DNA of 64,000 nucleotides from Candidatus Latescibacterota bacterium (GTDB taxonomy: Bacteria > Latescibacterota > UBA2968): the NCBI GenBank assembly GCA_965222605.1, contig OZ244960.1, positions 4,960,001 to 5,024,000 of the forward strand, written 5' to 3'. This document shows, one piece after another, positions 1-64,000 of the stretch. A program made the position numbers and the translations under genes. A model generated the notes under the pieces. The model ran no database searches, was not told where the DNA came from, and saw only the letters and a list, made by a program, of their open reading frames with translations. Numbering within the stretch: position 1 is the stretch's first letter; each line of letters starts with the position of its first letter.

Positions 1-1
1 T

Positions 2-1411
2 ACGCCAGACGAACCCAAAATTACCGGGGTTGATCGCTATTTGATGAGCGGGCGGTGGTTTGAACCCGGAGAAGAATTCGTTTGCTTGATACCCAATGAT
101 CTGGCCGAGCTTGTCGGTATTTTTCCCGAGGATGCTGGCACGGCTAAAATTGAAATGCAGGGGCAGATTTTTACGGTGATTGGCATTCTCGATTCTGAAA
201 TGTTTAACAAGTTCAAAGATCTGGATGATGAAAAACTGACCCCTGTTGATACGGTGAAAGAAAAAGACGATTTGGCAGATGCACAGGATCAGGACCCGCG
301 GGTCGTCGCGGCTGCGCCTATTGAGACCTTTACCCATTTGGAATCGACCAATGTGCTTGTCGTACCCTATGAGTATATTCGGGATATCGGGGGTGTGTTG
401 GCTTCGGTGGCGATTGCGAATTTCAAGGATGAGAGCGGGCAGCCCAAGTTGAATTTTGTTCCCGACATCGAGGAGTTTATGGCGCGCGTGTCTTTGACGA
501 TGTTTGTGGGCAAGGATGATGGTGTAACCGTTTATAGTTCGATTGGTTCAACGTCGCTTTCTGGATTGGGCAATTTGTTTATCCCGATCTTGATTGCGGC
601 ACTCATTGTGCTCAATACTATGATGGGTGCTGTGTATGAGCGTTTCCGAGAGATCAGTATTTATTCTTCGGTGGGATTGGCTCCCAATCATATTGCCGCA
701 CTTTTCCTCGCGGAGGCCGGCGTGTTTGCCACACTCGGTGCGGTTTTGGGATATTTGATTGGACAAGTGCTCGTGCTCATACTTTACAATGAGGGATTGT
801 TGGGTGGCCTGGAATTGAATTATTCGTCGCTGTCTGCAATTTCCGCCACGTTGATTGTGATGGCAACGGTATTTCTCTCAGCGCTTTATCCAGCGAAAAA
901 AGCCGCGGATATGGCCGTGCCCGATGTGACCCGCAAATGGGAATTTCCCGATCCGGATGGCGATCGGTGGGTATTTGATTTTCCCTTTACCGTAGGTGGT
1001 ACCGAGGTATTGGGCATGTACTCCTATTTGACCCGGGTTTTTGAATCTTATGGCGAGGGATCGGTAGGTGATTTTGTTGCCGACCACGTAAAGTTCTGGT
1101 CTGAAGATCTCGAGGGTGAACCGCAATACAATATTGATCTGACGGCATGGTTGGCGCCTTATGATCTGGGGATTAGTCAGGAAGTGCAGTTAAAAGCCAT
1201 TCCAACGGGTGAGCACAATATTTATAAAATTGAAGTGGTGATCAATCGCTTGAGTGGCGATGTGGCGTCCTGGAAACGGATCAATCGCGGATTTTTGAAT
1301 GTGTTGCGAAAGCGGTTCCTGGTCTGGCGCACAATTCCAGGCGACATGAAGTTCAATTATGCAGAAGACGGACGCCGGGTGTTGTCTGGCGAAGTCGCGG
1401 CAATAGCATAA
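2..1411 (+). CDS. Large FtsX/MacB-like ABC permease-domain membrane protein, 5' end outside window
   Basis: Frame is open from the window start (TPDEPKITGVDRYLM...). It carries the FtsX-type motif LNTMMGAVYERFREISIYSSVGLAP..IAALFLAE, about 4 TM helices, and a soluble C-terminal domain. Confidence 0.8.
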   Translation, partial: TPDEPKITGVDRYLMSGRWFEPGEEFVCLIPNDLAELVGIFPEDAGTAKIEMQGQIFTVIGILDSEMFNKFKDLDDEKLTPVDTVKEKDDLADAQDQDPRVVAAAPIETFTHLESTNVLVVPYEYIRDIGGVLASVAIANFKDESGQPKLNFVPDIEEFMARVSLTMFVGKDDGVTVYSSIGSTSLSGLGNLFIPILIAALIVLNTMMGAVYERFREISIYSSVGLAPNHIAALFLAEAGVFATLGAVLGYLIGQVLVLILYNEGLLGGLELNYSSLSAISATLIVMATVFLSALYPAKKAADMAVPDVTRKWEFPDPDGDRWVFDFPFTVGGTEVLGMYSYLTRVFESYGEGSVGDFVADHVKFWSEDLEGEPQYNIDLTAWLAPYDLGISQEVQLKAIPTGEHNIYKIEVVINRLSGDVASWKRINRGFLNVLRKRFLVWRTIPGDMKFNYAEDGRRVLSGEVAAIA

Positions 1412-1448
1412 CGTGTAGATTTTGTGAATTTCCTTCTGGGAGGCAATT

Positions 1449-3503
1449 TTGGCAACTGAACCACGAGATACGGAAGAAACAGAAGAGGATCTGGCGGAAT
1501 ACGAACAGATTATGCCAGAGGACGCGCCCTTTGAAGATGGCTTTGGCTGGAAGACGATATGGGCGACCCTGTTCGTTGGGATTATCATGTTGCCGGGGGC
1601 GATTTATTTGGGCCTGGTGACCGGGCAGAGCATGGCTGGCGCGTCTGAGTGGGTGACGATTATTCTCTTTTTGGAGATTGCCAAGCGCTCTTTTGTTCGG
1701 CTCAAGACACAGGAAATTTTGATCATCTATTGGGTCGCCGCAGGGCTGTTGGGCATTGGGGTAAAACTCGGTTCGGGCGCACATCTATACGGCGGGCCTT
1801 TTGGAGGGTTGATCTGGGATCAGTATTTGATTCAGTCACCCGCAGCGCAAGGTCTGGATAAGTATATTCCGGGGTGGGTGACGCCGCCTTTGGATTCGCC
1901 GGTTTATGCCGAGCGCACGTTTGTGCATCCCGACTGGATTTTGCCGGTGTTGATTCTGTTTCTGGCCATGATCATCAATCAGACTGCGCGGCTGTCCTTT
2001 GGGTATGTGATGTTTCGCATTACCAGCGATATCGAGCAATTGCCTTTCCCGATGGAGCCCGTTCACGCACGCGGTGTCACCGCACTGGCTGAGACATCGG
2101 CCAAAACCGAGGGTTGGCGGTGGCGCGTGTTCAGTACGGGAACGTGTATTGGTCTGGTCTGGGGGCTGCTCTATGTGGTTGTGCCCACGTTGTCGGGCAT
2201 TTTTCTGACGGAGACCGTTCAGGTCTTGCCGATTCCGTTTATCGATTTTACAGCCGAGGTAAAGACCATATTGCCCGCTGCCGTATTTGGCATAGGAACG
2301 GATTTGGGGCATTTGTTGATCGGTTTTGTCCTGCCGTTTTACGTGGTGGTCGGATCTTTTATCGGTGCTGTGCTTGCCAATCTGGTGATTAATCCACTGC
2401 TTTATACCTACACAGATATTTTGAGCCGGTGGGCACCGGGGATGACGGCGATTCCCGCAAGTATTTCCAATCGCTTTGACTTCTGGTTGAGTTTTGGAAT
2501 TGGGACTTCATTTGTGATCGCGCTTACCGGGTTTTATATGGTGGGTAAAACCCTGTTGGAACAGCGCAAGGTGCAACAGGAAACAGGGCATCATTCGGTG
2601 AAAATTAGTATGGAGGATTTGCCCGAGGGCCGAGGGGATATACCGATGAAGTGGCCTCTTGTTTTATGGGTCATGGGTTCTTTGGCCGCTATTGGTTTGT
2701 GCCAGTGGCTCGTACCGGAATTTCACTGGTTATGGCTGGTTTTCTTCGCGTTTATTTATACGCCTGTTTCGTCTTATATCGGTGCTCGTATGATTGGTCT
2801 TACGGGCAGCCCTTATGGGGCGAGCATTCCCTATATTCGCGAAGCTGCCATTTTCATGTCGGGGTATAAGGGGGTGGCGGTGTGGTTTGCGCCCATTCCA
2901 CTGCACGATCACGGGCTGGCCGTGCGGCAGTTTAAGCAATTGGAATTGACCAAAACGAAGATCGGCAGTTATATCAAAATGGTGGTGATTACGACATTTG
3001 TGATTTTCCTGTGCAGCTTTTTGTTCTATGAGTTTATCTGGCGGTTGGGTCCCATTCCGTCTTCGACATATCCCTACGTGCAGTTGTTCTGGCCGTTTGA
3101 AGCTACGATGCAAACCATGTGGCTCAAATCGACTTTGCCACCTGGAGAAGTGCAGGGTGCTGCTGGCCTGGAACTGCTGGCGGATATTATTAAGATGAAA
3201 TATATCATCACTGGTTTGGTGTCGGGTGGACTTCTCTATCTGACACTGGTCGCCATCAAGGTTCCCGTGCTGGCATTTTTCGGTTTTGTGAATGGCCTGG
3301 CGCAATGGCCGCATTTTGTCATTTTGAATTTTGCCGGGGCGATGCTGGGGCGATACCATTTTGCCAAGCGGTTTGGCGAGTCCAAATGGCAGGCTTACGC
3401 GCCTATTTTACTGGCGGGTTATTCCTGTGGTATGGGGCTTATTGGCATGACCTCAATTGCCGTGGCTTTGATATCCAAGGCCGTGTCTCAGGTTGTTTTC
3501 TGA
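1449..3503 (+). CDS. OPT (oligopeptide transporter)-like polytopic membrane protein
   Basis: 684 aa with many hydrophobic helices, an acidic N-tail and the motif DIEQLPFPM. TTG start after a GGGAGG RBS. Confidence 0.65.
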   Translation: MATEPRDTEETEEDLAEYEQIMPEDAPFEDGFGWKTIWATLFVGIIMLPGAIYLGLVTGQSMAGASEWVTIILFLEIAKRSFVRLKTQEILIIYWVAAGLLGIGVKLGSGAHLYGGPFGGLIWDQYLIQSPAAQGLDKYIPGWVTPPLDSPVYAERTFVHPDWILPVLILFLAMIINQTARLSFGYVMFRITSDIEQLPFPMEPVHARGVTALAETSAKTEGWRWRVFSTGTCIGLVWGLLYVVVPTLSGIFLTETVQVLPIPFIDFTAEVKTILPAAVFGIGTDLGHLLIGFVLPFYVVVGSFIGAVLANLVINPLLYTYTDILSRWAPGMTAIPASISNRFDFWLSFGIGTSFVIALTGFYMVGKTLLEQRKVQQETGHHSVKISMEDLPEGRGDIPMKWPLVLWVMGSLAAIGLCQWLVPEFHWLWLVFFAFIYTPVSSYIGARMIGLTGSPYGASIPYIREAAIFMSGYKGVAVWFAPIPLHDHGLAVRQFKQLELTKTKIGSYIKMVVITTFVIFLCSFLFYEFIWRLGPIPSSTYPYVQLFWPFEATMQTMWLKSTLPPGEVQGAAGLELLADIIKMKYIITGLVSGGLLYLTLVAIKVPVLAFFGFVNGLAQWPHFVILNFAGAMLGRYHFAKRFGESKWQAYAPILLAGYSCGMGLIGMTSIAVALISKAVSQVVF

Positions 3504-3517
3504 GATAAAAAGAAGGT

Positions 3518-3547
3518 GGAACTTTTATCCGGGCATGTGTCGTCTAA
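3518..3547 (+). promoter_or_regulatory. Putative ECF (sigmaE-like) promoter
   Basis: GGAACTT (3518-3524) - 16 nt - CGTCTAA (3541-3547) upstream of the Spy-like gene. Confidence 0.45.
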
Positions 3548-3575
3548 TTTGTTGCGATATATGCCCGGATTTTTA
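3527..3575 (+). terminator. Long hairpin plus T-tract after the OPT-like gene
   Basis: ATCCGGGCAT (3527-3536) pairs with ATGCCCGGAT (3561-3570), extendable by G-U pairs, then TTTT. Confidence 0.5.
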
Positions 3576-3609
3576 TAGGTATTTTTTCACTTTTTTAAAG
3601 GAGCAGATT

Positions 3610-4110
3610 ATGCAGAGGTTTCGACTTTTCGGTTTTTTGGCAGTGGCAATGCTTATGGCCGCGTCCTGCGATGTGTGGGCACAGCCTCAAAGAGGTGGTC
3701 AAGGTCAAGGAGGGCGCGGGGGCGCACGCGGGGGCGTTCAGGTGCAGCGTTTTTTGCCAGTTGAACAGGTGCTGAGTTTTCTGTCGTTTAACGAGAATGT
3801 GGCTCTGAGCGATGAGCAACTCGTCAAGGTGCGCGCGTCACTTAAAGGGGTTTATACAAAACGCCAGGAATTGCAGAGAAGCCTGCGCGGAAGCACCGAC
3901 CAGCAGGCGGCGATGCAGAAAGTGCGCGCACTGCGAATGGAAATGACACAGGGTCTGACTGCTATACTCAATGAGGATCAGACAAAAGTATTTCAAGAAG
4001 AGATGCAGCGGATGAGCCAGCGCGGGCAGCGCGGTCAAGGCGGGCAGCGCGGGCAGCGCGGAGGGCAAGGTGGTCAGGGTGGTCGCCGTGGTGGCGGCGG
4101 TGGTGAATAG
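3610..4110 (+). CDS. Secreted Spy/CpxP-like helical protein with Gly/Gln/Arg-rich tails
   Basis: AAAGGAG RBS then ATG at 3610. Signal peptide MQRFRLFGFLAVAMLMAAS..., two LTxxQ-like motifs (LSDEQ, LNEDQ), and QRG/GGQ low-complexity termini. Confidence 0.65.
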   Translation: MQRFRLFGFLAVAMLMAASCDVWAQPQRGGQGQGGRGGARGGVQVQRFLPVEQVLSFLSFNENVALSDEQLVKVRASLKGVYTKRQELQRSLRGSTDQQAAMQKVRALRMEMTQGLTAILNEDQTKVFQEEMQRMSQRGQRGQGGQRGQRGGQGGQGGRRGGGGGE

Positions 4111-4147
4111 CTGAGATACACATCTGTCTGTTAAGTGTTGGAGATAT

Positions 4148-4188
4148 CAAAACGCGGGTTTCTTTGAAGAAGCCCGCGTTTGTTTTTT
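4148..4188 (+). terminator. Intrinsic terminator
   Basis: AAACGCGGGTTTCT...AGAAGCCCGCGTTT stem followed by GTTTTTT. Confidence 0.8.
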
Positions 4189-4251
4189 GGGCGCGCTTGT
4201 TTATCGTGAAAAAATGGGTTACATTATCGCACATTGCAATGGGAGGGTTCT

Positions 4252-5607
4252 GTGATACCTGAGTCTATCAAACATATCAAGCGGCCTTTTTCATTTGCGG
4301 TTGTGAGTGATACGCATTTTGTAACGCGAGATTTTATCGGACAGGCATTTGACGCGACAAGACCGCTCAGCACTGAGGGGTATGTGAAAAATGTGACCTA
4401 TTCGCTTGCGCCTATGATGGATGCATTGCGCCATCTCAAACCGGATTTTATAGTTTTGACCGGCGATGTGGCCGAACCCCCGCTGGATCCAGAACGCCAC
4501 TGTGAGAATCTCAAGGCTGCACTGGATTTTTTTGCCACCTGCGATATTCCCATAGTCGTCGCTCGCGGCAATCACGATGGTACTTCGACTTTTGATGAGG
4601 TTGTGGGGCCGCGTATTGCACAGTTTTTGGGCGAGGCGCCCAAAGCGCATTATTTTTCCTTTGAGGTGGATGGTTGCCAGTTTATTGTTCTGGATACGCC
4701 GTATTGGAATACTGAGCAATGTCAGTGGCTCGATGCCGTGTTGGAAAAAAATGCTTATACACCATTGTTTTTGCTGGGGCATCATCCTATATGGCCGGTA
4801 GCACGCGCTTTTTTTTATAATCGCGATTTTCAGACGGATATGGTCAATCTTTTGTCTCGGCACGCGATTGATGCCTATTTTTGTGGGCATTCACACAATC
4901 AAAGTATTGTGTTGCACCGCACGCCTCATTTGCCGGTGTTGCAGTGTATGGGTGCTCTGGTTGGGTTGTCTGACGCACCGCCGCTTCCGCTCAACCGAGT
5001 TCAGGCCCTTTTGCCCACATCCGATGATCTCATGGCTGTTTGGCCCGGATATATTGAAAATACGGCTCCGGGGTGGTTTATGGGATATGTTGCACAGGGC
5101 CAGGCGCGTGTGGAATGGCATCATATTAACCGCGGGGCCGAAGCCCTGGTGCGTTGGTTTCGTCCTGGGGACATTCAGACTTTTTGGACAATGGATCCCG
5201 CGCCACCAGCGCAACTCATTGAAGCAAATTTGGGGCGTATTCGCCAGGGGATGCTCCGTTTTTGTGCCTGGGATAGTATGGGAGATGCGCGCGTATTTCT
5301 CAATGGGAATGAGATTGGCCTTTTGCCACGTGCAGATAATTTTACGCCCAGTCGCCTGTCTTTACCACCCAACGCGCTCGCTTGTTTGCAGATGGAAAAT
5401 AAGGTGCGTATTGAACCGGCTGAGGGCAGTGAGATAACGCTTGGCAATCTGGTTCTCGAAGTGGTATTGCCCGGTGGTCGTTATGTGCGGTCGCTGGTTT
5501 TTGAAGATATTTATACGTGGTCTAACCGGTGGGATGAGTATGAATATGAGACACTGCAAAAGATGCAACCGGGACGACCGTTAGCGACGGTGTTGTCTTT
5601 CAGGTGA
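4252..5607 (+). CDS. Calcineurin-like metallophosphoesterase with a C-terminal extension
   Basis: Motifs SDTH, TGD, RGNHD, GHH and GHSH. GTG start after GGGAGG. Confidence 0.85.
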
Positions 5608-5614
5608 GGATGTG

Positions 5615-7639
5615 ATGGTCGATAAAAGAGATACCAATAGATTGATCCGCGAGACCAGCCCGTATTTATTGCAGCATGCACATAATCCCGTTGCGTGGTT
5701 TCCGTGGGGTGAAGAGGCGTTTGAAAAGGCTCAAGCTGAAGACAAGCCAATTTTTTTGAGCGTGGGATATGCGGCTTGTCACTGGTGTCATGTGATGGCA
5801 CACGAGTGTTTTGAAGATGAGGATATCGCGCAGATTATGAACGCGCATTTTGTCAATGTGAAGGTCGATCGAGAAGAACGCCCCGATGTCGATGAAATTT
5901 ATATGAATGCGGTACAGGTTATGACCGGTTCCGGTGGGTGGCCTATGAGTGTGTTTTTGACACCGCAGGGCGTTCCGTTTTACGGGGGTACTTATTTTCC
6001 GCCTCAGAGTAGGCACAACATACCGGGCTTTCCTCATGTCCTGGAATCCGTTGCCAGGCATTTTCGAGAAAAAGGTGAAAATGTCGCAGATGTGGCGAAT
6101 CGATTGCACGAGCACTTACAGGCGATGGCGCGTATTGATGCGTTGGCAGATGGCCTTAGTGAGGCGGATTTTGACGGTGCATTTCAAAAGATCAGATCGA
6201 ATTTTGATTTTCAAAATGGCGGGTTTGGCACGCAGCCCAAGTTCCCCAATTCGATGAATCTCGATGTGTTTTTGCGAACTTATTTGCGTACGGGGAACGA
6301 AGAGGCACTTGCGATGGTGATATTGACGCTTGAAAAAATGGCGCGGGGAGGCATTTACGATCAGCTCGGCGGGGGATTTCACCGCTATGCTGTGGATAGC
6401 CGCTGGCTCGTGCCCCATTTTGAGAAGATGCTATATGACAATGCACTGCTCGCACAGCTTTATACACAGACTTATCAGGTGACGAAGCAACCGCTTTTTG
6501 CGCGTATTGTCAGGTCAATTTTGGATTATACGCGCCGAGAGATGACCTCGCCAGAAGGCGGCTTTTATTCTACGCAAGATGCCGACAGCGAGGGGGAAGA
6601 GGGCAAGTTTTTTGTATGGACGCCGCAGGAGGTGGTGGCTTTATTGGGCGAAGACGATGGGGCGGCATTTTGTCGGTATTTTGATGTGACGGCGCGAGGC
6701 AATTTTGAAGGTAAAAATATCCTGAATATTCCGCAGACCTACGAGGTGGATGAAGACGCAATGGCACGCGGGTGTGCGGTTTTGTTTGAGGCGCGGGAAA
6801 AGCGCGTGAAACCCGGGCGCGATGAGAAAATTCAGGTGAGTTGGAATGGGATGATGATTTCGGCCTTTGCGCAGGCGTATCGGGCATTTGGCGAGCCCGT
6901 TTATCTGGATAGTGCGTCAGATGCGGCTCGGTTTATCCTGGAGAATATGTGTACGGATCGCGGGCTTTTGTTGCATACCTATACAGATGGTCGCGCGCGT
7001 CTCAATGCCTATCAGGATGATTATGCCTGTCTGATCCTCGGGTTAATTGATCTGTACGAAGCGAGTTTTGAGCCTTCTTATCTCGTTGCTGCCCGCGATT
7101 TTATGGAGGTGATGATTGATCAGTTTTGGGATCGGGAAGATGGCGGATTTTTTTATACAGGGAGAGATCACGAAGCGTTGATTGTGCGTTCAAAAAATCC
7201 CTTTGACAATGCCACGCCCTCTGGCAATTCGACAGGGGCGATGGCGTTACTGCGATTGGGAACGCTGCTGGAGCGCGAAGATTGGCGGGATATGGCCGCC
7301 CGTATTTTGCATCTTTTTGGCAGGCATATTCAGGAGGTGCCTTCGGGCTTTGGCAATATGATTTGTGCCCTGGATCTCTATTTGCAAGAGCCGGTTGAAG
7401 TCGCTATTTTGGGTGATCGAGAAAGGGCGGATACGGTTGCACTGCTCGATGTGGTGAATAAAACATGGCGACCCAATGTGGTTTTGTGTGGGGGAAGTGA
7501 TCCCGTGTCCGATGCCATTCCGCTTTTGAAAAATCGCGGCATGATCGACGGACGCGCCACAGCTTATGTATGTCGCAATTTTGTCTGCTCTGAACCGGTT
7601 ACAGATGCCGAGGCACTGGAAAAACTACTGGATGAATAG
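5615..7639 (+). CDS. YyaL/SPATA20-family thioredoxin-domain protein (DUF255)
   Basis: [41 protein letters not shown]. Confidence 0.93.
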
Positions 7640-7660
7640 AGTTTGGGATACTAATTTAAA

Positions 7661-7918
7661 ATGCCAACAATACTATTGATTTCAGGCTGGCGACTTTTCT
7701 TTTTCTCCAATGAAGGCAATGAACCTGCTCATATTCATTGTAGAAAAGGGGAAAAAGAATGCAAATATTGGCTCGGTAGAGAAAATTTTGATCTCGAAGA
7801 AGCTTATGCTTTCAATTTGTCACCTCGAGATCGTAGAGAAATTAAGAAGATCATTTTTGAACATTTTGAATATATTGAACAAGAATGGGATGCGTTTGAA
7901 CGGAGGCGTCAACAATGA
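7661..7918 (+). CDS. DUF4160 family protein (putative toxin-antitoxin component)
   Basis: MPTI..GWRLFFFSNEGNEPAHIH..KGEKECKYW pattern. AT-rich, with an ATGA overlap to the next gene. Confidence 0.8.
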   Translation: MPTILLISGWRLFFFSNEGNEPAHIHCRKGEKECKYWLGRENFDLEEAYAFNLSPRDRREIKKIIFEHFEYIEQEWDAFERRRQQ

Positions 7919-8181
7919 AAAGATATCACGATGTAAGAGATCTTTATTTTAATGACGATGAAATGTCCGTAACCATTGATGGGCAAAAGAGAAGGTTTGT
8001 GCTCAGTGAGATTTCACCTGCATTGCAGAAGGCATCTGTTGAAGCGAGGAATATGTATGAAATTTCTCCCTCGGGTTATGGCATTCACTGGCCGTTAATT
8101 GACGAGGATTTGTCAATCGATGGCTTGCTGGGCATTGTTCATTCACCACAGAAAATATTGACGAGAACGCAATACGTCTAA
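7915..8181 (+). CDS. DUF2442 family protein (putative partner of DUF4160)
   Basis: GYGIHWPLIDEDLSIDGLL signature. Translationally coupled to the DUF4160 gene. Confidence 0.85.
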   Translation: MKRYHDVRDLYFNDDEMSVTIDGQKRRFVLSEISPALQKASVEARNMYEISPSGYGIHWPLIDEDLSIDGLLGIVHSPQKILTRTQYV

Positions 8182-8216
8182 CCGTTAATCCACAATCGTA
8201 AATGAAAGGATATGTT

Positions 8217-8762
8217 ATGGCAGATGTTTTGATTATAGGCGATGGACCTGCGGGATTGAGTGCCGCGTTGTTTTTGGCGAAGAATGGTCAGAATGTGACG
8301 GTGTTTGGACAAGATGGCACGCCGATGCACAAGGCCCTGCTCTACAATTATCTGGGCATTCCCGAGATAACGGGCAGTGAGTTTCAGCGGGTTTCTCGAG
8401 CGCAAGTCCAAAATTTGGGCGGCAAAATTGAGGATGTAGAAGTGGCCGATGCTGAAAAGACCGATGTCGGGTTTGCCGTTACAACGGGGGATGGAGATCG
8501 AAGAGAGGGGAAGTATCTCATTTTAGCTACCGGCACGAATACCAAATTGGCCGAGGGTCTGAGTTTGGCTAAGGAGAACAAGGGTATTGTTGCAGATGGA
8601 GATGGCCGCACCTCTGTTGAGGGGCTTTTTGCAGTGGGTTGGAATACGCGTCTCATCCGCACGCAGGCGATTATTTCTGCCGGGCAGGGTGCCGCGACTG
8701 CGCTGGAAATTCTATCGCTTGAAGCTGGCGAAGATTTCCATGACTTTGATGTTGTTGAATAA
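8217..8762 (+). CDS. Short thioredoxin-reductase-like FAD-dependent oxidoreductase
   Basis: IIGDGPAGLSAA FAD motif, ILATG, TSVEGLFAVG, QAIISAGQG. About 181 aa with no NADPH domain or CxxC. Confidence 0.8.
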   Translation: MADVLIIGDGPAGLSAALFLAKNGQNVTVFGQDGTPMHKALLYNYLGIPEITGSEFQRVSRAQVQNLGGKIEDVEVADAEKTDVGFAVTTGDGDRREGKYLILATGTNTKLAEGLSLAKENKGIVADGDGRTSVEGLFAVGWNTRLIRTQAIISAGQGAATALEILSLEAGEDFHDFDVVE

Positions 8763-8782
8763 GTTGGGATAAATTTCTCCGG

Positions 8783-8833
8783 GAGGTTCCAGGCATGTCC
8801 TGTGCAGGACAAGGTATCTGGAGCCTCTTTTTT
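8783..8833 (+). terminator. Long hairpin terminator
   Basis: GAGGTTCCAGG/TCTGGAGCCTC outer stem, GTCCT/AGGAC inner stem, then TTTTTT. Confidence 0.6.
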
Positions 8834-8878
8834 GATCCTGAATGAACGGGATCAAAATGAATGGAAGGAGGAAATAGT

Positions 8879-9082
8879 ATGACGGGACAAGGTTCGGGTG
8901 GCAATGTTCTTGCAGCTTTGTGTAGCTTTTTTATCCCGGGTTTGGGTCAGTTGCTTCAGGGACGTTTGCTCATTGCCCTTTTCCAATTTTTTTTGGCGGC
9001 CATCCTGTGGTTTATCTGGATGGGCTGGGTGATTCACCTGTGGTCGGTTTTGAACGCGGCCCGATGGAGACCAGGAGATTAA
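8879..9082 (+). CDS. Small membrane protein (67 aa)
   Basis: AGGAGG RBS. AALCSFFIPGLGQ motif typical of small TM2-like membrane proteins. Confidence 0.7.
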   Translation: MTGQGSGGNVLAALCSFFIPGLGQLLQGRLLIALFQFFLAAILWFIWMGWVIHLWSVLNAARWRPGD

Positions 9083-9093
9083 GAGGAACTCAG

Positions 9094-10206
9094 GTGAAAA
9101 TTGATGCCGCAGAAATTCGATATGTCGAGTTGCCACTGATTTCGCCGTGGCGCACGGCTTATGGTGAGGATGCGACGATTCATTCGGTGATGGTTAAACT
9201 CTCGGGTGGAGGAACTACTGCCTGGGGTGAGGCTACGCCGTTTTATGCGCCGACCTATTCGCCGGAGTCAGCCCGATCTGTTTATGAGACGGCGCGGGAA
9301 TTTTTCTTGCCGCATCTGGTAGGAGAGCAAATAGAGACTGCTGCGGAACTGATGGCGCGGATTGTGGTGTTTAAGGGCAATCCCTTTGCCAAAGCGGCTG
9401 TGGAGACCGCGTGGTGGGCATTGGATAGCAAGTTGAAGGGCATACCACTCTGGCAGTCGCTGGGCGCGACTGATCCGACGGTGGTCTGTGGCGCTGATTT
9501 TGGTGTGCAGGATACGATTGATGAACTTTTATCGCTGATCCAGGGTGCTGTGGATGTGGGATATCCGCGTATTAAATTGAAAGTGAAGCATGGATGGGAT
9601 ATTGAGATGCTCAAAGCCGTGCGCTCGGCTTTTCCCGATCCCGTGATTCATGTGGATTGCAACTCGGGATATGATTTGAATGCGGATTTTGATACGCTCA
9701 AGGCATTTGATCAATTCAATTTGGCGATGATTGAGCAGCCATTGGATCATCTGGACCTGATTGAGCACGCGGAGTTACAAAGCCAAATTGAAACGCCCGT
9801 GTGTTTGGATGAGTCGGTCAAACGCCCCCGGGATTTTGAACTTGCTTTGAAAATTGGCGCATGTCGCGTGATCAATGTGAAACCCGGTCGCGTGGGAGGT
9901 TTGTTCAATGCCGTGAAAATTCACGACATTGCGCGCGATGCGGGCATAGATGCGTGGGTGGGCGGGATGCTGGAGAGCGGTGTTGGTGCTGGGATTTGTG
10001 CGGCGTTGGGTACGTTGTCCGGATTTAACTATCCGGCAGATGTGTTTCCTTCGCGCAAATTCTATGTTGAGGATATTACAGATCGGTGGATTGAGCAGGA
10101 TGAGAATTGCAATGTGGTACTGGACGAGACGCCAGGCGTTGGATTTGATCCGATTTCCGAACGTCTGGAGAAGGTGACGGTTATGAGGGCGGTTGTAGAG
10201 GCGTAA
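9094..10206 (+). CDS. menC: o-succinylbenzoate synthase / N-acylamino acid racemase (enolase superfamily)
   Basis: P.YSPES, RIKLKV, VDCN, IEQP, LDES, NVKPGRVGG, GGMLESG. No other men genes are nearby, so racemase function is plausible. Confidence 0.8.
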   Translation: MKIDAAEIRYVELPLISPWRTAYGEDATIHSVMVKLSGGGTTAWGEATPFYAPTYSPESARSVYETAREFFLPHLVGEQIETAAELMARIVVFKGNPFAKAAVETAWWALDSKLKGIPLWQSLGATDPTVVCGADFGVQDTIDELLSLIQGAVDVGYPRIKLKVKHGWDIEMLKAVRSAFPDPVIHVDCNSGYDLNADFDTLKAFDQFNLAMIEQPLDHLDLIEHAELQSQIETPVCLDESVKRPRDFELALKIGACRVINVKPGRVGGLFNAVKIHDIARDAGIDAWVGGMLESGVGAGICAALGTLSGFNYPADVFPSRKFYVEDITDRWIEQDENCNVVLDETPGVGFDPISERLEKVTVMRAVVEA

Positions 10207-10225
10207 GAGCAATTACAGTAAAGGT

Positions 10226-10270
10226 CAAAAATAACAGTCCTATCGAATTCGGTAGGACTGTTTTATTTTG
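10226..10270. terminator. Bidirectional intrinsic terminator
   Basis: AAAATAACAGTCCTATCG...CGGTAGGACTGTTTTATTTT, between convergent genes. Confidence 0.85.
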
Positions 10271-10291
10271 AATAGTGAATCCCAATTTCAC
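10271..10291 (-). pseudogene. N-terminal stub of a Txe/YoeB toxin gene
   Basis: GTG overlaps the yefM stop (GTGA) and reads MKLGFTI, like YoeB N-termini, then runs into the terminator. Confidence 0.45.
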
Positions 10292-10542
10292 GGTTCAACT
10301 AACTCCTGTTCCAGAATTTTACCTTCTCTAACTTCGGCAATTGACTGACGCAAATGATCTGCATTGACAGGGTTTGATAGCAGGTACAGAGTTTCCTGCC
10401 AGGAATTAAATTCTTCCAAAGATAGGAGGACGACTTTCTGACTTCCCTCCCCACAAATAATCATCGGTTCAGCATCGGCTGTAACGCGCTCAATGATGCG
10501 ATCCAGGTCGTTTTTTGCTTCATTTACAGTGATGGCATTCAT
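10288..10542 (-). CDS. yefM: Phd/YefM antitoxin
   Basis: MNAITVNEAKNDL..VVLLSLEEFNSWQETLYLLSNPVNADHLRQSI, the classic YefM pattern. GAGG RBS. Confidence 0.9.
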   Translation of the reverse strand: MNAITVNEAKNDLDRIIERVTADAEPMIICGEGSQKVVLLSLEEFNSWQETLYLLSNPVNADHLRQSIAEVREGKILEQELVEP

Positions 10543-10588
10543 AGATAACCGCCTCGAGTTAAAAAATTCGAAATTTTTTTCTGCACAA

Positions 10589-10617
10589 AATATACCGTAA
10601 TTGCAACACTCGGTCAA
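10589..10617 (-). promoter_or_regulatory. sigma70-type promoter of yefM
   Basis: TTGACC-N17-TATATT on the - strand. An imperfect palindrome AAAAAATT-CGA-AATTTTTT (10561-10579) lies downstream. Confidence 0.65.
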
Positions 10618-10649
10618 TATAGTGAGATTAGCTTTTTGATTCACTTTCT

Positions 10650-10877
10650 TTAAGCAGGCACAAATTTGCTCTCTATCGGTTCTACGGTGACAGATACGGT
10701 GAGCGCGTGTTGACCACCGCCCAGGACCACGCCTTTGAGGGGGGTGACATCGGCAAAGTCGCGGCCCCAGGCCACGGTGATGTGTCGGTCATCGGGCATG
10801 AGGTTGTTGGTTGGATCAAAGTCGATCCAACCGTGATTGGGCAGGTACAAAGAGAACCATGCATGGGAGGCATCCGC
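10650..10877 (-). pseudogene. 5'-truncated transglutaminase-family gene fragment
   Basis: ADASHAWFSLYLPNHGWIDFDPTNN..HITVAWGRDFADVTPLKG. An in-frame stop lies just upstream and the catalytic Cys region is absent. Confidence 0.85.
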
Positions 10878-10926
10878 GCGTCAGGCCGCCGGGCACGACA
10901 TAAATATCTTCGCCGTTGTAGAGAAC
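10876..10926 (-). pseudogene. Short fragment of a circularly permuted type 2 ATP-grasp gene
   Basis: Reads VLYNGEDIYVVPGGLTR, matching the PGGLTRV signature. Fused out of frame to the transglutaminase fragment. Confidence 0.6.
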
Positions 10927-11012
10927 CTGTCAATTGTTTTTTGGGTGAACGACGGGTCAGGATTTTAGGGTGGGAAGATGAGCAGGATGGAAGGCGGGAG
11001 GTATCCGCCGCA

Positions 11013-11041
11013 TTGACCACGTACTGCAATTGCAGTATATT
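11013..11041 (+). promoter_or_regulatory. sigma70-type promoter with a perfect 16-bp palindromic operator
   Basis: TTGACC-N17-TATATT, with TACTGCAATTGCAGTA at 11022-11037. Confidence 0.65.
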
Positions 11042-11168
11042 TTCTATTGAATCGTATCTGCATTTTGTGAGAGAGGGGGGGAAAGAATTGCTTGATTTGC
11101 GGTTTTAATCTATTACTTTTCTTCTACTTTTCTTCTACTTTAGGCCATTATTTTGAGGAGGTATGGTT

Positions 11169-13016
11169 ATGGCTATCGCTACTCAAAGTTTCCAAGATCG
11201 ACTCATGGACGGGGATATGACCCTGGATGTTTCTCCGGAGGTGGATCCGAGCAATCTGGTGTATTACAAATTGTGCTCTGCTGATGATTTTGAAGAAGGC
11301 GAAGGAAAGCCGTTTACGGTGGAGGGCACCCACATCGCCGTTTTCCGCTACGAGGGGAGGTTCAATGCGGTGGACAACCGGTGTCCGCACATGGGATATC
11401 CGATGTCCGAGGGCAGCGTTCGGGACGGGGTCCTAATCTGTCACTGGCACCACTGGGAGTTCGACCTTAAGACGGGCGGCTGTTTCATAACCTCCGGAGC
11501 TGGAAACGATCTGAAGAGCTTTCCCTTGGAGGTGCGAGACGACGGGTGTCTGTACGTGGGGCTTGCGCCGGGCGAAAAAGAGGCGGCCAGACGCCGGCGG
11601 ATTGACCGGGGGAAGTATATTCTTGAGCAGGGTCTAAAAGATCGGAGCTCGCTCCTGATTGCCAAGGCGATTACCGCGCTAAGGGCTGTGGGTGCCACGC
11701 CGCAGGAGATGATCCAGCAGGGACTTTTTTATGGGGCATATAAATCGAATGAGGGTTGGTCATCGGGGGTGGCCATTTTGACGCTGGCTGCAAATATGTG
11801 GGAAGATGTAGATGAGAAGGACCACAATCTTTTCCTGGTCCACGGGCTGACGCAGATTTCCAGACGCACATCAGGAGGTTCGCGGCGGCAGGGTTTCTCT
11901 TTGCCCAAAACATCGGACGAACCGGACTTGGCGACCCTCAAACGCTGGTTCCGGCGGCTGGTAGATCAGCGCAGCAGCAGCGCTGCACAGCGCATTCTGA
12001 TGACCCTGTACGACCGTGGATATTCACCAGAAGAGATTGCGGATATCGTTTTTACCACGGCGACGGATTTCTATTTTACCGGGGACGGTCATGCGCTCGA
12101 TTTCGCGAATAAGATGTTCGAGGCCTTAGATTATGTGGACTGGGAAGGGGCGAATGAGATTTTGCGACCGATTGTGGTGGACTTAGTGGGCAGGGAACGA
12201 CACGAGGAGACCGCCCGGTGGGAAGACAGCGTGCCGGTCTTGGAAGATATTTTCACCCGTCTGGACGAGATGTGGGAAGCGAACCAGAAGAACGAGGCAA
12301 CGCTGGATATTTCTGCTTTTACGCAGACGCTGCTGGGGGAGGAGTTCGAGCCGATTGTCGCCGAGATCGAAGACAAACTGCGCGAGGGTGTGAAGCCCAC
12401 GGATATCTGCCGGGCGATGACCTATGCCGGAGCCATCCGCACGGCGCGGTTCCACCTCAAGAACGAGGGGGACTGGCACGATGTGGCGAATATTTACTCT
12501 TACGCCCATGCCCTCTATCGCGCTTTCCACCGGGCGCCGAGCGAAGAGCTTTTGCGCGGCATTTTCCACGGCGCTGTGTTTATGACCTATTTGCGCTGGC
12601 TCAACATGCCAGCGGCCCGCCTGCCCAGGGAAGGACAGCGGCTGGACGAGACGTTCGCGTCTGAGGACAAGATGTTGGACCGGCTACAGGAATTTGCGGA
12701 TTTCCAGAAGGTCTTCGAGGCTGAGGTGCTGGTAAGCCAGTACCTGGAGGAAGGATACGATATCGCGAAGCTCAGGCATACTTTGGCCCATATTATGCTG
12801 CGCGAGGATGCGGAGTTGCACATGTTCCAGGTGCTGGAGGTGGCGTTCCTGCACTCCGACATGTCGGACGATCCGAAGGAGAAGCGTATGCACCTGCTGG
12901 CGGCGACCCGGTATATTACCGCCCAGAAGGTGATGAAGGGGATTCTGTGGTCCACGGAGAACGCGGAGCGGCTGCAGCGCGGGGAACTGCTAAGCGAGCG
13001 AGATGATGATAATTAG
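11169..13016 (+). CDS. Rieske [2Fe-2S] domain fused to a large helical domain of unknown function
   Basis: NRCPHMG and ICHWHHWEFD Rieske ligands followed by about 480 aa of helical sequence. GAGGAGG RBS; the start is at 11169 or 11163. Confidence 0.85.
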   Translation: MAIATQSFQDRLMDGDMTLDVSPEVDPSNLVYYKLCSADDFEEGEGKPFTVEGTHIAVFRYEGRFNAVDNRCPHMGYPMSEGSVRDGVLICHWHHWEFDLKTGGCFITSGAGNDLKSFPLEVRDDGCLYVGLAPGEKEAARRRRIDRGKYILEQGLKDRSSLLIAKAITALRAVGATPQEMIQQGLFYGAYKSNEGWSSGVAILTLAANMWEDVDEKDHNLFLVHGLTQISRRTSGGSRRQGFSLPKTSDEPDLATLKRWFRRLVDQRSSSAAQRILMTLYDRGYSPEEIADIVFTTATDFYFTGDGHALDFANKMFEALDYVDWEGANEILRPIVVDLVGRERHEETARWEDSVPVLEDIFTRLDEMWEANQKNEATLDISAFTQTLLGEEFEPIVAEIEDKLREGVKPTDICRAMTYAGAIRTARFHLKNEGDWHDVANIYSYAHALYRAFHRAPSEELLRGIFHGAVFMTYLRWLNMPAARLPREGQRLDETFASEDKMLDRLQEFADFQKVFEAEVLVSQYLEEGYDIAKLRHTLAHIMLREDAELHMFQVLEVAFLHSDMSDDPKEKRMHLLAATRYITAQKVMKGILWSTENAERLQRGELLSERDDDN

Positions 13017-13075
13017 CGCAAGTTAGCCTGCAAACTGGTTCAAATTTTGGGTCACAGATCCCCTTTCACTGCTCC

Positions 13076-14098
13076 CTATCTGATCGCTAAAAATTTTCCA
13101 CCTTTTCTCGCCGATTCTTCGGCTGTAATGCAGGCATTGGCAACGGCGAGGGTATCGTCTGTTGAGATGAAGTTTTCTTTGCCGCGTGCGAATGCATCGA
13201 TCATATTCTCGACAAATGCGTGATTGGTTGAGGGAGGGAGTTCGGGTTCGTAAGTGCCCGATTTGTTGGAGACAATGAGCACATGGTCGTCGGCATAGGC
13301 GCGCAAGTGTGCCGAACCTTCGGTACCCATGATAATAAATCGCGTATCGCCAAAGGATCGCGCATCTTTGGGGGTGAGCCAATCGGCAGTGGCGGTGGCA
13401 AGTGCGCCATTGTCGAGTTGAAACGATGCCTGGACGTGATCGAATGTGAGGCCCGTGTTGATGTGCTTTTTGAGTGTGCCGAGCGCGTGAACACCTGTGT
13501 ATTCTGCGCCGGTAAGCCAGCGGACTTGATCCACGCCGTGGCCTGCCAAATCGTGGAATGTGCCCACATACTTGTCTGCATCGAAGTAGAGCGCAGGGGG
13601 ATTGACCTGCTGGCGCAGTTGTACACCGCTTGCACCGAGTTTGTGAGGATGCGTGGTGATGAGGCTCACGAGGTCGCCCAAATCGCCGTTTTGAATCGCC
13701 TGTCTCAGGGCGATAAATGCTCCATAACAGCGGGAAGTGAAAAAGGTGGAAAGTTTGATATTGTTCTTTGTTACAGCCGTTTTGATGCGTTGTAATTCTT
13801 CCCGCGTTCGGCAAAGTGGTTTGTCGAGTAGCATGTGGACGCTGGCTGCGGCGCATGTTTCAATGACATGCGTTTTTTCGTGATGCGCGAGGCCCTCAAT
13901 CACCAGATCGGGTTTTGCTTTTTCGAGCATCAGGTCGAGTGTGGCAAATCGGGTGATGCTGTGGTCTGCGGTATATTTTTCGCAAAGCGCGTCATCGGAT
14001 TCTACAATGCCGACGATTTCGCCATTTGACGCATTGACCGCCGAGTGAAACATACCACTTATATGTCCGTAGTGCATGCCCATAATACCGATTTTCAT
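13076..14098 (-). CDS. Gfo/Idh/MocA family oxidoreductase
   Basis: MKIGIMG N-terminus, LLDKP (EKP-like), DLAGHGVD, GTEG. Confidence 0.88.
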   Translation of the reverse strand: MKIGIMGMHYGHISGMFHSAVNASNGEIVGIVESDDALCEKYTADHSITRFATLDLMLEKAKPDLVIEGLAHHEKTHVIETCAAASVHMLLDKPLCRTREELQRIKTAVTKNNIKLSTFFTSRCYGAFIALRQAIQNGDLGDLVSLITTHPHKLGASGVQLRQQVNPPALYFDADKYVGTFHDLAGHGVDQVRWLTGAEYTGVHALGTLKKHINTGLTFDHVQASFQLDNGALATATADWLTPKDARSFGDTRFIIMGTEGSAHLRAYADDHVLIVSNKSGTYEPELPPSTNHAFVENMIDAFARGKENFISTDDTLAVANACITAEESARKGGKFLAIR

Positions 14099-14111
14099 AA
14101 TAGCGTCCTTC

Positions 14112-14885
14112 CTACGCTCGCCACCTGCGCGATTCGAGTACCGTATGTGTTAAAAAGAGAAAAAAAGCCGCAGCACTTATAAAAAATACCACGTCGTGCG
14201 TATCGACGACACCGTGAATCATGTCTCGGGTGTGTTCTATAAGGGAGAGAAATTTCAAAATAACAAAAAATATGTCGCTGGCAAAACGCGCGGCCCAGTC
14301 GATAATCCACAATAGAATTAAAAAGAAAAAAGACAACACAGCCGCGATAATCTGATTCTCAGTCAAAGACGATGCCAAAATGCCCACACTGATAAATGTG
14401 GCGCCAATCAGCACCACAGCCAGTGCACCTGAAAAAATGGCCCCCCAGTCCAATTGCGCGTACATAGACAACACGCCAATATATCCGAAGGCCATCACTT
14501 CGATTAGCAAATACAATACATAACAAGCGAGAAACTTGCCTATCAAAATTTGTGCCGAAGTAATCGGCGAAGTCATCAACAGTTCATACGTGCCCCCGCG
14601 TTTTTCCTCGGCATAGAGACGCATCGTAAGCATTGGAATCACAATCATCCAGATAAAAATCTGAAATTCAAAAAATGGTGTGACAACCTCTGTATTGACG
14701 TTTAGTAGAATTTTTTCTTCGCGTTCTGCCAATTTTAGATACACGCTCATATCGTGAAATTCGAGCAACTGATTGCGAAAAACAAAGCCGTTAAATAGCA
14801 AAAACACACCGGCCATCACATAAGCAATTGGCGAGCCAAAATACGACCGCATCTCTTTGCCAAAAATCGCCATTATATTGCCCAT
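14112..14885 (-). CDS. ABC-2 type permease (GldF-like)
   Basis: KEMRSYFGSPIAY, TMRLYAEEKRGGTYELLMTSP..GKFLA, SSLTENQIIAA. Confidence 0.88.
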   Translation of the reverse strand: MGNIMAIFGKEMRSYFGSPIAYVMAGVFLLFNGFVFRNQLLEFHDMSVYLKLAEREEKILLNVNTEVVTPFFEFQIFIWMIVIPMLTMRLYAEEKRGGTYELLMTSPITSAQILIGKFLACYVLYLLIEVMAFGYIGVLSMYAQLDWGAIFSGALAVVLIGATFISVGILASSLTENQIIAAVLSFFFLILLWIIDWAARFASDIFFVILKFLSLIEHTRDMIHGVVDTHDVVFFISAAAFFLFLTHTVLESRRWRA

Positions 14886-15811
14886 CACATCCTCTCCTCG
14901 CGCATGGTCAGTGCTTGAAAAATTTCTTCCAAAGACATCGCCTCTTGCTTCATTTCCACCAGCCCCATACCCAATTCGACAACGCGCGCCGATACTGCGG
15001 CACTCAAATCCGCTTCAGCCGGCCAATGGACATGCAGCCCATTGTTTGTGCGCGTCACGTCGCTAATCCCTTCAATAGTGGCAATGGCTTTGGCTGCAAC
15101 ATCCAGGTCGCCCGATATCCGAACAAAAAATCGCGTTGTGTCGCGCATATTAGCCGTGAGATTTTCAGTGGTATCAACGGCGACAATTCTGCCTTCGTGA
15201 ATAATGACCACGCGGTTGCAGGTCATTTCAACTTCGGGCAAGATATGCGTGCTCAAAATCACCGTGCGCTCCCGGGCCAGTTCGCGGATCAATTGTCGCA
15301 CCTCAATAATCTGATTGGGATCGAGGCCCGAGGTGGGTTCATCCATGATGATCACCTCGGGGTCGTGCAAAATCGCCTGTGCAAGCCCTACCCGCTGTCG
15401 ATATCCTTTGGACAAATGACCGATGAGTTGCTCGGTGCGATCCACAATCCCGCATTGAACGACAACTTCATCAATTCGCCGTCTAGATTCTCTTGGCGCA
15501 ACGCCCTTGATTTTAGCGATAAACTCCAGGTATGTACGCACGCGCATATCGCGATACAGGGGCGGTAATTCGGGCAAATACCCAATGCGTTTTTTGACTT
15601 CCAATGAATTGTCAAAAATGTCGTAGCCAGCAATGCGCGCCGTGCCTTCTGTAGCGGGCAAAAAACAGGTAAGCACGCGCATGGTCGTGGTTTTGCCCGC
15701 GCCGTTTGGCCCCAAAAAACCGACAATTTCGCCTTTACCTACCTGAAACGAAATGTCGTCAACAGCCGTAAACGCGCCGTATCGCTTTGTCAGGCGATCA
15801 ACTTCTATCAC
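14885..15811 (-). CDS. ABC transporter ATP-binding protein (GldA-like)
   Basis: GPNGAGKTT, LSKGYRQR, IIMDEPT, STH. Confidence 0.93.
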   Translation of the reverse strand: MIEVDRLTKRYGAFTAVDDISFQVGKGEIVGFLGPNGAGKTTTMRVLTCFLPATEGTARIAGYDIFDNSLEVKKRIGYLPELPPLYRDMRVRTYLEFIAKIKGVAPRESRRRIDEVVVQCGIVDRTEQLIGHLSKGYRQRVGLAQAILHDPEVIIMDEPTSGLDPNQIIEVRQLIRELARERTVILSTHILPEVEMTCNRVVIIHEGRIVAVDTTENLTANMRDTTRFFVRISGDLDVAAKAIATIEGISDVTRTNNGLHVHWPAEADLSAAVSARVVELGMGLVEMKQEAMSLEEIFQALTMREERM

Positions 15812-15821
15812 ATCTTGCTCC

Positions 15822-16703
15822 TTATCCCTTAATTTTCTTTGCCCGCATCCTGAAAAATTGCATCAACGGTTCGTGATACGCCCCTTGAGTCGAAATATTC
15901 ACGGCGTCTAAGCCCATGCGCCGAAACAACGCTTCGCGGTCATCGCGCTCTTTTCGCGTTAGCTTTTGAAATGCCTCGCGCACTGCTGCATCGCCAAAAT
16001 CGACCATTATGCCTTCGCCCGTCTCGGCATCTTCCAACTCCACAATGCCGATTGCAGGCAGGTCGTACTCGCGCGGATCTTCCAGCGCTATCGCTACCAG
16101 ATCATGACGCCGATTGGCAACGCGCAATGCTTTCTCATAGTCAGAAGCAAAAAAATCTGATACCAGAAACACGACACTGCGCCGATAGGTCACGCGATTC
16201 AAATACTCCAATGCCGCATCGATATTTGTACTACGCCCTGAGGGCTGAAAGTACAACAACTCTCGAATTACGCGCAGCACATGCTTTTTGCCCTTTTTAG
16301 GGGGAATAAACAACTCGACTTCATCGGTGAAAATGATCAGTCCCACGCGATCGTTATTCTGAATTGCGGAAAAGGCGAGCAAAGCGCAAATCTCAGCACC
16401 TATCTCGCCTTTCATTTGCGCCACCGTTCCAAAGTCTCCCGACGCACTCGCATCCACCATCAATATCACGGTGAGTTCACGCTCCTCGTCGAACACTTTG
16501 ACAAAGGGATCACCCATACGCGCTGTCACGTTCCAGTCAATTGTGCGAACATCATCGCCGGGTTGATATTCTCGCACTTCCGCAAACGCCATGCCCCTGC
16601 CTTTAAATACCGAATGGTATTCGCCGGCAAAAATTGTATTTACCAGATTGCGCGTGCGCAACTCAATGCGTTTCACTTTTTTTAAAATTTCAGTTGGAAT
16701 CAT
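15822..16703 (-). CDS. DUF58 domain protein
   Basis: FAEVREYQPGDDVRTIDWNVTAR, DASAS, SDF. Confidence 0.93.
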   Translation of the reverse strand: MIPTEILKKVKRIELRTRNLVNTIFAGEYHSVFKGRGMAFAEVREYQPGDDVRTIDWNVTARMGDPFVKVFDEERELTVILMVDASASGDFGTVAQMKGEIGAEICALLAFSAIQNNDRVGLIIFTDEVELFIPPKKGKKHVLRVIRELLYFQPSGRSTNIDAALEYLNRVTYRRSVVFLVSDFFASDYEKALRVANRRHDLVAIALEDPREYDLPAIGIVELEDAETGEGIMVDFGDAAVREAFQKLTRKERDDREALFRRMGLDAVNISTQGAYHEPLMQFFRMRAKKIKG

Positions 16704-16714
16704 AGAAAAAGCTA

Positions 16715-17710
16715 TTAAGGCACTTCAACGTGATCGAATATTTGGCGTGCGATTTCTTCGGAGTTAATTTCTTCGGCTTCTGCCTCGTAAGTTACCAGCA
16801 CGCGGTGGCGCAATACGTCCATGCCAATGGCTTTCACATCTTCGGGAGTAACATAGCCGCGGTGGCGCAAAAACGCATGCGATTTTGCAGCGCGGGTCAG
16901 GGCGATAGACGCGCGTGGCGATCCGCCAAATTCGATCAGGGCGCGCAAATCACCCAGACCATAAGCTTCTGGATCGCGAGTAGCCAACACGAGATCGACG
17001 ATATAATCTTTGATTTTATCATCCACGTAAATCTCATCGGCTACGCTTCGCGCGCGAATAAGATCGTCAGTTGTTATGACTGTCTCAATTTGAGGAGTTG
17101 TATCGCGGCTCATGCGATCGACAATGGTGCGTTCTTCCTGTTTATTGGGATATGTTACCCGCACTTTTAGCATAAAGCGATCGACCTGTGCCTCGGGCAG
17201 TGGATAGGTTCCCTCTTGTTCGATGGGATTTTGCGTGGCCAGCACCAAAAAGGGATCGGGCAGGGCAAATGTTTCGTTCCCAATGGTAACTTGACGCTCT
17301 TGCATGGCTTCGAGCATGGCACTTTGCACTTTTGACGGTGCGCGATTGACTTCATCCGCGAGTACGAGCTGGGCAAAAATAGGCCCTTTTTGAGCCACAA
17401 ATTCGCCCGTTTCCCGGTGATAGACCATTGTGCCAATCAGGTCTGCGGGCAACAAGTCAGGTGTAAACTGAATGCGTTTAAAAGACGCCTGAATCGCCTG
17501 AGCCAATGAATTGACGGCTAAAGTCTTGGCAAGACCGGGAACGCCTTCGAGCAAGACATGGCCGTTGCACAATAGGCCAATTAACAATCGCTCAATCATG
17601 TCCTGTTGTCCGACAATGACCTTGCCCACCTCGGCCAATAACCGATCGACAAACGCGCTTTCGCGCCCAACCCGTTCATTGATTAATTGAATATCTTGTC
17701 CAACTGTCAT
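16715..17710 (-). CDS. moxR: MoxR family AAA+ ATPase
   Basis: LEGVPGLAKT, RIQFTPDLLPAD, LADEVNR, ATQNPIEQEGTYPLPEAQVDRF, SPRA. Confidence 0.95.
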   Translation of the reverse strand: MTVGQDIQLINERVGRESAFVDRLLAEVGKVIVGQQDMIERLLIGLLCNGHVLLEGVPGLAKTLAVNSLAQAIQASFKRIQFTPDLLPADLIGTMVYHRETGEFVAQKGPIFAQLVLADEVNRAPSKVQSAMLEAMQERQVTIGNETFALPDPFLVLATQNPIEQEGTYPLPEAQVDRFMLKVRVTYPNKQEERTIVDRMSRDTTPQIETVITTDDLIRARSVADEIYVDDKIKDYIVDLVLATRDPEAYGLGDLRALIEFGGSPRASIALTRAAKSHAFLRHRGYVTPEDVKAIGMDVLRHRVLVTYEAEAEEINSEEIARQIFDHVEVP

Positions 17711-17714
17711 TGCA

Positions 17715-18206
17715 TCACTCTCGACTTATTGGTTTGGTACGCAACCACTGCTCGGGCGCTTTGCCCAAATTTTCGATTGAAAATTTGGCGTCATCCACTA
17801 ACTCAGAGTTCGGATAGGTATCAATCACCTGTTGATAGGCCACTCGCGCCTGTTCGTAATCGCCGAGTTGATCGTGGATATAGCCAATCATAAACTGTGC
17901 CTGTACACAATATCGGCTCTGCGGAAATCGCGCGATCAGGGTTTCGTATCGCGCAATGGCTTCTTGGTGTTTTTGTTGATTCATCAATACCCGCGCCAGG
18001 GCCTGTAGTGCCACCTCAGCGCGAGGATCGTCGGGAAAACGCGCCAGAAATTCCGCCAATTTGACCTCGGCCACGGGATAAGATGCCATATCGTGCGCGG
18101 CCTGTTCGCCCTCTCGAAATAGCAAATCCGCAGATTGTTCTTGCGCTCCACAGGCGACAAATAGTGGCAGAAAGAATAAGAATCGAAATCTGTGCATCTT
18201 TGCCAA
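17715..18206 (-). CDS. TPR-repeat lipoprotein (BamD/YbgF-like)
   Basis: Lipobox-like FVAC and TPR motifs (ARYETLIARFPQS, AYQQVIDTYPNS). Confidence 0.75.
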   Translation of the reverse strand: MAKMHRFRFLFFLPLFVACGAQEQSADLLFREGEQAAHDMASYPVAEVKLAEFLARFPDDPRAEVALQALARVLMNQQKHQEAIARYETLIARFPQSRYCVQAQFMIGYIHDQLGDYEQARVAYQQVIDTYPNSELVDDAKFSIENLGKAPEQWLRTKPISRE

Positions 18207-18284
18207 TCTCCTTTGCTTATTTACACTTTTTCAAAAACGCTTTTGCTCAACTCGAGTTCCGTTTTTTCTTTTTAGACAGTGCAA

Positions 18285-19580
18285 TCAAATTAGACGGTGT
18301 ATATTAAAAAATTGCCCTATTTTCGTCAAGATTTCTGTGTGCTTGAGAAGCAAAGACGAGATGCCTACCAGCACCAATCCACCGTATTCCACCCATTGGA
18401 CCCATGCGGCTTCTTCCCATACGCCATGGGCCTGGTATTGAATCAAAATGTGATAGGATAAGACCACCAGGAGTGAGAAAGCAATCCAGGGCGGATGCCG
18501 ATAAAAAACGAGAAATGGGATTAACCACAAGACATACCATGGATGGAGCGTGGGGGTGAGTAGAACAAAGGCGACCGCAGTCACATATGCACAGTGCAAC
18601 AGGGGGACGCGCTTCCAGATCAGCAACAGCACAACACTTGAAAAGAGCAGGGCAATGATGCCGCGTGCAATTTGTCCACTGCCACAAAGCAGAATGAGTA
18701 TATCAAATACCGCGCTGTTAAACGACCAATGTTGGGCATAAGTGCCCAGGCTACCCAAAACAGGTGCGCCGGCCCAGGCATAGGGTAAATATCCCAGAAG
18801 CACGACACAGGGCACCATGAGCAGTGCCGACAAATTGGTTGGCCGCCACCCTTTCCATCGCACAAAATTCGGCAAAAAAACAAGGGGATAGAATTTTACC
18901 AAAACAGCCCCACCCAGCGCACTTAGCGCGATGCGATCTCGCCCTTTTAAGAACAAATACAATGCGGCCAGCAAAGCGACGATACCCAGCGATTCGATAT
19001 GTCCATTTCCTGCAATTTCCACCACGACCAGAGGATGCCAGAAGTAAATCAAAACCCATTGTGCCCGTTGCTCGAAATGCCTGAGCAAACAGATTAAAAG
19101 CCATCCCACAATCATGTCGGCACACGCGAGCAACACCTTAATGCCCAGTATGCCACCCGAAATGCCATATCCCACCCAGAATGCGATTTGGGCGATGGGT
19201 GGATAAATGGTGGGCAATTCTGGGTGGTTAATTTTGGGAAAAATGAGCGCGTCTCTCACCTGCACCAGTTCTTGTGCCGCAGGTGCATACAGGTAGGGAT
19301 TGATGCCCATCCACTGTACGCGTCCATCCCACACATAGCGATAAATATCATCGGATAGCGCGGGGATGGAAAACAAAAGGCTAAGCCGAAATACAGCGGC
19401 AGCGATCACAATAACCTTCAATGACACATATTCACAATGCCAGACTGCAATGAGATATGCCACAGATGCAATGCCAAAAAGCATAAAAAAAACCGGCACT
19501 TGCTTGCCCAATGCCGGCATCGCAGCAAAACTGCCCGCCATGACCAGCCCCATCAAAAGGGGCACGATCCACCGCTGCAT
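18285..19580 (-). CDS. GT-C fold membrane glycosyltransferase (GT87/DUF2029-like)
   Basis: LSDDIYRYVWDG, TIYPP, NGHIE, HPWY; multiple TM segments. Confidence 0.8.
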   Translation of the reverse strand: MQRWIVPLLMGLVMAGSFAAMPALGKQVPVFFMLFGIASVAYLIAVWHCEYVSLKVIVIAAAVFRLSLLFSIPALSDDIYRYVWDGRVQWMGINPYLYAPAAQELVQVRDALIFPKINHPELPTIYPPIAQIAFWVGYGISGGILGIKVLLACADMIVGWLLICLLRHFEQRAQWVLIYFWHPLVVVEIAGNGHIESLGIVALLAALYLFLKGRDRIALSALGGAVLVKFYPLVFLPNFVRWKGWRPTNLSALLMVPCVVLLGYLPYAWAGAPVLGSLGTYAQHWSFNSAVFDILILLCGSGQIARGIIALLFSSVVLLLIWKRVPLLHCAYVTAVAFVLLTPTLHPWYVLWLIPFLVFYRHPPWIAFSLLVVLSYHILIQYQAHGVWEEAAWVQWVEYGGLVLVGISSLLLKHTEILTKIGQFFNIHRLI

Positions 19581-19603
19581 AAATATCTCTTAGCGCAATA
19601 TGT

Positions 19604-20515
19604 TCATTGCCACCGGTCTTGTCCAATGTGTTGCCGGTGTGCGTTAATTTGCAAAACGATTTTGCCCTGCTTAAATACGCGAACCGTTCCGGTTGACTCA
19701 GAAATAGCAAGGGCGATGGCCCGGGTGGTTTTGGTAATCGCCGCCGCCGCCACATGCCGCGCGCCCAACCCCTTGGGCAAAGTGAGACCGCGCACATTCG
19801 CTGAAATATAGCGCCCCCCAGATAGAATAACGCCATCTTCCCGAATGATAAATGCGCCATCCATCAGCGATACTTCTTTGACACCTTCGTGAACATCGGG
19901 ATTGCAGATATTTTTTTCTATGTCGGAATATCCGCGAAAAGGATCAAATGTCATGGATCGCGAATGATGCAAAACCCGTTTGGAATCGCCAATGACAAAT
20001 AAGGTGCCGACCGGTTCGCCTTCGCGACCTTCCTTACCAATATTGATGGCAAGATCGAGCGTGGTTTTGACAACTTTGAGTGGTAAATCGCCCGCTATGG
20101 CCGAAATTTCGACCGAATCGTAAACATCAAACCCAATACTGGTATCCATTACTGTTATCGCATCCACACCCCGCGAGGCCAGCATGCGGCTCAGGCATAC
20201 CAATCGCGCACCTCGGCGAATATACCCACTCTCCAGGCCCTTGATAACGCATTGTCGCAATTGTTCAAAGTGCGTGCCATGACTTCTGCGATAATCATAA
20301 GTCAAGCGCTGCACTCCCTTTTCTTCAACACCGCTCAAAAAGTTTTCCCCCCCCGTAACAATCAGGACCTGACAGGTGGCGTTCAGCTTGTGAACATCTG
20401 CATGGCTCACGCCGGAATTGGCCACGAGGAGGATCATATCGGCGCAGGTTTTCCTCGCCAAATTTTTGGCGGTACTCAGCAAGGACTGCGTGTGATTTTC
20501 GTGTGTTTTAGCCAT
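19604..20515 (-). CDS. Diadenylate cyclase (DisA_N domain; DacZ-like architecture)
   Basis: EGREGEPVGTLFVIGD, DGAFII, GLGARHVAAA, AISES. Has an N-terminal alpha/beta domain but no TM helices and no DisA HhH. Confidence 0.85.
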   Translation of the reverse strand: MAKTHENHTQSLLSTAKNLARKTCADMILLVANSGVSHADVHKLNATCQVLIVTGGENFLSGVEEKGVQRLTYDYRRSHGTHFEQLRQCVIKGLESGYIRRGARLVCLSRMLASRGVDAITVMDTSIGFDVYDSVEISAIAGDLPLKVVKTTLDLAINIGKEGREGEPVGTLFVIGDSKRVLHHSRSMTFDPFRGYSDIEKNICNPDVHEGVKEVSLMDGAFIIREDGVILSGGRYISANVRGLTLPKGLGARHVAAAAITKTTRAIALAISESTGTVRVFKQGKIVLQINAHRQHIGQDRWQ

Positions 20516-20574
20516 AAAACGCTTTTGTGAGAAGGTTATTCTGGCTTTGTGAATATGCCCAAAACTACCATTTA

Positions 20575-21198
20575 CTACCGCCGGGACGAGAAGCGCCGCC
20601 GCCGACCATAAGTCACATTTTCTCGTTCTTGAGATATGTTATGCGATGTTAGGGCCTCTCCCTGTTCCAAATTCAAAAATTCCCCGGGAATATGTTTGGT
20701 CAATATGGTTGGACCACAATCGTAGAAATGCACGCCAGCTTGATGGGCGCGGGTCGCTGAAATGCATATGACAGCCCCTCGGCGTCCGGGTCTGGCACTT
20801 AACCGCGCAGCGACATCGGCGTCAAACGACAAATGTACATAATCGCGGTCGTCTGGCGTCAAGCCCTCAGACAACAACCGCTCAACATCGGCAGAATCTA
20901 CTCCCTTATACAAAAATTCGGGCGGTTCTGATGGGTCGAGGCCCAGATCGATGGAAAAACTGTGTGCATAACGCGCTCGAATGCGATTTTCCACAATCTC
21001 GAAACGTTGCTTCTCTCCATCATAAACCACTTTTTCAATATCTTCAAGAGTAAATGTCGAATCTCGGTCTTGAAATGCACGCAAAACCGCGTCGAGATCG
21101 GCAAAACCATAGCGATCGACTTGTAGTCCAAACTCATCGGGCCTGTGCCGCAACATCAATGACAACAATTTGGAAATGTATACAATTCTCGGTGCCAT
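20575..21198 (-). CDS. kptA: RNA 2'-phosphotransferase (Tpt1/KptA), divergent
   Basis: SKLLSLMLRH.P..FGL, KQRFE, IRARYAHS, RDYVHLS. Confidence 0.85.
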   Translation of the reverse strand: MAPRIVYISKLLSLMLRHRPDEFGLQVDRYGFADLDAVLRAFQDRDSTFTLEDIEKVVYDGEKQRFEIVENRIRARYAHSFSIDLGLDPSEPPEFLYKGVDSADVERLLSEGLTPDDRDYVHLSFDADVAARLSARPGRRGAVICISATRAHQAGVHFYDCGPTILTKHIPGEFLNLEQGEALTSHNISQERENVTYGRRRRFSSRR

Positions 21199-21222
21199 GC
21201 GCTTTCTCCGTAATAATAACCT

Positions 21223-22596
21223 CTATGAAAACACCACATCTTGTGCGGCATCCACATCCTGAACGCCGATCAACGACAGGCCATCGGGAATGCGCGCCCC
21301 ACTCAAATTTGCTTTGGCGGCAACACATTGGGTGAAGCCCAATTTGCGCGCTTCGGCCATTCTGCGTTCAATTTGACCAACCGCACGCACTTCTCCGCCC
21401 AATCCTACTTCGCCAATCACAACCGTATCGCGGGACATCTGTCTGCTGCGAAAGCTCGACGCCATAGCCATAGCCACACCCAGATCGACAGCGGGTTCAT
21501 CAATGCGCAAGCCCCCTGCGACATTTAAAAAAATATCCTCAGCACCCAGTTGCAGGCCCGACCGCTTTTCGAGTACGGCGATTAAAATCGCCATCCGTCG
21601 CGCATCAAACCCCGTGGCCACGCGCTGCGGGTACCCAAAGTTGCTGCGACTGACCAATGCTTGCACTTCGACTAAAATGGGACGCGTGCCTTCAATTGTG
21701 CAAACAATGGCTGTGCCTTCTCTATCGGCTTCGCGTTCGGGCAAAAATACCTGTGAGGGATTATCCACCTCGATCATCCCCCGATCACACATTTCAAAAA
21801 TACCGATTTCATTTGTCGAGCCAAATCGGTTCTTCGCCGCCCGCAAAATGCGAAACGCACCGTGCTGCTCGCCCTCCAAATAAAGTACGGTATCGACGAT
21901 ATGTTCGAGCACACGCGGTCCTGCAACCGTGCCTTCTTTGGTGACATGTCCGATCAAGAAAATCGATGTGCCCGTGCGTTTGCCCAGTGCCACCAGTTTT
22001 GCAGAAGATTCTCTGACCTGTGCCACACTTCCGGGCGCGCTTTGTAGATCTGGACTAAAAATGGTCTGTACCGAATCGACCACAACCGCGACGGGCTGCA
22101 TCTCTTCGATATAGCCGCAAATCAGATCGAGATTGGATTCAGAAATCAAGTACAATTCATCGGATAGTGCGCCGATTCTTTGGGCTCGCATCCGCGTTTG
22201 GCGAGGGGACTCTTCTGCGGATACGTACAGTGTCTTCATACCCAAAAACGCGAGTTGTGCAACCCCTTGCAACAGCAATGTGGATTTGCCTATGCCGGGG
22301 TCGCCGCCGACAAGCGCGGCCATGCCGGGCACAATGCCGCCCCCTAATGTGCGGTCAAATTCGCCAATAGCTGTCTCAATGCGGTCTTCTCTGCCGCCCA
22401 CCACTTCCGTGATCGGTTGCGGCGGATTTGCTTTGACCCATTCGTCCGCGCGTCTGTTTTGTTTAGTCTCGGGTGATGTCTGTTCTTCGACACAGGTGTT
22501 CCATTCACCACAAGATGCACACCGTCCAAACCACCGTCCCGAATCAGCACCGCATTGTTGACATACATACCGCACGCGCACTTTGCCCATGGGCAT
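21223..22596 (-). CDS. radA: DNA repair protein RadA/Sms
   Basis: C4 zinc finger, GDPGIGKSTLLLQ, KNRFG, Lon-like C-terminus. Confidence 0.97.
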   Translation of the reverse strand: MPMGKVRVRYVCQQCGADSGRWFGRCASCGEWNTCVEEQTSPETKQNRRADEWVKANPPQPITEVVGGREDRIETAIGEFDRTLGGGIVPGMAALVGGDPGIGKSTLLLQGVAQLAFLGMKTLYVSAEESPRQTRMRAQRIGALSDELYLISESNLDLICGYIEEMQPVAVVVDSVQTIFSPDLQSAPGSVAQVRESSAKLVALGKRTGTSIFLIGHVTKEGTVAGPRVLEHIVDTVLYLEGEQHGAFRILRAAKNRFGSTNEIGIFEMCDRGMIEVDNPSQVFLPEREADREGTAIVCTIEGTRPILVEVQALVSRSNFGYPQRVATGFDARRMAILIAVLEKRSGLQLGAEDIFLNVAGGLRIDEPAVDLGVAMAMASSFRSRQMSRDTVVIGEVGLGGEVRAVGQIERRMAEARKLGFTQCVAAKANLSGARIPDGLSLIGVQDVDAAQDVVFS

Positions 22597-22601
22597 ATTC
22601 C

Positions 22602-23975
22602 TCAGGGAAATTCGCGATAGATTTCGGGTTCTTCAAAGCGAAGGCACTCAGGTACAAAGGTCAAAAAGACGTTGCCAATCGGCCCGTTGCGCTGCTTGCC
22701 CAAAATGATCTCGGCCACGCCTTCTTGTGTATTGCCCTCTTCATCTACAATGCCATACACCTCGGGACGAAAGAGAAACATCACCACATCCGCGTCCTGT
22801 TCAATTGAGCCACTTTCGCGCAAATCGGCCAATTGTGGTCGTTTATCCGTGCGACTTTCCACAGCCCGTGACAATTGCGCGCAGGCAACGAGTGGGATAT
22901 CGAGTTCTTTGGCGAGGGCTTTTAGAGACCGCGAAATAGAGGCAATTTCCTGTTCGCGGCTGGCATAATTTTCAGTTGTGGTCATCAGTTGCAGATAATC
23001 GACAATGATTAATCCAATATTGTATTCGGATTTTGCGCGGCGCGCTTTGGCACGCAGTTCCATTACAGAGATAGCAGGTGTGTCATCGATGTATATGGGG
23101 GCCTCCATCAGCTTTCCCGTCCAGTTGGCTAATCTATGATATTCATCGTCTGACAACTTGCCCGTTCGCACACGATGCGAATCCACACGCGCTTCCGCAC
23201 ACAAGAGTCGCTGTGCGAGTTGCCCTGTTGCCATTTCCAGCGAAAAATACAGCACGGGTGTACCGTCCTTCACAGCGGCATTGCGCGCCATGCACAATGT
23301 GAGAGCTGTTTTGCCCATCGATGGACGCGACGCGAGGATGATCATGTCCGAAGACTGCAAGCCCGCTGTGATCTCATCGAGATCCGTATAGCCCGTGGTC
23401 ACGCCCGTCAGCGCGCCGCCATGTTCACGCGCTCTATCAATGGCTTCATAAACCTCGGTAAGTGCAGATACAAGGGGCATGACACCTTTGCCCAATTCGC
23501 CTTCGGCTATTTGAAAGACCCGTTGTTCGGCGCGGTCGATGAGTTCGCGCACATCCTCGGTTTCTTCATAGCTTTCGGTAAGCGTTTGTGTCGCTGCGGC
23601 AATTAACCGCCGACGTTGCGCCTTTTCCAGTACAATCTGTGCGTGGTATTCGGCATTGGCTGCTGTCGCCATTTCACTGGCTAACTCGGCAATTAAAACC
23701 GCGCCGCCGACATCATCGAGTTGCCCGCGCCGCACGAGTTCCTCTGTGAGCGTCACCTGATCGACAGGATCGCCGCGCTCAGACAATTTTTGAATTGCCG
23801 CATAAACTTTTCGATGTGGGGTATGGTAAAAAGCCGTTTCGTCCCCCAATACTTCGACCACGCGATTGATTGCCATATTGTCAATCAACATTGCGCCCAA
23901 CACAGCGCGTTCGACTTCGAGTGCCTGGGGCAGTGCGCGTTCAGCTGTATTCAATGTCGGATTTTGGGCGGCCAT
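22602..23975 (-). CDS. dnaB: Replicative DNA helicase
   Basis: ASRPSMGKT, FSLEM, VDYLQL, QLSR, LRESGSIEQDAD, KQRNGP. No intein. Confidence 0.98.
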   Translation of the reverse strand: MAAQNPTLNTAERALPQALEVERAVLGAMLIDNMAINRVVEVLGDETAFYHTPHRKVYAAIQKLSERGDPVDQVTLTEELVRRGQLDDVGGAVLIAELASEMATAANAEYHAQIVLEKAQRRRLIAAATQTLTESYEETEDVRELIDRAEQRVFQIAEGELGKGVMPLVSALTEVYEAIDRAREHGGALTGVTTGYTDLDEITAGLQSSDMIILASRPSMGKTALTLCMARNAAVKDGTPVLYFSLEMATGQLAQRLLCAEARVDSHRVRTGKLSDDEYHRLANWTGKLMEAPIYIDDTPAISVMELRAKARRAKSEYNIGLIIVDYLQLMTTTENYASREQEIASISRSLKALAKELDIPLVACAQLSRAVESRTDKRPQLADLRESGSIEQDADVVMFLFRPEVYGIVDEEGNTQEGVAEIILGKQRNGPIGNVFLTFVPECLRFEEPEIYREFP

Positions 23976-24646
23976 TAAATTTCAGTTCCATCGTAAAGTT
24001 TGCGAACCAGTTTCAAATCTTCCCACGCAGGGCGCTTCCAATGTGCATTTCTCAACAGGGCAGCGGGGTGATATGTGGGGACCAGTTTTGCGCCCTGGTA
24101 TTCAAAAATTTCCCCCCGCAAACGCCCTATTGACTCGGTGGTCTGCAACAGGGTTTGCGCGGCAAAACGGCCAAGGGTGCAGATTACAACGGGTGCAATC
24201 TGTTCAATTTGTTGTAGCAGATAAGGCTGGCAGGCGGCAATCTCATCGGGTTTGGGGTCCCGATTATTGGGCGGCCTGCATTTGATGATATTGGCGATAT
24301 AGACGTCTTCGCGCGTCAAACCCATGGCTTCGATCATTCGCGTCAACAATTGTCCGGCAGCTCCCACAAAAGGTAGCCCCTGCCGATCTTCTTCTGCGCC
24401 GGGTGCTTCGCCGATAAATACGAGATCTGCATCAGTGCGACCGCTTCCAAATACGACTGAGGTGCGCGTTCGCGCCAATCCGCATTTTTGACAGTTACAA
24501 GCTTCTTGACTCAAAATAGTCAGGGGATCAGCGTCCGATTCTCGATCATCCATCCGCGCAATTGAGGCGGGCGCATAAGCGATTTCCCGTGCTAAAAAAT
24601 CGCGTGCAAGCGCGAGAGTTTCCAACAGATCGGGGGATTCATTCAT
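23975..24646 (-). CDS. Uracil-DNA glycosylase family 4
   Basis: [31 protein letters not shown]. Confidence 0.93.
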
Positions 24647-25844
24647 GCGCGTTCTCCCAACGCGACACCAGCCAATCCAAAATGCGGTCTGCCACATCGC
24701 GTTTGGACATCAATGGCAATGCGACAGGTTCTCGATGGGGTTCGATAAAAGTCACGACATTGGTATCGACAGCAAACCCCGCTCCTTCCACATTTAATTC
24801 GTTCAAAACAATCAGATCGAGGTTTTTCTCGTTGAGCTTTTTGCGGGCATTTTCCAGCGCGTGATCTGTTTCCATTGCAAATCCGATCACGATCCGCTCT
24901 CCCTTGTTTTGTCCCAGGGGAATTAAAAAATCTTCATTGAGCATAAGATGAAGGGACAGATTACCATCGCGTTTTTTGATTTTTAATTTGGACACATGTT
25001 TGGGGCGAAAATCGAGTACCGCTGCGGTCATAATTAGCGCGTCGGCCTTCTGATATGCGCGGATGGTCGCTGCTTTTAAGTCGGGAACTGTGCGGATATA
25101 TTCGACCTGTACACCGGCGGGTGCGGGGAGTTCTGTCGGTCCGCTAATCAACGCGACCTCGGCACCTCGGCAACGCGCTTGTTCGGCAATAGCATAGCCC
25201 ATTTTGCCCGTTGAGCGATTGGTGATAAAGCGCACGGGATCAATGGGTTGTTCTGTCCTGCCCGCTGTCACCACAATGCGTTTCCCAGCAAGCGATTGCG
25301 TTGCGCCCATCATTCTGCTGGCTTCATCCACAATCTCATGGGGTTCGGCCATGCGCCCCATTCCCTCGGCACCCGAGGCGAGCAGTCCCGCTCCCGGACC
25401 AACCATCCGATAACCATTTTTTTTAAGAAATCCCACATTTTGCTGAACAGCACCGTGTTCCCACATTTGGGTTTCCATTGCCGGGGCGAGTAGAACAGGT
25501 GCTTCTGCAGCCAACAATGCACAGGTCAACAGGTCGTCGGCCAACCCATGGGCCAATTTGCCTATGCAATTTGCAGTTGCTGGCGCGACAATGATCAGAT
25601 CGGTCCACTTGCCCAAATGCACGTGGATAACATCGGGGTCGCCGTCAGCAGGAAATAAATCTGTATAGACGCGATGGTGTGAGAGAGCTTCAAAAGTGAG
25701 GGGCTGCACAAACTTTTGTGCAGCCGGTGTCATGACCACCCGAACCTCTGCGCCTGCATTCTGAAGAAGACGCAATAAGAATACGCTTTTATAGGCGGCA
25801 ATTCCACCGCTAACGCCCAGAAGAATCCTCTTTCCCGCCAGCAT
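24639..25844 (-). CDS. coaBC: Bifunctional phosphopantothenoylcysteine decarboxylase/synthetase
   Basis: [40 protein letters not shown]. Confidence 0.97.
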
Positions 25845-26037
25845 AGGTCACCTGAATTTTCTTTTTTACAATTCGGTCCAGTGCAATGGTTGTTATTTTT
25901 TCTTCGCCTTCGGGCACTCCCGCAACCAGCCGGACTTTATTCAGCCTGCGCGCTTCTTTTGATGCCAACAACACGGCCTGATAGGAATTCATATCCTCTT
26001 CAACTGTTAATTCCTCAGTAAAAAATACGTTTGACAT
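25810..26037 (-). CDS. rpoZ: RNA polymerase omega subunit
   Basis: YQAVLLASKEARRLN and KITTIAL motifs, in the conserved gmk-rpoZ-coaBC order. AAGGAG RBS. Confidence 0.85.
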   Translation of the reverse strand: MSNVFFTEELTVEEDMNSYQAVLLASKEARRLNKVRLVAGVPEGEEKITTIALDRIVKKKIQVTYAGGKEDSSGR

Positions 26038-26116
26038 AACGCACTCCTTGATAAGAGATGGGGCTTTCGCACCGCAATAACGGGCTGGAGATAGGTCGGG
26101 AGCATAGCTGGACTTT

Positions 26117-26770
26117 TTAGAGGTTCAATCCACTCAAACACATCCGCCGTGTGCGCCGTCGCTCTGCGCGAATAATAGCGAGCAAATCGGCGATGGCCTT
26201 TTCCAATTTGTCATTTACCACAACGTAGTCGCTGTTTTTTGCCCAAACGAGTTCAGAAACGGCATTTTTCATACGCAAGCGAAAGGCCGACGCGCTTTCA
26301 GACTGCCGTGCATTGAGTCGCTCTGCAAGCACATCGAGAGAAGGCGGCATGACAAATACGGTCACGCAGCGGTCTCCCAAGACCTCATTCCACGCGGCCA
26401 CGCCTTGTACATCCACGTCCATCAACATCACCTGTCCACCACTCATGGCTTTTGCAACCGCGTCGAATGTTGCACCGTAAAGATGTCCGTGTACTTCGGC
26501 AGACTCGACAAAATCGCTCCGCTTTTGCATGGCCTCAAATTGTGCAACTGTCACAAAATGACGGGCAAGACCCTCTACTTCGTCATCGCGTGGTGGTCGC
26601 GTCGTTGTCGTCACACACCGCCGCACGCCGGAATCTGCACGCAAAACCCCCTGGCACATCGACGTTTTTCCCACTCCCGATGGCCCGGCGACGATCACGG
26701 CAAATGCGTCGGGACTATCGCTCAACTTTTGTCTTATCTGTCCAACATCAGTTTCTTCTGATTTAATCAT
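26117..26770 (-). CDS. gmk: Guanylate kinase
   Basis: GPSGVGKT, TTRPPR, EVHGHLYG, DVDVQG, PPS. Confidence 0.95.
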   Translation of the reverse strand: MIKSEETDVGQIRQKLSDSPDAFAVIVAGPSGVGKTSMCQGVLRADSGVRRCVTTTTRPPRDDEVEGLARHFVTVAQFEAMQKRSDFVESAEVHGHLYGATFDAVAKAMSGGQVMLMDVDVQGVAAWNEVLGDRCVTVFVMPPSLDVLAERLNARQSESASAFRLRMKNAVSELVWAKNSDYVVVNDKLEKAIADLLAIIRAERRRTRRMCLSGLNL

Positions 26771-26779
26771 CCGAGATTT

Positions 26780-27652
26780 TTACTCGATGTTTTGAACCTG
26801 TTCTTTGAGTTTTTCAAGTTCTTCTTTGATATCCACGACCACATGGGCTATCGTCGCGTCACCTGCTTTGGATCCTATGGTATTGGCTTCTCTGAGCATT
26901 TCTTGCAGCAAAAAATTGAGACGACGGCCAACGGCTTCTTTGCGATCGAGCATCCCGAGAAACTGCGCGTTGTGACTGTGAAAACGCACGCATTCTTCTG
27001 TTATGTCGCTGCGGTCAGCTAAGAGAGCAATTTCCATCAACAACCTGCTCTCATCAATTTGTTCAGGTGTTAATAATTGCGCCAATTTTTCCTCTAACCG
27101 CGTCCGAACAGTTTCTACACGCTCGGGTGCGAGTGTTTCGACGCGCTGGAGAAATTCGTCGAGCAGTGTAATGCGCGTGCGGAGATCACAGGCGAGTTTT
27201 TCACCTTCTGCCAGGCACATGGCCCGACAGGCGTCAATGGCCTGACTGAGTGCAGCAGATACCACTTTCCAGAGGGCGCCAGAATCGAGTTCGGGAATTT
27301 CAAATGCGAATATTTGAGGCAATTGGGCAATTTGCATCAAATCGATATCGCCCGATATATCCGCGCGAATTTCTTTAATTCCTTTGAGATACGCGGATAG
27401 AACTTCGGGCTTGAGAACGGGAAGTCCCTGCTCTGATGCAGTACCCTGCAAGGTGATACTCACATCGAGTCGCCCTCTTGTAAAGACCGACAAAACCCGT
27501 TCTTTGATACGAGGCTCAAGCTCAGACAAAGAACGGGGCATGCGTACCATCACATCGCCATAGCGTCCATTGACCGACCGAATTTCAACAATAACACGCC
27601 CCACTTCCCCTTCTGCAACGCCCTTTCCAAAACCGGTCATGCTGGCGATCAT
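26780..27652 (-). CDS. yicC: YicC/YloC family endoribonuclease
   Basis: SMTGFG, EIRSVN, DITEE, GRRLNFLLQEMLREANTIGSK, EQVQNIE. Confidence 0.95.
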   Translation of the reverse strand: MIASMTGFGKGVAEGEVGRVIVEIRSVNGRYGDVMVRMPRSLSELEPRIKERVLSVFTRGRLDVSITLQGTASEQGLPVLKPEVLSAYLKGIKEIRADISGDIDLMQIAQLPQIFAFEIPELDSGALWKVVSAALSQAIDACRAMCLAEGEKLACDLRTRITLLDEFLQRVETLAPERVETVRTRLEEKLAQLLTPEQIDESRLLMEIALLADRSDITEECVRFHSHNAQFLGMLDRKEAVGRRLNFLLQEMLREANTIGSKAGDATIAHVVVDIKEELEKLKEQVQNIE

Positions 27653-27717
27653 ACCCGCTCCCACCTTCTGGCAAATGCAGAAAAAAATGTCTTAAACAAT
27701 AGATTAGAAAGCTAAAA

Positions 27718-27746
27718 AAGATACTCAATTTATACATCGTTGTCAA
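27718..27746 (-). promoter_or_regulatory. sigma70-type promoter of the yicC-gmk-rpoZ operon
   Basis: TTGACA-N17-TATCTT on the - strand. Confidence 0.65.
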
Positions 27747-27950
27747 TCAAACTGGGTGACTACTCCCAACGATAGAGCAGTTGGGCTTCTTGGCGTTTAG
27801 GTCGCCTGACGTTGTAGCCCCAACGTCAAAATGTTTATGGCAGCATTGAGGTCTCTGTCTGCGGTATAGCCACACGCCTTGCAATTGTGTACACGCTGAG
27901 AGAGTGCTTTTTTCTCTCTATGTCCGCATGCCGAGCAATCTTGTGAGGTG
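27736..27950 (-). ncRNA. Predicted TnpB omega/reRNA (5' boundary approximate); guide CCAGTTTGATTGACAACGAT
   Basis: By established TnpB biology the RNA overlaps the tnpB 3' end and the right end, and the guide is the flank immediately after TCAC (27755 to about 27736). Confidence 0.6.
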
Positions 27951-28921
27951 TATTCAGGATTGACGGCCTTGAATCCAATACCAGCCTCTTCCGCTTTGTA
28001 TTCGAGACAGTGCCGAAACAGTGACCATGCTACGTCTGCTATTGATTTAGACAATCGCCTGTTCTTTTGCATCTTTTTAACTTTCAATTTCTCGACGGCT
28101 ATGAAGCTGTGACGAGTGACCATTTTTCTTGATTCTTGATGGGCAAAGTTATGTCGCTTATTACGGATACGCTCATGCACTCTGGCAATGACTTTACGAC
28201 GCTTTTCTCTTACGGCGTCGGTCTTGGGTCTTTTTTTCACCGCGTCCCATTTGCGCTGTGCTTTGGCAAGTGATTTTTGCTCTTTTCTAAAGAATCGCTG
28301 GTTGGCTATCTTCTGTCCGTCACTGGTTACAGCAAAGGAATTGAGACCCACGTCAATGCCAACGGCAGAGCCAGCGTCTGCTTTCTTACTTATGCCGCCT
28401 ATATCGCAAGAGATAGTAGCGAACCACTTGCCCGTCGCCGTGCGCGTGACGGTGCAAGACTTAGGAACGCCGTCAAGTGGCCTGTGCTGGACAATGCGAA
28501 TACAGCCTATTTTACTCAATCGCAAGCCCTTATCGTCCAATCGGCATCCATTGGAAAACTGAGGATAGGTGATAGAATCATAGCGATTCTGACCCTTGTA
28601 TCTGGGAAAGCCAGCTTTCTCGCCCGTCTTTGCCCGCTCTTTGAGACGACGAAAGAATGCTTTGAATGCCAGATCAACTCTTGTTGATACTTGTTGCAAT
28701 ACCTGACTATATACTTGCTTGAATGCAAGACGCTGTTGCTTCATCAATGGTATTGTTTTTGTCTGGTCATGACGAGACAGAGACTTATTTTCACTTTCCC
28801 ATGCTTGGACTCTCGCACAGACAAGCTGGTTATATAGCAAGCGACATTCTTCAATATGTGCCAGCAAGACTTTCTCTTGCTTTTTCGTTGGGCGCAGTCT
28901 GTATTTGTAGGACTTAAGCAT
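27797..28921 (-). CDS. tnpB: RNA-guided endonuclease TnpB
   Basis: KSYKYRLRPT HTH, RuvC-I GIDVG, RuvC-II AVEKL, CSACG/CKACG zinc finger, RuvC-III DRDLNAAINI. The catalytic D-E-D triad is intact. Confidence 0.96.
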   Translation of the reverse strand: MLKSYKYRLRPTKKQEKVLLAHIEECRLLYNQLVCARVQAWESENKSLSRHDQTKTIPLMKQQRLAFKQVYSQVLQQVSTRVDLAFKAFFRRLKERAKTGEKAGFPRYKGQNRYDSITYPQFSNGCRLDDKGLRLSKIGCIRIVQHRPLDGVPKSCTVTRTATGKWFATISCDIGGISKKADAGSAVGIDVGLNSFAVTSDGQKIANQRFFRKEQKSLAKAQRKWDAVKKRPKTDAVREKRRKVIARVHERIRNKRHNFAHQESRKMVTRHSFIAVEKLKVKKMQKNRRLSKSIADVAWSLFRHCLEYKAEEAGIGFKAVNPEYTSQDCSACGHREKKALSQRVHNCKACGYTADRDLNAAINILTLGLQRQAT

Positions 28922-28927
28922 AATAAA

Positions 28928-28956
28928 AATATATACTTATGAGCGTATTTTGTCAA
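28928..28956 (-). promoter_or_regulatory. tnpB promoter, probably leaderless
   Basis: TTGACA-N17-TATATT-N6-ATG, with no Shine-Dalgarno. Confidence 0.7.
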
Positions 28957-28996
28957 GCTATTTTTCGTAGAGTTAACGGACGAATCACAATGATGA

Positions 28997-29076
28997 AGTG
29001 CTGGCGCAGTTGTACACCGCTCCACCGCCCATATCGCCTTGAGCGATATGCCCAATGCTAAAGCACCACACCATAA
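28997..29076 (+). pseudogene. Possible degenerate tnpA C-terminal remnant
   Basis: SAGAV... and, in a shifted frame, LERYAQC*STTP resemble the TnpA C-terminus (SAG..I.RYI..Q). Orientation is divergent from tnpB, as in IS605. Confidence 0.3.
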
Positions 29077-29081
29077 GCATG

Positions 29082-29099
29082 TCCCTGCGAAAGCAGGGA
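29082..29099 (+). repeat. REP-like GAAA-tetraloop hairpin
   Basis: TCCCTGC-GAAA-GCAGGGA, inside the IS left-end region. Confidence 0.5.
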
Positions 29100-29234
29100 A
29101 CCAGAAGCCCTTCGCCATGCGACCCACACCTGAAGGATGTGGGTTTTACGGGCTGTTTGATAAGACTACGGATTTAAGGTTGTCAATCGCATTTCCCCGC
29201 TGAGGTGATCCCGAGTTGTATTTCTACACTTTGA

Positions 29235-29263
29235 TTGACCTCAACGAGGTAAGACGGTATATT
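29235..29263 (+). promoter_or_regulatory. sigma70-type promoter of the lepA operon
   Basis: TTGACC-N17-TATATT. Confidence 0.65.
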
Positions 29264-29377
29264 CTCATGCTTTATGGCGTTTATTAAACTACTATACTGA
29301 CGTTGTGCTGTGCACGCGCAGCACAACGTTCACTCGCCTTCATATACGACTTCTCGAACTTGTTGAAACGCAAAAAC

Positions 29378-31177
29378 ATGAATCTTCAAAATATTCGAAA
29401 TTTTTCCATCATCGCGCATATTGACCACGGAAAATCAACTCTGGCTGACCGGTTGCTCGAGCAGACTCAAACTCTGAGTAAATTTCAGATGCAAGATCAG
29501 GTGCTCGACAGCATGGATCTCGAGCGCGAGCGGGGGATTACCATTAAATCGCACGCCATTCGCATGGATTACACGGCGCCAGATGGCCAGATTTATGAAC
29601 TCAACCTCATCGATACACCGGGCCATGTCGATTTCTCTTATGAAGTCTCGCGCAGCCTCACCGCATGTGAAGGGGCGCTGCTCCTCGTTGACGCGGCACA
29701 GGGGGTGGAAGCCCAAACCGTTAGCAATGTTCTCCTCGCTATGGAGCACGACCTGTTCATCATTCCCGTGATCAACAAAATTGACCTGCCCGGCGCCGAG
29801 GTCGATCGCGTGGTCATGCAACTCCACGACTTGCTGGGTGTCGAAGAAGAAGAAATTGTCAAAATCAGTGCCAAAGAGGGCATTGGGATCGCTACACTCT
29901 TGAGTGCCATCATCGATGAGATACCGCCTCCTGATGGGAACCCGGATGCGCCCCTTAAGGCCCTCATATTCGATTCTGTTTTTGATCAATATCGCGGTGT
30001 CGTGGCTTATGTGCGCGTTTTTGATGGCGTTCTGAAAAAAAATATGCCCATCCGACTTTTTTCGACCCGCCAAAATTACGACGCCGAAGAAATTGGCACC
30101 CTCAAACTCAAACGCATCAAACAACAAAGCCTTAGTGCTGGCGAAGTCGGGTATCTCATCGCGGGGATAAAAGACCTTGAAGACGCTCGGGTCGGCGATA
30201 CCGTTACCGGCTCTGCGAATCCCGCCATTCATCCCTTGCCCGGCTATAAGGAAGTCAAACCCATGGTTTTTGCCGGACTCTATCCCGTATTATCAGATGA
30301 CTTTGAAAACCTGCGCTCTGCGCTCGAAAAACTGCACCTTAACGATGCGTCATTGTCCTACGAACCCGAAACTTCGACAGCACTCGGTTTCGGGTTCCGA
30401 TGTGGCTTTCTCGGCCTGCTCCACATGGAAATTGTCCAGGAGCGACTGGACCGCGAATTTGACATAGACATCATTACTACTGTGCCCAATGTCGAATATC
30501 GCGTGCGTCTGACCAGTGGTGAGCAAATCGATGTGCAAAATCCCGCAGGGATGCCCCCAGCGGGAAATATAGAAGATATTGCCGAACCCATACTCGATGC
30601 CCAAATCCTGGTGCCCTCTGAATATGTGGGCAGTATTATGCGTATTGCACAAGACCGGCGGGGACATTACCGGACGACCGAATATATCGATCCCACCCGC
30701 GCGCTCTTGCGCTACGACCTGCCGTTATCCGAAATTGTACTCGATTTTTACGACCGTCTCAAGTCGGTCTCGCGCGGTTATGCATCTTTTGACTACGAAT
30801 ACAAAAAACACCAGGCAGCGGATCTGGTCAAACTCGACCTGCTCATCAATGGCGAACCTTTAGACGCACTCTCTGCAATTGTTCACCGCGACAAAGCCCA
30901 TGAATGGGGGCGTGCGTTGTGTCAAAAACTCAAGGCACTAATCCCGCGACAACTCTTTGAGGTCGTTATTCAAGCGGCAATTGGTGCCAAAGTGATTTCG
31001 CGCGAAACCGTGCGTCCCTTCCGCAAAAACGTCACTGCCAAATGTTATGGTGGCGATATTACCCGCAAGCGCAAACTCCTCGAGCGTCAAAAAGAGGGCA
31101 AAAAGCGCATGAAACAAGTCGGCGCAGTAGAAATCCCCCAAGAGGCATTTCTCGCTGTTTTGCAGATGGAAGTGTGA
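29378..31177 (+). CDS. lepA: Elongation factor 4
   Basis: [51 protein letters not shown]. Confidence 0.98.
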
Positions 31178-31182
31178 GGAAA

Positions 31183-31872
31183 ATGCCCCAAAAAAAATCC
31201 GTGACTATTGAATATATCAAAGCCATCTTACTCGCGTTTGCACTCGCGCTTTTTATTCGCATATTTGTCGTACAGGCATTTCGCATTCCTTCGGGATCGA
31301 TGGAAAGCACTTTGCTGGTCGGAGATTTTTTGCTGGCGAATAAATTTATTTATGGCGCTCGCATTCCCTTTACCGACGTTCGCCTGCCTGCGTGGCGCTC
31401 GCCAGCTCCCGGCGATATTGTCATTTTTCAGTATCCCAGAGATCTATCCCGCGATTTTATCAAACGCATTGTCGCAGGCCCCGGGCAGAAAGTTGAAATC
31501 AAGGATAAAATCCTTTATGTTGACGACAAACGCGCGATTGATCCGTCCAAAATCAAATATATAGATTCTGTTATTCTCAAACGGAGATCGGCGGCCAATA
31601 CGCGGGATAACTACGGGCCTAAGATCGTGCCCGAAGACTGTTATTTCGTGATGGGCGACAATCGCGACAGCAGTGAAGACAGCCGATACTGGGGCTTTCT
31701 CAAGCGCGATCTCATTCGAGGTCAAGCATTTCTTCTCTACTGGTCCTGGGCACTAGATGATCGTGTCCCCGCATATAGCAACATAACATCTCTAATCGGT
31801 ATCGCGATCTATAATCTGCTCCATTTTCCAGAGCGCGTGCGCTGGCAGCGCATTGGCATGCTCGTGGAGTGA
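31183..31872 (+). CDS. lepB: Signal peptidase I
   Basis: IPSGSM (Ser), FIKR (Lys), MGDNRDSSEDSRYWG. Confidence 0.96.
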   Translation: MPQKKSVTIEYIKAILLAFALALFIRIFVVQAFRIPSGSMESTLLVGDFLLANKFIYGARIPFTDVRLPAWRSPAPGDIVIFQYPRDLSRDFIKRIVAGPGQKVEIKDKILYVDDKRAIDPSKIKYIDSVILKRRSAANTRDNYGPKIVPEDCYFVMGDNRDSSEDSRYWGFLKRDLIRGQAFLLYWSWALDDRVPAYSNITSLIGIAIYNLLHFPERVRWQRIGMLVE

Positions 31873-32979
31873 CACATCGGTCTTTACATCCACATCCCAT
31901 TTTGTCACTCTCGCTGTCCGTATTGCGATTTTGCATTTGTCGTGGGCAAAAATCACCTGGCAAAACGCTATACGGATGCGGTGATTGCCGAAATGCAAAA
32001 CCGCCTGCAAGCCCTCGAAACGCTCCCCGTGTTCAACACGCTGTACTTTGGGGGAGGCACGCCTTCGGCAATACCACCTGGGCAATTGGATCGGATTCTG
32101 ACAAGTGCGAAAAATGCGATCGCTCCCGATGCAGAGATTACGGCAGAGGCCAATCCAAATGATCACAAGCACTTTGACAAATTATATGAACACGGCATCA
32201 ACCGCTTGAGCCTGGGCGTGCAGGCATTTACAGATCGCGCACTCAAAGCACTCGGTCGCTTTCACACGGCATCAGATGCGACAGCGGCGTTTCAAGCCGC
32301 CCGCGATGTGGGGTTTAAGAATATAAGTATCGACCTCATGTACGGCGCGCCGGGACAGACACCTGAAGAATGGGCAAAGAGTCTTCAACGAGCTATTGAC
32401 CTGTATCCTGAACATATCTCCTTGTATGGTCTCACGATTGAACCCCGGACCAATTTTGCACGCCGCTTTCAAAAGGGGCAATTGAAGGTGCCGCCTGAAA
32501 CCGACCAGGCCGAGATGTATATGTATGCTATTGATCAACTCGAAGCCGCTGGATACACACATTACGAAATTTCTAATTTTGCCCAACCGGGATTTGCGTC
32601 GCGTCACAATCTCAATTACTGGCATGATCGCCCCTATCTGGGCGTTGGTTTGTCTGCACATTCGTATCTCGACAATCGGCGATCCTGGAATGTGCGCGAT
32701 CTCGCAACTTATATGCAGCGCATTGAGGCAACCGGATTTGCAGTGGAAAGAGAGGAACAGCTCACACCGACGCAGCATCTGCTGGAACGCATTATGCTGG
32801 GGTTGCGCCAGCGCCGGGGACTCCGCGCAGATTTTTTGAGCCATCCAAAAATCCACAAACAGTATATCGCGATGGCAAACCAGCACTTGCTGGAACGAAC
32901 TGACAACCGCGTTCGCCTGACGCGGCGAGGTCTCTTGCTCGCCGATCTGGTATGCACCGAACTCGTTAGAGAACTATAG
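31873..32979 (+). CDS. hemW: Radical SAM heme chaperone HemW (no canonical in-frame start codon; start uncertain)
   Basis: HIGLYIHIPFCHSRCPYCDF begins right after the lepB TGA. Also YFGGGTPS, EANP, HYEISNF, SRHNLNYW. Confidence 0.9.
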   Translation, partial: HIGLYIHIPFCHSRCPYCDFAFVVGKNHLAKRYTDAVIAEMQNRLQALETLPVFNTLYFGGGTPSAIPPGQLDRILTSAKNAIAPDAEITAEANPNDHKHFDKLYEHGINRLSLGVQAFTDRALKALGRFHTASDATAAFQAARDVGFKNISIDLMYGAPGQTPEEWAKSLQRAIDLYPEHISLYGLTIEPRTNFARRFQKGQLKVPPETDQAEMYMYAIDQLEAAGYTHYEISNFAQPGFASRHNLNYWHDRPYLGVGLSAHSYLDNRRSWNVRDLATYMQRIEATGFAVEREEQLTPTQHLLERIMLGLRQRRGLRADFLSHPKIHKQYIAMANQHLLERTDNRVRLTRRGLLLADLVCTELVREL

Positions 32980-33879
32980 ATGGAATTTCGCATCCGCCTA
33001 CCCGGTTCCACTGCCAATCTTGGCCCAGGTTATGATGCCCTGGGTATGGCTTTGTCCATTTACAATTATGTCGTGGTAAAGATTCGTTCCCAACCGGGCT
33101 TGTCGTTTAGCATTGAAGGTGAAGGCAAGGGTATTTTGCCTGCTGATGAGGAGAATCTGTTCTATCGCGCCGCGCAATTCACCGCCCAACGCGCAGGCAA
33201 AACACTGCCCGGGATCGATATCCACATGCACAATACCGTGCCTCTTGCCCGGGGATTGGGTAGCAGTTCAACCGCCATTGTCGGCGGTGTTATTGCGGCT
33301 AACCGCCTCTTATGCGAACCCTTTTCCCAGACGGAGATGCTCGATATTGCCACGGCTATTGAAGGTCATCCCGACAATGTTTCGCCCTGCTTGCTCGGCG
33401 GCCTCACAGCCTCTACTATGGATGACAACCGCGTTGCCTGCGTGTGCGCTCTGCCTCCAGCAAAATTGCGCGCCGTGGTCGCCATTCCCGAATTTGAACT
33501 CAAAACCGAAGATGCTCGCAATGTCTTGCCCGACACCATTTCTCACCGTGATGCCGTTTTCAGTACAAGCCGAGCCTGCATTGTTACAGCAGCGCTGATC
33601 ACGGGAAATTTTGAGCATCTCGCTATCGGCATGCAAGACCGCTTGCATCACCCCTATCGGGCAAAACTCATTCCGGGCTTTGATCAGATACTCACAGCAG
33701 CGGTCAAAGCAGGTGCATGGGGTGCCGCGCTTTCGGGCGCGGGACCGACCCTCGTCGCGCTTACAACCCAAAATGCCGACGCTATCGGACAGGCTATGAT
33801 CGGTATTTGGGCTAAAAAAAACATACGGGCGCGTTATCAGGTCCTCGAAGTTGATCCATCGGGAGCCACAGTCACATGA
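32980..33879 (+). CDS. thrB: Homoserine kinase
   Basis: PGSTANLGPGYD, PLARGLGSS, EGHPDN, LSGAGPT. Confidence 0.96.
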   Translation: MEFRIRLPGSTANLGPGYDALGMALSIYNYVVVKIRSQPGLSFSIEGEGKGILPADEENLFYRAAQFTAQRAGKTLPGIDIHMHNTVPLARGLGSSSTAIVGGVIAANRLLCEPFSQTEMLDIATAIEGHPDNVSPCLLGGLTASTMDDNRVACVCALPPAKLRAVVAIPEFELKTEDARNVLPDTISHRDAVFSTSRACIVTAALITGNFEHLAIGMQDRLHHPYRAKLIPGFDQILTAAVKAGAWGAALSGAGPTLVALTTQNADAIGQAMIGIWAKKNIRARYQVLEVDPSGATVT

Positions 33880-35612
33880 TCATCTCTATGGCATATCCGG
33901 GACGCTATATGCGTCTTTTTTATATCGCGCTCGTGGGCTTGCTCATTTTTGACTTTGCGTTTTACCCTTTGGCCGCACACGCGCAATCTCGCCGTCGCGA
34001 TTCGCGTCAGACTGAAAAAAAACCCGAACGGCGAGAACCCACCAGACCTTTTGCCGCGCCTTCTCCTGAAAAAACAGAGCAAGAAGCTACACCACTGGTT
34101 GAAATCAAAAGCATTGGCAAAGCGGCCTATGACGCGGTTATTCGCTCGGGGCGCTATATTGTCGGGCCGGGCGATGTTTTTGCCGTGGTTGTAAATAGAG
34201 GTGAAGAAATAGAAATTTTTGAAGTGCCCGTCGGCGCGAGCGGCAGTTTGCTTTTTCCGTCTATCGGCCCGGTTCCTGTTGCGTTTTTATCGCTTGCAGA
34301 AGCTGACCGGGCTATCCAATCTGCGATCAAAAAACGCTTTCATCAACTCGATATCTCCATCAGCCTCGCGCAACTCCGCACATTTCCCATCAACGTGGTA
34401 GGCGAAGTACATATACCCGGTGCCGTTGCGGTCAATGGTGTAGAACAGGCATCGCAACTCATCCTCAAAGCCGGGGGCCTTATTGACGACCCAGACCGCA
34501 GAGGTTCCAGCCGCAATATCCAGATTATGCGCCTTGACGAAAATGGACAGTGGCACAATACGGGACGCCGGGTCGATCTCGAGCTGTGGAACCGCACGGG
34601 CGACGCACAGTACAACCCCTTCATGCTCGATGGGGAACAAATCGTGGTGCCCGCTGCCAAAAGCGATTCTATCTATGTCACAGGGGCGATACAACGGCCC
34701 GGTAGTTATGAATTTGCGCCCGGCGATCGCGTGTCCGATCTCATTGTTCTGGGAAATGGCTTGCGCGCCCATTCCCCACCAAAGCGCGCCCACCTTTTGC
34801 GCCTGTCAAAAGATGGCGAGTGGGCACCCATAGTTATTGACCTCCCGCGCGCCCTCGCAGATGATCCCGAGGCCAACATCCCCGTGCAAATAGGTGATAA
34901 ACTCTATGTTATTGGCGAAACAAAGCGGGTTTACGTCGAAGGTGAGGTAAAATTCCCCGGTCCTTTTCCCTTGAAGGAGGGGCTTCGTCTCAAAGAATTA
35001 TTACAACAGGCTGAACTCACACCCGAAGCGTCCGTGGTCCAGGCGTCTCTTATTCGCAAAGTCAATTATGAAGAGACCGCAACGGAAGACGATCCCACGC
35101 TCGACCGGTTGCTCGACATTGACCGCGTACAGCGCACCGACGCCGAAGAAGCCCTCATTACCCTCAAAACTCAGCAGCTTTCGGGGCGTTTGCCCATTGA
35201 TTTTGTGGCTCTCCTCGCCGGTAGCGAGCGGCACAATATTCTCCTGCAAGATGGCGATGTCATTCGCATTCCGCGATTTGTACCTTCTGTGCGCGTGACA
35301 GGTGCGGTCGTTGCACCTGCAAATATTCCATACGATGCGGCGCTTACGGTTGGCGGTTATATTGATCTTGCCGGTGGTTTTAACACGCGTGCAAAACGAA
35401 AAGATATCATCATTGTCGAGGGCAATACGGGCAACGCTATACGCGCTACGGCAGAATCGCTCGTGCGTCCCGGCGACGCGATTTTTGTCCCCCCGCGAGA
35501 AATCGTGCCCGGGCAGGGTTATCGCATTTTGAGAGAAGCTATTGCAATGGTAGGTGCTGTTGCATCGATTGTTCTGACCATTACGGTGATTAACCGCGAA
35601 CGCGGGCAGTGA
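33876..35612 (+). CDS. SLBB-domain polysaccharide export protein (Wza/KpsD-like)
   Basis: YIVGPGD Poly_export motif and repeated V.V.GEV..PG/AGG SLBB domains. Signal-like N-terminus; the start may be at 33909. Confidence 0.85.
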   Translation: MIISMAYPGRYMRLFYIALVGLLIFDFAFYPLAAHAQSRRRDSRQTEKKPERREPTRPFAAPSPEKTEQEATPLVEIKSIGKAAYDAVIRSGRYIVGPGDVFAVVVNRGEEIEIFEVPVGASGSLLFPSIGPVPVAFLSLAEADRAIQSAIKKRFHQLDISISLAQLRTFPINVVGEVHIPGAVAVNGVEQASQLILKAGGLIDDPDRRGSSRNIQIMRLDENGQWHNTGRRVDLELWNRTGDAQYNPFMLDGEQIVVPAAKSDSIYVTGAIQRPGSYEFAPGDRVSDLIVLGNGLRAHSPPKRAHLLRLSKDGEWAPIVIDLPRALADDPEANIPVQIGDKLYVIGETKRVYVEGEVKFPGPFPLKEGLRLKELLQQAELTPEASVVQASLIRKVNYEETATEDDPTLDRLLDIDRVQRTDAEEALITLKTQQLSGRLPIDFVALLAGSERHNILLQDGDVIRIPRFVPSVRVTGAVVAPANIPYDAALTVGGYIDLAGGFNTRAKRKDIIIVEGNTGNAIRATAESLVRPGDAIFVPPREIVPGQGYRILREAIAMVGAVASIVLTITVINRERGQ

Positions 35613-35614
35613 CT

Positions 35615-36796
35615 ATGGAATCTGAACGCAATATCCTCGATCATATTTACGTGCTCGTGCGCTGGCGGCGCATGATTCTCACGTGTTTTTTTGCCGTCGC
35701 GCTGGTGACGGCGGGCATTTCTCTAATCTTGCCCAAGGCCTACCGCGCTTATGCCAGAGTTTATCCTCCACAAGATACCGGCGGTGGCTTAGGGGGGCTA
35801 TCTAATCTTTTGCAAGAACTGCCTCTCAATTTGATGGGACTGGGCGGTGCGGCCGTATCTGCCACAGAATTTGTCCCGGTCATTGAAAGCGAAAGCGTGC
35901 GCCTATCTGTTGCAGAGCACTTTGATCTCGCCACGCGCTATGGTGCCAGCCATCAAAGCGAATTGCTCGACATGATATCCAATCGCCTGCAAGTCGAGCT
36001 CTCGCGCGAGCAATTTCTCACGATTTCCTACGAAGCCGACACCCCAGAACTGGCGGCAGAATTGACCAATGCTTTTGTTGAAGAACTCGAAAACGCGCTT
36101 GAACGACGCAATAAAAACAAAATGCGTACCTATCTGGTCTATCTCACAGAGCGGCTCAAAGAAGCCGAACAGGATATGCTCGAAGCCGAACGGCGCTATC
36201 GGGATTTTCAGAACGAGCACATGGTATTAGACGTTGAAACCCAGGCCAAAACACAGTTGGAAATATCTTCCCCTCTCACCGGCTCGCTGGCAGAACTGAT
36301 TATCAAGCGCGATGTCCAATCACGACTGATGACCGCAGACAATCCCGAACTAAAAAAACTCGATATGGAAATCCAGACCACACGCGAGGTGCTCGACGAT
36401 CTGATTATGGGCCAATTTCCCGATAGTCTGCACAAGGGCGATTCGGGCGGACAATTGCCAGAGATTTTCAAACCCTTTCGACAATTGCCCGAATTGGGCC
36501 TGACCGCAGTGGCACTCATCCGCGATATTCAAATACAGAATGCCATCTATCAGTTTATCAAACAAGAGTACGAAAAAACGCGATTTGAAGATGGAAAAGG
36601 CACGCAGGTGGTCACTGTCCTGGATTATGCGCGACCTCCTGATACGCGCAGCTATCCGCGCCGCAGTCTCATGGTCGCCATTGCGGGGGGCCTCAGCCTG
36701 ATATTGAGTTGCTTGTTTGCCTTTGTATTTGAAGCTCTGAGAAATCTGACCCCGGAGAATCGGGCCAAACTCGATGCCATATCAGAGGAATTGTGA
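35615..36796 (+). CDS. Wzz/GumC-like polysaccharide chain-length regulator
   Basis: N- and C-terminal TM helices, central coiled coil, VLDYARPP..RSYPRR. No kinase domain. Confidence 0.85.
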   Translation: MESERNILDHIYVLVRWRRMILTCFFAVALVTAGISLILPKAYRAYARVYPPQDTGGGLGGLSNLLQELPLNLMGLGGAAVSATEFVPVIESESVRLSVAEHFDLATRYGASHQSELLDMISNRLQVELSREQFLTISYEADTPELAAELTNAFVEELENALERRNKNKMRTYLVYLTERLKEAEQDMLEAERRYRDFQNEHMVLDVETQAKTQLEISSPLTGSLAELIIKRDVQSRLMTADNPELKKLDMEIQTTREVLDDLIMGQFPDSLHKGDSGGQLPEIFKPFRQLPELGLTAVALIRDIQIQNAIYQFIKQEYEKTRFEDGKGTQVVTVLDYARPPDTRSYPRRSLMVAIAGGLSLILSCLFAFVFEALRNLTPENRAKLDAISEEL

Positions 36797-36813
36797 GTAA
36801 GCGAGGTATTTCC

Positions 36814-37869
36814 ATGTCTGAAAACCCGAATACAATGCAAAAATTGTCCCGAGGTTCTACAATTTTTACTACCACAGTTGGGTCTTATCCGCTACCTGAC
36901 TGGCTCGTGGCAGCACCGAGTGAAACTGCTGTTGTGGATGCCACGCGCGTTATTTTTGATACGCAGCGTCAAGCTGGGATTGATCTGCCCACCGATGGCG
37001 AACTCTATCGTTTTGACATCAACCATCCCGAGACCAATGGCATGATCGAATATTTTGTGCGCCCTATGGGTGGTACGCGCGCCGATTTTGGACGCACTGA
37101 GGTCGAGGCATTTCGCCAACGACAATCCATGGACTTTCGCGCTAAACCCGCTGCTGTTGTCGATGACGCGCTCTCAGAGGGTTCGCTCGACCTGTTATCC
37201 GACTGTTTGCGCGCAGCAACCGTCGCAGGTGGCCCCTTCAAATTTACGCTTACCAGCCCCTATATGCTTGCCCGCACCTTGCTCGACAATTACTACGGCG
37301 ATTTTGAAGCCCTGCTCATGGGGGTGGCCGATGCGTTGGCCGATCAGGTGCGCGGCCTGCCATGCGCCTGTGTACAGGTCGATGAAGCCAATATTCCGGG
37401 TAACCCTGAAGACGGACCTATCGCAGCGAAGGCGATTAATACGGTACTCGATGCGATTGATCCCGATACTGAAAGAGCTGTTCACTTTTGTTTTGGGAAT
37501 TACGGTGGGCAAACCATCCAACGCGGTACATGGCGTGCACTCATTGATTTTCTCAACGATCTGCACACCGATCACCTCGTGCTCGAACTCGCCCATCGCC
37601 CTGATGATGATCTGGTTGCTCTGAAAGAAATTGATCCGCGCATCAAACTCGGCATTGGCGTGGTTGACATCAAAATCAATCACGTTGAAACTGCCGAACA
37701 GATTGCCCGGCGCCTCGATCACGCCGAAAAAGAACTCGGCCCGGGGCGCATCGCATTTATTCATCCCGATTGCGGGTTCTGGATGCTCAAACGCTCGGTA
37801 GCCGACCTCAAGATCACAGTCCTCGCACAGGGCAGAGATCTCTATTTGGGGAAAGCAACCACAGCATAG
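36814..37869 (+). CDS. Cobalamin-independent methionine synthase II family protein (catalytic domain only)
   Basis: TTVGSYP, TDGE, QVDE, Zn ligands HFCFGN / E / PDCG. Confidence 0.85.
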   Translation: MSENPNTMQKLSRGSTIFTTTVGSYPLPDWLVAAPSETAVVDATRVIFDTQRQAGIDLPTDGELYRFDINHPETNGMIEYFVRPMGGTRADFGRTEVEAFRQRQSMDFRAKPAAVVDDALSEGSLDLLSDCLRAATVAGGPFKFTLTSPYMLARTLLDNYYGDFEALLMGVADALADQVRGLPCACVQVDEANIPGNPEDGPIAAKAINTVLDAIDPDTERAVHFCFGNYGGQTIQRGTWRALIDFLNDLHTDHLVLELAHRPDDDLVALKEIDPRIKLGIGVVDIKINHVETAEQIARRLDHAEKELGPGRIAFIHPDCGFWMLKRSVADLKITVLAQGRDLYLGKATTA

Positions 37870-37899
37870 GCAGTTGTATCCCGCCCTGTACATTCTATC

Positions 37900-40800
37900 A
37901 TGCGCTATATTCTTATATTTTTTTTTAATCTCCTGATCTGGGGATTATCAACAGATGTTTTCGCTCAGGCACGCGGTACGATTGTTACCATTGCCGGTGG
38001 TGGTTTGGAAGATGGCGATAATATACTGGCAACGGATGTTGTGCTCAATCGCCCGCTCGGAATTGCGCTCGATACACGAGGCAATCTCTATATCGCGGAT
38101 ACGGATAATCACCGCATTCGACGGGTGGATGCGATAACGGGTATCATCACTGCGGTTGCGGGTACTGGGGAGCCGGGATTCTCGGGCGATGGCGGGCCAG
38201 CGACAAGTGCATTGCTCAATACCCCCAATGCTATTGCGGTCGATAGCGCGGGTAATATTTATATCAGCAGTGGTGGTGCGAGTGAAGGTGATGTTCACAA
38301 TCGGCGCATTCGGCGTATTGATGCTTTCGGTACCATCACTACGGTCGCGGGTACGGGCGAAGGTGGTTTCAATGATTTGGTACCCGCACTACAAGCCACG
38401 TTCCACGAAATTGTTGCACTGACGATGTTGGGTGATATAGCTCTTTTAATCTCCGATGGTCTCGATGAGAATGGACAGGGCAACAATCGCGTGCGGCAAT
38501 TCAATCTGGCGAATAATACCATAGGCACAATCGCAGGCAATGGCAGTGTTCAGGCGTCGAATATTCAGGATGGCGGGTTGGCAAGTCGGGCGGGTTTAAC
38601 TCCTGAGCAATTGGCTGTGACGGGCAATGGCGATCTTTTGATTGCCGATTTTAACAATGGACGCATTCGCCGCATTAGCAGGACAACGCGAGATACAACT
38701 GTTGTTGTCGTGATCAATACTGTAGCCGGGCGGGGAGCGACCTCTTCGGAAAATCTGTCAGAAGATCTCTACAAGGGCGATGGTGGGTTGGCGACAAGTG
38801 CTTTATTTTTTTCTCCTTCGGGCGTTGCTGTCGATGAAGCTGGCAATATCTATATCGGCGATACGGGCAATAATCGCATTCGCGTGGTCGAAGCGGAAAC
38901 GGGCAATGTGTTGACTATCGCGGGAACGGGTATTGCAGGCGCGGGGCCTGAAGGTACACTCGGTCTTCTGTCTGATCTGGGGCAGCCCACGCACTTGCTG
39001 ATTGATGGTAATGGGGACTTCATATTTATTGATTCTTTCAACAATCGCATCCGCAAACTGCGTGAACCCGCGTTCCGAATGCCTCTTTTCAATGCTATCT
39101 CCACGGATATCATCTTTGGCAGGGTTAGCGTTGGCGATCCCGCTGTGCGCAGTTTGCGCGTTGAAAATCGAGGCAATTTGTCTGTTCGCATTGAAACAGC
39201 TATTTCCAGTAACCCCAGGTTTCGCGTTTTGTCGGAATTGCCCTTTGAAGTCGGTATCGCACAAATCGCTGAAATTGAGATTGTATTTGATCCTGTGCAA
39301 ACAGGTGTGGCAAAAGGTGTTATCACTATTGCCACCAGTGACTCGCGCACACCTTCTGCCACGGTCAATGTGCAGGGATGGGGAGATGCCGCCAATATTG
39401 GACTCTTTCCATCCGATGTTTTAGTTTTTGATCGCACCTCCATTGGACAATCTCAAATATTGTCGGTACGCATTTCCAATCTTGGTGCCGGCGTGCTGGT
39501 CGTTCCCAATGTCACTACGACCGACTCGCAATTTGTTGTCGAACAAACCGATGTCCTTCGCATTGAATCCGGACAAAGCCAGCAACTTCCCATTATCTTC
39601 CGCCCGCAGTCCGAAGATCTCCAACAAGCTGTGCTGACCATTTTTAGCAACGCGCCAGAAAACCCTACTGTTAGACTTCAATTGCAGGGCATTGGGCAAA
39701 GTGCCCAGCCCAGCGGATTTGTCGATGTGGCACACAACACGAGTTTGGGAGACACGGGTGCGGGATTTGGCGCAGCCTGGACAGATTTTGACAACGATAA
39801 TGATCCCGATCTCTATCTCGTACGCAGCAAAGAACCCAATCGCTTATATCGCAATGACGGTGTGGGATTCACAGATATTGCGTCCGCTCTGGGTGTTGAC
39901 GATTCCGGCGATGGTAGCGCGGGGATATGGGGTGATGTGGATGGCGATGGGGATCTCGATCTTTACGTCACCAACTTTGGCGAATCCAATCGCTTATATC
40001 GCAATGACGGTGTGGGATTCACAGATATTGCCGCCACTTTTGGGGTTGACGACTCCGGAGATGGGTATGGCGCGGCATGGGCAGATTATGATCGCGATGG
40101 TGATCTCGACCTTTATGTTGCCAATTTTGGCGCAAACCGCTTTTACCAGAATAATGGCAATGGCTTTTCTGAGCGTGCTGACGACCTGGGTATAGGCGAT
40201 ATAGAAAGTGGGATTCAACCCACCTGGGGCGATTTCGATAATGATGGGGACCCCGATTTGTTTTTGGCGAATAGCGGACCCAACCGCCTTTTTCGCAATG
40301 ACGGCGAGCAATTCACGTCTGTAGAAAATGTTTTTAGCCCGGTTGATACCGGGCCGAGTTTTGGCGCGACCTGGGGGGATTTCGACAACGATGGGGATCT
40401 CGATCTGTTTATCCCTTATTTTGGCGCGGATAATAGATTTTATACAAACGAAGGGAATGGCGTGTTCAGAGATCGCGCGCCGGAGATGATGCTCAATCAC
40501 GATGGGCGAGGTAGAGGCGCGGTATGGGGAGATTTTGATAGCGATGGTTTTCTCGATCTCTATGTGACCAATAGCGGTCAGCCCAATTTGTATTACCAAA
40601 ATGAGGATGGGCGTTTTGTAGAGATGTCCGACTCTTTGGGCGTTGCCCTGAATGCCGATAGCCGCGGTGTTGCCCTTGCCGATTACGACAACGACGGAAA
40701 ACTCGATTTGTATGTCGCAGTGCAAGATGGCCCCGATGCTCTCTTTCGCAATCGCGAGGCGGATGGCAACTGGATCGCAATTCGGCTTCGCGGCACAGAT

Positions 40801-42603
40801 AGCAGCACCGATGCGATTGGTACGCGCCTCAAAATTGAGTTCAAAGATGAGGATGGCAAAAATCGCCACGCCATTCGAGAAATTACAGGCGGCGCTTCTT
40901 TTTTGTCACAGAACGCGCTCTTGCCCATATTTGGCGTGGGCAAAGCCGAAAAAATCGAAGTGCTCTCCCTGCGCTGGCCCAGTGGTATAGTGCAGCAATT
41001 TCGCAGCGATAGAGACGATTTATCGGTCAATCGCGTTATAGATATCACCGAGCAATCGCCTCTGCCCCCTGCTCGCGTCCTTTTGTTTGCAGATGTGAAC
41101 AATCTGCTGGCCAATGGTATCTCCGAAATAGAACTCACCGCACAGATCGTCACGATAGATAACAGACCTTTGCCCACCAGCGACCAGGCGGTTAAATTCC
41201 GCATTGAGAGCGGTAGTGGTCTCATTATTTCTTCTGAGAGGTCAGAACCGGCGAGCGGAGATTCCGTCGCGGTGCGCGATGGCGTGGCGTATGCGCGTTT
41301 TCGAGCAGGGCAAGATCAGGGCCGCGTCATCATTATTGCCGAAAGTGCGGGCCTGGAATCCGGGCGCGTTGAGATAGAACTCATCAAACCTTTTGCAGAA
41401 GATGCTCTGACTATGCGTACTGTCGCCGGTTCGGGGGATGAGATCGGTGGATTTCAAGGCGATGGCAGCGCAGCTATCGAGGCACGTCTTCAGCGACCAC
41501 AAGACGTATTGGTCGATTCGTCGGGCAATATTTATATCGCGGACACGGAAAACTACCGCATTCGCCTCGTGAGTGTGGAAACTGGTATTATCCAGACTAT
41601 TGCGGGGACAGGAGAAGCGGAAGATATTGATACGCCTCGAGGTATGGTTTTTCAGGGCGATTTGTTGATCAGCCAGATGGGCAATCACGTTGTGAGCAAG
41701 GTGCAAGATGAGGTGTTGTTCGCCTTTGCCGGAATTGGAATCGGTCAGTTTGGGGGCGATGGGAGACGTGCTTTGGACGCCAATTTGAGAAGTCCCACAG
41801 GGCTTGCCATTGACCCGCGTGGGAATGTCTATATCGCCGATACGGATAATCACCGCATTCGCAAAGTCGATTCCCGCGGTATTATTACGACGGTTGTAGG
41901 CAGTGGCGATCCAGATCAGGGAGCATTTTTTGGCGATGGCGGCGCGGGTACACAGGCGCGTTTAAATCGCCCCAGTGCAATCGCCATTGACCAGAGTGGT
42001 AATATCTATATCGCCGATACAGATAATCACCGCATTCGCAAAGTCGATTCCCGCGGTGTGATCACGACTATTGCGGGAACGGGACAGAATGGATTTTCTG
42101 GCGATGGCGGCGCGGGTACACAGGCGCAACTCAATTCTCCGCAGGGCATTGCCGTTGATGCTCGAGGATATCTTTTTATTGCCGATACGAATAATCACCG
42201 CATTCGCTTGCTCGATTTGAACAGCGGTCTGATACAGACTGTCGCGGGCACGGGGTTGGGGCAGCTCGATTTTGAAGAAGGCGGTGCCCGCGACATAAGT
42301 CTCAACGCCCCGCATGGATTGGCTCTCAGTCCAACGGGCACTCTGCTGATTGCAGATGCGGCAAATCACAGAATACGAGAATTGTCTATTTCCTTTGATT
42401 TGGCTCTTGCTCCACCTGCTGTTCCTCGGGCAAAATCCTACGATTTCAATGCCGATGGCCGGTTCGATTTTAACGATTTTCGGATCTTTGTCCGTGCTTT
42501 TGACTCTGCTGATACGCGCTTTGATTTTAATGCCGATGGCCGGGTTGGATTCGACGATTTTCTGCACTTTGCCAGGGTTTATGAAGTGAGAAGTGTGAAG
42601 TAG
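37900..42603 (+). CDS. Secreted multidomain surface protein: NHL repeats, Ig-like domains, FG-GAP repeats with ASPIC/UnbV, NHL repeats, dockerin/EF-hand-like C-terminus
   Basis: Signal peptide; GNIYIADTDNHRIR repeats; WGDFDNDGDLDL repeats; FGVG..IEVL.LRWPSG; DFNADGRFDFNDF twice. Confidence 0.88.
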   Translation: MRYILIFFFNLLIWGLSTDVFAQARGTIVTIAGGGLEDGDNILATDVVLNRPLGIALDTRGNLYIADTDNHRIRRVDAITGIITAVAGTGEPGFSGDGGPATSALLNTPNAIAVDSAGNIYISSGGASEGDVHNRRIRRIDAFGTITTVAGTGEGGFNDLVPALQATFHEIVALTMLGDIALLISDGLDENGQGNNRVRQFNLANNTIGTIAGNGSVQASNIQDGGLASRAGLTPEQLAVTGNGDLLIADFNNGRIRRISRTTRDTTVVVVINTVAGRGATSSENLSEDLYKGDGGLATSALFFSPSGVAVDEAGNIYIGDTGNNRIRVVEAETGNVLTIAGTGIAGAGPEGTLGLLSDLGQPTHLLIDGNGDFIFIDSFNNRIRKLREPAFRMPLFNAISTDIIFGRVSVGDPAVRSLRVENRGNLSVRIETAISSNPRFRVLSELPFEVGIAQIAEIEIVFDPVQTGVAKGVITIATSDSRTPSATVNVQGWGDAANIGLFPSDVLVFDRTSIGQSQILSVRISNLGAGVLVVPNVTTTDSQFVVEQTDVLRIESGQSQQLPIIFRPQSEDLQQAVLTIFSNAPENPTVRLQLQGIGQSAQPSGFVDVAHNTSLGDTGAGFGAAWTDFDNDNDPDLYLVRSKEPNRLYRNDGVGFTDIASALGVDDSGDGSAGIWGDVDGDGDLDLYVTNFGESNRLYRNDGVGFTDIAATFGVDDSGDGYGAAWADYDRDGDLDLYVANFGANRFYQNNGNGFSERADDLGIGDIESGIQPTWGDFDNDGDPDLFLANSGPNRLFRNDGEQFTSVENVFSPVDTGPSFGATWGDFDNDGDLDLFIPYFGADNRFYTNEGNGVFRDRAPEMMLNHDGRGRGAVWGDFDSDGFLDLYVTNSGQPNLYYQNEDGRFVEMSDSLGVALNADSRGVALADYDNDGKLDLYVAVQDGPDALFRNREADGNWIAIRLRGTDSSTDAIGTRLKIEFKDEDGKNRHAIREITGGASFLSQNALLPIFGVGKAEKIEVLSLRWPSGIVQQFRSDRDDLSVNRVIDITEQSPLPPARVLLFADVNNLLANGISEIELTAQIVTIDNRPLPTSDQAVKFRIESGSGLIISSERSEPASGDSVAVRDGVAYARFRAGQDQGRVIIIAESAGLESGRVEIELIKPFAEDALTMRTVAGSGDEIGGFQGDGSAAIEARLQRPQDVLVDSSGNIYIADTENYRIRLVSVETGIIQTIAGTGEAEDIDTPRGMVFQGDLLISQMGNHVVSKVQDEVLFAFAGIGIGQFGGDGRRALDANLRSPTGLAIDPRGNVYIADTDNHRIRKVDSRGIITTVVGSGDPDQGAFFGDGGAGTQARLNRPSAIAIDQSGNIYIADTDNHRIRKVDSRGVITTIAGTGQNGFSGDGGAGTQAQLNSPQGIAVDARGYLFIADTNNHRIRLLDLNSGLIQTVAGTGLGQLDFEEGGARDISLNAPHGLALSPTGTLLIADAANHRIRELSISFDLALAPPAVPRAKSYDFNADGRFDFNDFRIFVRAFDSADTRFDFNADGRVGFDDFLHFARVYEVRSVK
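39836..40031 (+). repeat. 46-bp identical direct repeat, 150 bp period, in the FG-GAP blades
   Basis: CCAATCGCTTATATCGCAATGACGGTGTGGGATTCACAGATATTGC at 39836-39881 and 39986-40031. Confidence 0.85.
41828..42127 (+). repeat. Near-identical direct repeats in the NHL blades
   Basis: 53 bp with 1 mismatch (41828-41880 vs 42005-42057) and 29 bp identical (41931-41959 vs 42099-42127). Confidence 0.85.
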
Positions 42604-42618
42604 GAAGTAGGTTGGTCA

Positions 42619-42644
42619 GTAGGGGCGAACCCCTGTGTTCGCCC
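42619..42644 (+). repeat. GTAG-type REP element
   Basis: GTAG-GGGCGAAC-CCCTGT-GTTCGCCC: a GTAG tetranucleotide followed by an 8-bp palindrome, intergenic. Confidence 0.65.
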
Positions 42645-42696
42645 GCCACAGCACAATGTCAGTAATAACAATCACGAATCACCAGAGTCTTTGACT

Positions 42697-43317
42697 ATGA
42701 TCTCACGACCAACCTTTCAAAATATTAATCAGGCTACCGATATTATTAAAAATGGTGGCCTGATTGCCTATCCGACCGAGACTGTGTATGGCCTGGGGGC
42801 TGATCCCCATAACGATGAAGCTATTCAGAAGATTTTCACTGTCAAAGGACGTGCGGAGGACAAGGGGATCATTCTCTTGATTCGCGGTGTAGATGATCTT
42901 CCAACACTTGTTCGTGTGGTATCTCCGGCAGCCCAAATACTTATTGAGACATTTTGGCCGGGACCGCTCACCCTTGTTTTTCACGCCAATCGCGATCTTT
43001 CACCCGCCTTGCTCGGCGGACGCGATACAATAGCTCTCCGCCATTCGAGTTCGCCCGTTGCCTCCCGATTGCTCTCTGCACTTGGCGGATCTCTTACGAG
43101 CACGAGTGCCAATCGCTCTGCCGAACCACCGGCGCGTTCGGCTTGTGAAGTACAAAACGCGCTGGGCAATCACCTCGATCTCATTCTCGACGGTGGGCCT
43201 TCTGCCAGCACACTCCCTTCTACGCTTGTCGATGTTTCCTCCGACCGCGCAATTCTCTTGCGCGAAGGCGCTATTCCTGTCCAAAAACTCAGGGCACATA
43301 TTCATTTTGAAAAATAA
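42697..43317 (+). CDS. tsaC: L-threonylcarbamoyladenylate synthase
   Basis: YPTETVYGL, KGR, FWPGPLT, TSAN.S, PSTLVD, LREGA. Confidence 0.95.
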   Translation: MISRPTFQNINQATDIIKNGGLIAYPTETVYGLGADPHNDEAIQKIFTVKGRAEDKGIILLIRGVDDLPTLVRVVSPAAQILIETFWPGPLTLVFHANRDLSPALLGGRDTIALRHSSSPVASRLLSALGGSLTSTSANRSAEPPARSACEVQNALGNHLDLILDGGPSASTLPSTLVDVSSDRAILLREGAIPVQKLRAHIHFEK

Positions 43318-43344
43318 AAGGCGAGAAGAGAAATCTCCTCGCCT
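43310..43344 (-). terminator. Intrinsic terminator on the - strand
   Basis: AGGCGAG...CTCGCCT stem followed by TTTATTTTT on the - strand. Confidence 0.55.
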
Positions 43345-43372
43345 GATCGCAAACACGGGAAGCAATATTTGC

Positions 43373-43807
43373 TTAAAATGAAACATTGCTCATCACATAA
43401 GCAAAGTGCATGTCCTCGTTCAATCGGCCCAATGCTTTGATTGCATCTCGCGCCATGGCAAATGTATAACCGGCGACAAAGGTCACATTTTCGCTGTATT
43501 GGTAGGAAAACGTTAAATCGATTTCATCGGCCAGATGCCCCGATTCCATGGTGCCTTTTTGGGCGAGGAAGAACACATGTCCATCTGCTGCCAAACGCAT
43601 CTGCCCTTCTTCATCCAGCGATACAGATGCTTTTATGGCAAAGTCCTGAAGACCACCATCTCGGGTGTGTACGGGAATGTTGAGAAATAAATCGGCAAAA
43701 CCGTAGTATTTGTGATTGGTTGCAAATAGAGTATCAAATGATTTCCATTTGCTGTCTTTCGAATTGCCGTCGCCAGACAAATAATCATACCACAGGGTCA
43801 GAATAGG
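43373..43807 (-). pseudogene. 5'-truncated alginate-export-like outer membrane porin fragment
   Basis: PILTLWYDYLSGD..FDTLFATNHKYYGFADLF..EIDLTFSY with terminal Phe. An in-frame stop lies immediately upstream and there is no signal peptide. Confidence 0.75.
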
Positions 43808-43827
43808 CTAACAAAAAATGATCTGTT

Positions 43828-46002
43828 TCACAACAAAATTCCCTGAACTGATTCTTCGACAAGTCCAGCCCGAATGCGCTGCGATAGGGTCGTATGTCGC
43901 TCTGCAACCCGATTGTTGCGAACTGCCATCCCCAGAGCCTGTTTTGTACCTACCAGCACGACCAGTTCCCGCGCCCGCGTAATGGCTGTGTACAACAAGT
44001 TGCGCTGTAACATCATATAGTGTTGTGTGGTCAAAGGCATTACCACGGCGCGAAATTCTGCGCCCTGGCTCTTGTGGACACTCATGGCATAAGCCAGCAC
44101 CAACTCATCCAATTCCGAGAACTCGTATTCTAAGACGCGGTCCTGAAACCGCACGCGCAATATATCATCCTCTATTCCGTGAACGCGCCCAATATCCCCG
44201 TTAAAAACATCGCGATCATAGTTATTTCGCACCTGCATCACTTTGTCGCCCACCCGAAAACGGATACCGCCCCGCGTCATTTCCTGTCCCCTGGGATTCA
44301 ACTTGTCTTGCAAGACCCGGTTGAGATTGTTCGCGCCGGTCTCTCCTCGATACATTGGCACCAGTACTTGAATATCTTCAATACTGTCCAGACGATACGT
44401 GTGCGGTAAACGTGCAGCACACAATCCACAAACCGTCTCGACGACCTGATCGGGTTCAGAGACTTCAAGAAAAAAGAAATCCGCATCGCGGTCATTTTGC
44501 ACGTATGGCATTTCGCCGCGATTGATCGCGTGGGCACTGGTAACAATATGGCTCGTTTGTGCCTGCCGAAAGATCTCGTTGAGTTCCACGACTTCTACAG
44601 TGCCAGACGCAATTACATCCTTCAACACATTCCCCGCACCAACCGATGGCAACTGATCGACATCGCCTACCAGGACGACCGAAGCACTGATTGGAACAGC
44701 GCGTAACAGACTGTTCATCAGAACCGTATCGACCATGGATATTTCATCGACAATCAGGGCTTCGATCTCCAGAGGATTTTCAAAATTTTTCTCAAACGCC
44801 ATTTCAGATGGACTAAACTTCAGCAATCTGTGGATGGTTTTGGCCTCATATCCGGTTGCCTCAGACATTCGCTTGGCTGCTCTTCCCGTTGGCGCTGCCA
44901 GTGCGATTGTTTTCTTTCGCGCTTCTAAAAGCGCGATGAGTCCCTTAATGGTCGTTGTTTTGCCTGTTCCCGGTCCACCTGTCAGCACCAGCAAATTGTG
45001 CGACAATGCTTTTTCCAATGCCAATTTTTGACGGGGTGCGAATGTTACTCCATCACCCTGTTCTATCGCCTCAATTTCCGCTGGGATATTGCCCAGTTCA
45101 ATGCGTTGCACCTGGGATAATTGGTAGCACCGCGTTGCCGCGCCCTGTTCGGCATAGTACAAATGCGGCAAATACACCCGCTCGTCATTTACCACAATCG
45201 ATTCTTCGGAGAGCAATTGCGCCACGCACGGTGCGATTGCATCGACGGGCACGTCGAGTGCTTCGGCACAAGATTCGATGAGCGCGTCCTCGGGCAAAAA
45301 AACATGTCCTTCTTTGTCTGCTGCTTCATTGAGGACATGTAAAAGACCGGCTTGAATGCGCCGGTCTGAATGCGCGGGAATGCCCATTTTTTGTGCGATG
45401 CGGTCTGCCGTCAAAAATCCAATGCCCCAAACATCTACCGATAGGCGATAGGGGTTTTCTCGAATCAATTCAACGGCTTCATTCCCGTACCGTTTCCATA
45501 TTTTTACGGCGTATCCCGTGCCCACTTCGTGCGATTGTAAGAATAGCATTACATTGTGAATCTCGCGCTGGTCTTCCCAGGCTTTGATAATCCACTTTGC
45601 GCGTTTGGCTCCCAATCCTTCAACTTCGACCAATCGATCGGGATCGCTTTCGATGACATCGAGTGCTTCTTTCCCAAAGTGATCCACAATCCGCTTTGCC
45701 GTGACCGGCCCGATGCCTTTGATCAATCCCGAACCCAAATACCGCCGCATTCCCTCTACTGTAGATGGATACACGGTCTGGTAGGATTCAATTTTGAACT
45801 GTGCACCATATTGCTTATGGGTTGTCCATTCGCCTTCCAAAACCACGGTTTCGCCCGGGTTGATCGACAGCATTTCGCCCACAATGGTCGCCAGACGGTC
45901 GTTATATGCGGCAGACCCCTCTACCTGCAAACGGGCAACCGTGTATCCATTTTCTTCATTTTGAAATGTAATGCGATCCACAATTCCGCGAAGCTGAGCC
46001 AT
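43828..46002 (-). CDS. recD2: ATP-dependent RecD-like DNA helicase
   Basis: YLGSGLIKGIG HhH, GGPGTGKTT, APTGRAA, DEISM, GDVDQLPSVG, SVHKSQG, LLYTAITRA. Confidence 0.96.
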   Translation of the reverse strand: MAQLRGIVDRITFQNEENGYTVARLQVEGSAAYNDRLATIVGEMLSINPGETVVLEGEWTTHKQYGAQFKIESYQTVYPSTVEGMRRYLGSGLIKGIGPVTAKRIVDHFGKEALDVIESDPDRLVEVEGLGAKRAKWIIKAWEDQREIHNVMLFLQSHEVGTGYAVKIWKRYGNEAVELIRENPYRLSVDVWGIGFLTADRIAQKMGIPAHSDRRIQAGLLHVLNEAADKEGHVFLPEDALIESCAEALDVPVDAIAPCVAQLLSEESIVVNDERVYLPHLYYAEQGAATRCYQLSQVQRIELGNIPAEIEAIEQGDGVTFAPRQKLALEKALSHNLLVLTGGPGTGKTTTIKGLIALLEARKKTIALAAPTGRAAKRMSEATGYEAKTIHRLLKFSPSEMAFEKNFENPLEIEALIVDEISMVDTVLMNSLLRAVPISASVVLVGDVDQLPSVGAGNVLKDVIASGTVEVVELNEIFRQAQTSHIVTSAHAINRGEMPYVQNDRDADFFFLEVSEPDQVVETVCGLCAARLPHTYRLDSIEDIQVLVPMYRGETGANNLNRVLQDKLNPRGQEMTRGGIRFRVGDKVMQVRNNYDRDVFNGDIGRVHGIEDDILRVRFQDRVLEYEFSELDELVLAYAMSVHKSQGAEFRAVVMPLTTQHYMMLQRNLLYTAITRARELVVLVGTKQALGMAVRNNRVAERHTTLSQRIRAGLVEESVQGILL

Positions 46003-46055
46003 CTAAAACCTCGGCGAACATGTTTCTCCCAGCACTTAATCGGAGTAGTAGAGGA

Positions 46056-46084
46056 ATTATACGACACTTGCCGCGGTTTTACAA
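46056..46084 (-). promoter_or_regulatory. recD2 promoter
   Basis: TTGTAA-N17-TATAAT on the - strand. Confidence 0.65.
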
Positions 46085-46172
46085 GTTGTATCAAATTTGC
46101 AGTACACAGAATGTATAAAACCCGTATATTGTTGAAACACAACATTTAACGGCTACGTCACAACGGAAAAGA

Positions 46173-46469
46173 GGTTGACCCGAAAGCTATTGACACACCG
46201 CCTGTACCTGTCGGTGTGATCTGGGGTCCTCGCGCCGTCCCGCCAAGAACTCGCGCGAGGGCCTTTCTTTTTGGTACACGAGATGGTCGTTTTTCGGGCC
46301 AACCATATCACAACTTAAATTTTTTATGAAAAACAAAAAGCACCTACTCGTCCCTCCACCAAATCGCCAAATTTGACGCAAGGAACAAGCAGGTGCCTCG
46401 TGGACTGGTATGGCAACACTGCTGAAACGCTGTGCGTTCCGAAAATATTGTTTTTTTCACAGGCCAGTC
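46173..46469 (-). ncRNA. Candidate structured RNA (two folded domains separated by a terminator-like hairpin); family unassigned
   Basis: Has its own promoter and multiple stems. In the main stems the + strand A-C mismatches become G-U pairs on the - strand. See findings. Confidence 0.55.
46329..46396 (-). terminator. Long hairpin plus U-tract within the structured RNA locus
   Basis: GCACCUGCUUGUUCCU / AGGGACGAGUAGGUGC (16 bp including G-U) plus an inner stem, then UUUUUGUUUUU. Confidence 0.75.
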
Positions 46470-46475
46470 GGAAAA

Positions 46476-46504
46476 AATATAGCCAATCTTATATTTGGGG
46501 TCAA
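46476..46504 (-). promoter_or_regulatory. sigma70-type promoter driving the structured RNA
   Basis: TTGACC-N17-TATATT. The predicted TSS near 46469 coincides with the first base of the first stem. Confidence 0.7.
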
Positions 46505-46579
46505 GGGAGAAAATGGGGCTGGGGCTGTTGGACAAGTTATAGCACTAAATTTTAATAGCTTATGAATGAGGATGATTAA

Positions 46580-47212
46580 ATGAAGTGGTTAGTTTTGGGC
46601 GTTCTGCTCGGATTGTCATGGACAACTTATGCTGAAGAAGATCGCAAGGCGATTTTGTTTTTAGGGGATAGCCTGACCGCAGGTTATGGTCTGGATAAAA
46701 CGCAGGCTTTTCCCGCGTTGATTCAGGCAAAGATCGATTCGCTTGGGTGGGCGTTTGATGTAATCAATGGCGGACTGAGTGGCGAGACATCGGCGGGCGG
46801 TTTGCGGCGGGTCAACTGGTTGCTGCAGCGAAAAATCGATGTGCTGGTGCTGGCATTGGGGGGCAACGATGGTTTGCGGGGGATTCCCGTGTCTGAAATG
46901 GAGCAAAATTTGCAGGGAATTATAGATTTCGTAAAAAATAAATATCCCGATATTCAAATCGCGCTTGTGGGTATTGAAGCACCGCCGAATTTGGGAGAAG
47001 TATATACGACGGCTTTCCGCGCAGTGTTTCCTGTCCTATCAGAGAAAAATCGCGTGCTTTTGATACCCTTTTTATTAGAGGGTGTTGGCGGGATTCCAGA
47101 ACTGAATCTGCCAGACCGCATTCATCCCAATGCTGAAGGACATCGGATTGTAGCAGAAACCGTGTGGCGCGTGCTTAAACCGGTTCTGGAAAAAGTAAGA
47201 AGTGAGAAGTAA
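46580..47212 (+). CDS. tesA: Periplasmic SGNH arylesterase / acyl-CoA thioesterase I
   Basis: GDSLTAG, GLSGETS, GGNDGLRG, DRIHP; signal peptide. Confidence 0.9.
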   Translation: MKWLVLGVLLGLSWTTYAEEDRKAILFLGDSLTAGYGLDKTQAFPALIQAKIDSLGWAFDVINGGLSGETSAGGLRRVNWLLQRKIDVLVLALGGNDGLRGIPVSEMEQNLQGIIDFVKNKYPDIQIALVGIEAPPNLGEVYTTAFRAVFPVLSEKNRVLLIPFLLEGVGGIPELNLPDRIHPNAEGHRIVAETVWRVLKPVLEKVRSEK

Positions 47213-47292
47213 GAAGTGAGAAAACAGCCACCCCCGCGGTGTACAACTGGCCGACTCTCAGGCCAGTTCACGTTGGTGCATCATCTCACACT

Positions 47293-49854
47293 TCACACTT
47301 CGCTTCGCAAAATTTCGAGTGGAGGGCGGTCGGCTATGCCGCGGCTGTTGAGCATGCCGACAAAGATGGTGAGCGCGGTGACGAGGGCAAAGACACTGGC
47401 AATGGCCGCAGTGGGCAAGGCAAAGTGGATGTCGAAAATAAAGACGGTGACAGCCCAGGCACCGCCAATAGAGAGTATGAGGCCCGTCAGGGTAGCGAGT
47501 GCGCCCAGGAAGGTGTATTCCAGCAAGAGTATGCGGCGAATCTGTTTTTGAGATGCCCCCAGAGTACGCAGCAAAACGGCTTCCTGAATGCGCTGATAGC
47601 GGCTGGTGGTAACTGCGGCAGTTAGCACAATGAGTCCGGTAATCACACTAAAGAGTGCCATAAAGCGCACGACAAAGGCGATTTGTGAGAGTACATCGTC
47701 AACGGTTTTGAGAATGAGGCCGAGGTCAACAGCCGATACATTGGGGTATTGTTGAACCAGTGTGCGTTGCAACACAGCGGATTGTTCTGTTGTGTTGATG
47801 CGCGTAGTCAAGACGTGAAATTGGGGAGCGGGTTCAAGTACGCCTTTGGGAAAGACGATAAAAAAGTTTGGCTGAATGCGCTGCCAGTCAACTTCTCGCA
47901 GGCTGTGTACTGTGGTCTGAACGGGCACGCCCTGGATGTCGAGGGTGAGGGTATCGCCAAGCGAGACGCGAAGCGAGCGGGCAATGTCGCGTTCAATAGA
48001 AATGGGGATGGGTTCTTCTGTCCAGTCCTCATCTATCCAGGTGCCGTCTATAAGACGTTCTGAATCAAAGAGGTGATTGCGATAGGTCGAGCGGTATTCG
48101 CGTTGAATTGCCCAGCGCGGTACGTCGTGTATTTTGCCATAGGAACGCGCCTCCTGACCTTTGATTTTTTTCAGGCGCATGGTAACGATGGGCGCATGGT
48201 GGATGACGGGTAGGCTCTGTTTGCGAAGCAACGCGCTCACGCCTTCAATTTGATCGGTTTGCACATCGACGAGCACAAAGTTGGGGCGGTTGTCGCTCCC
48301 CGCGATGGCAATTTGAGCGAGCAGGGCGTGTTGCACAATATAGAGCGTGGTGATGAGAAAGGTGCCCAGGCCCAGCGCGAGCATAAGAATTACGGTCTGA
48401 TTGTGTGGACGGTAGAGATTGGCCAGGCCCTGTCGCCACACGTATTGCCAGTTTGTGGGAAAGAAGCGGCGAACGGTTTTGATGATGAGCCACGATGCTC
48501 CTATGAGCAGTCCAAAGGCGATGCCAAATCCAATGGCAATGCCAATCCCAACGCTGATACTGCTGGTTTGGACAATGCCCAATCCCACAACAATGAGACA
48601 GATCCCGCCGATGGTCATCAGTTGCAGGGGATCTATTTGAGATCGCGCGTTTTCAAAAGATGCCCGCAAGGTGTGCAGGGGAGATGTTCGGCGAATCGGC
48701 AATAGGGGGAGCAGTGCAAAGAGTAGCGATAGACTCAGACCAATGCCAGTGCCTTGAATGATCGCCCAATAGGAAAACTGAATATCGAGCTCAATGGGGA
48801 GAATCTGTGCGAGAACATCTGGCAGGAGATACTGTATGCCGACACCGAGGAGAGAACCGCATCCCGTACCAATAAGACCCAGCGCGATGGCCTGGATGGC
48901 GTAAATGCAGAGGACCTGATTCGATTGCGCGCCCATGCAGCGCAGGATGGCGACAGTTGTTATTTTTTGGCGCGTATAAACGTGAATGGCACTGGCAACG
49001 CCGATACATCCGAGTAAGAGTGCGGCAAAGGCGACAAGACTGAGGAAGATATAGAGGTTGTCCAATATGCGGTTGAGGCGTCTTTGACGACTGACAACGG
49101 TTTCGGTACGCAAATTGTGATCCCCGCGATAGGGGCGAAGTTCGCGCTGGATGGATCCGATTCTCGTGCCGCCATCAAACTTAAAATAGGCCACATAAGA
49201 CGCCAGACTGCCAAATTTGATGAGGCCCGTTTTTTCGAGATGCGATAAGGGAATGTACACGCGCGGTGCCACTGTGGCAAAGGCCATGGCCTCGCCCGAT
49301 ATTTTTGTGATGCGCCCGCCAATGACAAAGGCGTGGTTGCCAATTCGCACAGAATCGCCGATCTGAACGCCAAATTGAACGAGCAAGCCGTCGTCGAGCA
49401 GCGCGTGATGGGTTTTCTGAAAGGTGCTTGCCGCTGCTAATGGATCGGTTTCAAATGTGCCGTAATAGGGAAAGTCGCCTTGTAGCGCGCGCACCTGTAC
49501 CAGGCGGGTGCCGCCATTTTGGGGAAAGTAGATCATCGAGGCAAAGCGCACTTCTCGAGATTGCTCTCCGCCCCATGAGTTGAATAGAGAGTCAATAACA
49601 GGCGCGAAAGCACGCTGGCTGCTGACGCGCAAATCAGCACCTAAAAGTGTGCGTGCTTCGTTTTCGACAACGCGTTGGAGGTTATCGCCCAAAGCGCGAA
49701 CGGCCACGAGGCCACCCACGCCGAGCAATATGCAGGAAATAAAGAGCAGCAAGCGGCGGCGATACGTGCGGCTATCGCGCCAGGCCATGCGCCAGGTCCA
49801 TGTGTTGAAGAGCGGGGAGGAGGTCTGATTTTTAATGCTGGTGATTCGATCCAT
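47293..49854 (-). CDS. YbbP-like ABC transporter permease (two FtsX domains)
   Basis: AWRDSR, LLGADL, AILRCMGA, PNFFIVF, LRTLGAS. Confidence 0.9.
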   Translation of the reverse strand: MDRITSIKNQTSSPLFNTWTWRMAWRDSRTYRRRLLLFISCILLGVGGLVAVRALGDNLQRVVENEARTLLGADLRVSSQRAFAPVIDSLFNSWGGEQSREVRFASMIYFPQNGGTRLVQVRALQGDFPYYGTFETDPLAAASTFQKTHHALLDDGLLVQFGVQIGDSVRIGNHAFVIGGRITKISGEAMAFATVAPRVYIPLSHLEKTGLIKFGSLASYVAYFKFDGGTRIGSIQRELRPYRGDHNLRTETVVSRQRRLNRILDNLYIFLSLVAFAALLLGCIGVASAIHVYTRQKITTVAILRCMGAQSNQVLCIYAIQAIALGLIGTGCGSLLGVGIQYLLPDVLAQILPIELDIQFSYWAIIQGTGIGLSLSLLFALLPLLPIRRTSPLHTLRASFENARSQIDPLQLMTIGGICLIVVGLGIVQTSSISVGIGIAIGFGIAFGLLIGASWLIIKTVRRFFPTNWQYVWRQGLANLYRPHNQTVILMLALGLGTFLITTLYIVQHALLAQIAIAGSDNRPNFVLVDVQTDQIEGVSALLRKQSLPVIHHAPIVTMRLKKIKGQEARSYGKIHDVPRWAIQREYRSTYRNHLFDSERLIDGTWIDEDWTEEPIPISIERDIARSLRVSLGDTLTLDIQGVPVQTTVHSLREVDWQRIQPNFFIVFPKGVLEPAPQFHVLTTRINTTEQSAVLQRTLVQQYPNVSAVDLGLILKTVDDVLSQIAFVVRFMALFSVITGLIVLTAAVTTSRYQRIQEAVLLRTLGASQKQIRRILLLEYTFLGALATLTGLILSIGGAWAVTVFIFDIHFALPTAAIASVFALVTALTIFVGMLNSRGIADRPPLEILRSEV

Positions 49855-49877
49855 GATATAGTGTAGAGATCAGAAGA

Positions 49878-50576
49878 CTAACCTTTAATTCTTTCTTCAT
49901 CTGCTGTGACTTTGCCACCTTGCAAGCGGATGATGCGCTGTGTGCGTGCGGCGAGGTCGTGATCGTGCGTGACGAGGATGAGGGTTGTTCCCGCTTCGCG
50001 GTTGAGGTCAAAGAGCAAATTGGCGATGGTATGACTGGTGTCGGCGTCGAGGTTGCCTGTGAGTTCGTCGGCAAACAAGATGCGTGGTTGGTTGATAAAG
50101 GCGCGTGCAATGCCCACGCGCTGTTGTTCGCCACCCGAAAGCTGAGTGGGATAATGCGTCAAGCGGTCGTGTAATCCCACGCGGTTGAGCAATTCTTTTG
50201 CTTCGCCGAACACACCGTTTTTACCGCGTAGTTCGAGGGGTACCGCGACATTTTCAATGGCGGTGAGGGTGGGGATGAGTTGAAAGCTCTGGAAGACAAA
50301 TCCCACATATTCATTTCGCACGGCGGCGCGTTGATCTTCGTCGAGGCTGTCGAGAGCCATGCTGTGAAGGGTGACGGTCCCCGATGTTGGGCGATCAAGC
50401 CCGGCACATAAGCCGAGTAGCGTGGTTTTTCCACTGCCCGAAGGCCCCACTATCGCACAGGTTTGGCCTTTGGGTATGGTGAATGTGACGTTGTCTAAAA
50501 CGGTGAGCGGATGCTCCCCGCTCGTGTAGGTGCGGGTGAGGTTTTGAACTGCGAGTGCTGCGTTTGGATGGCTCAT
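49878..50576 (-). CDS. YbbA-like ABC transporter ATP-binding protein
   Basis: [36 protein letters not shown]. Confidence 0.93.
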
Positions 50577-50711
50577 AGGTGTTGGTGGTTAGTGGTTAGC
50601 AAAGCATGTGCGCTGATTATTTCTTGCGTCTCTCGTTCTAATTCTTACCTTTGTGAGACACCAAAACATAACATAGAGTTCCATTATGTGCAAAAAATGA
50701 GTGGAGGAGAA

Positions 50712-51896
50712 ATGCAAGCCGAGATAGTGATGATTGGGACGGAATTGTTGTTGGGCGAAATTGTAGATACCAATGCCACGATGTTTGCCAAAGCACTGCG
50801 CGATATTGGAATGGATTTGTTGTATAAAACTACTGTAGGAGACAATGAAGATCGGATTGTCGGTGTTTTGGATATCGCGCTGGATCGGTCAGATGTGATT
50901 TTGACATCGGGAGGCATTGGTCCTACGGTAGATGATATGACACGGCAATGTGTGGCGCGTGCAACGGGACGCAGGCTCGTTTACAGTAGGGCATTGGAAA
51001 AGCAGATTGCATCGCGGTTTCGCAATTTCGGCCGTGAGATGGCAGATAATAACAAGCGACAGGCATATATTCCCGAAGGCGCGATGCCACTGGAGAATCC
51101 CATGGGCACAGCGCCCTGTTTTTTGAGTGAAGATGCGCAAGGGCGCGGCTGTGTGATTTCGCTTCCGGGTGTGCCGAGAGAATTGGATTATATGTTGCAC
51201 AAGGTCGTGATCCCGGTTCTGATTGATCGCATGGGGGGGAGTAAAATTACAAAGGTACGCGTGTTGCGAACATGTGCGGTGGGCGAGAGCAATATTGATC
51301 GCACAATTGGGGATCTGATGACCGAGAGCAATCCAACGGTGGGATTGGCGGCGCATGCTGGGCAGACCGATGTGCGCGTGGCGGCGAAAGCGGATACAGA
51401 GGAAGATGCCGATGCTTTGATCGCGCCTATGGAAGCAGAGCTCAGGAAACGGTTGGGCGTTGCGATTTACGGCACGGGGAAAGAGACCGTGGCCGAGGTC
51501 TTGGGTAATTTGTTGCGAGGAAAAGGGCTGACAATAGGGGTGGTAGATACGCTGACAGACGGCCAAATCGTGCGGGAGTTTGAAGAGAATGGTGCGGGGG
51601 ATGTGGTGGTCGCGCAAAGGGATGCGAATATGGATGGACAGGATGATCCTCGTGCTTTGACTGAAGCGATGGCCCAGGCGGTTGCACCAGAAGGCGGCGT
51701 GGGTCTGGCGATGGTTGGTCCTTATGAAGGTGGCGCGACGTTTATGGCTGTTTATGGATCTGATCCGCAAGCGCGAACTTGTATTGAAAGCCGTCGCTTT
51801 CAGGATTCGGATCACATCCGCCGATGGTTGGTAATTCAAGGTTTGGATCTGGTGCGCCGGGCGGTGTTGGGCAAGTTGGCTTCGCCAGCAGATTGA
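50712..51896 (+). CDS. cinA: CinA-like protein (MocF domain plus degenerate PncC domain)
   Basis: GTELLLGEIVDTN, VGDN, GGIGPTVDD, LPGVPRE, GES. GGAGG RBS. Confidence 0.85.
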   Translation: MQAEIVMIGTELLLGEIVDTNATMFAKALRDIGMDLLYKTTVGDNEDRIVGVLDIALDRSDVILTSGGIGPTVDDMTRQCVARATGRRLVYSRALEKQIASRFRNFGREMADNNKRQAYIPEGAMPLENPMGTAPCFLSEDAQGRGCVISLPGVPRELDYMLHKVVIPVLIDRMGGSKITKVRVLRTCAVGESNIDRTIGDLMTESNPTVGLAAHAGQTDVRVAAKADTEEDADALIAPMEAELRKRLGVAIYGTGKETVAEVLGNLLRGKGLTIGVVDTLTDGQIVREFEENGAGDVVVAQRDANMDGQDDPRALTEAMAQAVAPEGGVGLAMVGPYEGGATFMAVYGSDPQARTCIESRRFQDSDHIRRWLVIQGLDLVRRAVLGKLASPAD

Positions 51897-51920
51897 GTTT
51901 GAACAAATGGGAGGGCAGTA

Positions 51921-52964
51921 GTGCAAAACGATGAGTCTTTGTCTTATTCAAAGAGTGGCGTCAATATTGATGAAACAGATGCTGTTAAAAGAGATATGGC
52001 TTCAAATATCGGGCGCGGGGATTCGAGAGTGCTCAATAAATTGGGGGCTTTTGGCAGCCTGGTTGATGGCCGTTTTGATGGTTATGATCACCCCATTCTC
52101 GTGCTAAAAACCGAGGAGCCTGGTTCAAAGCAAAAGTTGGCGTTTGAATACGGAAGCGTGAAGTCTATTGCTTATGATCTGGTCAATCATTTGATCAACG
52201 ATATTATTGTTATGGGCGCTGATCCTTTTTATGTGCAAGATTGTATCGTCTGTGGCAAACTCGATCCCCCTGTTGTCAAAGCACTTGTTGGCGGGATTGC
52301 CGATGCTTGCGAGGCTCAGGGATGTACATTGACAGGTGGGGAAACATCTGTTCAGCCAGGGGTTGTCGAAGATGGAGTGTATATTCTAAGTGCTTCGGCT
52401 ATCGGGGTTGTGGATAAGGATAATATTATTGATGGTTCTGCGATTGAGGAGGGGGACGCAGTTCTCGCGCTTGCATCCAATGGACTTCATACCAATGGCT
52501 ATACGCTTGTCAGGGCCTTGTTGAAGAATAAGCCTGAATTGAAAGACCGGGAGCTTCAGGGTGTGTCCTTTCTCGATATGATTTTGCGACCACATCAGTG
52601 TTATTATCAACCCCTGAAGGGTTTGTTTAAGGACAAAGGGTTGAAGGGTGTGGCACATATTACTGGTGGTGGTATTCAGGATAATTTATCCCGCATTCTT
52701 CCCGAGACCTGTCGGGCTGTAATTGATCTCGCACTACTCCAGGTCCTCCCCATTTTCAAAACGATTCGCGCAGAAGGTTTGGTTCCAGAAGATGATATGC
52801 TGAGAACATTTAATATGGGTGTGGGTATGACCCTTGTCTGTGCTCAAAATTCTGTGGCGAGGATTAACGCACACTTGCAAAGCGCGGGATGCCATGTGTA
52901 TCCGATCGGGCGCATTGTCAAGGGCGAGAAAGGCGTTGTGTTCACGGGAAAAGTTCAATGGTGA
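51921..52964 (+). CDS. purM: Phosphoribosylformylglycinamidine cyclo-ligase
   Basis: YSKSGVNI, GGETS, SNGLHTNGYTL, AHITGGG, TFNMGVG. Confidence 0.93.
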   Translation: MQNDESLSYSKSGVNIDETDAVKRDMASNIGRGDSRVLNKLGAFGSLVDGRFDGYDHPILVLKTEEPGSKQKLAFEYGSVKSIAYDLVNHLINDIIVMGADPFYVQDCIVCGKLDPPVVKALVGGIADACEAQGCTLTGGETSVQPGVVEDGVYILSASAIGVVDKDNIIDGSAIEEGDAVLALASNGLHTNGYTLVRALLKNKPELKDRELQGVSFLDMILRPHQCYYQPLKGLFKDKGLKGVAHITGGGIQDNLSRILPETCRAVIDLALLQVLPIFKTIRAEGLVPEDDMLRTFNMGVGMTLVCAQNSVARINAHLQSAGCHVYPIGRIVKGEKGVVFTGKVQW

Positions 52965-52975
52965 AAGGATGGGAT

Positions 52976-54355
52976 ATGGGACTTACGACTTCAGAACAAG
53001 CGGTTCCTTTTGCGTGGGATGGGCGATTGAAGATGCTTTACGACAATCGCATGCATCCCCAGGCATTTTTGTATGAGGGCAAAGTCTATATTGTCTGGCG
53101 CGGCGATAAAGGGATGCCCTATATCCGGTTTTACGATCTGAAAACGCGCACGTTTTCGGACCCTGTGATGGTTCTGAGCGGTCTGGAAGATAAGGTTGAG
53201 TTAAACCGCTATTACCGCGACCACCACTTTGCGCCCGTCATCTGGATGGATACAAAATGCCACTTCCACGTTCTGTCGGGTTGTCACGGCAACAAACCCC
53301 ACAATCGTACAGGTGGACATCGCGTCATATCCAAATCTCCAGGCGATATTACAGCATGGGAATGGGTAGAAGATAAAATCAACTTCACCGTCAATTATCC
53401 TCAAGTTTATCGCATTTACAATGATCAGACCCTGATTTATCTCCGCAATGGCGGGCATCTCAGCGAATGGACGTATCGCATTTCTGCGGATGATGGCGCA
53501 ACATGGGCAAGTCCCTGCTGTGCGGTCGTCGATCTCGATGCGGAACCGCAAGATGGGTATATCCCGGATCACGCGGGATCGTATCACGCTATTCGTGTTA
53601 GCAAAGATGGCAAAACCCTGCATATCGGATTTATCTGGGCGCAGCAAGACTACGAGCCTCCTGAAAAACCGCCCGTCAATCCCCGCTATGGAGAATTAGA
53701 CCGATTTCACCGGTACAATCTCTATTATGCCAAAGTCGATTTGCCCACGGGTATTGTTACCAATTTCGCGGGCAAAAAACTCTCTACGCCGATACGCAAA
53801 TCTATCGCCGATGCCGATTGCCTGGTGTGGGATACTCAAGGGCGCATCTCACCAATGGGGCCTTCTATTTATCTGGATGAAAATGACACGCCGTATTTTT
53901 TGTTGGCCGTTTCCGATGAAACCCCGTATCAATCGACATTTTACTTTTTTAAAAATGTCAATGGCGCGTGGCGCAAAACGCCTATTACAAAGACCCCACA
54001 TCCGTTTAATAATGGCCATCTCGAACGCAATTCCGACGGCAGCTTTAGTGCCTATATGATCGCGGGCGCAGGCGAAAGTATTTCCCATGTTTCAAAGCAG
54101 GACATGGGCCGCTACGGCTGGGGCGACCGCGTCGAATGGTGGACATCAGATGCAGAGGGTGAAAACTGGAGGCTGACACGAGATTTGACACCGGCACCTG
54201 GCAAAAAATGGCAAAATGTCAAGTTTGTATCCGACGGCAAAGGAGAAACCATTCCCAATTTGCTCTTGTTCTACGGCTGGGAAGAGATCGAAGGACCGGG
54301 TACGGCTTATTTGTGGGATAATCGAGAGCGGAAAAAAATAATTGAAAGTGACTGA
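52976..54355 (+). CDS. BNR-repeat (BNR_4-like) beta-propeller protein
   Basis: DHHFAP..D..HFHV.SGCH, YPQ, Asp-boxes SADDGATW and SDAEGENW. Confidence 0.7.
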   Translation: MGLTTSEQAVPFAWDGRLKMLYDNRMHPQAFLYEGKVYIVWRGDKGMPYIRFYDLKTRTFSDPVMVLSGLEDKVELNRYYRDHHFAPVIWMDTKCHFHVLSGCHGNKPHNRTGGHRVISKSPGDITAWEWVEDKINFTVNYPQVYRIYNDQTLIYLRNGGHLSEWTYRISADDGATWASPCCAVVDLDAEPQDGYIPDHAGSYHAIRVSKDGKTLHIGFIWAQQDYEPPEKPPVNPRYGELDRFHRYNLYYAKVDLPTGIVTNFAGKKLSTPIRKSIADADCLVWDTQGRISPMGPSIYLDENDTPYFLLAVSDETPYQSTFYFFKNVNGAWRKTPITKTPHPFNNGHLERNSDGSFSAYMIAGAGESISHVSKQDMGRYGWGDRVEWWTSDAEGENWRLTRDLTPAPGKKWQNVKFVSDGKGETIPNLLLFYGWEEIEGPGTAYLWDNRERKKIIESD

Positions 54356-54488
54356 AAATGGGAGAATATACTTTGATTTTATGCATAGATTAAAAAAAGC
54401 ACTGATATAGCCGCTTCCTTACACGTCACCCGTGTCATAATCATACTGGCTCCCCTTAAAACAATCCAAGCCCCAGAGAAAAACCGCC

Positions 54489-55739
54489 ATGAAAATCGCA
54501 AACGCAACCCGTCGTAGCCTCAACATTCCCTTTTACTGCAAACGGGTCGAACGCGCCATGCACCGCGCTCAGACTCACGACGAACGGATCTATCTCTACC
54601 GCATTGAAACCGACGAGGGCATCGTGGGCTACGGGGATAGCCTGGCTGTTAGCGATGTACATACACTGATCGGTCAGAATCCCTTTCAGATCATGCACAA
54701 CGACGCCATCGGCTTTGGCCCACAGCTCGCTGTTCTGGACGCTGTTGGAAAGGCCGCTGATGTGCCCGTCCATGCCCTGCTCGGCACCAAATTGCGCGAC
54801 CGATGCCCCATCTCCTGGTGGGATATTGACATGTCACCTGCCGACTGGGTCGCAGAGGCCAGAGAATCTCTCAAACGCGGGTACACTTCCTTCAAAATGA
54901 AAGCCCGCCCCTGGCGAGACATCCTCCAGCAGGTCGAAGCAGTCGGCAAAGTCGTACCAGCAGATTACAAATTCGACATAGATTTCAACGGCTTTCTGCT
55001 CAACCAGGCAAAAGCGGAAATTATCCTCCAGCAGCTCGACAATCACCCCAATGTCGGCATCTACGAAAGTCCCTTCTACCTTTATGGCGATCTCACCGGC
55101 GCGCGAATTCTTCGCGAACGCGTATGCAAACCCGTCGTCGAACACTTCCGAGAAGACTATTTGCACGCCCACGCCTGCGACGGCTTTGTCATTGGCGGCG
55201 GCGTCTCAGAAGTCCGCCGGCAGGCCGCACTCGCCGCTGCTTTCAACAAACCCTTCTGGTTACAACTGGTCGGCACTGGAATTACCACTGCCTTCGCCTT
55301 ACACCTCGGCTCTGTCCTCTCCCACGCCCAGTTGCCCTACATTACTTGCCACGAACTCTGGAAACACGACTTGCTCAAAAAACGCCTCGACGTGATCGAC
55401 GGTCACATCCAGGTCTCCGATGCTCCTGGCCTGGGCATTGAAGTCGATGAAAAAGCCATCGAAAAATACACGGTCGATCCCGACACGCCCACACCTAAAA
55501 GGCTCTACCGCCGCAAAAAACGCATCCTGCGTATCTCGTGGCCCGGTGCGGCCAAACAGAAACGCATCTGGGAATTTACCGATGAAGCCATCTACCAGAA
55601 GACCTTCTACGCAGGCAGCATCCCCGGATTTGAACGCGGTGTTACCCTGGAAGTCATCGAAGACGACTACAGTGCGACTTTTAAAAAAGCCCATGCCACG
55701 CTGGCAAAACGCGAGGCAGCCATACCCGCCCTGACGTGA
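54489..55739 (+). CDS. Mandelate racemase/muconate lactonizing enzyme family protein
   Basis: GIVGYGD, LDAVGK..VPVHALLG, KMK, DFN, ESP, EH, PGLGIEVDE. Confidence 0.88.
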   Translation: MKIANATRRSLNIPFYCKRVERAMHRAQTHDERIYLYRIETDEGIVGYGDSLAVSDVHTLIGQNPFQIMHNDAIGFGPQLAVLDAVGKAADVPVHALLGTKLRDRCPISWWDIDMSPADWVAEARESLKRGYTSFKMKARPWRDILQQVEAVGKVVPADYKFDIDFNGFLLNQAKAEIILQQLDNHPNVGIYESPFYLYGDLTGARILRERVCKPVVEHFREDYLHAHACDGFVIGGGVSEVRRQAALAAAFNKPFWLQLVGTGITTAFALHLGSVLSHAQLPYITCHELWKHDLLKKRLDVIDGHIQVSDAPGLGIEVDEKAIEKYTVDPDTPTPKRLYRRKKRILRISWPGAAKQKRIWEFTDEAIYQKTFYAGSIPGFERGVTLEVIEDDYSATFKKAHATLAKREAAIPALT

Positions 55740-55762
55740 ATTAAAGTTAGGAGAACCCATTG

Positions 55763-56683
55763 ATGGCATCCGTAACCTTTAAAGGCGTCTTTCCCATCCT
55801 CGTTACCCCATTCGATGACCATGGCAACCTCGATCTGGAATCCTTTGATCGAACGGTACGCTTTATGGCCGACATCGGTGTAAACGGCGTTACTATCATT
55901 GGTGTACTCGGTGAATCCAACCGAATGCTGGATGCCGAACGGGAACAGCTTATTAAAACCGCTGTGGGCGCTGCAGGCGGGCGCATCCCCGTTATTGTGG
56001 GCACGAGCTACAGCGGTACACGGGCGACCCTTGAACTCAGCCGGATGGCCGAATCTCTCGGCGCCGCCGGTGTGATGGTCACCCCCTCGTGCGAATCCGT
56101 GACCAACGAAGACCGCATCTTCGAATTTTTCCAGCAGGTGGCCGAAGGCATCTCTATTCCCATCGTCGTACAGGACCACCCCGCCTCCACCCAGGTCCAC
56201 ATGTCCGTCCCCCTCATCCTGCGCCTTGTCCGCGAAATTCCGCTCGTCGCCTGCATCAAAGAAGAGGCCGTGCCCACCCCGCCCAAGATTACCGCCCTCT
56301 TGAACGGCATTGGAGACCGTGCGTTCACCATCCTCACCGGCCTCGGCGCTCTCTACGGCGCCTTTGACCTGGCCCGCGGCGCACACGGTTTTATGACCGG
56401 CTTTGCCTTTCCCGAAGTTCTGCTCGCCCTGGTCCGGGGTGCTCAAAATAAAGATTTTGACACCGTACACGACATCTATCACCGATACCTGCCGCTCATC
56501 GTGTACGAACAGCAGCCGGGGGTGGCCCTCCGCAAAGAGATCTTTCGCCTGCGCGGCCTTATCGCCAGCAGCTACGTGCGCCATCCCGGCGCAAATATCG
56601 ACCCAACCACTGCCGACCACTTGAAATCACTCTTGCGCAAAATGCTGCCCGGCATAGATATTACGAGACCTATCGAGGTGTGA
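55763..56683 (+). CDS. Dihydrodipicolinate synthase family aldolase/dehydratase
   Basis: GVFPILVTPF, GVLGES, VVQD, IKEE (Schiff-base Lys). Confidence 0.88.
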   Translation: MASVTFKGVFPILVTPFDDHGNLDLESFDRTVRFMADIGVNGVTIIGVLGESNRMLDAEREQLIKTAVGAAGGRIPVIVGTSYSGTRATLELSRMAESLGAAGVMVTPSCESVTNEDRIFEFFQQVAEGISIPIVVQDHPASTQVHMSVPLILRLVREIPLVACIKEEAVPTPPKITALLNGIGDRAFTILTGLGALYGAFDLARGAHGFMTGFAFPEVLLALVRGAQNKDFDTVHDIYHRYLPLIVYEQQPGVALRKEIFRLRGLIASSYVRHPGANIDPTTADHLKSLLRKMLPGIDITRPIEV

Positions 56684-56718
56684 ACGGCAGGATTTAGGCT
56701 TTAGAAGAGGATTCGATC

Positions 56719-57933
56719 ATGAAAATCATCGACATCGACATCATCCCCATCTACCCCAAAATCGCCGACCGGAATGCCGATCAGAAAGCCCGGTTTTTCA
56801 ACATAAACCATCGTACCATTTTTAAAATTACGACTGACAATGGCATTGTCGGCTATGGCGATGCACGTTGCGAGGCCCCTCTCAAATCCACTGTAAAACA
56901 CCTGATCGACCGCGATCCTTTTGACTTTATCAACGCCGATCTCAACAGCGGCCTGATGGGCGCGCTCTACGATGCCATGGGCAAATACCTTGAAATTCCC
57001 GCGTACAAACTCATGGGTCAGAAAATACGCGACCGGGTACCCGTAGCTGCCTGGACCCGCCCGGCCTCCCCGGAAGACCTGGCCAAAGAGGTTCAGCGAG
57101 CCGTGGAAGAAGGGTATATGATCTTTAAAATCCATACCTGCGCCTATTACGATGTGTACGAACAAACCAGAGCCGTTGAGGAGGTTGCTCCGCCCGGTTT
57201 CAAAATGCACTACGACTTCAATCACAACCGGCCGCTTGCCGCTGTCCTTCGCATCTTGCAGGAGTTGGAGAAGTCCCCCGTCGTAGGTATGATCGAAGAT
57301 CCCCTGGTCTTATCCGATGTCGAAGGCTGGCGCCTTCTGAGGGAGAAAACCAGTTTGCCGCTGCTCATGCATGTCCCTCAACTCGGCGGCGGTCAGGAGA
57401 TTATTCGCGGTTGCGCCGATGCATACATGATCGGCGAAGGCGGCATTGGCTCTACCCTCGTGCGTGGATTTGCTGCTGCCTTGGCCAATGTCTCCTCTGT
57501 CATCCAGCTCACAGGCGGTACCCTCACCAAAGCCATGGCTCTGCATCTGGGCGCTGTGATTCCCAACGTGGCTCATTCCACCAACCTGGACGACCAGTAC
57601 GGTGAAGACGTTGTCAAACAGCGCATCGAAGTCGCAGGCGGTTCCTCTCCGGTACCCAAAGGCCCCGGCCTCGGCGTAGAAGTCGACGAAGACGCGCTGG
57701 CCAGATGCGCAGCCAACAAACCCACTGTTATCCCCCCCACCATTGGCATCCTGCACCTACCCGGCGGCCACAAGCTCTATACCAGAGGATTCCCGAACGT
57801 TGCCCGCCTCACTGGTTTCCCCGAAGGCAACATCCGGGGCATTCGCCTGGATGTCTGGGAAGACGACGGTTCCGACAAGTTCAAACAAACCCTGCAACGC
57901 ATCGAACAGCAGGGTCCGTTTATGGAAAAATAG
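56719..57933 (+). CDS. Mandelate racemase/muconate lactonizing enzyme family protein (paralogue)
   Basis: GIVGYGD, YDAMGK..IPAYKLMG, KIH, DFN, EDP, PGLGVEVDE. Confidence 0.88.
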   Translation: MKIIDIDIIPIYPKIADRNADQKARFFNINHRTIFKITTDNGIVGYGDARCEAPLKSTVKHLIDRDPFDFINADLNSGLMGALYDAMGKYLEIPAYKLMGQKIRDRVPVAAWTRPASPEDLAKEVQRAVEEGYMIFKIHTCAYYDVYEQTRAVEEVAPPGFKMHYDFNHNRPLAAVLRILQELEKSPVVGMIEDPLVLSDVEGWRLLREKTSLPLLMHVPQLGGGQEIIRGCADAYMIGEGGIGSTLVRGFAAALANVSSVIQLTGGTLTKAMALHLGAVIPNVAHSTNLDDQYGEDVVKQRIEVAGGSSPVPKGPGLGVEVDEDALARCAANKPTVIPPTIGILHLPGGHKLYTRGFPNVARLTGFPEGNIRGIRLDVWEDDGSDKFKQTLQRIEQQGPFMEK

Positions 57934-57935
57934 TT

Positions 57936-58694
57936 ATGCACACCAGCACCCTCTTAATCTCTCGGGACTTTGAATACTGGCAATCTGGCGAAAACGGCCT
58001 CACTTGCGTCGATTTTGAGACCTTCTGTCCGGACTACCACGAATTGGACCGCACGGGTGTCATCTCTCCCCATCTCGAAGACGGCATACTGCACGCCGGG
58101 TGTGCACTTCTGGCACTGACCACCGCCTTTTACGATATCTGGCGCTCACGCACGGATGATTTTTTTATCTATCCCCAGCACTTTGCCATCCTGGACATCA
58201 CCAGAGAAGGCGTCAACACGGGATGCGGACGCCTGCCACTTGAGAAAAGTACGCTGGGCGGTCCCTGGAGCAACTTAGACGTCTGGCCCAACTCAAAATG
58301 GATTCCCGCCCACGGCAGCGTTTCCGGCATGCTCAAGAAAGCGTTTGACCTCCAGATCAACCGCCTATTCTGGCCCGAGACCTTCCGCCCAAACCGCGGA
58401 GAAAAATCTCTACCTGCTTATGCGGTCAAAATGTTCCGTACCCACCTGAAAGCTGTCTATTATTACAACACCTCCGAACCCAATATCGAAATCCATACCG
58501 CACAAAACGTGCAAGACCTCCTTCAGACGAGCCTCAACAGACTGTCCGACATAGATGGCCTATCAATACAACACTTTCTTCAGCGACATGTTCTCGAAAA
58601 CCCACAGACCGATCATCGTTACGTCGAACAGTATCGCAAAGTAGCCCTGGATCATTTTCTCAACGACATGGCGGATTGCTTTGCAAATGCCTGA
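57936..58694 (+). CDS. Hypothetical protein (252 aa)
   Basis: ATG 2 nt after the enolase stop, same strand and similar codon style. No family recognised. Confidence 0.7.
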   Translation: MHTSTLLISRDFEYWQSGENGLTCVDFETFCPDYHELDRTGVISPHLEDGILHAGCALLALTTAFYDIWRSRTDDFFIYPQHFAILDITREGVNTGCGRLPLEKSTLGGPWSNLDVWPNSKWIPAHGSVSGMLKKAFDLQINRLFWPETFRPNRGEKSLPAYAVKMFRTHLKAVYYYNTSEPNIEIHTAQNVQDLLQTSLNRLSDIDGLSIQHFLQRHVLENPQTDHRYVEQYRKVALDHFLNDMADCFANA

Positions 58695-58730
58695 TCAAGC
58701 CTCTCATAATTTTCTCTTGCGGGGAATCCT

Positions 58731-60080
58731 TTGGCCAACGGTCAACTCTTACACCTGCTAACCGCCCGCGCCGAGTCTAAAAATCCCCTTCGCGTGGGCC
58801 TCATCGGCGCTGGAAAATTCGGCACCATGTTTCTGGCCCAGGCCCGTCGCGTTGCGGGTCTGCACGTCCTGGGTGTGGCCGATCTATCCCTGCACCGGGC
58901 GCGTGAAGCCCTCACGCGTGCTGAGTGGCCGCCCGAACAATTTGCCGCAACCCACTTCGATCACGCCCTCAAAACCGGCGCCACCCATCTCACCGATGAC
59001 GGCGATGCCCTCATCCGGGCGGACGGACTGGATGTTCTGATCGAAGCCACTGGCAATCCTCTCGCAGGCATCCACTACGCCCTTCAAGCCATCGAACACG
59101 GGCGCCACCTGGTCATGGTCAATGTCGAAGCAGACGTCCTGGCCGGTCCCATTCTGGCCCAACGTGCAGCATCCGCCGGCCTCGTGTACACTCTCGCCTA
59201 TGGCGACCAACCGGCTCTGATCTGTGAACTGGTTGAATGGGCCCAGACCAACGGCTTCGACATTGTCTGCGCCGGCAAGGGCACCAAATACCGGCCCGCG
59301 TACCACACATCCACCCCTGATACTGTCTGGGAGCACTACGGTTTCGATGCTGAAACCGCTGCAAAAGGCGGTCTGAACCCCCGTATGTTCAACTCCTTTT
59401 TGGACGGTACAAAATCTGCCATTGAAATGGCCGCTGTCTCAAATGCCACCGGCCTGAATCCCCAGCCCGAAGGCCTGAAATTCCCGCCCTGCGGCATCGA
59501 CCAGCTGTCCGATATTTGCCGGCCTCATAGCGACGGGGGTCAACTTTCCCACAAAGGAACCGTCGAAGTCGTCTCCAGCCTGCAACCAGACGGAACCCCT
59601 GTAGACCGGGATCTGCGCTGGGGTGTTTACGTCACCATCGAAGCCCCCGGCGACTACATCCGCCGCTGCTTCTCCGAATACGGCCTTCCCACTGATTCCA
59701 CTGGACGTTACACGGCCATCTATCGCCCCTACCACCTGGTTGGCATGGAACTCACCACCAGCGTCTTGCGCGCTGGCTTGCGCGGCGAAGCCAGCGGCGC
59801 GCCCGTTGTTTTTAATGCAGACGTTGTCGCCACTGCAAAACGCGATCTCTCCCAAGGAGAAGTCCTGGATGGCGAAGGCGGCTACCGCGTGTACGGCAAA
59901 CTCAGGCCGGCTGATCAGGCTCTTATATCCAACACCCTGCCCATCGGCCTGGCTCACAATCTCAAGCTAAAACACAAAATCGCCGCGGGGCAACCCATAC
60001 ACCAATCCGACGTCGAATTTGACGAAAACAACGCCATTCTTCGCCTCCGCCGGGAAATGGTACAACGCTTTGTGGCGTGA
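58731..60080 (+). CDS. Homoserine dehydrogenase-like NAD(P)-dependent oxidoreductase with C-terminal SAF domain
   Basis: GLIGAGKFG, NVEAD, GDQP, AGKG, DGTK..EM, RPYHL.G.E, LDGEGG. Confidence 0.88.
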   Translation: MANGQLLHLLTARAESKNPLRVGLIGAGKFGTMFLAQARRVAGLHVLGVADLSLHRAREALTRAEWPPEQFAATHFDHALKTGATHLTDDGDALIRADGLDVLIEATGNPLAGIHYALQAIEHGRHLVMVNVEADVLAGPILAQRAASAGLVYTLAYGDQPALICELVEWAQTNGFDIVCAGKGTKYRPAYHTSTPDTVWEHYGFDAETAAKGGLNPRMFNSFLDGTKSAIEMAAVSNATGLNPQPEGLKFPPCGIDQLSDICRPHSDGGQLSHKGTVEVVSSLQPDGTPVDRDLRWGVYVTIEAPGDYIRRCFSEYGLPTDSTGRYTAIYRPYHLVGMELTTSVLRAGLRGEASGAPVVFNADVVATAKRDLSQGEVLDGEGGYRVYGKLRPADQALISNTLPIGLAHNLKLKHKIAAGQPIHQSDVEFDENNAILRLRREMVQRFVA

Positions 60081-60113
60081 ATAGATCCGATCAGGTGACA
60101 CAGCAACGACGAC

Positions 60114-60150
60114 AAATCCCCGACAGCTTTAACACTGTCGGGGATTTTTG
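60114..60150. terminator. Intrinsic terminator between convergent genes
   Basis: AAATCCCCGACAG-N8-CTGTCGGGGATTT followed by TTG. Confidence 0.8.
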
Positions 60151-60241
60151 TGTGTGGATGCCAATCTATTAAGTGTGGGGATAAACGGTTTGCAGTTCAA
60201 CAGTGGTTTGTAACGCGCTGATATTGCAGGTGCGTTTCTGC

Positions 60242-61141
60242 CTACGGCGCATCTGTGCGGAATAGGGGGCGAAGTTTTGTGAGGATGGCATCGAGTTCGC
60301 GATGGTCGTCTTCATCCATTTTTGTGCTGCCAGGCGCGCGCATGCCGCTTGTTTTGAAGATGCCTCGCCGCACGAGCACTTCTTTGGCAAGGCGCAGACC
60401 GAGGATTTGGATCAGGTTGGTGAGTGGAAGGAGTTGATCGAAAAGATCGCGTGCTCTGTCTTCATCGCCTGCTTGAAAGGCATCCCAGATATCAACGTGA
60501 ATATCGACAACCGGGGCGCCGGGCATAAAGCCGCTGGCGCCTCGTCGCATTTCTGAGATCATCCAGCGGCACCACGCGCCGCCAAAAACGCCCTGACAGT
60601 GATCCCCTGCTTCGGCGACAATGGTGCTGACGTGATGTGCGCTGGGATTGGCTTCTTCTTTGACGTAGATGAGGTGCTCGACTTCGGTGAGCAGGCGAAC
60701 GAGTGCGGGAGGTTGCATGCCAGCACCTGCGTTCTGGATGAAAATGGGCACTTGTCCAGCGCTGGAAATGGCCTCGAAGTAGCGGAGATTTTCATCTGGT
60801 CCACCGCTGCCCATATAGGGGGGCATGGCGATGACAGCATCGGCACCTGCACGCCCGGCATGGGCGGCGTGTTCGGTGGCTGTGGAGATGTTGGTGCCGG
60901 CCACGCCGACGATGACGGGGATGCGTTTATCGGTTTTTTTGACGACGATTTCGACCAGGGTTTGCCGCTCGCGGTCGGAGAGATATTGAAATTCACCCCC
61001 AAGCACGGGAAAGACCAGGCCACCAGCACCGGCGGCGATGCAGAAGTCGATTTGCCGCTCAAGGCTTTCGATATCGAAGTCACCGGATTCGGCGACGGGT
61101 GTTTGTAACACGGGCAAAATACCGCGGATGAGATCGCTCAA
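60242..61141 (-). CDS. Dihydrodipicolinate synthase family protein
   Basis: GILPVLQTP, GGEF, FIQN, VKEE. TTG start after AGGAGG. Confidence 0.88.
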   Translation of the reverse strand: MSDLIRGILPVLQTPVAESGDFDIESLERQIDFCIAAGAGGLVFPVLGGEFQYLSDRERQTLVEIVVKKTDKRIPVIVGVAGTNISTATEHAAHAGRAGADAVIAMPPYMGSGGPDENLRYFEAISSAGQVPIFIQNAGAGMQPPALVRLLTEVEHLIYVKEEANPSAHHVSTIVAEAGDHCQGVFGGAWCRWMISEMRRGASGFMPGAPVVDIHVDIWDAFQAGDEDRARDLFDQLLPLTNLIQILGLRLAKEVLVRRGIFKTSGMRAPGSTKMDEDDHRELDAILTKLRPLFRTDAP

Positions 61142-61178
61142 GGGAGACCTCCTGGATTAGAACTGCTGGTGCTGACGG

Positions 61179-63848
61179 CTAATAATCGTACGATAGCGAA
61201 ATATTCCAGCGGCGTGATAGGCCAAGGAATACGCGAGCGGTTGCGGCGTCGTGATTGTTGCCGTCATCTGCATCGGATACGTAGCGTTCGTCAAATAAAT
61301 TGAAGACGTGTAATTGCAGTTTCACTTTGCCATTGCCAAATGTATCGCCGGGCAGGGTGTAGCCCGCGTGCAGATTTACCAGGTTGTAATTTGGGAGTTG
61401 CCAGGACTGTTCTCGGTCGTTGGAATCTGTTCGGTTGGCGGGGTCAAATTTGGCGTAGTGATCCATAAGTCGCCGCAGACCCAGCGAGGCGTAGAGGCCG
61501 CGTGTGGGGAATACCGCACAGCCCAGCGCAAGGGTTTTTTGCGCCGAGTCACCCACTTTTAGCCCTTTGGCATAGACTTGAAAGTTGCCGATAACCGATG
61601 GGTCTTCTTCGGGAGAAAATGTGACATTGGCATCGTTGAGCCATTCCCAATTGCCGAGTGATACCATACCGCGCACTTCCAACATGGAATGGGGACGTGC
61701 TTTCAGGTCGAACTCCACGCCTGTATGCCGTGCGTCAATGCCGTTTAGCAAAAATCGGAAGCTCTGGTCGAGCTTTGCGCTGTAGATGCTCTTGGGCCAC
61801 GAGCGATCTTTCCATTTGGTGTAATAGAAATTTGTGTTTGCTGTCACCACACCGCGTTTGAAATAACCGGTACCCAGTTCAAAAGAAGCGACTTTTTCAT
61901 TGAATGTGGGATCGTAGAGGCTGTTGTCGTAGTGGTAAACAGAGTCGAATTTGGGGGCTGTTGAAAGCCAGCCCACATTGGCGTACACATTAACAGAGGG
62001 GGTTGCGTTGTAGTTGCCGCCCACTTTAACGGTGTAGCCTTTGAAGTTTTCCCAGTCTGTCTGATCCCAGTCGCCATTGATCTTTGCGCGGAAATAGTCG
62101 ATGCGTTTATAACCTGTTATGGACGCAGATGTGCTCAAAAATGCCGTAAAGTTGTTAAACCGACCTTCGAGTTGTGCAAAACCACCGCCCCAGCGCGTAA
62201 GGCCGTCGTTGTGGTAGGAGACTTTGTCACCGAGTCGCTTGACGGAGGTCGTGGCATTGCTATCCCAGGGGAAGACGTAATAATCGGCGCCGAGTAAATT
62301 GCGTACTTCGCGCCAGTGCTGTCCTCTGTAATAGCGCAAATCTATGCCAAAGGCCAATTTGTAAATGTCGCTCAAACGGTATTCGGCGGTGCCCAAATAC
62401 CCATACCAGAAGTGTTGATTGACCGAGTTTCGGATAACGGTCCTTGCCGCAATTTCACTGCTGCCCACTTCGCCTGTACCCACCAGGTCGGGATGGGCTT
62501 CTGATGCTGTTCGGGTGTTTAAGTCATCGGCAACGCGTTGCCAGTTGATGCTGCCATCGGGTAGTGCCCTCGGGTTGGTACCCAAACGCCCTGTGCCGCC
62601 GCCTTTCCCGCGCGAAAAATAAAATACATTGGACAGGATGAACTGCTCGTTGGGCGTCCAGTACCAGTTTAAATTGACCTGGGGTTTGTGGTAAAAATTC
62701 TCGCGTTCCATGATGATTTCGCTGTCGCGTGCATCGTGTACCTGGCCGTTGTAGTACTCTTGATAGGATGAAAATGGCGAGTGCCCCCAGTTGGGATTGT
62801 AATCGATGCCGTAGTTTATCGCTCCCGAAACATCAATGCCCAGAGATCGGGCGTAATCGGCATCAAAGGTTGCGATGGATTGTTTGTAGAGGCGGTGTCC
62901 GTGGCGTTGCGGCGCGCCTACGACAAACAGGTCAATTTTGTGCGTATTGGATGCGAAAAAGCTCAATGCAGCAAAATAGGACCACGCCGATGTCCATGCC
63001 TGATTGGGCAGGCCATCGCCGATTTTGCGCGTGAGGCCCAGGGTGAATGCCGTTTTTTCGTTCAGCAAACCCGATGAAAAGTTGACTGTGGTTTTGTAAA
63101 AGGCATTGTTCCCAGCTTCCTGTTTGATTTTGAACCCGCGTTGTTGGCGGGCGATGTCGGTGACAATGTTCATGGTGCCACCCACTGAGGCTATCGCCAG
63201 ATTTGAAGCACCCAATCCGCGCTGTACCTGGATTGACGACGTGACATCGCTCAGGCCATCCCAGTTGGACCAATAGACCCAGCCGTTTTCCATGTCGTTG
63301 ACTGGCACGCCATTGATCATGACGGCAACATTGCGCTGATCAAATCCTCTCACATTGATGCGGGAATCGCCAGGGCCTCCGCCTTGCTCGGTTGCATAAA
63401 CACCCGGCGTATCATTCAAAATCATCGGGAGATCGCGCGAGCCGAGTTTGCGCTGCATATCGGCTTTTGGAACGTCTGAGAAGGCAACGGGTGTTTCGCG
63501 TAATTTGGCGCGGTCGGCAACGACGGTGACTTCTTTGCCCCGAAATGCTTCGGGCATGAGTTCTATAAATAACTTGGCAGCATCCGCTTTTACAACGATG
63601 GCGTTGCGATATTCTTTGTATCCTACAAAACTTATGACGAGCGTATGGTTGCCTTCGCCGACTCTGGTGATCTCAAATTGTCCATCGAGATCTGTAGTAG
63701 TTCCTCGCCCAACACCTTCTAAATACACATTTGCGCCCGTCAGGGCTTCTCCGGTCTCGGCATCGCGCACTTTGCCTTTTAATTCGGCGGCAGACAGGGT
63801 TGAATGGGCCAGGAACAATGCGAAAAAAAACATAAACAGTTGCTTCAT
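61179..63848 (-). CDS. TonB-dependent receptor with CarboxypepD_reg-like N-terminal domain
   Basis: Signal peptide, G.V.DAETGEAL.GANV, plug INVRGF..INGVPVND, VQRG..SVGGTMN, beta-barrel ending in an aromatic residue. AGGAGG RBS. Confidence 0.93.
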   Translation of the reverse strand: MKQLFMFFFALFLAHSTLSAAELKGKVRDAETGEALTGANVYLEGVGRGTTTDLDGQFEITRVGEGNHTLVISFVGYKEYRNAIVVKADAAKLFIELMPEAFRGKEVTVVADRAKLRETPVAFSDVPKADMQRKLGSRDLPMILNDTPGVYATEQGGGPGDSRINVRGFDQRNVAVMINGVPVNDMENGWVYWSNWDGLSDVTSSIQVQRGLGASNLAIASVGGTMNIVTDIARQQRGFKIKQEAGNNAFYKTTVNFSSGLLNEKTAFTLGLTRKIGDGLPNQAWTSAWSYFAALSFFASNTHKIDLFVVGAPQRHGHRLYKQSIATFDADYARSLGIDVSGAINYGIDYNPNWGHSPFSSYQEYYNGQVHDARDSEIIMERENFYHKPQVNLNWYWTPNEQFILSNVFYFSRGKGGGTGRLGTNPRALPDGSINWQRVADDLNTRTASEAHPDLVGTGEVGSSEIAARTVIRNSVNQHFWYGYLGTAEYRLSDIYKLAFGIDLRYYRGQHWREVRNLLGADYYVFPWDSNATTSVKRLGDKVSYHNDGLTRWGGGFAQLEGRFNNFTAFLSTSASITGYKRIDYFRAKINGDWDQTDWENFKGYTVKVGGNYNATPSVNVYANVGWLSTAPKFDSVYHYDNSLYDPTFNEKVASFELGTGYFKRGVVTANTNFYYTKWKDRSWPKSIYSAKLDQSFRFLLNGIDARHTGVEFDLKARPHSMLEVRGMVSLGNWEWLNDANVTFSPEEDPSVIGNFQVYAKGLKVGDSAQKTLALGCAVFPTRGLYASLGLRRLMDHYAKFDPANRTDSNDREQSWQLPNYNLVNLHAGYTLPGDTFGNGKVKLQLHVFNLFDERYVSDADDGNNHDAATARVFLGLSRRWNISLSYDY

Positions 63849-63889
63849 ACTGTACCTCCTAAAAAAATGGGACATATAAATGCGTCAGA

Positions 63890-63906
63890 ACACATACGCT
63901 ATGTGT
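63890..63906. promoter_or_regulatory. Palindrome upstream of the TonB receptor gene
   Basis: ACACATA-CGC-TATGTGT. Confidence 0.35.
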
Positions 63907-63954
63907 GGCGTATTGGACGATGTTGTTGTGACAAATCTAATATATCAATACTTC

Positions 63955-63980
63955 GGGTTATTTTTGAAAAAAAATAACCC
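63955..63980. other. Perfect 11-bp inverted repeat (terminator or operator)
   Basis: GGGTTATTTTT-GAAA-AAAAATAACCC. Confidence 0.5.
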
Positions 63981-64000
63981 AAAAATGCCATTTATCCAGA

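Follow-up and report, generated by a model that had tools for sequence, protein, structure and literature searches.

Two separately conserved RNA elements upstream of recD2 in a Latescibacterota bacterium, a candidate transcription attenuator and a hairpin motif

Terminator riboswitches of the ON type precede genes for detoxification and export, the fluoride and guanidine classes being examples, and orphan riboswitch candidates with such gene sets have revealed new signals before. To our knowledge, Latescibacterota have no cultured, genetically tractable member, and their RNA regulators have no published account. In the portion of the EutX/Rli55 account available, an sRNA controlled by an AdoCbl riboswitch sponges the antiterminator protein EutV (PMC5821096). 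Antibiotic-responsive attenuators that work through a leader peptide, as in the leaders of erm, cat, and vmlR, are described in the available portions of PMC9226507 and PMC5418344. Phage P1 C4 and P4 CI resemble the locus analyzed here in that each is a short, promoter-driven structured RNA ending in a terminator hairpin, and an earlier note on this DNA had taken them as its model.

We analyzed this locus within a 64-kb stretch of a Latescibacterota genome, referred to as the window, and compared it with related genomes. The locus is, on comparative grounds, a composite of two separately conserved elements, which we call S and M. The explanation we favor, and consider reasonably probable, is that the two form a composite cis-regulatory leader in which S would serve as a transcription attenuator, the regulated gene having probably been lost here. 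S is most likely a new riboswitch-like attenuator, or riboswitch-candidate family, and M most likely a second new leader motif. Among the titles and abstract openings of the literature on Latescibacter riboswitches, no such element was found.

Layout, strand, and known RNA families

The locus occupies a 577-bp intergenic gap (46003-46579) that separates two divergent genes. The present downstream neighbor, on the minus strand, encodes a RecD2-type helicase (recD2, 43828-46002; Pfam domains AAA_19, HHH_RecD2, OB_YrrC, SH3_13, and UvrD_C_2), and the other flank is a GDSL-hydrolase gene on the plus strand (46580-47212). A consensus scan recovers the promoter that the earlier note had proposed for the RNA, a sigma-70-type site, TTGACC-N17-TATATT, at 46504..46476 on the minus strand, with 10/12 matches and a predicted start at 46469. 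In an alignment of orthologues (n=17), conservation begins at the -35 box, and indels are abundant just upstream of it. The separate promoter claimed for recD2 is likewise there as a promoter-like site, TTGTAA-N17-TATAAT, at 46084..46056 on the minus strand (10/12 matches); the scan found three promoter-like sites in the region against 1.1 expected. From the predicted start, also on the minus strand, element S (46469-46329) is followed by domain 2 (46304-46173), which surrounds element M, an 82-nt hairpin motif (46273-46192). The covariance model for S, R2, was built from alignment A5 and scores the window copy at 170 bits; that for M, R1, was built from alignment A2 and scores it at 106 bits.

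Folding bears out the minus-strand structured RNA. Read on that strand, 46173-46469 folds to -119.4 kcal/mol (z -6.0), a value equaled by 0 of 200 shuffles, versus -91.5 kcal/mol (z -2.1) for the plus strand of the same stretch. S alone reaches -58.2 kcal/mol (z -5.2) and domain 2 reaches -59.3 kcal/mol (z -4.5). The bias of G-U pairs toward the minus strand, also noticed earlier, is seen in the terminator of S, which has 17 conserved pairs, six of them mostly G-U; on the plus strand these six would be A-C.

These six pairs and the far weaker plus-strand fold speak against the idea that the plus strand does the work, with an ECF-type promoter driving a long 5' UTR or antisense RNA toward the GDSL-hydrolase gene at 46580 and the minus-strand structures being incidental. 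The idea draws on a conserved block 3' of M, on the plus strand at 46133-46161, with the ECF-type promoter pattern TGAAAC-N17-CGTC. In the form TGAAAC-N17-(C/T)GTC, this block is kept here in five loci of two genera, and a similar block lies ~590 to 645 nt 5' of the other M copy, again in two genera; RNA contigs that start at 46156-46173 and run beyond 46506-46515 also suit it. Against it, S and M are co-oriented with the downstream genes in all the other genomes that were read, and the gene on the far side varies between genera with the RNA unit constant. Genome-wide, the pattern shows no enrichment either (39 found versus 36 expected), and we rejected it as a genome-wide promoter. Given that the minus strand is favored by G-U pairs and fold energies as well as by gene orientation elsewhere, the plus strand is a minor rival, to which we assign very little probability.

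The contigs derive from four metatranscriptome libraries of four studies; they are unstranded and mostly 90 to 95% alike and so come from relatives. In three runs, contigs begin at 46173 or 46156 and reach 46423, 46506, or 46515. Two of the contigs, from two studies, start exactly at 46173, the last base of the helix that closes domain 2, with no loose end. Two pass the predicted start into the promoter region (46506-46515 and beyond), and this is inexplicable by a transcript starting at 46469; the overrun could come from DNA carry-over, from merged transcripts, or from a plus-strand RNA. As a separate observation, the four RNA libraries contain no contig over 46025-46155, and the contigs on the recD2 side end at 46024; this was not counted as evidence.

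Comparison with the 4,227 families of Rfam 15 agrees with the claim that the structured RNA is undescribed. There were 0 matches in the whole window at the gathering score, 0 at the second M locus and two further loci, and 0 at eight S loci of other genera at E up to 0.1. Within 45800-46800, a search at E up to 10 returned five chance-level rows, all with E of at least 1 and scoring well short of gathering, and none of them was c4; c4, c4-2, and c4-a1b1 were without a match even at this threshold. The earlier note had envisaged a c4/CI-like antisense module, in which two unpaired elements of domain 1 pair with sites in domain 2. Both 6-nt complementarities do exist where it placed them, and 12 of 17 orthologues have the whole of the second. 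They are, however, at the level of chance, with four such pairs versus 1.85 expected and 15% of 2,000 shuffles reaching four; just 3 of 17 orthologues have the first in full, and no compensatory change is seen in either. Domain 1, as part of S, is moreover present without domain 2 in many genomes of other genera, and the neighboring genes are nonphage. Having failed the tests of both chance and conservation, the antisense logic is hardly credible for this locus.

The setting of the proposed module is chromosomal, between a RecD2-type helicase and a GDSL hydrolase, and is no immunity region of a prophage or plasmid. The recD2 link itself looks secondary, because a nucleotidyltransferase-like gene intervenes in one congener (G001) and because the same elements precede quite different genes in other genera. 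The note had also offered two alternatives. A 6S-like RNA finds no Rfam match, and the fold, instead of the long interrupted hairpin with a central bubble that marks 6S RNA, consists of two separate domains plus a terminator; a riboswitch-like leader comes closest to the comparative data, for the first half of the locus.

Element S as a candidate attenuator

S is made up of a closing helix, an A-rich junction, a variable hairpin, antiterminator strands, and an intrinsic terminator, and its consensus structure in the S alignment has 33 pairs. The closing helix, invariant junction, and inner hairpin form a sensor-like domain (46469-46403). Two of the three helices described earlier for this domain hold up across genera. 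The outer one, GACUGG/CCAGUC (46469-64 with 46408-03), is the closing helix, and it covaries in other genera, occurring in three forms (GACUGG/CCAGUC, GGUUGG/CCAACC, and GGCUGG/CCAGCC). The inner hairpin (46440-34/46430-24) is maintained via compensatory changes. The middle helix, CAAUAUU/AGUGUUG, is not maintained outside the genus. The A-rich junction (46458-46446) does not vary in alignment A5.

The long hairpin with a U-tract (46402-46329) stands as claimed. It folds to -38 kcal/mol (z -8.1), with the stem at 46399-46340 and the U-tract at 46339-46329, and one of its pairs shows an A-U to G-C exchange in six sequences. A simple terminator scan of the region does not list this hairpin. S combines two features expected of an attenuator, a structured 5' domain near the downstream gene on the same strand and an intrinsic terminator as expression platform.

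Between sensor-like domain and terminator, we propose a two-part antiterminator hairpin (46422-46389) that uses the 5' arm of the terminator. Its halves pair 46422-19 with 46393-89 and 46415-12 with 46397-94, the targets being the first nine bases (46397-89) of the terminator 5' arm, and its two strands adjoin the 3' strand of the closing helix on the upstream side. When segments from different genera are folded in isolation, 18 of 20 adopt this hairpin as their minimum-energy structure and two fold otherwise, with z from -0.05 to -2.2, values that are individually nonsignificant. Read by eye from the sequences, the paired letters show compensatory exchanges between lineages, the first half occurring as UGCC/GGCA, CGCC/GGCG, and CGUC/GACG and the second as GCAGG/CCUGC, GCAGA/UCUGC, and GCGG/CCGC; a MAFFT alignment of the segment (A7), in which the variable spacer and one family were misaligned, was excluded from counting. 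Because the antiterminator of the window copy is worth -9.1 kcal/mol and the terminator -38 kcal/mol, termination should be the default state of S, and read-through, we infer, should need a stabilizing factor.

The mechanism that we have in mind follows from this anatomy only in outline. Transcription would start at 46469 from the sigma-70-type promoter, making S the 5' end of the RNA. The sensor-like domain would then precede a very stable intrinsic terminator, and the weak two-part antiterminator would compete for the 5' arm of that terminator. By default the transcript would end there, and a ligand or protein that stabilizes the antiterminator state would allow read-through.

The distribution of S is broad within the class. 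Searches with R2 place it in 37 of the 132 genomes, covering 14 of 31 genera and all 4 families (23/30, 3/22, 3/3, and 7/76 genomes per family), and two genomes carry three to four copies. Of 151 genomes in a phylum-wide sample, 34 carry S, and one copy lies outside the class. Among 26 copies read, 18 have a TTGAC box a constant distance 5' of S, five have the variant TTGNNN, and three have no such box. In other genomes, S lies 8 to 52 nt 5' of the start codons of genes for GNATs, methyltransferases, a CPT-like kinase, ABC exporters, an ECF sigma factor, and small HTH-like proteins. A same-strand start codon falls within 52 nt past the U-tract in 14 of the 26 copies, and this leaves no space for a separate promoter. 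The copy in this genome is single and without a cognate gene.

The genes behind S are of several classes. Small HTH-like ORFs that belong to no Pfam family follow seven copies, ABC exporters follow three, and GNAT acetyltransferases and SAM methyltransferases follow two each; a PcfJ-like protein is encoded behind one or two copies, an ECF sigma factor behind one, a chloramphenicol-phosphotransferase (CPT)-like kinase behind one, and, more distantly, a MacB-type permease behind one, with the resistance-like names in this set being distant matches, every NCBIfam score lying under the curated cut-off. From this arrangement, S behaves as a 5' leader and not as a recD2-specific device.

Element M and the history of the S-M unit

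Domain 2 is closed in the window by the 13-bp helix that the earlier note had described (46304-46292 with 46185-46173). This genus-specific helix is present here and was not seen in the other genera, and within the genus its alignment contains one-sided changes between G-U and G-C only. M has a main hairpin (46260-54/46234-28) and a second hairpin (46218-12/46200-194), and its apical part (46250-46237) and 3' tail are nearly invariant. Pairing in the main helix stands at 95% over 40 distinct copies, with both sides changed in five of the seven pairs; in copies 5' of APH-like genes, four pairs have changed simultaneously. All five whole-structure measures for M beat all 500 shuffles as well as all slid controls, on an alignment that was fitted to the model. 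One pair is unpaired in 7 of the 40 distinct rows, and its two columns fall on third codon positions of one open frame.

According to R1, 30 of the 53 genomes in the order and 31 of the 132 in the class contain M, most of them from the window's own family, and none was found in the other classes of the phylum sample. The apical hairpin pattern of M matches 44 public records, 38 of which are named Latescibacterota and 6 of which come from other phyla; in these six, only the typed part matched or the score was 20.7 bits, and we treated them as chance. R1 finds exactly two copies of M in this genome, one behind S and one (G000:C1:1044258-1044339) in the leader of an ECF sigma factor. The latter copy lies 5' of an ORF for a 66-aa membrane protein and the ECF sigma gene, an arrangement seen in five genera, and nearly every congener likewise has this second copy. 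Behind other copies are genes for an APH(6)-like kinase (APH_6_hur), a Polbeta/DUF4037 nucleotidyltransferase-like protein, an ABC-F protein, a methyltransferase, and a glyoxalase-family protein. M is, as far as the alignments can tell, a second, independent regulatory hairpin motif, and it would act as such in the leaders of the ECF sigma operon and of resistance-like genes.

Other functions of M were considered and rejected. As a promoter, it has no consistent -35/-10 spacing of ECF or sigma-70 type when copies are compared by eye. A mimic of the 16S decoding site, a guanidine-II-like ACGR loop, and a kink-turn each failed to fit the variation in the alignment. One reading frame is open in almost all copies of M, but an encoded peptide was rejected as well, in that starts supported by a Shine-Dalgarno sequence use three frames and the covarying stem alters residues.

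The same ORFs bear on whether ribosomes translating a leader peptide attenuate the locus in response to translation inhibitors, as in the erm, cat, and vmlR leaders. The resistance-like character of the downstream genes is in keeping with this mechanism. So are short ORFs with a strong Shine-Dalgarno sequence that enter M in the leaders of the ECF operon and APH copies, and the short leader ORF present at the ABC-F copy. Across genera, however, the ORFs over M lie in three different frames, and none with a Shine-Dalgarno sequence was found in the copies behind S. S itself has no conserved start codon or Shine-Dalgarno sequence; its RNA begins just 9 nt before the sole candidate start codon, and a 1-nt deletion in one congener (L011) breaks the frame. 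We therefore rejected a leader peptide in S, and we find attenuation of this kind very unlikely for the locus as a whole.

The history of the S-M unit can be followed in relatives. When 41 related genomes were searched at the DNA level, 24 contained the region, including 15 congeners in which it is near full length at 91 to 95% identity. In 13 congeners, S-M is 91 to 94% identical; over the same genomes, recD2 third codon positions are 79 to 86% identical, and the 120 nt 5' of the -35 box are 20 to 97% identical. The unit is to all appearances still under purifying selection. The succession of S and then M is confined to the window's family (genera g1, g9, g5, and, weakly, g3). Congener G001 has S and M followed by a nucleotidyltransferase-like gene, split over two frames, and then by recD2; in G024 two tandem M copies precede a gene of the same nucleotidyltransferase-like class. 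A GNAT-like remnant read by eye 3' of the g9 units was set aside, as it has no Pfam or NCBIfam support. Taking the single congener G001 as its basis, our reconstruction is that a nucleotidyltransferase-like gene, retained there, once stood behind S-M and was probably lost in most of the genus, including this genome. Loss of that gene would have left the S-M leader beside recD2 and the promoter-like site belonging to recD2 itself. The leader is probably functional even now, whether as a source of read-through into recD2 or in the form of a free RNA.

The second of these outcomes deserves separate attention. By analogy with EutX/Rli55, an attractive possibility, if on balance an unlikely one, is that the orphan unit is a free-standing RNA: S would gate a transcript of ~300 nt whose M acts in trans as a decoy for the factor that binds the ECF leader. 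The presence of exactly two M copies, one behind S without a cognate gene and the other in the ECF sigma leader, is what such a decoy would call for. Conservation is compatible with it too. M behind S, the more constrained of the two copies, is 97.5 to 100% identical among 16 orthologous loci of genus g1 and 93.6% identical in the divergent G001; the ECF-leader copy, compared with the window's copy over this stretch, is 82 to 91% identical; and S-M has been conserved despite the apparent loss of the downstream gene. The contigs of two studies that stop at 46173 give a weak hint in the same direction. Against a decoy, S-M in G001, in G024, and in genus g9 runs on the same strand into genes or remnants, which favors action in cis, and three congeners (G010, G016, and G018) lack the unit entirely.

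A fuller proposal joins the decoy to a defined signal. S would be a true small-molecule ON riboswitch of a new class, directly sensing an antibiotic-like or other toxic compound that, once bound, stabilizes the closing helix and the antiterminator as a pseudoknot, and would here be reused to gate a free RNA whose M titrates a factor of the ECF sigma operon. Direct sensing of a toxic compound would fit the acetyl-, methyl-, phospho-, and nucleotidyltransferases, the exporters, and the ECF sigma factor behind S. Taken with all its parts, we regard this proposal as distinctly unlikely, and the composite cis-regulatory leader described above is the reading that we carry forward.

Significance and comparison with known systems

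S and M represent two testable RNA families. The regulon of S resembles a drug or xenobiotic response, with its GNAT acetyltransferase, methyltransferase, CPT- and APH-like kinases, nucleotidyltransferase, ABC exporter, ABC-F protein, and ECF sigma factor. Direct sensing of antibiotics by natural RNAs is a question on which S could be tested in vitro without culturing its host. The S-M unit in this genome is best seen as orphaned but still constrained, and it would provide a natural case of a leader that has outlived its gene.

The locus departs from phage P1 C4 and P4 CI in several respects. It matches none of their models and has no supported paired elements, and it is chromosomal and nonphage, with a first half that is a widely used gene leader.

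The likeness to antibiotic-responsive leaders is of a different kind. Going by the available portions of the erm, cat, and vmlR descriptions, S shares with them a premature terminator 5' of resistance-like genes, and some M leaders share short ORFs bearing a Shine-Dalgarno sequence. Unlike those leaders as described there, S has no conserved leader ORF, and the ORFs across M are conserved in neither frame nor peptide.

With EutX/Rli55, insofar as the accessible part of that account describes it, S-M has in common the order of promoter, sensor, and terminator, after which comes a motif with further copies in mRNA leaders, and short and long forms of the RNA would be expected in both. It differs in that the Rfam scan finds no cobalamin riboswitch, and thus no AdoCbl aptamer, at the locus, and in that M is not an ANTAR dual hairpin. 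In relatives, moreover, S-M precedes genes, so that action in cis should at least be ancestral, in contrast to the sRNA in that account.

Terminating riboswitches and attenuators offer the closest comparison. From the known riboswitches S is set apart in matching no Rfam family and in being restricted to one phylum as far as searched; in this genome, moreover, another conserved motif comes after it and a cognate gene is missing. Like members of this group, the S domain would begin at the transcription start and is built from a closing helix and an invariant unpaired junction, the 5' arm of its terminator would be shared with a weaker alternative helix, and across the class S is found directly 5' of modifying enzymes, exporters, and regulators.

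The third leader upstream of the ECF operon

The second copy of M, the 82-nt hairpin motif that stands behind the terminated leader S in the window, lies upstream of an operon of a small ORF and an ECF sigma factor, and it is preceded by a third conserved leader (G000:C1 about 1043800-1044257, or 1041-1500 of the extracted locus L058), for which there was no Rfam match. Behind a sigma-70-like promoter (L058 1041-1069) it has a long-range stem, followed by a tandem pair of terminator-like hairpins with U-tracts. The hairpins are found again ahead of M copies from both of the order's families. The stretch after the second hairpin (L058 1406-1500) holds a mini-ORF of 3-4 codons with a strong Shine-Dalgarno sequence; farther downstream, an ORF with its own Shine-Dalgarno sequence and start codon crosses M. 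The same arrangement occurs at equivalent places in L065, L067, and L038.

Copy number of M and the genes behind it

M is present in up to four copies, the maximum among the genomes searched (G041), and two full copies stand in tandem in G024 (L068). In genus g9, an additional truncated M apical hairpin lies 110-190 nt upstream of the full motif (L062 1690-1716; L073 1362-1388); at L069 1501-1582, the truncated hairpin and full M seem to have been joined through a deletion.

In G041, an M copy and a short sigma-like ORF are directly followed by a TnpB/OrfB_IS605-type gene (L064 3-1079, - strand). In one congener, expanded short tandem repeats with 7-8-nt units break up the small ORF that follows the ECF-operon M copy (L067 about 1214-1468, - strand). 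Between S-M and the helicase gene recD2, G001 carries a nucleotidyltransferase-like gene that is broken into two overlapping frames (L169 382-1253), which could reflect a frameshift or an assembly error.

Promoter-like sites near copies of M

RNA-library contigs from two studies that span the recD2 coding start end at window position 46024, one of them running on into adapter sequence. These ends fit a separate recD2 transcript starting downstream of the promoter-like site at 46084-46056. Directly downstream of M and antisense to it, an ECF-type promoter-like block, TGAAAC-N17-(C/T)GTC (window 46133-46161, + strand), is kept in 5 loci of two genera. The M copy of the ECF operon has a block like it some 590-645 nt upstream, likewise in two genera (L058 909-937; L059). 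This block may be the target promoter of the sigma factor encoded in the ECF operon.
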